Assembly: GCF_000019345.1 (NCBI RefSeq)
Contig: NC_010503.1
Location: forward strand, 270,001 to 302,000
DNA length: 32,000 nucleotides
From: Ureaplasma parvum serovar 3 str. ATCC 27815
GTDB lineage: Bacteria; Bacillota_I; Bacilli_A; Mycoplasmatales; Mycoplasmoidaceae
Reading direction: 5' to 3'
Below, piece by piece: positions 1 through 32,000 of the stretch (positions are counted from its first letter, which is position 1; the number at the start of each line of letters is the position of its first letter). The notes under the pieces are model-generated. The model made no database searches. It worked only from the letters and a program-made list of their open reading frames with translations, and was not told the origin of the DNA. The translations under genes and the position numbers were made by a program.

Positions 1-9049: not shown

Positions 9050-9985
9050 ATGACAAATAAAGTTATTCAAAGAAATATTCATATTTCGCACCGTAAAGCT
9101 TCTCTTGTAATTGATTTAGTTCGAAACAAGCCAGTACATGAAGCAATTCGAATTTTAAGTAATACACCAAAGAAGTTTGCTCCAATCGTTTTGAAATTAC
9201 TTAACTCAGCAATTTCAAACGTTCAACATAACTCTAAAGATATGGATCCAAGTAAACTATATATTTACAAAATTGTAGCTAATCAAGGTCCAACAATGAA
9301 AAGAACACTACCACGTGCTAAGGGTTCTGCTGATCAATTATTTAAACGTACAACACATTTAGAAATTGTTTTATCTGATGATGTTAATGAACGTGAAAAA
9401 GAATTAGCAGCTATTAAAGCTAAAAAATCAAAAAAACCATTAGCAGTTGAACCGATTGCTAAAGTTGAAACTAAAAAAGTTGCTAAACCAAGCAAAGTAG
9501 AAATAAAACCAGTTGAAAAAGACGAAAACGTTGATCCAGAACTTTTAAAACGTGAACAACAAGTTTTAAAAGTTGTTGAAAAAACTGCTTCACAAAAAGA
9601 AGAAGAAACTACTGAAACAATTATGATTTCAACATCACCTAAGAATGCACAAGTTTTATTTGATGATTTAGAAAAAAATGTAATCTTTTATAAAACAACA
9701 CCTATTAATAAAGTTTTACGTGTACTAGTTTATGTAACTAGCCCAACTAAAAAAGTTGTTGGTGAATTTGATTTAGAATCAGTTGAAATTGGTGCAATTT
9801 CATCAATTTGAAGAAAATACAGCAAACAATCTGTAATTTCTAAAAAAGAATATGATGCTTACTATGAAGGAAAAGATAAAGCACATGCACTTGTAAGCAA
9901 AAAAGCATATAAATACCGTAATCCAAAAGATCTTAGCGAATATAACATGACTAAAGGTCCAAGTGGATTCCAATATTTAAAATAG
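9050..9985 (+). CDS. rplV: 50S ribosomal protein L22 with a long C-terminal extension: Lys/Glu-rich linker plus an ASCH/PUA-like domain (311 aa in total)
   Basis: aa 1-111 are a normal L22 core ([26 protein letters not shown]...[22 protein letters not shown]). The frame stays open, with one TGA=Trp at 9809-9811, to TAG 9983-9985. aa 112-191 are a KE-rich linker. aa 192-311 (nt 9623-9982) resemble stand-alone ASCH proteins. Confidence 0.85.
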
Positions 9986-10004
9986 GGTAAGGGAGATTTT
10001 ACAA

Positions 10005-10778
10005 ATGGGTCAAAAAGTAAATCCAAATGGACTAAGATTTGGGATCAACAAACAATGACTATCTCGTTGAGTGCCAACTGATCAATTACAAATGGCTAAA
10101 TGATTAGTTGAAGATGATAAGATTAGAAAATATTTATCAACAAAATATAAAAATGCTGGTATTGATCATGTAGAAATTGAACGTGACCAACAACGGGTAA
10201 ATGTTTATGTATATGCTGTACAAAGTGGTTTATTAATTGGAACAGAAGCATCAGAAAAGAAATTAATTGAATTAGCAATTAACAAAATCGTTGGTCGTAA
10301 ACAATTAGTATCTTTAAAAGTAGTTGAAGTTCAAATTCCAGAATTACAAGCTTCATTAATGGCACGTGAAATTGCCGACGCAATTGAAAATAGAGTTTCA
10401 TTTAGAATTGCTCAAAAAATGGTAATTAAAAAAGTTCTAAAAGCTGGTGCTAGAGGTATTAAAACACATGTTTCAGGTCGTTTAGGTGGCGTGGAAATGG
10501 CACGTGAAGAAGGATATACACAAGGTGTAATGACCTTACATACATTACGTGCAGATATTGATTATTCAATGCAAGAAGCACATACAACTTATGGAATTAT
10601 TGGTGTTAAAGTTTGAATTAATCGTGGCGAATTATTTGGTAACAAATTAGTAAACAGTGTTGCGCATGCTGCAAATAAGGAATTTAGTCGTAGTTCAAAA
10701 CCAAAAAAAGGATCATTTAATCGTTCATCAAGATCAAAAAATACTAAACCTGCTCCAAAACAAGCAGTTAGCGAATAG
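10005..10778 (+). CDS. rpsC: 30S ribosomal protein S3
   Basis: GGGAG RBS followed by ATG 10005. [22 protein letters not shown]... joins track ORF 10359..10616 through TGA=Trp codons. It has a basic C-terminal tail. Stop is TAG 10776-10778. Confidence 0.95.
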
Positions 10779-10792
10779 GAGATTATAAAATT

Positions 10793-11209
10793 ATGTTACA
10801 ACCAAAAAGAACAAAATTTCGTAAGCCTCATAAAGTAAGCTACGAAGGTAAAGCTAAAGGAAATAAACAAGTTGATTTTGGTGAATTTGGATTAATGGCA
10901 CTAGAAGGTGCATGAATTGATGCGCGTCAAATTGAATCAGCACGGATTGCAATTTCAAAACGTTTATTAAAAACTGGTAAAATGTGAATTCGTATTTTCC
11001 CACATATGTCATTAACTAAAAAACCATTAGAAGTACGTATGGGTTCTGGTAAAGGTAGTCCAGAAAAATGAGTAGCAGTTGTAAAGGCTGGAACAGTAAT
11101 GTTTGAAATTGCTAATGTTTCAGAAGAATTAATGTGTGAAGCTTTACGTGCTGCTGGAAATAAGTTACCAATTAAAGTAAAAATTGTTAAGAAGGGAGAA
11201 GCTAACTAA
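10793..11209 (+). CDS. rplP: 50S ribosomal protein L16
   Basis: [24 protein letters not shown]...[15 protein letters not shown]. Three TGA=Trp codons. Stop is TAA 11207-11209, overlapping the rpmC ATG. Confidence 0.96.
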
Positions 11210-11436
11210 TGAGTAGTATTGCACAAGATCTTCGTAAAAAAGATAGCTTAGAACTTGAAAAAATTGTTATTGAGCTTAAAGCCAAATTATTAGAACTTCG
11301 TTTTGCAGCTGCGAATGGGGAAGCAGAAAAACTTCATACAGCCAAAGAAATTCGTAAAACAATTGCACGTGCATTAACAATTTTAAATGAACGTGAATTA
11401 GCAGAAAAATTAAACAACAAGGAGGCTAATAAATAA
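11209..11436 (+). CDS. rpmC: 50S ribosomal protein L29
   Basis: Position in the operon. [25 protein letters not shown]. Confidence 0.92.
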
Positions 11437-11690
11437 TGGAAAGAAGCCGTCGTAAAGTTTTAGAAGGGTTAGTAGTTTCAGATAAAATGCAAAAAACTGT
11501 TGTTGTTAGTGTTGAAACTAAAAGCAAACACCCAATATATAGAAAACTTGTAATTAGTCATAAAAAATACCACGCACACAATGATAATGATGATGCCAAA
11601 GTTGGTGACCTTGTTGAAATCACTGAAACTCGTCCATTAAGTGCAACAAAAAATTGAAGAGTTAGCAAAATTTTAGAAAGAGCACGTTAG
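11436..11690 (+). CDS. rpsQ: 30S ribosomal protein S17
   Basis: [24 protein letters not shown]...HPIYRK...YHAHN...[17 protein letters not shown]. One TGA=Trp extends the track ORF to TAG 11688-11690. Confidence 0.95.
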
Positions 11691-11709
11691 TGCAACTAAG
11701 GAGAAGATT

Positions 11710-12078
11710 ATGATTCAACATATGACAAGACTAAAAGTTGCAGATAACACAGGTGCTAAAGAAGTTGGAGTAATCAAAGTGCTTGGTGGCTCTAAAAAAC
11801 GTTATGCATCAGTGGGCGATATTGTAGTTGTCTCAGTTAAAAAAGCAACACCTGCTGGTTTAATTGCTAAAGGACAAATGGCCAAAGCTGTAATTGTTAG
11901 AACAAAAAAATCAATTCGTCGTGAGTCTGGTTTATTAATTAGATTTGACGAAAACGCATGTGTACTTATTAAAGAGGATAAGACACCAAGAGGATCACGT
12001 ATTTTTGGTCCTGTAGCAAGAGAAATTCGTGATCGTGGATACACAAAAATTGCTTCTCTTGCTCCTGAAGTATTATAG
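11710..12078 (+). CDS. rplN: 50S ribosomal protein L14
   Basis: [44 protein letters not shown]. Confidence 0.97.
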
Positions 12079-12092
12079 GAGGTTAGCAGATA

Positions 12093-12425
12093 ATGAACAG
12101 AATTAAAAAAGGCGATACAGTTGTTGTTATTTCAGGTAAAAACAAAAATAAATCTGGCGTAGTTATTCAAGTTAACCCTAAAGAACAAACAGCACTTGTT
12201 GAAGGCGTTAATAAAATTAAACGTCATCAAAAGAAAGATCAAACGCATGAACAATCTGGAATTATTGAAAAAGAAGCTCCAATTCGTTTATGTAAATTAG
12301 CATTAGTTGATCCTAAAGGAAAAGATAAAGGTAAAGCAACTAAAGTTAAATATTTACTTAAAGATAACAAAAAAGTTCGTGTAGCACGTAAAAGTGGTTC
12401 AGAACTTGATGTAAATAAAAAATAA
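12093..12425 (+). CDS. rplX: 50S ribosomal protein L24
   Basis: [24 protein letters not shown] (KOW motif), in the expected operon position. Confidence 0.95.
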
Positions 12426-12441
12426 AAAGGAAGGATAAGTT

Positions 12442-12996
12442 ATGGCATTCTTAAAAGATTTATATAAAAATAAAGTTGCTAAAGATTTGCAAAAAGAATT
12501 TGCTTATTCTTCTGTAATGCAAATTCCTAAAATTGAAAAAGTAGTTATTAACGCAGGAATTGGAAATGCTGTTGCTGATAAAAAACATTTAGAAGCAGCT
12601 ATTTCAGAATTAACTTTGATTACAGGACAAAGACCTGTTGAAACAAAAGCTAAAAAATCAATTGCAACATTTAAATTACGTGCTGGTCAAAGTATTGGTG
12701 CTAAAGTTACATTACGTGGCGATCGTATGTGAGCATTTATTGAAACTTTATTTAATATTGCTTTACCTCGTGTACGTGATTTTAAAGGAATTTCAAATAA
12801 TTCGTTTGATAACCAAGGTAACTACACTTTAGGTATTAAAGAACAAATTATTTTCCCTCAAGTTGTTTATGATGATGTTAAATCAGTGCGTGGTTTTGAT
12901 GTAACATTTGTTACAACTGCAAAAACAGCCCAAGAAGCTAAAGCATTACTAGTGGGACTAGGTGCTCCATTTCAAAAAGTAAGAGGAGACAAATAA
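12442..12996 (+). CDS. rplE: 50S ribosomal protein L5
   Basis: [17 protein letters not shown]...[39 protein letters not shown]. One TGA=Trp extends the track ORF to TAA 12994-12996. Confidence 0.96.
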
Positions 12997-12999
12997 TTT

Positions 13000-13185
13000 A
13001 TGGCGAAAAAATCATTAATTGCTAAGCAAAAAAAACATCAAAAATTTGCAGTTCGTGAATACACTCGTTGCGTAAGATGTGGTCGTCCACATGCTGTTAA
13101 TCGTAAATTTGGTGTATGTCGTCTTTGCTTTAGAGATTTAGCTTACGCTGGTGCAATTCCAGGAATTAAGAAAGCATCTTGATAG
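13000..13185 (+). CDS. rpsN: 30S ribosomal protein S14, short zinc-ribbon type (61 aa)
   Basis: [22 protein letters not shown] (CxxC...CxxC). It ends KKASW, with TGA=Trp followed by TAG 13183-13185. Confidence 0.95.
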
Positions 13186-13195
13186 GAGGATAGAT

Positions 13196-13594
13196 ATGTA
13201 TTTAGATCCAATTGCTGAATTAATTACAAAAATTAATAATGGTCGTAAGGCCCATAAAGCTGAAGTTAGTTTTGCAACTTCAAAGCTTAAAACAGCGATT
13301 TTAGAATTATTGGTTAAAGAAGGATATATCAAATCTTATGATATTCGTCCAACTGAAAACAATAAATCTGAAACAGTTGTTAAACTAAAATACAAAAACC
13401 AAACAACATCTTCTATCAATGGTTTTAAACAAATTTCAAAACCAGGATTAAGAATTTATTCAACACACTTAAATTTACCAAAAGTATTAAATGGTTTAGG
13501 AATTGCTATCATCACAACTTCAAAAGGTGTTATGTCAGATAAACAAGCAAGAAAGGAAAATGTAGGCGGGGAAGTAATCGCTTACGTTTGATAA
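13196..13594 (+). CDS. rpsH: 30S ribosomal protein S8
   Basis: GGAGG RBS followed by ATG 13196. MYLDPIAELITKINNG...GGEVIAYVW (terminal TGA=Trp followed by TAA 13592-13594). Confidence 0.95.
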
Positions 13595-13602
13595 GAATAT
13601 TT

Positions 13603-14151
13603 ATGTCAAGAATTGGAAATCGTAAATTAACTATTCCAGCTAATGTAAATGTTAGTGTTGAATCTGGTAAAGTACATATTGTTAGTCAAACTGCAAAATT
13701 AAGTGTTGATTTTCCAGTAAATCTAATTAGTGTAGATGTTGTTGATAATACTGTTAAAGTTAGTCGTGCAAACGATGAAAAACAAACAAAAATGTTTCAT
13801 GGAACAGTAAATGCAAATATTGCTAATGCTTTAGTTGGTGTAACTACTGGTTGAAAGAAAGAATTAGAAGTTAAAGGGGTAGGTTTTAGAGCAAAAGTTG
13901 AAGGTTCAAAACTTAATTTAGGATTAGGTTTTTCTCACCCTTTATTAATTCAAATTCCAACAGGTTTAAAAGTTGAAACACCATCAGCTACTGAAATTAG
14001 TATTAATGGAGCAGATAAAGCTGCTGTTGGTGCTTTTGCAGCAGTAGTACGTGCTTATCGTAAACCAGAACCTTACAAAGGTAAAGGTGTGATGTATAAG
14101 GGCGAAAGAATTGTGCGTAAAGCAGGTAAAACTGCAGATAAGAAAAAATAG
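13603..14151 (+). CDS. rplF: 50S ribosomal protein L6
   Basis: MSRIGNRKLTIPANVNV... is joined through a TGA=Trp to ...YRKPEPYKGKGVMYKGERIVRKAGK. Stop is TAG 14149-14151. Confidence 0.94.
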
Positions 14152-14169
14152 AAAGGTCATTCATAAAGT

Positions 14170-14535
14170 ATGAAAAGAATTAATTTTAGTCGTGCTAAAC
14201 AACGTGCACTTCGTGCTAAACGTCTTCATGTTAAAATTCGTAACCTTCAATTAGCTGCAAACAAACCTGTTTTAGTTATTACAAAAACAAATGCACACAT
14301 TTGAGCACAATTAATTTGCTATAACAAAAATATTACTTTAGCTTCATCATCATCTGTACAATTAGATTTACAAAATGGTAATAAAGATAATGCACGTTTA
14401 GTAGGTGTTGATATTGCTAAAAAAGCTTTAGCACAAGGCTTTAAACAAGTTATTTTTAACAAAAATGGTGCTAAATACCATGGGCGTATTAAAGCATTAG
14501 CAGATGCAGCGCGTGAAGCTGGATTAGAATTTTAA
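14170..14535 (+). CDS. rplR: 50S ribosomal protein L18
   Basis: ATG 14170. ...TNAHIWAQLI...[26 protein letters not shown]. One TGA=Trp. Absent from the standard-code track. Confidence 0.94.
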
Positions 14536-14552
14536 AAAGGAGCAGTTATAAT

Positions 14553-15164
14553 ATGGAAAACAATGTTAAAAAAGAAACTATTGTAGATAGTGAAAAAGTT
14601 GAAAAGCAACAACTAGTAACTGCACCAGTAGTTAATAAAAAAGAAAATACAGAACCAAAAGCAAAAACATTTAAACGTGAAACAACAACATCAAATTTTG
14701 AAGAACGTGTAGTGAAAATTAAACGAATTTCAAAAACAACAAAAGGTGGACGTATGATGCGTTTTAGTGCTTTAGTTGTTATTGGTGATAAAAATGGAAC
14801 TGTTGGTTTTGGTATGGGTAAATCAATTGAAGTTCCAGATGCAATCAAAAAAGCGATTAAAAACGCAAACAATAATTTAATTAAAGTTAAGCAAACAAAA
14901 AAAGGTTCAATTTACCATGATGTAAATGGTCGTCATGGAGCTGCTAAAGTAATGTTACTACCTGCTCCTGAAGGTACTGGAATTATTGCTGGTGGACCTG
15001 TACGTGCTGTGGTTGAATTAGCTGGATTTACTGATATTTATACAAAATCACGTGGTGCTAATGCGCCAATGAATGTTATTCGTGCCACAATCAATGGGTT
15101 ATTACAACAATTAACACCAAAAGAAATTGCACGTTTACGTGACAAAAGTTTAAGAGAAATATAG
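14553..15164 (+). CDS. rpsE: 30S ribosomal protein S5 with an N-terminal extension of about 45 aa
   Basis: The core starts at [43 protein letters not shown] and is preceded by a Lys/Glu-rich extension. Confidence 0.95.
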
Positions 15165-15180
15165 TGATTAGGAGTTTGTC

Positions 15181-15627
15181 ATGCAATTACATAATTTAGA
15201 ATATAAAAAAGGTTCAAGAAACCACAAAGAAAAACGTGTTGGTCGTGGTCATGGTTCTGGTTTAGGAAAAACTTCTGGGCGTGGACAAGATGGACAAAAA
15301 GCACGTAAATCAGGAATGGTACGTTTAGCTTTTGAAGGAGGACAAACACCACTTTATCGTCGTGTGCCAAAAGTTGGTTTTAACAACGATCGTTTTGCAA
15401 ATAAATATAACGTTGTAACTTTAATTTCATTAGTAAAATATGAAACAAAAGAATTAACAGTTGAATTTATGTATGCAAATAAAATTGCTAAAAATGAAGA
15501 TTTACCAATTAAGGTTATAGGTAATGCAGTTTTACCAAGTGGCACAGTAGTAAGTGCTCACAAATTTAGTAAAGGCGCATTGGAATCAATTAGTAATTCA
15601 AAAGCAAAAGCACAAATTTTAGAGTAA
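15181..15627 (+). CDS. rplO: 50S ribosomal protein L15
   Basis: [40 protein letters not shown]. It follows rpsE directly, with no rpmD between them. Confidence 0.96.
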
Positions 15628-15679
15628 TAAAAGTTTATAATATATAATTTATTACTAAACCAAAATAAGGGGATTAACA

Positions 15680-17095
15680 ATGACTAACAAACAGAAGAAA
15701 AAAAATGCTTTTAGACAGTTGTTAATGATCTTTAAAAATAAAAAAGTTTTAGTTGCATTAATTGTAACTTTAAGTATATTAATCTTGTTTAGAATTGGAT
15801 CTGTTATCCCAATGCCATACATTAAGTTAAATGGTAATTTTGGCAATCAAGGTTCATTCTTTTCAATTATTAACTTATTAGGCGGGGGAGGGCTATCACA
15901 ATTTTCACTCTTCGCAATTGGGATAGGACCTTATATTACCGCTCAAATTATTATGCAACTTTTATCAAGTGAGCTTGTGCCACCACTCGCCAAATTATCC
16001 AAATCAGGTGAGCGTGGTCGTAAAAAAATTGAAGTGATTACAAGAATCATTACCTTGCCTCTTGCAGTGATGCAAGCTGTCATTATTATTAATTTAATGA
16101 CAAGAGCAAATGGATTTATTTCAATTGTTTCAAATGCACCATTTGCTATTGGTTCACCATTATTTTATGTAACATACATTTTTTTAATGGTTGGTGGCAC
16201 TTATATTTCGTTATTTTTAGCTGATCTAATTTCGAAAAAAGGTGTTGGTAATGGAATTACATTATTAATTCTTACAGGAATTGTTGCTTCATTATTTAAT
16301 CACTTTATTGCAATTTTTTCAAATTTAGGTAGTTTAACAAGCAGTAAAGTTTCACAAATTATCGGTTTCATTTTATACATTTTATTCTATATTATGATCT
16401 TAATTGGTGTTGTTTTTGTTAATAATTCAACAAGAAAAATTCCAGTTCAACAAACCGGTCAAGCTCTAATTTTAGATCATGAGAAACTACCATTTCTTCC
16501 TATTAAAATTATGACAGCAGGAGTAATGCCAGTGATCTTTGCATCATCTGTTTTAGCCATTCCTGCACAAGTTGCTGAATTTTTAGATAAACAAAGCATG
16601 GGTTATTATGTGATTCATAATTACTTCATTGTTGATTCTTGAACGGGTCTAGCAATTTATGTTGTTTTAATTTTATTATTTACATTCTTCTTTTCATATG
16701 TACAACTTAATCCACCAAAAATGGCTGAAGATATTAAAAAAGCCGGTCGTTTTATTCCAGGTGTTCAAGTTGGAATGGATACTGAAAAACATATTACAAA
16801 AGTAATTTATCGCGTGAATTGAATTGGTGCACCAATTCTTGCTTTTCTAGCATGCTTGCCTCATTTGGTTGCTTTAGTAGCTAAAACAATCAATCATGGA
16901 ATTCCTGTAATTCAACCATCAACAATTTTTGGAGGAACTTCAATTATTATTATGGTTACAGCAACGCTTGAATTATGAAATGCAATTAAATCAACATCAA
17001 CTTCAACATCATACGCTTACCAAAGAAAAGAATTAGAAACATCCATTACAGTAAGCGCTGAAAGTGACAAGAGTAGTAAGTCACAAATTTGATAG
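15680..17095 (+). CDS. secY: Preprotein translocase subunit SecY
   Basis: AAGGGG RBS. GGGGLSQFSLFAIGIGPYITAQIIMQLL...GERGRKKI... Four further TGA=Trp codons extend track ORF 15680..16642 to TAG 17093-17095 (471 aa). Confidence 0.95.
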
Positions 17096-17103
17096 AGGTA
17101 TTT

Positions 17104-17745
17104 ATGAAAATCCTTTTAATTGGCCCCCCAGGGAGTGGTAAGGGAAGTGTTAGTGAATTATTAACTAAAAATAATACATTAAAACATGTTTCCACAGGTA
17201 ATTTATTTCGTGCAATTCTAAAAGAGGATAGCGAATTAGCACGTAAAATTAAAGAGATTAATGTTTCTGGTGGTAAATTAGTACCAGATGAAATTACTAA
17301 TCAAGTTGCTAAATCAGCAATTGATGAATTAATTAAAAATGAACAATCATTTATTTTAGATGGTTATCCACGCACAATTAATCAAGCCTTAGCATTAGAA
17401 CAATATTGTAATTTAGATTATATTTTTTATCTAGATATTGATCATCAAGAATTAATGAAACGTTTAACTGGGCGTTGAATGTGCCCAAAATGTGCAGGAA
17501 TTTATAATATTCATTTTAAAAAACCACAAGTTCATGGTTTATGTGACAATGATCAAGCTACTCTTTATCAACGAGCTGATGATCATGCAGATGCTGTAAG
17601 TATTCGATTAGATGAATATGATAAATTAACCCTACCTTTGATTAAGCATTATGAAACTAATCCACGTTTTATTAAAATCAATGCTAATCAACCTATTGAA
17701 GATGTTTATAAAAACATTAACAATTATTTAAAACAAAATAAGTAA
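17104..17745 (+). CDS. adk: Adenylate kinase
   Basis: GAGG RBS followed by ATG 17104. MKILLIGPPGSGKGS P-loop. FILDGYPRT. The lid CPKCAGIYN...LCDND follows a TGA=Trp that joins the two track ORFs. Confidence 0.95.
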
Positions 17746-17769
17746 AAAAAAGTAGATGAAGTTAAAACC

Positions 17770-18519
17770 ATGGTTATTGTTAAAACAGAAAAAGATATTG
17801 CTGCTATTAAAGAAGCTGTGCGAATTTGAAAAATTGCTCGTGAAGCAATTTATAAACAAGCTAAAGCAGGCGTTTCATTAAAAGAATTAGACTTATTAGC
17901 TAAAGAAGTTATTGAAGCAAATGGTGGAATTGCTGCTTTTCACAACTATTTAGGTTTTAAAGGTCATATTTGTATTTCAGTGAATGAGTGCGTTATTCAT
18001 GGAGTCCCAACCGATTACGTCTTAAAAGATGGTGATAAGGTAACATTTGATGTTGGTGTTAAATACGATAATCATTATTGTGATGCGGCGTTTACCATTA
18101 TTATTAACAACTCAAATGTTGAAGCACTAAAAATATCAGAGATTTGTAAAAAATCAATTGACGAAGCCGTTGCAATTATTAAACCAAAAGTAACAACACA
18201 TGCAATTTCGAATGCAATTCAAAAGTTTATTGAAAAAAACGGTTATTTTGTTCTTCGTGATTTTGCCGGCCACGGTTGTGGTAATGAAATTCATGAAGAT
18301 CCATTGATTCCTAATTATCGATCTTTATTGTATCGTAATGTTACATTAGAAGAGAATATGGTAATTTGTATTGAACCAATGATTCTAAGTGGATCAAATG
18401 CTTATTATATTGATCCAAACGATCAATGATCTGTAAAATCTAAAAATCATCAAATGACTTGTCATTGAGAACATATGATTCTAATTACAAAAGATGGTTG
18501 TGAAGTTTTAACAGATTAA
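17770..18519 (+). CDS. map: Methionine aminopeptidase, type I
   Basis: ATG 17770. ...FHNYLGFKGHICISVNECVIHG...FDVG...GHGCGNEIHEDP...CIEPM...WEHMILIT. TGA=Trp codons join the segments. Stop is TAA 18517-18519. Confidence 0.94.
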
Positions 18520-18546
18520 GGGATATATTTTAAACAAGGAATAAAA

Positions 18547-18771
18547 ATGGCAGATACAGAAAAATTAAAAATGCTTGGTAAAATTGTTGAAGTTTTACAA
18601 GGCGGAAATTTTAGAGTTCAATTAGAAAATGGCATCACGATTATGAGCCACGTATCAGGTAAAATGCGTGTTAATAAAATTAACATTTTACCAGGTGATA
18701 CTGTTGATGTTGAGTTAAGTCCATACGACCTAACACGTGGAAGAATTACATATCGTCATCGTGATAACTAA
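18547..18771 (+). CDS. infA: Translation initiation factor IF-1
   Basis: [60 protein letters not shown]. Confidence 0.96.
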
Positions 18772-18794
18772 AATTAAACGAAAGGAAAACTATA

Positions 18795-18908
18795 ATGAAA
18801 GTTAGAGCTTCAGTTAAAGCAATTTGTAAAGATTGCAAAATCGTAAAGCGATCAGGTGTTGTGCGTGTTATTTGTGCTAATTCAAAACACAAACAACGTC
18901 AAGGTTAA
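18795..18908 (+). CDS. rpmJ: 50S ribosomal protein L36
   Basis: [46 protein letters not shown] (37 aa). Too short for the ORF track. Confidence 0.95.
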
Positions 18909-18932
18909 TAAAAAGAAAGGAAGATAAATAAT

Positions 18933-19331
18933 ATGGCACGTATTTTAGGGGTAGATATTCCTAATGATAAAAGAGTTGTAATTTCATTAACATACATTTT
19001 TGGTATTGGAAAATCTACATCTCAACAAATTTTAAAATTAGCTAATATAGATGAAAATATTCGTGTAAAGGATTTAGCTGATGAACAAATTGCTGAAATT
19101 CGTCGAGTTGCTTTAAATTTTGTTAAAGCAAATGGCGAAAAATTACAATTAGAAGGTGATTTACGAAGAACTGTAGCCATGGATATTAAGCGTTTAATGG
19201 AAATCGGTTCATATCGTGGAATCCGTCACCGTCGTGGTTTACCAGTGCGTGGACAAAGAACAAAAACAAACGCTCGTACACGTAAAGGACCACGTAAAAC
19301 AGTTGCTAATAAAAAGATTGAAACTAGATAA
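18933..19331 (+). CDS. rpsM: 30S ribosomal protein S13
   Basis: [26 protein letters not shown]...[25 protein letters not shown]. Confidence 0.97.
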
Positions 19332-19352
19332 TAAGAAAGGAATAATCAAACT

Positions 19353-19718
19353 ATGGCAAAGAAGAAAAAACTTAGTTTTACTAATGGAATTGCATATATT
19401 CATGCAACTAAAAATAATACGATTATTACTTTGGCTGATGAACAAGGAAGCGTTTTATCTTGAGCATCATCTGGTTCAATCGGTTATAAAGGAACAAAGA
19501 AAAAAACTCCATATTCAGCAGGTATTGCTGCTGAAGCTGCAGCAAAAGCTGTGATTGATATGGGATTAAAATCTGTTGAAGTTCATGTTAATGGAACAGG
19601 TGCAAGTCGTGATACAGCAATTCGTAGCCTACAAGCAGCAGGTTTAGAAGTAACAAAAATTAAAGATGTTACTCCAATTCCACATAATGGGTGTCGTCCA
19701 CCTAAAAAACCAAGATAG
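19353..19718 (+). CDS. rpsK: 30S ribosomal protein S11
   Basis: ATG 19353. ...[46 protein letters not shown]...[15 protein letters not shown]. One TGA=Trp. Confidence 0.95.
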
Positions 19719-19754
19719 TAATTTGGTTTTGATTATTGCAAAAGGAGAAATAAC

Positions 19755-20738
19755 ATGCGTAAATTTTTAAAATACCAACTTGATGTGCCATCAATTAATA
19801 GCGAAGACAAAAATCGTACAGTTGTTAAAATTGCCCCACTTGAAATTGGTTTTGGTGACACATTAGGAAATGCCTTACGTCGAATTTGTTTATCATCAAT
19901 TCCTGGTGCCTCAATGTTCGCTGTTAAATTTGGGGGATATTCGCATGAATTTCAACCATACGAAGGTGTTAAAGAAGACATTACTCACATCATTTTAAAC
20001 TTAAAAAATTTAGCAATTAAAATTGATGAATTAATTTATAGTGAAGACTATTTCAACAATTTATTAATTGATAAATGACCAAAAATGAAAATTAATTTCA
20101 AAGGACCTGGTGTGATTACAGCTAAAGATATTGTATGTCCAGTAGGTTTTGAAATTGTTAACCAAGACTTATATATTGCAGAAGTAACAAAACCAATTGA
20201 TGTAGAAATTGAAATTTTTGCAAAAACAGGACGTGGTCGTGTCGATTTTAATACAAATAAGGATTTTGTTTCAACACTACATATTATCGCAACCGATTCA
20301 AATTATTCACCAGTTCTACATTACGCTTATAATGTAGAAATGATTAAAGATTCAAAATCATCAATGTCTGAGATTTTAACAATTGACATTGCAACAAATG
20401 GTACGATATCAGGAAGCGAAGCAATTGCGATTGCTGCTAAGATTATGCAAGCGCATTTAGAACCAATCGTGAACATTGATAAAACAATTAATGAAATGAT
20501 TATTATGCGTGAGCGTGAGGAAGAAGAAAAACGTCAAAACGCTTCAATTTCAATTGATGATTTAGATTTAACGGTGCGTGCATATAATGCTTTAAAACAA
20601 TCAGGTATTAATACCACTGCTGAATTAATTGAATTAACAAAATCACAACTTGAAAAAATTAAGAATTTAGGACGTAAATCAGTTACTGAAATTATTCAAA
20701 AATTAACTGAACGTTCACTTGAGTTAAAAAAAGATTAA
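19755..20738 (+). CDS. rpoA: DNA-directed RNA polymerase alpha subunit
   Basis: [20 protein letters not shown] in the N-terminal domain and [40 protein letters not shown] in the C-terminal domain. The two track ORFs join through a TGA=Trp at 20076-20078. Confidence 0.95.
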
Positions 20739-20765
20739 AACTTTAAAAGAAAGGAATAATTTGAT

Positions 20766-21125
20766 ATGAGTTACATTAACAAACCAGGTAAAACACGCGC
20801 ATGAAGAAAAATGGTGAGTCGTCAACAAGTATCTGATGTTATAAGTCATGGTTCAATTGTGACAACAAAAACAAAAGCAAAAGAATCACAACGTCATGTT
20901 GATCATTTAATCACTCTTGCTAAGAAAAACACACTTGCTTCACGTCGTGCAGCAGCTGCGATTTTATTAGGAACAAATCAACACTCAGCGGATGATTTAT
21001 TACGTAAATTATTTAACGAATTAGGTCCTAAGTATGCTAATCGTGCTGGTGGATACACTCGTGTTATTAAACTTGGTAATCGTCCAGGAGATAATACAGA
21101 AGAAGCTGTTTTACAATTAGTTTAG
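20766..21125 (+). CDS. rplQ: 50S ribosomal protein L17
   Basis: ATG 20766. MSYINKPGKTRAWRKMVSRQQVSDVISHGSIVTTKTKAKE...GGYTRVIKLGNRPGDN. One TGA=Trp lies near the 5' end. Confidence 0.95.
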
Positions 21126-21151
21126 TAAATATTTAATAAAATAGATCAATA

Positions 21152-21187
21152 AAAACCAGTTTTACATTTCGTTTAACTGGTTTTTTA
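21152..21187 (+). terminator. Rho-independent terminator at the end of the ribosomal superoperon
   Basis: 10-bp stem AAAACCAGTT (21152-21161) / AACTGGTTTT (21175-21184) with a 13-nt loop and a T-run. Confidence 0.8.
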
Positions 21188-21391
21188 CTATATAAAATAT
21201 AAATTAATTTATTTACAAACAAAAAACGAAATAAAATTTTAATTATTTTTTATTATATGTTAATTGATTTGTTCCACCTTTTTTTAAAAAAATGATAAAC
21301 AATAATATTTACAAGTAATTTTGTAATTTTGGTCATATATTTTTAATATATTTTATTATTAAGATATACAAAAGTTAGGTTTTATAGACTA

Positions 21392-23257
21392 ATGAATAAA
21401 CAAAAAAGAAAAATCTCAGTATTAACTTCAATATCATTATTTTTAATTATTAGTTTAAGTATTGGGTTAGGTTTGGGATTAATAAAAAATAATGAAAATT
21501 CCATCACTTCTAAAGTTCAAAAAAGTAGCAATTTTTTTATTAATGATTTATCAAAACAATTGTTTTTAGATGTTTTTAATCAAGATAAATTAGAATTAAA
21601 TGCTTATATGTATGATCAAAATAATGTATCAGATCAACAATTATTAGATTTAAAATTTGCTTTAACATTATTAAATCCTAACAGATTAGATATTAATGAT
21701 GACGATACAATTGCCATTATGAAAAATAATGCTAAAAAAATTATTTTTCAAAGTTTATCTAATAATTGATACTGATTATTTACCAATTTAAAGAGTTTAG
21801 AATTTTCTTACACTCCTTATAAACCTAATTTTTATGCCCCCTATATAAATGAAAAACAAGATTTTACTAAATCATCAATTTTTGACAAAGTTATTAATAT
21901 TAATAAACCCTTAACAAATTACATAAAAATTAAGCAAAAATTATTCGATAAAGAAAATTATCGTAGTGTTGATGTTTATTATTTGCAATTTGGTGATCAC
22001 TTAATCTTACGTTTATTAAAATTTAATAAAAAAAATCATTTTGATGTTCGATTTGATACAGATCTTTTTCAATTCAATAAACCAATTATAAATTTGGAAT
22101 TAATAGCAAAAGAAATGCAAACAAGTATTGATTATCATCGAGAAGATAATTTTAAAAAAGATATTTTAGATTATAAAAAAAATTATGAAGATTATTTATA
22201 TTATGATGAAAAGCTTAACTCAAGTATTTATCAACAGGGATTAGATAAAATAAATAAAGAATATTATGAAGTCAATAATTTTAATTTTTTTAATACTAAA
22301 AAACCACTTTTTCAAAAATTTAGTTATCAAATGTTTTTAGAATTAAAAGATAAGTTGGGTTTTAAACGTTATGTTTTAAGAAATATTGATCAAAAAGAAG
22401 TTAGAGCACGTGATCATTTTAATGACAATGAAAAAAAACAACAAAATAAGAATTATTTTAGATCTTTTGATAAAGAATTGAATTATTTTCAAAAATATAT
22501 TGATCATAATTTAGATATTAATATTAATAAAATTTCAAAGGAAGCATATATTACACAAAAAATAATTAAAAATCTTTTATTAGATGCTTTCAATAATAAT
22601 GATGTTCAAATTACAAAATATCTAATTCAACAAAATGATAAGGAATACCAAAATAAATTAATTAAACAATTAATAGAATTTAGTAATTATTTTAAAAACC
22701 AAAAAACACCAAGAGATTCTAATGAATATAAGCAAAAATTAAATGATTATGAAAAAATATTTTCACAAAATTGGTATTTTATTTTAATGAATTTAAAGCA
22801 CTTTGAATTAAGTTTTAATAATTGATTTACTTTACCAAAACAAATAAATCCTATTACTAAAGAGATGTTAGGACCAAGTGAAAAATATTTAAAAAGGTTA
22901 AAAAAACTTAAACCATATGAGGATTATTATTTCATTAATAATTATTTAGAAAAAAAACAAGAAGGAGATACTTCAATGTTGATTGGTTCATTTAAGGATT
23001 TATATATTACAAAAAATCAATCTATTTTTAATATTAAGATCGATTTTTCAAGTAGTGAAAACAGATTAAGTTTAAATCCTTTGATTTATTTTTTTCCTAA
23101 AACTAAAAATAAATTATCAGTTGATTTAATCACATCAATTTTTCATCAAGCTATATTTCACCAAAATAAAGAATACTATCAATTGTTTGAAACTGATATG
23201 ATTGATAAATATGAATATGGTATCCCAGCCCAAATGTTACTTTTATGAAGGGAATAG
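21392..23257 (+). CDS. Membrane-anchored or secreted surface protein of unknown function (621 aa) with two copies of an NW-aromatic...NLK module
   Basis: Track ORFs 21392-21769, 21983-22825 and 22865-23248 are all in one frame. I checked every intervening codon and found only TGA=Trp. N-terminal signal-anchor MNKQKRKISVLTSISLFLIISLSIGLGLGLI has no lipobox Cys. Stop is TAG 23255-23257. Confidence 0.8.
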
Positions 23258-23263
23258 TAATTA

Positions 23264-24559
23264 ATGTTTATTTTTTTTAAAAAAAATCATCTACTAAAAT
23301 TAAGTTTATTTTTTATTCCTCTAACATTAATTTCAATCCTTATCACCTCATGTAGCACATCAAATTTAAAAAAACAACAGATATTAACAAATAATGAAAT
23401 TAGTTTTTTTATGGATAAATCCCAAAATTGTTATGTTGGTTTAATTGTTGATCAGACATTAAAAAATGATAAAAAAACTATTTTTAACGTTAGTTTAATT
23501 GATGAAAAAAATACGAAGTTAAATTTATTAGTTAAAGATTATCAAATTAAAGATAACAAAATTTTAATTAGATTACCGCGTTTAATAAAACTTAATGATC
23601 ATTTAATTATTACAAGCAATAATGCTTCATTCATACCTATTAGAAAAATAATTAATATTGATAATTTAATTGATTTGAATATAATCAGAACAAATAATCA
23701 AACACAAGATTCTTGAATAGCTTTTTTAAATAACAAAGTGATTAATAATCTTTTAATAACTATTTTTCCTAATAAAAAAGACCGTGATGAATATATTAAA
23801 TCACAACAAGAAATTAAAATAGAATATGCTCATGAAATAGCGAATTGATTAAATTATTATAACACAGTGCAAAATGATGCTAATAAAGCAGCAGTATTTA
23901 ATGAAAATACAGCTAGAAGTAAACTTAATAACAATCTTTTTAATAATGTATCATTAAGCAATCCATTTGCTTATGAACAAGCACGTAAGTTTCACAATAC
24001 ATTATTTAATAAAAATTGATTGTGATTTTTATTTAATTTAAAAAGACAAATTTTCATGTTATATCCTGATGATAATTTATTTCAAGAATCGAGCGAGGAA
24101 ACAGCAGAAGGATTAAAAGATTCAAAAATCAATAATCGTAGTTCTTTTTATCGTGCTCAATCGAATGAATTTATTGATGGGTTATATGTTGTAGAAAGTT
24201 CTAATTTAAATAAAAAACCAGAAGAATTAGATGAATATACTGATTTTAGTAAAACAGCTAAATTTACTCTGTTGAATAATGAAGGTTTTGTTTTTACAAT
24301 CTCCATTGAAGAAAATTATGATAAAACCAAAAAACTAATTTCGCGTAAAGTTAGTTTGTTGCCATGAATTAAAACTTTACCAAGATTAATGTTTAATGAT
24401 CATGTAATAAAACAAGAATTTAATTTAGCTAATTATACTGAAAATTCATACGATTACAATGCTGTTAATTTTCATTCACCTCTTGAAATTAAAGTTTATG
24501 AAGATCAATTTGGCGGAAAAGCAATTCGTTTTTCATTTGTTGATATTGATCCTAATTAA
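23264..24559 (+). CDS. Surface lipoprotein of unknown function (431 aa), a partial paralog of the upstream gene
   Basis: MFIFFKKNHLLKLSLFFIPLTLISILITSC contains a lipobox. Track ORFs 23264-23716 and 24056-24367 plus the tail are in one frame, joined through TGA=Trp codons (checked codon by codon). Stop is TAA 24557-24559. Confidence 0.8.
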
Positions 24560-24625
24560 TATGAATTAGAAGTGTTATTTTTATTTCTTTTTATTATAAT
24601 TTAATTAGAAAAGAAGTATAAAAAT

Positions 24626-25033
24626 ATGAACAATTACATACAGCAAGTTATTGATTATGTTAATGATAAAACCTATAAAAATAAGACATATTTTATAAAG
24701 AAATATGCATTTGCTTTTTTGACTTCATTAATAATTTTTATTTTTTTATTAGTATTTGGTTTATCAAATTATTTTAATCCTTTGGTTAGTTTAGTTGGTG
24801 TTGTATTAATTTTTAGTGTTTTAGTTGTCTTTTGTATTCATATAAAAATTATCAATAATTATAGTTTAAATTTATTAAAATGACTACGTAATCAAAAAGA
24901 ATTATCTTATAAGTATATTATTAATATTCTTGATTTTATTTTAAATAAACAATTATATTTAAACTTAACAATTATAGAAGTCCAACAAATTTGCATAGAT
25001 TTGGAAGAATTTAAAAAAACAAATGTCATTTAA
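24626..25033 (+). CDS. Small membrane protein (135 aa, two predicted TM helices), unknown function
   Basis: ATG 24626. Hydrophobic stretches FAFLTSLIIFIFLLVFGL and LVSLVGVVLIFSVLVVFCIHI. One TGA=Trp extends the track ORF to TAA 25031-25033, overlapping the next gene by 11 nt. Confidence 0.65.
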
Positions 25034-25610
25034 AACAATTGCATATACCCAAAAAAATATAAAAATTATTAAAAAATCAAAATTTATAACGATCGTTGAA
25101 CCTATTAGCGATAAAAATGAAGTTCAATCATTATTTAAAAAATATAAAGAACAATATTACGATGCAACGCACATTTGTTTTGCTTATGTGATAGGTCGTG
25201 AATTTAATTATATGAAAGCATATGATGATGGTGAACCAAATGGAACAGCTGGAATACCTATTTTAAATATCATTAAGATCAAATCATTAACCAATGTGAT
25301 TATATTTGTTGTACGTTATTTTGGTGGCATTAAATTAGGCACTGGAGGATTAATTCGTGCTTATTCACAATGTGCTAAAGAAATTATAGATAACTGTGAA
25401 ATAATAATTTTACAAAAATATTTTTACTATAAAGTTGTTTATAAGCTAAAAAATACTAAATTTGCAAAGCAAATTTTAACATCAATTAGTTATGAAAAAC
25501 TAATAGAGAGTTATGAAGATGATAGAGTTATTTTAAAAATCCGAATTAACACCAAAATTAATATATTTATGTCTAAGATTGAATTTATTTTTATAAAACA
25601 TGATTATTAA
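25023..25610 (+). CDS. YigZ/IMPACT-family protein (UPF0029)
   Basis: Family motifs ATHICFAY, DDGEPNGTAGIPIL and VVRYFGGIKLGTGGLIRAYS. Confidence 0.85.
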   Translation: MSFKTIAYTQKNIKIIKKSKFITIVEPISDKNEVQSLFKKYKEQYYDATHICFAYVIGREFNYMKAYDDGEPNGTAGIPILNIIKIKSLTNVIIFVVRYFGGIKLGTGGLIRAYSQCAKEIIDNCEIIILQKYFYYKVVYKLKNTKFAKQILTSISYEKLIESYEDDRVILKIRINTKINIFMSKIEFIFIKHDY

Positions 25611-25617
25611 TAATGTT

Positions 25618-27402
25618 TTACTCTAAAGGATTAGTTAACGCGTATTTTTTACATATTTCACCAATTGTTCTCTCTATTCTAAAAAACAATCTTGCTGTAT
25701 CATATTCATTTTTTAAATGATTAGGAACTTGTTTTGTTAATATAAACATTTCATCACTATTTTTAATTTTTTCACCTTTATCATCTGTTTTATAGTCAGA
25801 ATAATAATAAAAATTATCTCTTTTTTGATTAAAAGGTTCATAGATATTAGTGTAATGATATTTAAAATTATAAAGTTCTTCTAATTTTGAAACATCGTTT
25901 GCTGAATCACTTTTTGATTTAATTTGATCAATAATAGGTTTAATTATCTTTTCTTTATAATATTGAAAAACATCTGGTAATTGATTTAAATAGTAATTAG
26001 ATCAATACATTAATTCACCAAATTCTTCTTGGGGATAAAAACCATAACCAACGGCTTTAATATATGGAACAATTTGCTCAACATCATCTTTGACAACGCT
26101 ATCATAAAATCTAGAAAGTTTTTGATTAGCATTACGTGCTTTTTTCTCAATTTCGTTTGTTAAATCTTTTAATTTTTTAATTAAGAGGTAGTATTTACCT
26201 TTTTTTGAAAGAGAATTAGGATCTATTGATGGTTGTCAATTATCTAACATTGAAGTTTTGGACTTAATAGTAAAAAATAGACCCGAAAAATTGGCTGCGT
26301 CTAAACTATCTCTAATAAGTGCTTGACCATATAATTTTCATTTTTCTATTAATTGTTTTAATTCTAGAGATTTAGTGTTTATAAATTTTTGTTTTGCTAA
26401 ATCTTCAATTTTTAATGCTAATCCATATCAAATAGCAACATTAGTATTATCCATTAAAGTTTGATATATAAACTTTTTACCTAAAATATCTTCTTTTCAT
26501 GTATCTCAAAAATCTTGATTATTTTTGTGGCCATTTTGTTTAATATATTGTGAAACTTTTTTATGTTCTTGGATTTCTCTTTTAATATTATCGATTTTAT
26601 TTTCAATTAATTTTCTGTTTAATATACTCTGTAGTACTGAAGAAATATTTTCATGAAGTTGATTAGCTTCATGAAATAATTCCATAATTTCTCTATTGTA
26701 TAACTTATAATATTCTTCACCATTATCAATTTTTTCAAAATAATTATGTTTTAAATTTTTAACATCAGATTTAATATTTTTGATTTTATTAGCTTCATCA
26801 TTAATTGTTTTTTTATAAAGACCATCGTATGATTCAATCATTTTTTTATATCTTAATTTGATATCATCAATATTTTCATTATCAGGAATTTGATTATAAT
26901 TAGTTAAAATTTCTTCAATATTATTTTTGATATGATCGATATCATGAATAATTTTGTTTTTATTTTTAAAATTTAAAAAATCGGCTTGTCTTTTTTTTAT
27001 TAATTTAACAAAGTTATCAATTTTAATTAATCATGATTCATATTCTTGTGTTTTTTCTTTTAAAAGATAATTAAAATCTTTTATTAATTTATATAATTCA
27101 TAATAAGTAAATGCTAATAATTCATTCTCACTATTTTCATTTAAATTTAAATTCACCAAGTAATTAATATAATTATTGATTATATCTGCTTTATTAAGAA
27201 GATAATTGTATTTATGATTATTTTTAAGAACAAAATCAACTTTAGAACTAGCTTCTTCTTTAATTTTCAAATAAAGATTAAAGAAATTTTTATTGTCTTC
27301 TTTTTTAATTTTTGTTAATGAGCAACTCAAAATTATAGGAATTGGTGTAACTATAACTCCTATAAATGATAATAAAAAAGTTCTTTTAAAATTTATTTTC
27401 AT
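25618..27402 (-). CDS. Large helical lipoprotein of unknown function (594 aa)
   Basis: ATG at 27402. MKINFKRTFLLSFIGVIVTPIPIILSC contains a lipobox. Track ORFs 27031-27402 and 26506-26841 and the region down to 25618 share one frame. Every triplet was checked and the only in-frame stops are TGA=Trp. Stop is TAA (complement of 25618-25620). Confidence 0.8.
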
Positions 27403-27431
27403 AATGTAAAATATCCATTAGTTTTAATATC

Positions 27432-27451
27432 ATATATATATATATATATAT
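27432..27451. repeat. (AT)10 dinucleotide microsatellite
   Basis: Counted directly: 20 nt of alternating A/T, 30-49 nt upstream of the minus-strand lipoprotein start codon (27402). Confidence 0.95.
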
Positions 27452-27570
27452 TAGTTCTTTATATAAATACAGATATTGACTAATATGAATTATATTATAT
27501 TTCTACACAAAAATTCAATTTAAATGTTTATTTAAAGTTAGGTATGAATTTAATAAAATCATTTACCTTT

Positions 27571-27602
27571 TTAAAAAACTAACTTTATTATTAAAGTTAG
27601 TT
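27571..27602 (-). terminator. Rho-independent terminator after the P-type ATPase gene (the hairpin could act in both directions)
   Basis: 10-bp stem AACTAACTTT (27577-27586) / AAAGTTAGTT (27593-27602) with a 6-nt loop. On the minus strand it is followed by TTTTTT, 10 nt after the ATPase stop. Confidence 0.75.
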
Positions 27603-27612
27603 AGGTTTATTT

Positions 27613-30597
27613 TTATATTTCTTTATGGCATTTATTTATTAAAATTTTTCTTTTAATAATTAAATTATTCAACAATGCCTTGTAATACTGTTTTTCATAA
27701 CTAATTTTTGTATTATTAATTTTTAAATTTGTTGATTGTATTTCTTGGTTTAATAATGCATAAGTTTTATTTTTATAATCAAAAGTACTACGTAGTTTTA
27801 AATATCTAAAATATTTGATAATTTCAAAAATACTTAAAGGTATTGCAAAAAGAACAAATGGAAGAATATTAAATCACTCATAACCGTTTATGTTGTATGG
27901 ATTCATATTGAATATTTGATTTAAATGAGGAGTATAAGCGATAACAATAATCATAACTATTGATATTAATATTGAATAAACAACGTATTTACAGTTTTCT
28001 CAAAAATTAACGAATACTGAATGATTTGTTCTTAAGCTTAATGCATTAAACGTTAAGCTCATTCCCATAAAAACAAATGTTAAAGACGAACCAGCCATAA
28101 TCGCTGTTTTTATGGTTAAAATTTTTTCATGAATAATATTGGAAATTTCGTGATTTTGCCCAAATCAACTTCATGTGTCTTGATATATCTTTTCAAGATT
28201 AGTAAGTTCTTTAAACTCGTTTCTCATTAGCATAAAGTCAAAATTAAAGTGTGAAGAAGCTCCTAAATAAAATAATAAAATAGAAATTAAACCAACAAAA
28301 AAACCATTGGTAAAAATAGTAGCTCACATTCTTTTATTAACAATCGGTGCTGATTTTTTTAATGGTTTGTGTCGCATTAAATTAACATCCGCTAAATGTA
28401 ACCCTAATGCTATTCCAGGTAAAGTTTCAGCAATTACATTAATTCATAATATTTGTAGTGATGACATAGGATTAATTCCTAGAATAATAATTCCAAATAT
28501 TAATGAAACTAATCCAGATAAATTAGTGATCAATAATAAAACAATAATACGTTTAATGTTGTCCATAATAGAACGTCCTAAACTAACAGCATTAATAATT
28601 GTTGCGAAATTATCATCAATTAATATCATATCACTTGATGCTTTTGAAACATCAGTTCCAGTTATACCCATTGCGCATCCAATGTCAGCAGCTTTTAGTG
28701 CAGGTGCATCATTGACACCATCTCCAGTCATACTTACTACTTTATCATGGTGCTGTCAAGCTTTAACAATACGGATTTTATCTGTTGGAGAAACTCGGGC
28801 ATAAACACTATAACGATCAATATTATTTATTAATTCATTATCACTCATCATATTCAATTCATTACCATTCAAAACTTCTTGTCCTTCGTTTAAAATACCA
28901 ACTTGTTTAGCAATGGCTGATGCTGTATTAATATGATCGCCAGTAATCATTATCGGACGGATTCCAGCTTTAATAGCAATTTTTACTGCCTCTTGTGTTT
29001 CAGGACGAGGCGGATCTATCATACCGATTAGACCAACAAATTCTAAACATTTTTCAAGTTCATCTTGGTTAAAATTAGTTGGTATAGATGATAGTTTTTT
29101 AATTGCAACACATAAAATTCTTAAAGCTTGTTTACTTAAAAAATCATTTGCTTCATAAACATCTTTTGTAATTGGATTTTGAACAATTTTGTCAATAGCA
29201 TCAATTGCTCCTTTAGTAATTAAATAATAATCACTTTGATGTTTTACAACAACACTCATTAATTTTCGAGTTGAATCAAATGGAAATTCATGAATTCTAA
29301 TAAATTCTTGATCTAATTTATATTTATCTATGTTTAATTTTAAAGCAGCTTCAATGATACAAGTTTCTGTAGGGTCGCCAATAAACTCATATTCTTGTTT
29401 TTTTTCATTAAAATTTTTAATTCCATTATTTGCTATAGTAGCTCATTTAATTAAATTAAAAACACTCTCATTATCAATTAAATCTGTTATTTTTAATTTA
29501 TTAGTGAAAACTTTAGTAACAGTCATTTTGTTTTGTGTTAAGGTTCCTGTTTTATCAGAACAAATAACATTAGCACTTCCTAGAGTTTCAACAGCTGGCA
29601 AACGTTTAATTAAAGCATTTTGTTTTGCCATTTCTTTAATACCGAATGATAAAACAATTGTTACAATTGCCACAATTCCTTCAGGAATAGCTGCTATAGA
29701 TAATGAAATAGCCATTATTAAAGCGGGATGTCAACTAATATTTCAATTTCCATCTCCAATTAAATAAATATAAATAATAAATACTGCAATACATAAAATA
29801 GAAGCAAATAGACCTATAATTTTAGATAACTTATTAATTTTTTTTTGTAAAGGCGTTAATTTAGTTTTTTGATCATTAATTAATTTGGCTATTTTACCAA
29901 TTTCAGTATTCATACCGATATTAGTAACAATTGCTTTTGCTGTTCCATTAGTAATATATGTTCCAGAAAAAATTTGATTTAAACAGTCGCCAATTACTGT
30001 ATTTTTTTTAACAATTGCCTTGGCATTTTTTACAACTGGTAAAGATTCTCCTGTTAAAATAGCTTCATCTACTTCAAGTGATGAGCTGTTCACTAATAAA
30101 GCATCAGCTGGGACTTGATCACCAGCTTCTAAAATCAAAACATCACCCATTACAACTTGGTTAGAATTAATAATTCTAATTTGATTATTACGTAATACTT
30201 TGACCTGATGAGACGCTAATTTAGACAATGCATCCGTATTTTTTTCAGCTTTCACTTCTTGAATGGTACCAAAAATTGCATTTAACAATAAAATAAAACA
30301 TATTATTCCAAATTCTACATATTGAACAACTAATTCAGCTGTATCATGAGGAGGTTTAATAATCACTAAAGCTAAAGTAACAGCAGCAGCGATTACAAGT
30401 AAAATAACCATAAAATCTAAAAACTGCTTTAAAAATTTTGTAATAATGTGGGATTTTTTTTTCTTTTTGATTTCATTAAAACCATAAATTTGACGACTTT
30501 TTAAAACCTGCTCATCATTTAGACCTGTTGATGGATTTATATTTTCTGGATCAAATGACATAAAGGAGTCGGTTTGATTTTCATTATTTTTTTTCAC
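27613..30597 (-). CDS. Cation-transporting P-type ATPase, type II (Ca2+/Mg2+-like), 994 aa
   Basis: GTG start (complement of 30595-30597) lies 6 nt after GGAGG. Motifs [38 protein letters not shown] and [12 protein letters not shown] are present. Track ORFs 29743-30597, 29443-29715, 28756-29259 and 28444-28731 plus the C-terminal TM region share one frame joined through TGA=Trp (checked triplet by triplet). Stop is TAA (complement of 27613-27615). Confidence 0.9.
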
Positions 30598-30747
30598 TTA
30601 AAACCTCCATTGGTTTTTAAATTAAACTATAAGAAAATTATTAAAATTTAACTTAGTCATTTATTATAATATATAACTGTATGACTAAATATTATATTTA
30701 ATAATGTCAATTAAGTAAATAAAAAGTAATTTTTTTTAGGGGTAGTT

Positions 30748-32000: not shown

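What the first reader, a model, noticed from the sequence alone, without database searches (positions are those of the whole stretch)
9050..9985. Ribosomal protein L22 fused to a C-terminal ASCH/PUA-like domain
Seen: rplV does not stop after the roughly 111-aa L22 core. The same frame runs to TAG 9983-9985 (311 aa) with one TGA=Trp and no TAA or TAG. aa 112-191 form a Lys/Glu/Pro-rich linker ([37 protein letters not shown]...). aa 192-311 (nt 9623-9982) read [113 protein letters not shown]. This follows, block for block, the pattern I recognise from stand-alone ASCH proteins: the I-S-I-x-P start, V-x-I-Y-x-T-x-P-x-K-x-I-V-G-E-F, I-W, Y-x-x-Y-F-x-G-x-x-K-A-x-A and P-Q-S-F-x-Y-L. Established: ASCH is a PUA-like beta-barrel predicted to bind RNA, and one member (E. 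coli YqfB) hydrolyses N4-acetylcytidine. L22 sits at the exit tunnel and on the 50S surface. Inference: an RNA- or modified-base-recognising module is tethered to the large subunit by a flexible linker. There is no obvious SD before the internal ATG at 9623, so it is probably not a separately translated gene.
Basis: partly seen in the sequence, partly recalled or inferred. Interest (0 to 1): 0.78.

Follow-up and report, generated by a model that had tools for sequence, protein, structure and literature searches.

The report
Ribosomal protein L22 carrying ASCH domain
In Ureaplasma parvum, ribosomal protein L22 really does end in a flexible tether carrying an ASCH-type RNA-binding domain; related mycoplasmas attach the same cassette to other ribosomal proteins, and it has lost the residues that ASCH enzymes need for catalysis.

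Summary
rplV (9050-9985) encodes a 311-aa protein with one TGA=Trp, identical to Swiss-Prot RL22_UREPA and found on more than 100 contigs. NCBI already models it as "L22/unknown domain fusion protein". The "unknown domain" (aa 190-311) is an ASCH domain. It matches ZmASCH by sequence (E=5e-11) and by fold (pLDDT 91; TM 0.73-0.79; rmsd 1.7 A). A profile comparison with stand-alone ASCH relatives gives 99.9% probability. Pfam's ASCH model misses it directly. New here: the same cassette (conserved ExLKREQxxLKVV motif, spacer, ASCH ending [10 protein letters not shown]) forms the C-terminus of uL22, uS3, bS20, bS16 and an ATP-synthase alpha subunit in Ureaplasma, Malacoplasma and uncultured relatives. 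Some genomes carry two copies. The fused modules form one clade. All of them have lost the Glu and Arg of the GxKxxExR motif (window: K209, I212, Y214), and PQSF has become PSGF. They remain under purifying selection similar to the L22 core. The tether is predicted to be disordered. Most likely this is a non-catalytic nucleic-acid-binding module held on the ribosome by an interchangeable anchor. The function is untested. It is a new variant of a known kind, of moderate interest.

The parts
9033..9037 (+). SD-like AAAGG 13 nt upstream of the rplV start codon
   Evidence: Read directly. Comparable AGG/GGA cores precede rpsS, rpsC and rplP; none precedes the internal ATG at 9623.
9050..9985 (+). 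rplV CDS, 311 codons plus TAG. It encodes the uL22-tether-ASCH fusion (35.4 kDa, pI 9.7).
   Evidence: NCBIfam NF008917 matches 1-311/311 at 636 bits (cut-off 526). The protein is identical to RL22_UREPA.
9050..9382 (+). uL22 core, aa 1-111
   Evidence: Pfam PF00237 covers aa 7-109 at E=1.5e-33; TIGR01044 scores 102.5 bits. AF2 pLDDT is 86-93, lower in the beta-hairpin. dN/dS is 0.12-0.25.
9383..9529 (+). K/E/V-rich tether, aa 112-160. A helix at aa 114-127 continues from the core, followed by a disordered stretch.
   Evidence: pLDDT is below 50 for aa 132-161. Length varies and indels occur between species. dN/dS is 0.4-0.7.
9461..9518 (+). Degenerate 15-nt (KVETK-like) tandem repeat inside the tether
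   Evidence: TRF reports period 15, 3.7 copies, 68% matches. Strains with 312 aa exist.
9530..9580 (+). Clade-specific conserved motif [17 protein letters not shown], aa 161-177 (short helix plus a beta-bridge residue)
   Evidence: E164, L166, K167, R168, E169, Q170, L173, K174, V175 and V176 are conserved in at least 80% of 47 fused modules and absent from stand-alone ASCH proteins. A helix at aa 163-170 and a bridge at V175 appear in both AF2 models, with pLDDT 74-84 in the module model.
9581..9616 (+). Variable acidic/polar spacer, aa 178-189
   Evidence: pLDDT is below 50 for aa 177-187. The stretch is length-variable. dN/dS is about 0.75-1 or higher.
9617..9982 (+). ASCH (PUA-like beta-barrel) domain, aa 190-311; pI 9.5, net charge +8
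   Evidence: phmmer to ZmASCH 5GUQ/5GUS gives E=4.7e-11. AF2 gives pLDDT 91 and pTM 0.82. Foldseek top hits are ZmASCH at E=2e-11 and TM 0.73/0.79. hhalign gives 99.9%. dN/dS is 0.13-0.43.
9665..9691 (+). Degenerate ASCH octapeptide: D206-L-E-K209-N-V-I212-F-Y214 in place of G-x-K-x-x-E-x-R
   Evidence: Three independent alignments place K209 at the Lys, I212 at the Glu and Y214 at the Arg. Across 47 fused modules K is kept in 46, the Glu position is F/L/I, and the Arg position is Y in 44. In 105 stand-alone relatives E and R are each present in 104.
9809..9811 (+). TGA codon read as Trp254 (family-invariant Trp, equivalent to ZmASCH Trp73)
9959..9970 (+). P304-S-G-F307, the clade-specific replacement of the stand-alone P-Q-S-F. 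The Ser corresponds to ZmASCH Ser128.
   Evidence: fused modules have S in 45/47 and G in 47/47; stand-alone relatives have Q in 101/105 and S in 84/105. ZmASCH Ser128 contributes to RNA binding and cleavage (PMC5615036).

Best explanation
The Ureaplasma parvum rplV gene encodes a genuine three-part protein. It has a normal uL22 core that is built into the 50S subunit, a roughly 80-residue charged and largely disordered tether, and a C-terminal ASCH domain preceded by a short clade-specific helix/strand motif. This cassette descends from stand-alone ZmASCH-like, GKER-type ASCH proteins. It was captured once in the Ureaplasma/Malacoplasma lineage. Since then it has been copied repeatedly between the 3' ends of genes for abundant proteins (uL22, uS3, bS20, bS16, AtpA), and every genome examined keeps at least one ribosomal copy. 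The Glu and Arg of the GxKxxExR motif and the Gln-Ser of the PQSF loop are replaced in every fused copy. The positions lining the cleft, the basic charge and the fold nevertheless remain under purifying selection. The module therefore most likely no longer works as an ac4C amidohydrolase or RNase. Instead it probably acts as a non-catalytic nucleic-acid or nucleobase-binding 'reader/capture' domain. The tether holds it at one or two copies per ribosome and is long enough to sweep much of the ribosome surface, so the attachment point does not matter. What is shown: the gene structure, the fold, family descent, motif loss, selection, anchor diversity and predicted disorder. What is inferred: incorporation of the full-length protein into ribosomes, the ligand (RNA), and loss of catalysis.
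For: Intact ORF and identity to RL22_UREPA on 116 contigs. L22 core hits. ASCH by sequence, with ZmASCH at E=4.7e-11 (entry identities confirmed in PMC5615036). ASCH by fold, with pLDDT 91, TM 0.73-0.79 and rmsd 1.7 A. ASCH by profile, with hhalign at 99.9% and E=7.5e-35. The family has 4,240 representatives, mostly stand-alone proteins of about 125 aa, and 68 of the 104 aligned sequences reach Pfam ASCH. The same cassette sits on S3, S20, S16 and AtpA, with the partners verified by Pfam. Genomic loci show L22 only (Ureaplasma spp.), L22+S20 (M. muris), L22+S3 (M. penetrans, MAG L010), S3 only (L013-17) and S16 (L018). The fused modules are monophyletic and often group by genome, e.g. M. penetrans L22 and S3 modules are 98% identical. 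Motif loss is K-x-x-[FLI]-x-Y and PSGF in 44-47 of 47 fused copies, against E and R in 104/105 stand-alone relatives. Lys and Glu/Thr are experimentally essential for ASCH ac4C deacetylation (bioRxiv 10.64898/2026.02.27.708502). Ser128 and Tyr47 matter for ZmASCH RNase activity. dN/dS of the ASCH part is 0.13-0.43, similar to the core. The tether has pLDDT below 50 and pTM is 0.42. The module is basic, at pI 9.5. No SD, promoter or terminator lies inside the gene. There is precedent for ASCH proteins acting on ribosomes: EOLA1 binds 12S mt-rRNA and TUFM, and TRIP4/Rqt4 acts in the RQT complex at the 40S mRNA entry.
Against: No experiment shows that the 35-kDa form is in ribosomes, and no proteomic data were found. 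The AtpA fusions show that the cassette does not strictly need a ribosome, which weakens a ribosome-specific role. Loss of the canonical residues does not exclude a new catalytic site; clade-specific invariant H279, D241, S261 and K209 could form one, and their geometry could not be measured because model coordinates are not exposed. RNA binding is inferred only from family and charge. The window sequence does not reach Pfam's ASCH model on its own. The genome census is incomplete: one exact pattern was used, 15 loci were returned, and U. parvum and M. penetrans themselves were not returned.
Confidence: 0.55

Rival explanations
1. Expression hitch-hiking. The ASCH module is still an enzyme, such as a hydrolase for a modified nucleoside or RNA base, or an RNase with a remodelled active site. 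Its job does not depend on the ribosome. It is fused to the C-termini of very abundant, constitutively made proteins only because this guarantees expression in a tiny genome with few promoters and regulators.
For: The anchors are unrelated apart from being abundant and having free C-termini: uL22, uS3, bS20 and bS16 on both subunits, plus the ATP-synthase alpha subunit. The cleft positions and many clade-specific polar residues (K209, H279, D241, S261) are invariant. Stand-alone relatives and other ASCH proteins are enzymes.
Against: The Glu/Thr shown to be essential for ac4C hydrolysis is hydrophobic in all 47 fused copies, and the Arg is Tyr. The ZmASCH Ser128 equivalent is Gly. 45 of the 46 fused proteins retrieved are on ribosomal proteins, and every genomic locus examined has a ribosomal copy. 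That bias would be unexpected if any abundant protein would serve. No free-standing copy of the fused-type module was found; P0239 turned out to be a truncated gene call.
Confidence: 0.2
2. Structural ribosomal element. The module folds back and docks at one fixed site on the ribosome, on rRNA or a neighbouring protein. It would act like a lineage-specific extra ribosomal protein, for example compensating for an rRNA or r-protein reduction. The long tether lets it reach that site from any anchor.
For: Sequence conservation is very strong, including an invariant C-terminal [10 protein letters not shown], as expected for a fixed macromolecular interface. EOLA1, a free ASCH protein, binds 12S rRNA. 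Tethers of 60-100 or more residues could span the ribosome.
Against: Genomes with two copies (L22+S3, L22+S20) would have two modules competing for one site. The AtpA fusion cannot dock on a ribosome in cis. AF2 shows no contact between the module and the L22 core (pTM 0.42).
Confidence: 0.15
3. The fusion is only genetic. The ASCH part is made or released as a separate polypeptide, either by internal initiation at ATG 9623 or by proteolytic cleavage in the tether, perhaps at the conserved ExLKREQxxLKVV motif.
For: A conserved motif lies just upstream of the domain. The tether is disordered and therefore accessible to proteases. From general knowledge, mycoplasmas process many proteins post-translationally.
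Against: There is no SD and no promoter before 9623. The Met is Ile in 8/47 homologues and lies within beta-strand 1. The motif is predicted to be a helix plus a strand bridging onto the domain rather than an exposed cleavage loop. If release were the aim, a stand-alone gene would be simpler, and none was found.
Confidence: 0.07
4. Artefact: a missed stop or frameshift, or a mis-assembly, joins L22 to a separate downstream ORF.
For: None beyond the unusual length. One chimeric database entry (P0001) shows that artefacts do occur in this region.
Against: The identical 311-aa product is found on 116 contigs from many strains, and U. urealyticum has a 311-aa orthologue. Three independent assemblies are 99.8-99.98% identical to the window. 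Intact fusions occur in at least 5 other Ureaplasma species and in Malacoplasma, under purifying selection.
Confidence: 0.01

Closest known systems
ZmASCH (Zymomonas mobilis ASCH protein; PDB 5GUQ/5GUS/5Y6B/5Y6C), a Mg-dependent ssRNA-specific ribonuclease in vitro
   Same: It is the closest solved relative by sequence (E=4.7e-11, about 26% identity) and by fold (TM 0.73-0.79, rmsd 1.7 A). Tyr47, Thr49, Lys53, Trp73 and Tyr90 are retained as Y228, T230, K234, W254 and Y271. Both are basic.
   Different: ZmASCH is a free protein with an intact G25-x-K27-x-x-E30-x-R32 motif and a Q127-S128 loop. The window domain has D-x-x-K-x-x-I-x-Y and S-G instead. It also carries an extra N-terminal conserved motif and is covalently tethered to uL22.
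YqfB / TthASCH (TTHA0113, 2DP9) / EOLA1 / TRIP4-ASCH: ac4C amidohydrolases and tRNA ac4C 'erasers'
   Same: They share the ASCH beta-barrel (Foldseek hits 2dp9 at 5e-5, TRIP4 at about 2e-3 and YqfB at 1e-2). The Lys of the octapeptide is conserved (K209).
   Different: The Glu (or Thr) required for hydrolysis, and the Arg, are missing in all fused copies. Membership of this enzyme class is therefore not supported.
NCBIfam NF008917 / PRK12279 '50S ribosomal protein L22/unknown domain fusion protein' (Swiss-Prot RL22_UREPA)
   Same: This is the same protein. The match is full-length (1-311/311) at 636 bits against a cut-off of 526, and the sequence is identical to AAF30645.1.
   Different: The database name leaves the C-terminal domain 'unknown'. 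Here it is identified as ASCH and shown to be a cassette shared with S3, S20, S16 and AtpA fusions.
Eukaryotic ribosome-associated ASCH proteins: TRIP4/Rqt4 in the ASC-1/RQT collision-clearing complex, and EOLA1 on the mitoribosome
   Same: An ASCH-domain protein operates at the ribosome. RQT sits at the 40S mRNA entry next to uS3 and uS10. EOLA1 binds 12S rRNA and TUFM. uS3 is one of the bacterial anchors found here.
   Different: Those proteins are recruited non-covalently and keep the GKER motif. Here the attachment is covalent and constitutive and the motif is degenerate. No helicase partner is evident.
C-terminal extensions of mycoplasma ribosomal proteins (e.g. the M. pneumoniae L22 tail; basic tails on L29, S3 and L22 in Malacoplasma)
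   Same: They are lineage-specific, low-complexity K-rich C-terminal extensions on the same proteins (P0088).
   Different: Those tails are short or purely disordered. Here the tail ends in a folded, conserved 14-kDa domain.

Membership tests
uL22 (Pfam PF00237 Ribosomal_L22; TIGR01044 rplV_bact) | Significant match to the L22 models above their curated cut-offs | tested here: met
   PF00237 gives E=1.5e-33 and 115.5 bits (cut-off 28) over aa 7-109. TIGR01044 gives 102.5 bits (cut-off 73.65).
uL22 | Position between rpsS and rpsC in the S10 operon | tested here: met
   rpsS is at 8762-9028, rplV at 9050-9985 and rpsC at 10005-10778, followed by rplP, rpmC and rpsQ. The order is the same in L001-L003.
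NCBIfam NF008917 (L22/unknown domain fusion protein) | Full-length match above the curated cut-off | tested here: met
   636.3 bits against a cut-off of 526, covering 1-311 of 311.
ASCH superfamily (PUA-like) | Direct hit to Pfam PF04266 ASCH at or above the gathering score | tested here: not met
   No PF04266 hit even at E<=10 for the full protein or for aa 190-311; only DUF365 (0.006) and Phage_ProQ_C_like (0.007) appear.
ASCH superfamily (PUA-like) | Significant sequence homology to established ASCH members, directly or transitively | tested here: met
   phmmer to ZmASCH gives E=4.7e-11. hhalign of the fused profile against the stand-alone profile gives 99.9% and E=7.5e-35. 68 of the 104 aligned sequences hit PF04266, with a best E of 1.4e-9. 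P0093, P0097, P0132 and P0164 score above the gathering cut-off of 21.2.
ASCH superfamily (PUA-like) | ASCH-type beta-barrel fold | tested here: met
ASCH superfamily (GKER/GKTR octapeptide groups) | GxKxx[ET]xR signature motif | tested here: not met
   The window has D206-L-E-K209-N-V-I212-F-Y214. Only the Lys is kept. This holds in 47/47 fused modules, while stand-alone relatives keep E and R in 104/105.
YqfB/TthASCH-type ac4C amidohydrolase | Catalytic Lys plus Glu (or Thr) dyad shown essential by mutagenesis | tested here: not met
   Lys is present, but the Glu/Thr position is Ile212 (F/L/I across the clade). The requirement is documented in bioRxiv 10.64898/2026.02.27.708502, section 22.
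YqfB/TthASCH-type ac4C amidohydrolase | Hydrolysis of N4-acetylcytidine (free or in tRNA) | not testable with these tools
   This needs an enzyme assay with the recombinant module.
ZmASCH-type ssRNA ribonuclease | Cleft residues Tyr47, Lys53 and Ser128 that contribute to binding and cleavage | tested here: inconclusive
   Tyr47 corresponds to Y228, invariant in 47/47. Lys53 corresponds to K234, which is K in 30/47 and Q in 10/47. Ser128 corresponds to G306, which is Gly in 47/47. Two of the three residues are retained in the window.
ZmASCH-type ssRNA ribonuclease | Mg-dependent cleavage of ssRNA | not testable with these tools
   This needs a biochemical assay.

The most novel reading that the evidence does not exclude
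The Ureaplasma/Malacoplasma lineage has evolved a covalently ribosome-tethered ASCH 'reader'. This pseudo-enzyme retains a ligand pocket for a specific RNA feature, such as a modified base or the single-stranded 3' or 5' part of mRNA or tRNA. It surveys every ribosome from a 20-30 nm leash. Functionally it would parallel the eukaryotic TRIP4/Rqt4 or EOLA1 ASCH proteins, or replace an mRNA-capturing factor lost during genome reduction. Selection acts on 'one module per ribosome' rather than on where the module is attached, which explains why the cassette hops between uL22, uS3, bS20 and bS16.
Probability: 0.2. Interest if true: 0.8.

Novelty: new variant of a known kind. Interest (0 to 1): 0.55.

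Why it matters
Folded accessory domains fused to core bacterial ribosomal proteins are uncommon, to my knowledge. This one is conserved, under selection, and swaps between four ribosomal proteins on both subunits. That pattern implies a function needing proximity to the ribosome but not a fixed position. It gives a name and a structural model to a domain that NCBI's own family model still calls 'unknown' in a human urogenital pathogen. It identifies a natural ASCH clade lacking the residues recently shown to be essential for ac4C erasure, which is useful for separating the binding and catalytic roles of ASCH domains. It also links bacterial ribosomes to a domain family whose eukaryotic members (TRIP4/Rqt4, EOLA1) act in ribosome rescue and mitochondrial translation. 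Finally, rpL22 is used for Ureaplasma MLST (PMC4122457, listed) and L22 is examined in macrolide-resistance studies (my own knowledge), so knowing which two-thirds of the gene is not L22 matters for interpreting variants.

Tried and rejected
(1) A direct Pfam or NCBIfam assignment of aa 190-311 to ASCH failed; only sub-threshold DUF365 and Phage_ProQ_C_like hits appeared. The assignment rests on PDB sequence and fold searches and on profile comparison.

I worked around this with an alignment of the two TGA-free halves plus P0002, and later with P0003.

(3) The word-indexed protein search is insensitive for this module: 2 hits with the domain alone and 11 with the profile. The host census is therefore a lower bound.

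(4) The genome scan used one exact peptide pattern and returned 15 loci. It missed U. parvum and M. penetrans themselves, so it cannot be used for absence claims.

(6) Model coordinates are not exposed. Pocket geometry, electrostatics and docking of the upstream motif could not be measured.

(7) Literature: no accessible paper describes an ASCH-ribosomal-protein fusion. The founding ASCH paper (Iyer, Burroughs & Aravind 2006, PMID 16322048) is not held. From memory, its abstract mentions 'prokaryotic translation regulation', so it may already have noted such fusions; I could not check.

(8) No Ureaplasma proteomic evidence on L22 size was found.

(9) P0239, P0238 and P0240 looked like free-standing fused-type modules. 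For P0239 the upstream frame stays open. P0238 is an N-terminally truncated fragment whose sequence is contained in the S16 fusion P0218. P0240 was not checked further.

(10) Internal initiation at 9623 was rejected.

(11) A sequencing artefact was rejected.
Full report
**Source and context.** The window has 27.5% G+C and reads TGA as Trp. It carries infC-rpmI-rplT followed by a complete S10-spc-alpha ribosomal operon. It is 99.98% identical over 8.3 kb to CP041199.1, a 741,809-bp genome. The rplV product is identical to Swiss-Prot RL22_UREPA / AAF30645.1 of Ureaplasma parvum.

**Observation.** ATG 9050 opens a frame that runs to TAG 9983-9985, with one TGA (9809-9811) and no other stop. This gives 311 aa, 35.4 kDa and pI 9.7. 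Pfam Ribosomal_L22 covers aa 7-109 (E=1.5e-33) and TIGR01044 is above its cut-off. NCBIfam NF008917, '50S ribosomal protein L22/unknown domain fusion protein', matches 1-311 of 311 positions at 636 bits. The fusion itself is therefore on record, but its C-terminal domain is unnamed there. The exact sequence occurs on 116 contigs, and U. urealyticum has a 311-aa orthologue in the same 90% cluster. Intact fusions of 305-328 aa exist in U. diversum, U. canigenitalium, U. miroungigenitalium, U. zalophigenitalium and Ureaplasma sp. ES3154. A hidden stop or frameshift is excluded.

**Identity of the C-terminal domain.**
- Pfam's ASCH model (PF04266) does not hit it; only sub-threshold DUF365 and Phage_ProQ_C_like hits appear.
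- phmmer against PDB sequences finds 5GUQ, 5GUS, 5Y6B and 5Y6C at E=4.7e-11. These are the Zymomonas mobilis ASCH protein (PMC5615036).
- An exhaustive HMMER search of 1.84 billion representatives finds 4,240 relatives (1,354 at E<=1e-10). Most are stand-alone proteins of about 125 aa. Several exceed Pfam ASCH's gathering score, and 68 of the 104 aligned sequences hit PF04266 at E<=0.01.
- A profile-profile comparison of the fused modules with the stand-alone proteins gives 99.9% probability and E=7.5e-35.
- An AlphaFold2 model of aa 156-311 has pLDDT 91 and pTM 0.82. Its eight best Foldseek PDB matches are all ZmASCH (E=2e-11, TM 0.72-0.80, rmsd 1.7 A). TTHA0113, AF2351, McrB-N, TRIP4-ASCH and YqfB follow; YTH and EVE domains are much weaker.

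The block pattern it recalled matches the real consensus of the stand-alone family.

**Architecture.**
- In a full-length AF2 model the L22 core (pLDDT 86-93) and the ASCH domain (77-91) are both confident.
- aa 132-161 and 177-187 fall below pLDDT 50, and pTM is 0.42. This indicates two independent domains on a disordered tether.
- The tether is K/E/V-rich and contains a degenerate 15-nt repeat. It varies by in-frame indels between strains (311 or 312 aa) and between species.
- Embedded in the tether is a 13-17-residue motif, VDPE-x-LKREQ-x-x-LKVV (aa 161-177). It is conserved in at least 80% of fused modules and absent from stand-alone ASCH proteins.
- Both AF2 models predict this motif as a short helix plus a beta-bridge residue. 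It is probably an N-terminal extension of the domain.
- No SD-like core precedes the internal ATG at 9623, whereas rpsS, rplV, rpsC and rplP all have one.
- No promoter-like or terminator-like site lies inside the gene.
- The Met at 9623 is part of beta-strand 1 and is Ile in 8/47 homologues.

**The cassette is not specific to L22.** A search with the whole protein retrieved long S3 (about 400 aa) and long S20 (about 253 aa) proteins at E=1e-41 to 1e-51. Their C-termini are the same cassette: motif, spacer and ASCH ending [10 protein letters not shown]. The exhaustive search added S16 fusions and an ATP-synthase alpha fusion. Pfam confirmed all the partners. Among 46 retrieved proteins ending GPxGFxYL[KR], the anchors are L22 in 26, S3 in 9, S20 in 8, S16 in 2 and AtpA in 1.

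Genomic loci show these combinations (M. penetrans):
- L22 only in Ureaplasma spp. and one Malacoplasma MAG.
- L22 plus S20 in M. muris.
- L22 plus S3 in M. penetrans and MAG L010.
- S3 only in L013-L017, where L22 has a plain basic tail.
- S16 in a Ureaplasma MAG.

The AtpA fusion follows atpH/OSCP on its contig. A second, related acidic-linker fusion explains the apparently free P0239.

In a neighbour-joining tree the fused modules are monophyletic against stand-alone ASCH proteins. They frequently group by genome rather than by anchor: M. penetrans L22 and S3 modules are 98% identical, those of MAG L010 (O21 bin 69) are 78% identical, and M. muris L22 and S20 modules are 69% identical. The S16 and AtpA versions are basal. 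The simplest reading is a single capture followed by repeated copying or gene conversion among the 3' ends of genes for abundant proteins.

**Motif loss.** Stand-alone relatives keep the ASCH octapeptide G-x-K-x-x-E-x-R (K 105/105, E 104/105, R 104/105) and a P-Q-S-F loop. All fused modules keep the Lys (46/47). They replace Glu with F, L or I and Arg with Tyr (44/47), and they read P-S-G-F (45-47/47). In the window these residues are K209, I212, Y214 and P304-S-G-F307. phmmer, MAFFT and hhalign all agree on this register.

Mutagenesis of TthASCH, EOLA1 and TRIP4-ASCH shows that Lys and Glu (Thr in the YqfB type) are essential for ac4C removal from tRNA (bioRxiv 10.64898/2026.02.27.708502). 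ZmASCH needs Tyr47, Lys53 and Ser128 for RNA binding and cleavage. Here Tyr and Lys are present but the Ser is Gly. Other cleft and core positions are retained in both groups: Y228, T230, P232, W254, Y271, F307 and Y309.

The module is basic (pI 9.5; clade median net charge +7). Nei-Gojobori dN/dS for the ASCH part is 0.13-0.43, similar to the L22 core at 0.12-0.25. The linker (0.4-0.7) and spacer (about 0.75 to above 1) are less constrained (dS is partly saturated, so the values are approximate).

**Interpretation.** The protein is a genuine uL22-tether-ASCH fusion, with confidence of at least 0.95. For mechanism, I favour a catalytically degenerate ASCH that works as a tethered nucleic-acid or nucleobase-binding module, at about 0.5. 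The reasoning is as follows.
- The residues required for both documented ASCH chemistries are changed in every copy.
- The cleft, the charge and the fold are nevertheless conserved as tightly as a core ribosomal protein.
- The anchor varies across both subunits while the long disordered tether is kept. This fits a function that needs proximity to the ribosome but not a fixed position.
- ASCH proteins acting on ribosomes are known in eukaryotes: TRIP4/Rqt4 in RQT next to uS3 and uS10 at the mRNA entry, and EOLA1 on 12S mt-rRNA with TUFM.

The AtpA fusions are the main counter-evidence. They keep alive a rival in which the module is a remodelled enzyme that merely hitch-hikes on abundant proteins (0.2). 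Other rivals are a fixed docking site as an extra structural element (0.15), release by cleavage or internal initiation (0.07) and artefact (0.01).

**Novelty.** The ASCH founding paper could not be read and may already mention such fusions. Several points appear absent from the accessible literature: the cassette's spread over uL22, uS3, bS20, bS16 and AtpA; its monophyly and intragenomic copying; the clade-specific upstream motif; and the uniform loss of the GKER and PQSF residues. I rate it a new variant of a known kind, with interest 0.55.

Noticed in passing
L013-L016 and L011 (Malacoplasma / uncultured Mycoplasma MAGs), whole loci: The S10 operon order is rearranged to S19-L22-L16-L29-S3-S17, with rpsC moved downstream of rpmC. 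The window, M. muris (L012), L010 and L017 keep the usual S19-L22-S3-L16-L29-S17 order.
   Followed up: no
P0034 (240 aa) and P0049 (258 aa), L22 homologues: These L22 proteins carry a different C-terminal add-on after a Pro/Lys linker. It is a Cys-rich segment (C-x2-C ... C-x2-C, e.g. CSICHDDDNW...HICYFCW) that looks like a zinc ribbon. This suggests L22's C-terminus is a recurrent docking point for extra domains in this lineage.
   Followed up: no
L020 316-2634 (Logan SRR17509930 contig); L021/L022: An ATP-synthase alpha subunit (772 aa) located after atpH/OSCP carries the same ASCH cassette on a strongly acidic linker. A second lineage (L021/L022) has a similar acidic-linker fusion. In both, the downstream gene encodes a conserved N-terminal transmembrane protein rather than an obvious atpG.
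   Followed up: partly
P0001 (68 aa, ENA): This is a chimeric database protein. The first 17 residues are the S3 N-terminus ([17 protein letters not shown]), joined to the last 51 residues of the L22 ASCH domain. It is probably a mis-assembly or deletion across the short shared 'KQ' junction.
   Followed up: no
L019 1181-2086 (stand-alone relative P0002) and P0164, P0108, P0123: The closest stand-alone ASCH relative lies directly after an AAA_17/AAA_18 ATPase gene. Other relatives are fused to PIN (with an EVE-like region) or to other C-terminal domains. This matches the (PIN)-GNAT-EVE/ASCH/AAA_17 defence- or TA-like context described in PMC7641849. ZmASCH itself is deposited as an 'HTH domain-containing protein'.
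   Followed up: partly
window 9461-9518; strain variants P0249/P0254 (312 aa), L001: The L22 tether contains a degenerate 15-nt (KVETK-like) tandem repeat. U. parvum and U. urealyticum strains differ by one in-frame codon. rpL22 is used in Ureaplasma MLST schemes, so part of that locus is fast-evolving linker.
   Followed up: partly
L010-L017, L011, L012: rpmC, rpsC and rplV products: Malacoplasma-group L29 (125-216 aa), S3 (266-280 aa without the module) and L22 (181-221 aa without the module) all have long Lys/Pro/Thr/Ser-rich C-terminal tails. Low-complexity tails appear to be general in this clade and may be the substrate on which the cassette was grafted.
   Followed up: no
window 14553-15164 (S5, 203 aa) and 4443-5006 (IF3, 187 aa): In the window itself, S5 has an N-terminal K/E-rich extension of about 40 residues and IF3 a polar N-terminal extension of about 20 residues, relative to typical bacterial lengths as I know them. 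Start codons were not verified.
   Followed up: no

What the first reader, a model, noticed from the sequence alone, without database searches (positions are those of the whole stretch)
21392..24559. Tandem surface-protein genes share a thrice-repeated, Trp-rich N-W-aromatic-aromatic-x-x-x-N-L-K module of unknown function
Seen: three segments align without gaps. They are NNWYWLFTNLKSL (nt 21761-21799), QNWYFILMNLKHF (nt 22766-22804), both in the 621-aa protein, and KNWLWFLFNLKRQ (nt 24011-24049) in the 431-aa lipoprotein. N, W, N-L-K and the aromatic pair are invariant in position. Each copy is preceded by a helical, Asn/Lys-rich region. Each is followed about 50-80 aa later by a beta-looking segment (LQFGDHLILRLLKFNKKNHFDVRFD / DLYITKNQSIFNIKIDFSS / NNEGFVFTISIEENYD). 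The first protein therefore looks like an internal duplication of the unit present once in the second. One protein is signal-anchored and the other lipid-anchored, the genes are 6 nt apart, and they are probably co-transcribed. Inference: this is an uncharacterised Mollicutes surface module, possibly forming a two-component surface complex. I cannot assign it to a named family from memory.
Basis: partly seen in the sequence, partly recalled or inferred. Interest (0 to 1): 0.6.

Follow-up and report, generated by a model that had tools for sequence, protein, structure and literature searches.

The report
Aromatic-motif membrane proteins, ABC-linked triplet
The two Ureaplasma parvum surface-protein genes carry three copies of an already named but functionally unstudied Mollicutes domain, and comparison with other mycoplasmas shows these are three old sister genes that almost always sit behind, and probably work with, an ABC transporter.

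Summary
Both ORFs and all three motif coordinates are exact under code 4. The motif pattern occurs 3 times in the proteome against 0.004 expected, and profile-profile comparisons align the three units in register (E 1e-15 to 1e-23).

The module is not unnamed. It is NCBIfam TIGR04313, 'aromatic motif membrane protein', and RefSeq already gives these Ureaplasma proteins that name.

What comparison with other genomes adds:
- The family consists of three ancient paralogue classes, always encoded in the order A-B-C.
- The 621-aa protein is an A-B gene fusion, not a recent internal duplication.
- The 431-aa lipoprotein is class C with an MBA-type N-terminal module grafted on.
- In 50 triplets from other Mollicutes, 48 directly follow a 600-aa ABC-2 (type V) permease with a large extracellular domain and its ATPase, and two follow the permease alone.
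- All 100 genomes with the family also have that permease.
- U. parvum and a close congener (probably U. urealyticum) are the exception. There the pair sits after rplQ, and the permease and ATPase genes lie elsewhere.

Most likely role: membrane-tethered extracytoplasmic partners of that ABC machine. The cargo is unknown. The predicted fold has no PDB match. I found no paper describing this linkage.

The parts
21392..23257 (+). P0001, 621 aa: signal-anchored fusion of class A and class B aromatic-motif domains
   Evidence: ORF under table 4. TIGR04313 148.5 bits in 2 stretches. RefSeq name of 99%-identical proteins is 'aromatic motif membrane protein'.
21413..21484 (+). N-terminal hydrophobic segment (residues 8-31), no lipobox Cys: signal anchor or uncleaved signal
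   Evidence: Read directly from the translation.
21479..22396 (+). Class A domain (residues 30-335)
   Evidence: In-house family HMM 118.5 bits. TIGR04313 57 bits for the N half alone. Falls in clade A of the tree. Carries the class A motif signature W-Y-W.
21761..21799 (+). Motif copy 1, NNWYWLFTNLKSL
22415..23254 (+). Class B domain (residues 342-621)
   Evidence: Family HMM 179 bits. TIGR04313 111 bits. Falls in clade B, sister to Mesomycoplasma B (SH-aLRT 97). Carries the class B signature N-W-Y-F.
22766..22804 (+). Motif copy 2, QNWYFILMNLKHF
23264..24559 (+). P0002, 431 aa lipoprotein: MBA-type N-terminal module plus class C aromatic-motif domain
   Evidence: ORF. TIGR04313 131 bits and NF045871 123 bits.
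23264..23353 (+). Lipoprotein signal peptide, lipobox ITSC with Cys30
   Evidence: Translation; lipobox scan.
23273..23671 (+). MBA N-terminal paralogue module (residues 4-136). Residues 46-129 are modelled as an Ig-like beta sandwich.
   Evidence: NF045871 122.8 bits against a cut-off of 55. AF2 strands 46-129, and Foldseek hits only to Ig/FnIII-like domains. Absent from the class C proteins of five other Ureaplasma species.
23651..24556 (+). Class C domain (residues 130-431): helical bundle, motif, beta sheet, helices
   Evidence: TIGR04313 134.5 bits. Clade C has SH-aLRT 99. In the AF2 model the core has pLDDT about 90-97.
24011..24049 (+). Motif copy 3, KNWLWFLFNLKRQ. W252 is the only invariant residue of the whole family.
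   Evidence: In the model it lies at the end of the helical bundle, running into strand 262-266, with pLDDT 93-97.

Best explanation
The two genes encode the Ureaplasma parvum set of 'aromatic motif membrane proteins' (NCBIfam TIGR04313).

Shown:
- The family consists of three anciently diverged paralogue classes, always encoded in the order A-B-C. Each class normally has its own lipoprotein signal or signal anchor.
- Here A and B are fused into one signal-anchored 621-aa protein.
- Here C is a lipoprotein whose own leader has been replaced by the signal peptide and Ig-like module of the Ureaplasma MBA family.
- In other Mollicutes the triplet is the distal part of a tightly packed gene cluster: a roughly 600-aa ABC-2 (type V) permease with a roughly 380-aa extracellular domain, then a DrrA-like ATPase, then A, B and C.

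Inferred:
- A, B and C are non-redundant, membrane-tethered extracytoplasmic subunits or partners, probably one of each, of that ABC machine.
- ATP-driven movements of the permease and its extracellular domain are coupled to them. This is analogous to the way NosFY works with periplasmic NosD and the lipoprotein NosL.
- The Trp-centred motif sits in the best-defined core of the domain, at the junction of the helical bundle and the beta sheet. It is more likely a structural or hydrophobic docking or binding element than a loop epitope.
- In U. parvum and its close congener G262 (probably U. urealyticum) the AB-C pair has been moved behind rplQ, but the permease (two copies) and the ATPase are retained elsewhere. 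The partnership is therefore presumed to persist in trans.

The cargo is not known. A hydrophobic molecule such as a lipid or sterol is only a guess.
For: Family membership:
- TIGR04313 scores 148.5 and 131.3 bits against a cut-off of 40. Each unit also scores on its own.
- RefSeq uses this name for the orthologues.

Three classes in fixed order:
- 17 complete triplets and one degraded one in 16 other genomes.
- In the tree, C is one clade (SH-aLRT 99), A holds 20 of 21 rows (91) and B holds 20 rows (91). Label shuffles never reached this clustering.
- Class-specific motif signatures fit the window copies.

A-B fusion:
- Also present in genus g40, in Mesomycoplasma hyorhinis and M. ovipneumoniae, and in five other Ureaplasma species.

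ABC linkage:
- 15 of the 17 non-Ureaplasma triplets found by searching for the domain directly follow the permease and ATPase; the other two follow the permease alone.
- 33 of 34 loci found independently by searching for the permease show permease, ATPase, then three domains. The 34th has two matched domains in A plus B and C.
- Median gaps are -1, -23 and -14 nt.
- Among 398 genomes of the order, all 100 with a strong family match have the full-length permease. Of the 102 with the permease, 100 have a strong family match.
- The permease tree mirrors the B and C trees: Ureaplasma plus Mesomycoplasma has support 99, 97 and 88.
- Other Ureaplasma species keep the order permease, ATPase, AB, C.
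- The window's genome keeps two permease genes and the ATPase.

Permease type:
- The AF2 model has pLDDT 86.7.
- Its first ~190 residues (transmembrane helices) match NosY of NosDFY(L) (TM-score normalised to target 0.54-0.58), and also ABCG2, ABCG5/G8 and PmtCD.
- The ATPase is closest to DrrA-type ATPases.
Against: - No physical or genetic evidence for a complex exists. The link rests on gene order, co-occurrence and congruent trees.
- In the window itself the pair is not next to any ABC gene.
- In U. parvum the slot behind the permease and ATPase is occupied by an unrelated 1054-aa lipoprotein, so the partnership could have been lost there.
- Three different partners for a presumably homodimeric half-transporter is an awkward stoichiometry.
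- The aromatic-motif domain has no PDB fold match and no sequence match, so nothing about cargo can be read from it.
- The model of P0002 is only moderately confident overall (pLDDT 73.8).
Confidence: 0.62

Rival explanations
1. The two proteins are autonomous variable surface antigens or adhesins of Ureaplasma. They would form at most a two-protein surface complex with no transporter involved. The ABC neighbourhood in other species would then be co-regulation without physical coupling.
For: - In U. parvum and its congener G262 the pair is unlinked from ABC genes.
- P0002 carries the N-terminal module of the phase-variable MBA family.
- Both proteins diverge fast: 74% and 70% identity to the congener, against 94-100% for flanking ribosomal genes.
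- Slippage-prone tracts are present: A8 inside P0001, with one public assembly frameshifted exactly there, and T8A8 at the start of P0002.
- M. bovis homologues are reported in secretome and immunogenicity screens.
Against: - Near-perfect linkage and co-occurrence with the permease and ATPase across three families.
- Congruent trees.
- Strict retention of exactly one A, one B and one C in fixed order is not how variable antigen families behave.
- No MBA-type inversion sites are present.
- The motif lies in a buried, high-confidence core.
Confidence: 0.22
2. They are substrate-binding lipoproteins of an ABC importer, with A, B and C as three alternative receptors for different nutrients. One UniRef name for the U. 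urealyticum orthologue is 'Iron ABC transporter substrate-binding protein'.
For: - Lipoprotein genes next to ABC genes are typical of Gram-positive and Mollicutes importers.
- The UniRef name is as seen.
Against: - No Pfam or NCBIfam substrate-binding family matches.
- No PDB sequence or fold match to any binding protein.
- The permease has the type V (ABC-2, NosY/ABCG-like) fold, which is used by exporters and mechanotransducers rather than binding-protein-dependent importers.
- The ATPase is DrrA-like.
Confidence: 0.08
3. The shared motif is a chance product of AT-rich, Asn/Lys/Phe-rich composition, and the three segments are not homologous.
For: Pairwise BLASTP between the window copies is weak (E 0.009 and 1.8).
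Against: - 3 hits against 0.0036 expected.
- Each unit passes the curated family cut-off.
- hhalign probabilities are 98.6-99.6% with the motif in register.
Confidence: 0.01

Closest known systems
NCBIfam TIGR04313 (aro_clust_Mycop) 'aromatic motif membrane protein', formerly 'aromatic cluster surface protein'; precomputed Pfam PF27856
   Same: Both window proteins are members. Every unit scores over the curated cut-off, and they have the Trp-centred motif, N-terminal membrane anchors and a Mollicutes-only distribution.
   Different: The function is unknown. The three papers that mention the family only list the domain. In this genome A and B are fused, C carries a foreign N-terminal module, and the genes are detached from the ABC genes that accompany the family elsewhere.
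NosDFY(L): ABC-2 permease NosY, ATPase NosF, periplasmic NosD and lipoprotein NosL (PDB 7o0y, 7znq)
   Same: It works in a comparable way. It has a type V ABC-2 transmembrane domain plus ATPase whose job is done outside the membrane together with extracytoplasmic and lipid-anchored partners. NosY is the best structural match of the linked permease (TM-score normalised to target 0.54-0.58).
   Different: A, B and C show no sequence or fold similarity to NosD or NosL. The mycoplasma permease has its own ~380-aa extracellular domain with no PDB match. There is no link to copper or N2O reductase. Not a family member.
Ureaplasma multiple banded antigen (MBA) and its N-terminal paralogues (UU172, UU189, UU483, UU487, UU526; Zimmerman et al. 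2011, PMC3047005)
   Same: Residues 4-136 of P0002 match the MBA N-terminal paralogue model (123 bits). The literature shows that this module can be fused to other ORFs to make chimeric surface proteins.
   Different: The MBA equivalog model is not met (20.9 bits against a cut-off of 305). The published inversion-site sequences do not occur beyond chance. The C-terminal part is a conserved aromatic-motif domain rather than a variable region. The locus is not among the five paralogues listed in that paper.
ABCG/ABCA-type (type V) lipid and sterol exporters and PmtCD
   Same: The transmembrane fold of the linked permease matches these.
   Different: Only the membrane domain matches, at low TM-score relative to the query. 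It says nothing direct about A, B or C, and any inference about cargo is speculative.

Membership tests
TIGR04313 aromatic motif membrane protein | Whole-protein score above the curated cut-off (40 bits) | tested here: met
   P0001 148.5 bits and P0002 131.3 bits. Units alone score 57, 111.4 and 134.5 bits.
TIGR04313 aromatic motif membrane protein | Trp-centred aromatic motif, [ND]-W-[LYF]-[WF]-x-L-x-N-[LI] | tested here: met
   Present in all three units. The Trp is invariant in a 42-sequence alignment of all three classes and 98-100% conserved per class in 54 triplets.
TIGR04313 aromatic motif membrane protein | N-terminal lipoprotein signal or signal anchor, so an extracytoplasmic location | tested here: met
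   P0002 has the lipobox ITSC with Cys30. P0001 has a hydrophobic segment at residues 8-31. The topology itself is predicted, not shown.
TIGR04313 aromatic motif membrane protein | Restricted to Mollicutes | tested here: met
   120 of 398 genomes of the order, all but one in three families. None in 28 other families of the class sample. 0 of 14 control genomes. Only 142 representative clusters among 1.84 billion proteins.
Canonical permease-ATPase-A-B-C gene cluster (defined here) | One member each of classes A, B and C, in that order, on the same strand | tested here: met
   The window has A, B (fused) and C. Class placement comes from the tree and the motif signatures.
Canonical permease-ATPase-A-B-C gene cluster (defined here) | Directly preceded by the ~600-aa ABC-2 permease and the DrrA-like ATPase | tested here: not met
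   rplQ lies upstream in the window. Permease homologues lie at genome positions 112800-114587 (with the ATPase at 114587-115297) and 453776-455560.
MBA N-terminal paralogue (NF045871) | Score above the cut-off (55 bits) over the N-terminal module | tested here: met
   122.8 bits over residues 4-136. It is one of 7 matches over the cut-off in the genome.
MBA N-terminal paralogue (NF045871) | Phase variation by DNA inversion at the published inverted repeats | tested here: not met
   The long UU172 repeat gives 0 matches with up to 3 mismatches. The 10-nt core occurs 3 times against 4.5 expected. No convincing inverted repeat is present.
Multiple banded antigen proper (NF045872) | Equivalog score of at least 305 bits | tested here: not met
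   20.9 bits.
ABC importer substrate-binding protein | Match to a binding-protein family or fold | tested here: not met
   No Pfam or NCBIfam match. No PDB sequence match. Foldseek hits fall only on the Ig-like N-terminal module.

The most novel reading that the evidence does not exclude
A, B and C form a 1:1:1 membrane-tethered heterotrimer that docks on the large extracellular domain of a Mollicutes-specific type V ABC machine. That would be a five-part system of a kind not yet described, moving or handing over a hydrophobic cargo (lipid, sterol or lipoprotein) at the surface of wall-less bacteria. The whole operon has been exchanged horizontally between mycoplasma lineages as a unit, and human ureaplasmas have rewired it: A-B fused, C given an MBA leader, and the genes scattered.
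Probability: 0.4. Interest if true: 0.65.

Novelty: already known. Interest (0 to 1): 0.4.

Why it matters
What the comparison adds is a concrete, testable context for a family that curators could only name after its motif. The family comes as three non-interchangeable paralogues tied to one particular ABC-2 transporter in Mycoplasmopsis, Metamycoplasma, Mesomycoplasma, some Mycoplasma and Mycoplasmoides species, and Ureaplasma. Several of these are veterinary or human pathogens, and the proteins are surface-exposed and reported as immunogenic. Knowing that they are probably parts of a transport or surface-handling machine, rather than free antigens, changes how knock-outs, vaccines and diagnostics built on them should be interpreted. 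The human ureaplasma arrangement also gives a fixed natural example of the MBA leader being grafted onto an unrelated conserved protein.

Tried and rejected
1. The local Pfam-A copy gave nothing for either protein. The precomputed label PF27856 is newer than that copy.
2. The search for homologous proteins, with P0002 alone and with two alignments, returned almost only Ureaplasma proteins, because the word filter was swamped. I obtained diverse, usable sequences through the search for related loci with the permease alignment instead.
3. I did not fold full-length P0001. MAFFT places the separate class A rows on the B half whenever B rows are present, so a two-half alignment could not be built with the tool.
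4. I searched for MBA-type inversion sites and any convincing inverted repeat around the pair. None was found.
5. I tested homology between the permease extracellular domain and the aromatic-motif domain. There is none (hhalign probability 0.1%).
6. I tested whether the 1054-aa lipoprotein that follows the permease and ATPase in this genome is a hidden family member. Neither the HMM nor phmmer detects it.
7. PDB sequence searches with the permease and class C profiles gave nothing.
9. The promoter and terminator scan was uninformative in this AT-rich DNA, with fewer promoter-like hits than in shuffles.
10. Earlier notes of the scan held nothing on this family.
Full report
**Observation.**
Under genetic code 4 the window holds a 621-aa ORF (21392-23257, P0001) and a 431-aa ORF (23264-24559, P0002), 6 nt apart. 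They lie downstream of rpsM, rpsK, rpoA and rplQ. The window is positions 270001-302000 of a single-contig genome of 751,679 bp. Identical or near-identical proteins in public data are from Ureaplasma parvum.

The three motif segments are at exactly the coordinates given. The strict motif pattern occurs three times in the 595 ORFs of the genome, only in these two proteins, against 0.0036 expected from amino-acid composition. Pairwise BLASTP between the units is weak (E 0.009 and 1.8), so the case rests on profiles, and these are clear:
- Each unit alone passes the curated cut-off of NCBIfam TIGR04313 (57, 111 and 134.5 bits against 40).
- hhalign between class alignments gives 98.6-99.6% probability.

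**Name.**
The module is TIGR04313, 'aromatic motif membrane protein', earlier called 'aromatic cluster surface protein'. RefSeq already uses that name for the U. parvum and U. urealyticum proteins.

The first 136 residues of P0002 are a different thing, an MBA N-terminal paralogue module (NF045871, 123 bits). It is one of seven such modules over the cut-off in this genome. The 2011 paper on these paralogues lists mba plus five others (PMC3047005).

Full-text search found only three papers that mention the aromatic family. All merely list the domain in M. bovis (Mbov_0536-0538) or M. synoviae (three tandem genes), and none gives a function.

**Three classes.**
I fetched 18 loci from 16 genomes of three GTDB families. 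In every one the domain occurs as three abutting, co-oriented copies. One locus has a fourth copy and one holds a degraded extra set.

A maximum-likelihood tree sorts the copies by position:
- The third copies form one clade (SH-aLRT 99).
- The first copies form a clade of 20 of 21 rows (91).
- The second copies form a clade of 20 rows (91).
- The one exception is an orphan of a degraded triplet.
- No label shuffle came close to this clustering.

Class-specific motif signatures across 54 triplets:

| Class | Signature |
|---|---|
| A | [DN]-W-Y-W |
| B | N-W-[LY]-F |
| C | N-W-L-W-F-L-F |

These match copies 1, 2 and 3 of the window respectively. P0001 is therefore a fusion of the A and B genes, not a recent duplication. 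The same fusion is present in genus g40, in Mesomycoplasma hyorhinis and M. ovipneumoniae, and in five other Ureaplasma species. Each unfused class has its own lipobox or signal anchor.

**ABC context.**
- 15 of the 17 non-Ureaplasma triplets are directly preceded, on the same strand, by a roughly 600-aa membrane protein and a 234-aa ABC ATPase. The other two follow the membrane protein alone.
- The ATPase is closest to DrrA-type ATPases.
- The membrane protein has five N-terminal helices, about 380 extracellular residues and a last helix. It gives only sub-threshold Pfam ABC2_membrane hits.
- I then searched from the other direction. The permease alignment retrieved 34 named loci, including Mycoplasmopsis agalactiae, M. 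bovis and M. arginini, Metamycoplasma auris, Mycoplasma yeatsii, M. imitans, and Mesomycoplasma hyorhinis and M. ovipneumoniae. In 33 of the 34 the order is permease, ATPase, then three aromatic-motif domains; the 34th (L058) shows an extra matched domain.
- Median gaps between consecutive genes are -1, -23 and -14 nt.
- In a sample of 398 genomes of the order, all 100 with a strong family match have the full-length permease. Of the 102 with the permease, 100 have a strong family match. The two exceptions are a 40-contig draft and a genome with a weaker match.
- Nothing was found in 28 other families of the class.
- A class C profile finds only 142 representative clusters among 1.84 billion proteins.
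- The permease tree joins Ureaplasma and Mesomycoplasma (99), as do the B (97) and C (88) parts of the domain tree, against the family-level taxonomy. The cluster therefore appears to evolve, and probably to transfer, as a unit.

**The Ureaplasma arrangement.**
Five other Ureaplasma species keep the order permease, ATPase, A-B fusion (832-869 aa), C (336-349 aa). A sixth C gene in that set (L061) reads as a 518-aa ORF. Their C proteins have no MBA module.

Only the window's species and its close congener G262 have these three features together:
- the AB-C pair sits behind rplQ;
- C carries the MBA leader;
- the permease and ATPase (genome 112800-115297) are followed instead by an unrelated 1054-aa lipoprotein, and a second permease copy sits alone at 453776-455560.

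The published MBA inversion sites are not present here. Both proteins diverge faster than their neighbours: 74% and 70% identity to G262, against 94-100% for the ribosomal genes.

**Structures.**
An AlphaFold2 model of P0002 was built from 35 sequences (mean pLDDT 73.8, pTM 0.60). It shows:
- an Ig-like sandwich (residues 46-129, the MBA module);
- a helical bundle (132-257, pLDDT about 95);
- the motif, running into strand 262-266;
- an antiparallel sheet (295-371), further helices, and a final strand.

Foldseek against the PDB matched only the Ig-like module. No hit with E below 0.001 covers the aromatic-motif domain. The profile search of PDB sequences was also empty.

A model of the M. agalactiae permease (28 sequences) is good (pLDDT 86.7, pTM 0.79). 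Its first ~190 residues match NosY of NosDFY(L) best (E 2.5e-3, TM-score normalised to target 0.54-0.58), then ABCG2, ABCG5/G8, ABCG1 and PmtCD. All of these have the type V ABC fold. The extracellular domain has no match, and it is not related to the aromatic-motif domain.

**Reading.**
- Shown: family membership; three fixed paralogue classes; the A-B fusion; the MBA graft; near-obligate linkage and co-occurrence with a type V ABC permease and ATPase.
- Inferred: A, B and C are extracytoplasmic, membrane-tethered partners of that machine, probably one of each. The machine would work in the manner of NosFY with NosD and NosL rather than as a binding-protein importer.
- Unknown: cargo, direction, and whether the partnership survives in U. 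parvum, where the genes are scattered.
- The main rival is that in ureaplasmas the proteins act chiefly as variable surface antigens. This is not excluded, and it is compatible with the MBA leader and the slippage-prone tracts.

**Verdict.**
The module is already known by name but not by function. The added value of this analysis is the A-B-C class structure and the ABC link, which I did not find in the literature searched.

Noticed in passing
window 22028-22035: An A8 run lies inside the class A domain of P0001 (codons for K-K-N, residues 212-215). One public U. parvum assembly (a 722,452-bp contig) has the gene called as 232-aa and 380-aa pieces. The 232-aa piece is identical to P0001 up to residue 214 and then diverges, which indicates a frameshift at this tract. 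It could be ON/OFF slippage or a sequencing error.
   Followed up: partly
I confirmed the sequence but did not test variation among strains.
   Followed up: partly
window 981-1286: A weak, sub-threshold match to the MBA N-terminal paralogue model (41.9 bits against a cut-off of 55) lies in a 374-aa open frame at the start of the window.
   Followed up: no
own genome G000:C1:112800-118583 (outside the window): This stretch holds an ABC-2 permease homologue, a DrrA-like ATPase and then a 1054-aa lipoprotein, which occupies the slot that A-B-C fills in other Mollicutes. The lipoprotein is not detectably related to the family but contains NWLFYKKW at residues 853-860. A second permease copy stands alone at 453776-455560.
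   Followed up: partly
L009, L011, L012/L013, L036/L039, L053: Some genomes (genus g36, which includes Mycoplasma yeatsii, and Mesomycoplasma hyorhinis) carry two or three copies of the whole permease, ATPase, A-B-C cluster. One copy in G194 is degraded. L008 and L050 have a fourth domain gene after C.
   Followed up: no
trees: Groupings cut across family taxonomy in the permease tree, and some also in the domain trees. Examples are Ureaplasma with Mesomycoplasma (both trees), G156 (family f2) with G175 (family f1) (both trees), M. imitans with a strain labelled 'Mycoplasma sp.' (permease tree), and M. yeatsii inside the M. agalactiae/M. bovis group (permease tree). This suggests repeated horizontal transfer of the whole cluster.
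   Followed up: partly
window 25618-27402 (- strand): The 594-aa lipoprotein downstream has no family match in NCBIfam or Pfam. At 59% identity to the congener G262, it is the fastest-diverging annotated gene of the neighbourhood.
   Followed up: no
protein P0041 (U. urealyticum orthologue of P0001): One UniRef cluster name for it is 'Iron ABC transporter substrate-binding protein'. No search here supports that name.
   Followed up: partly
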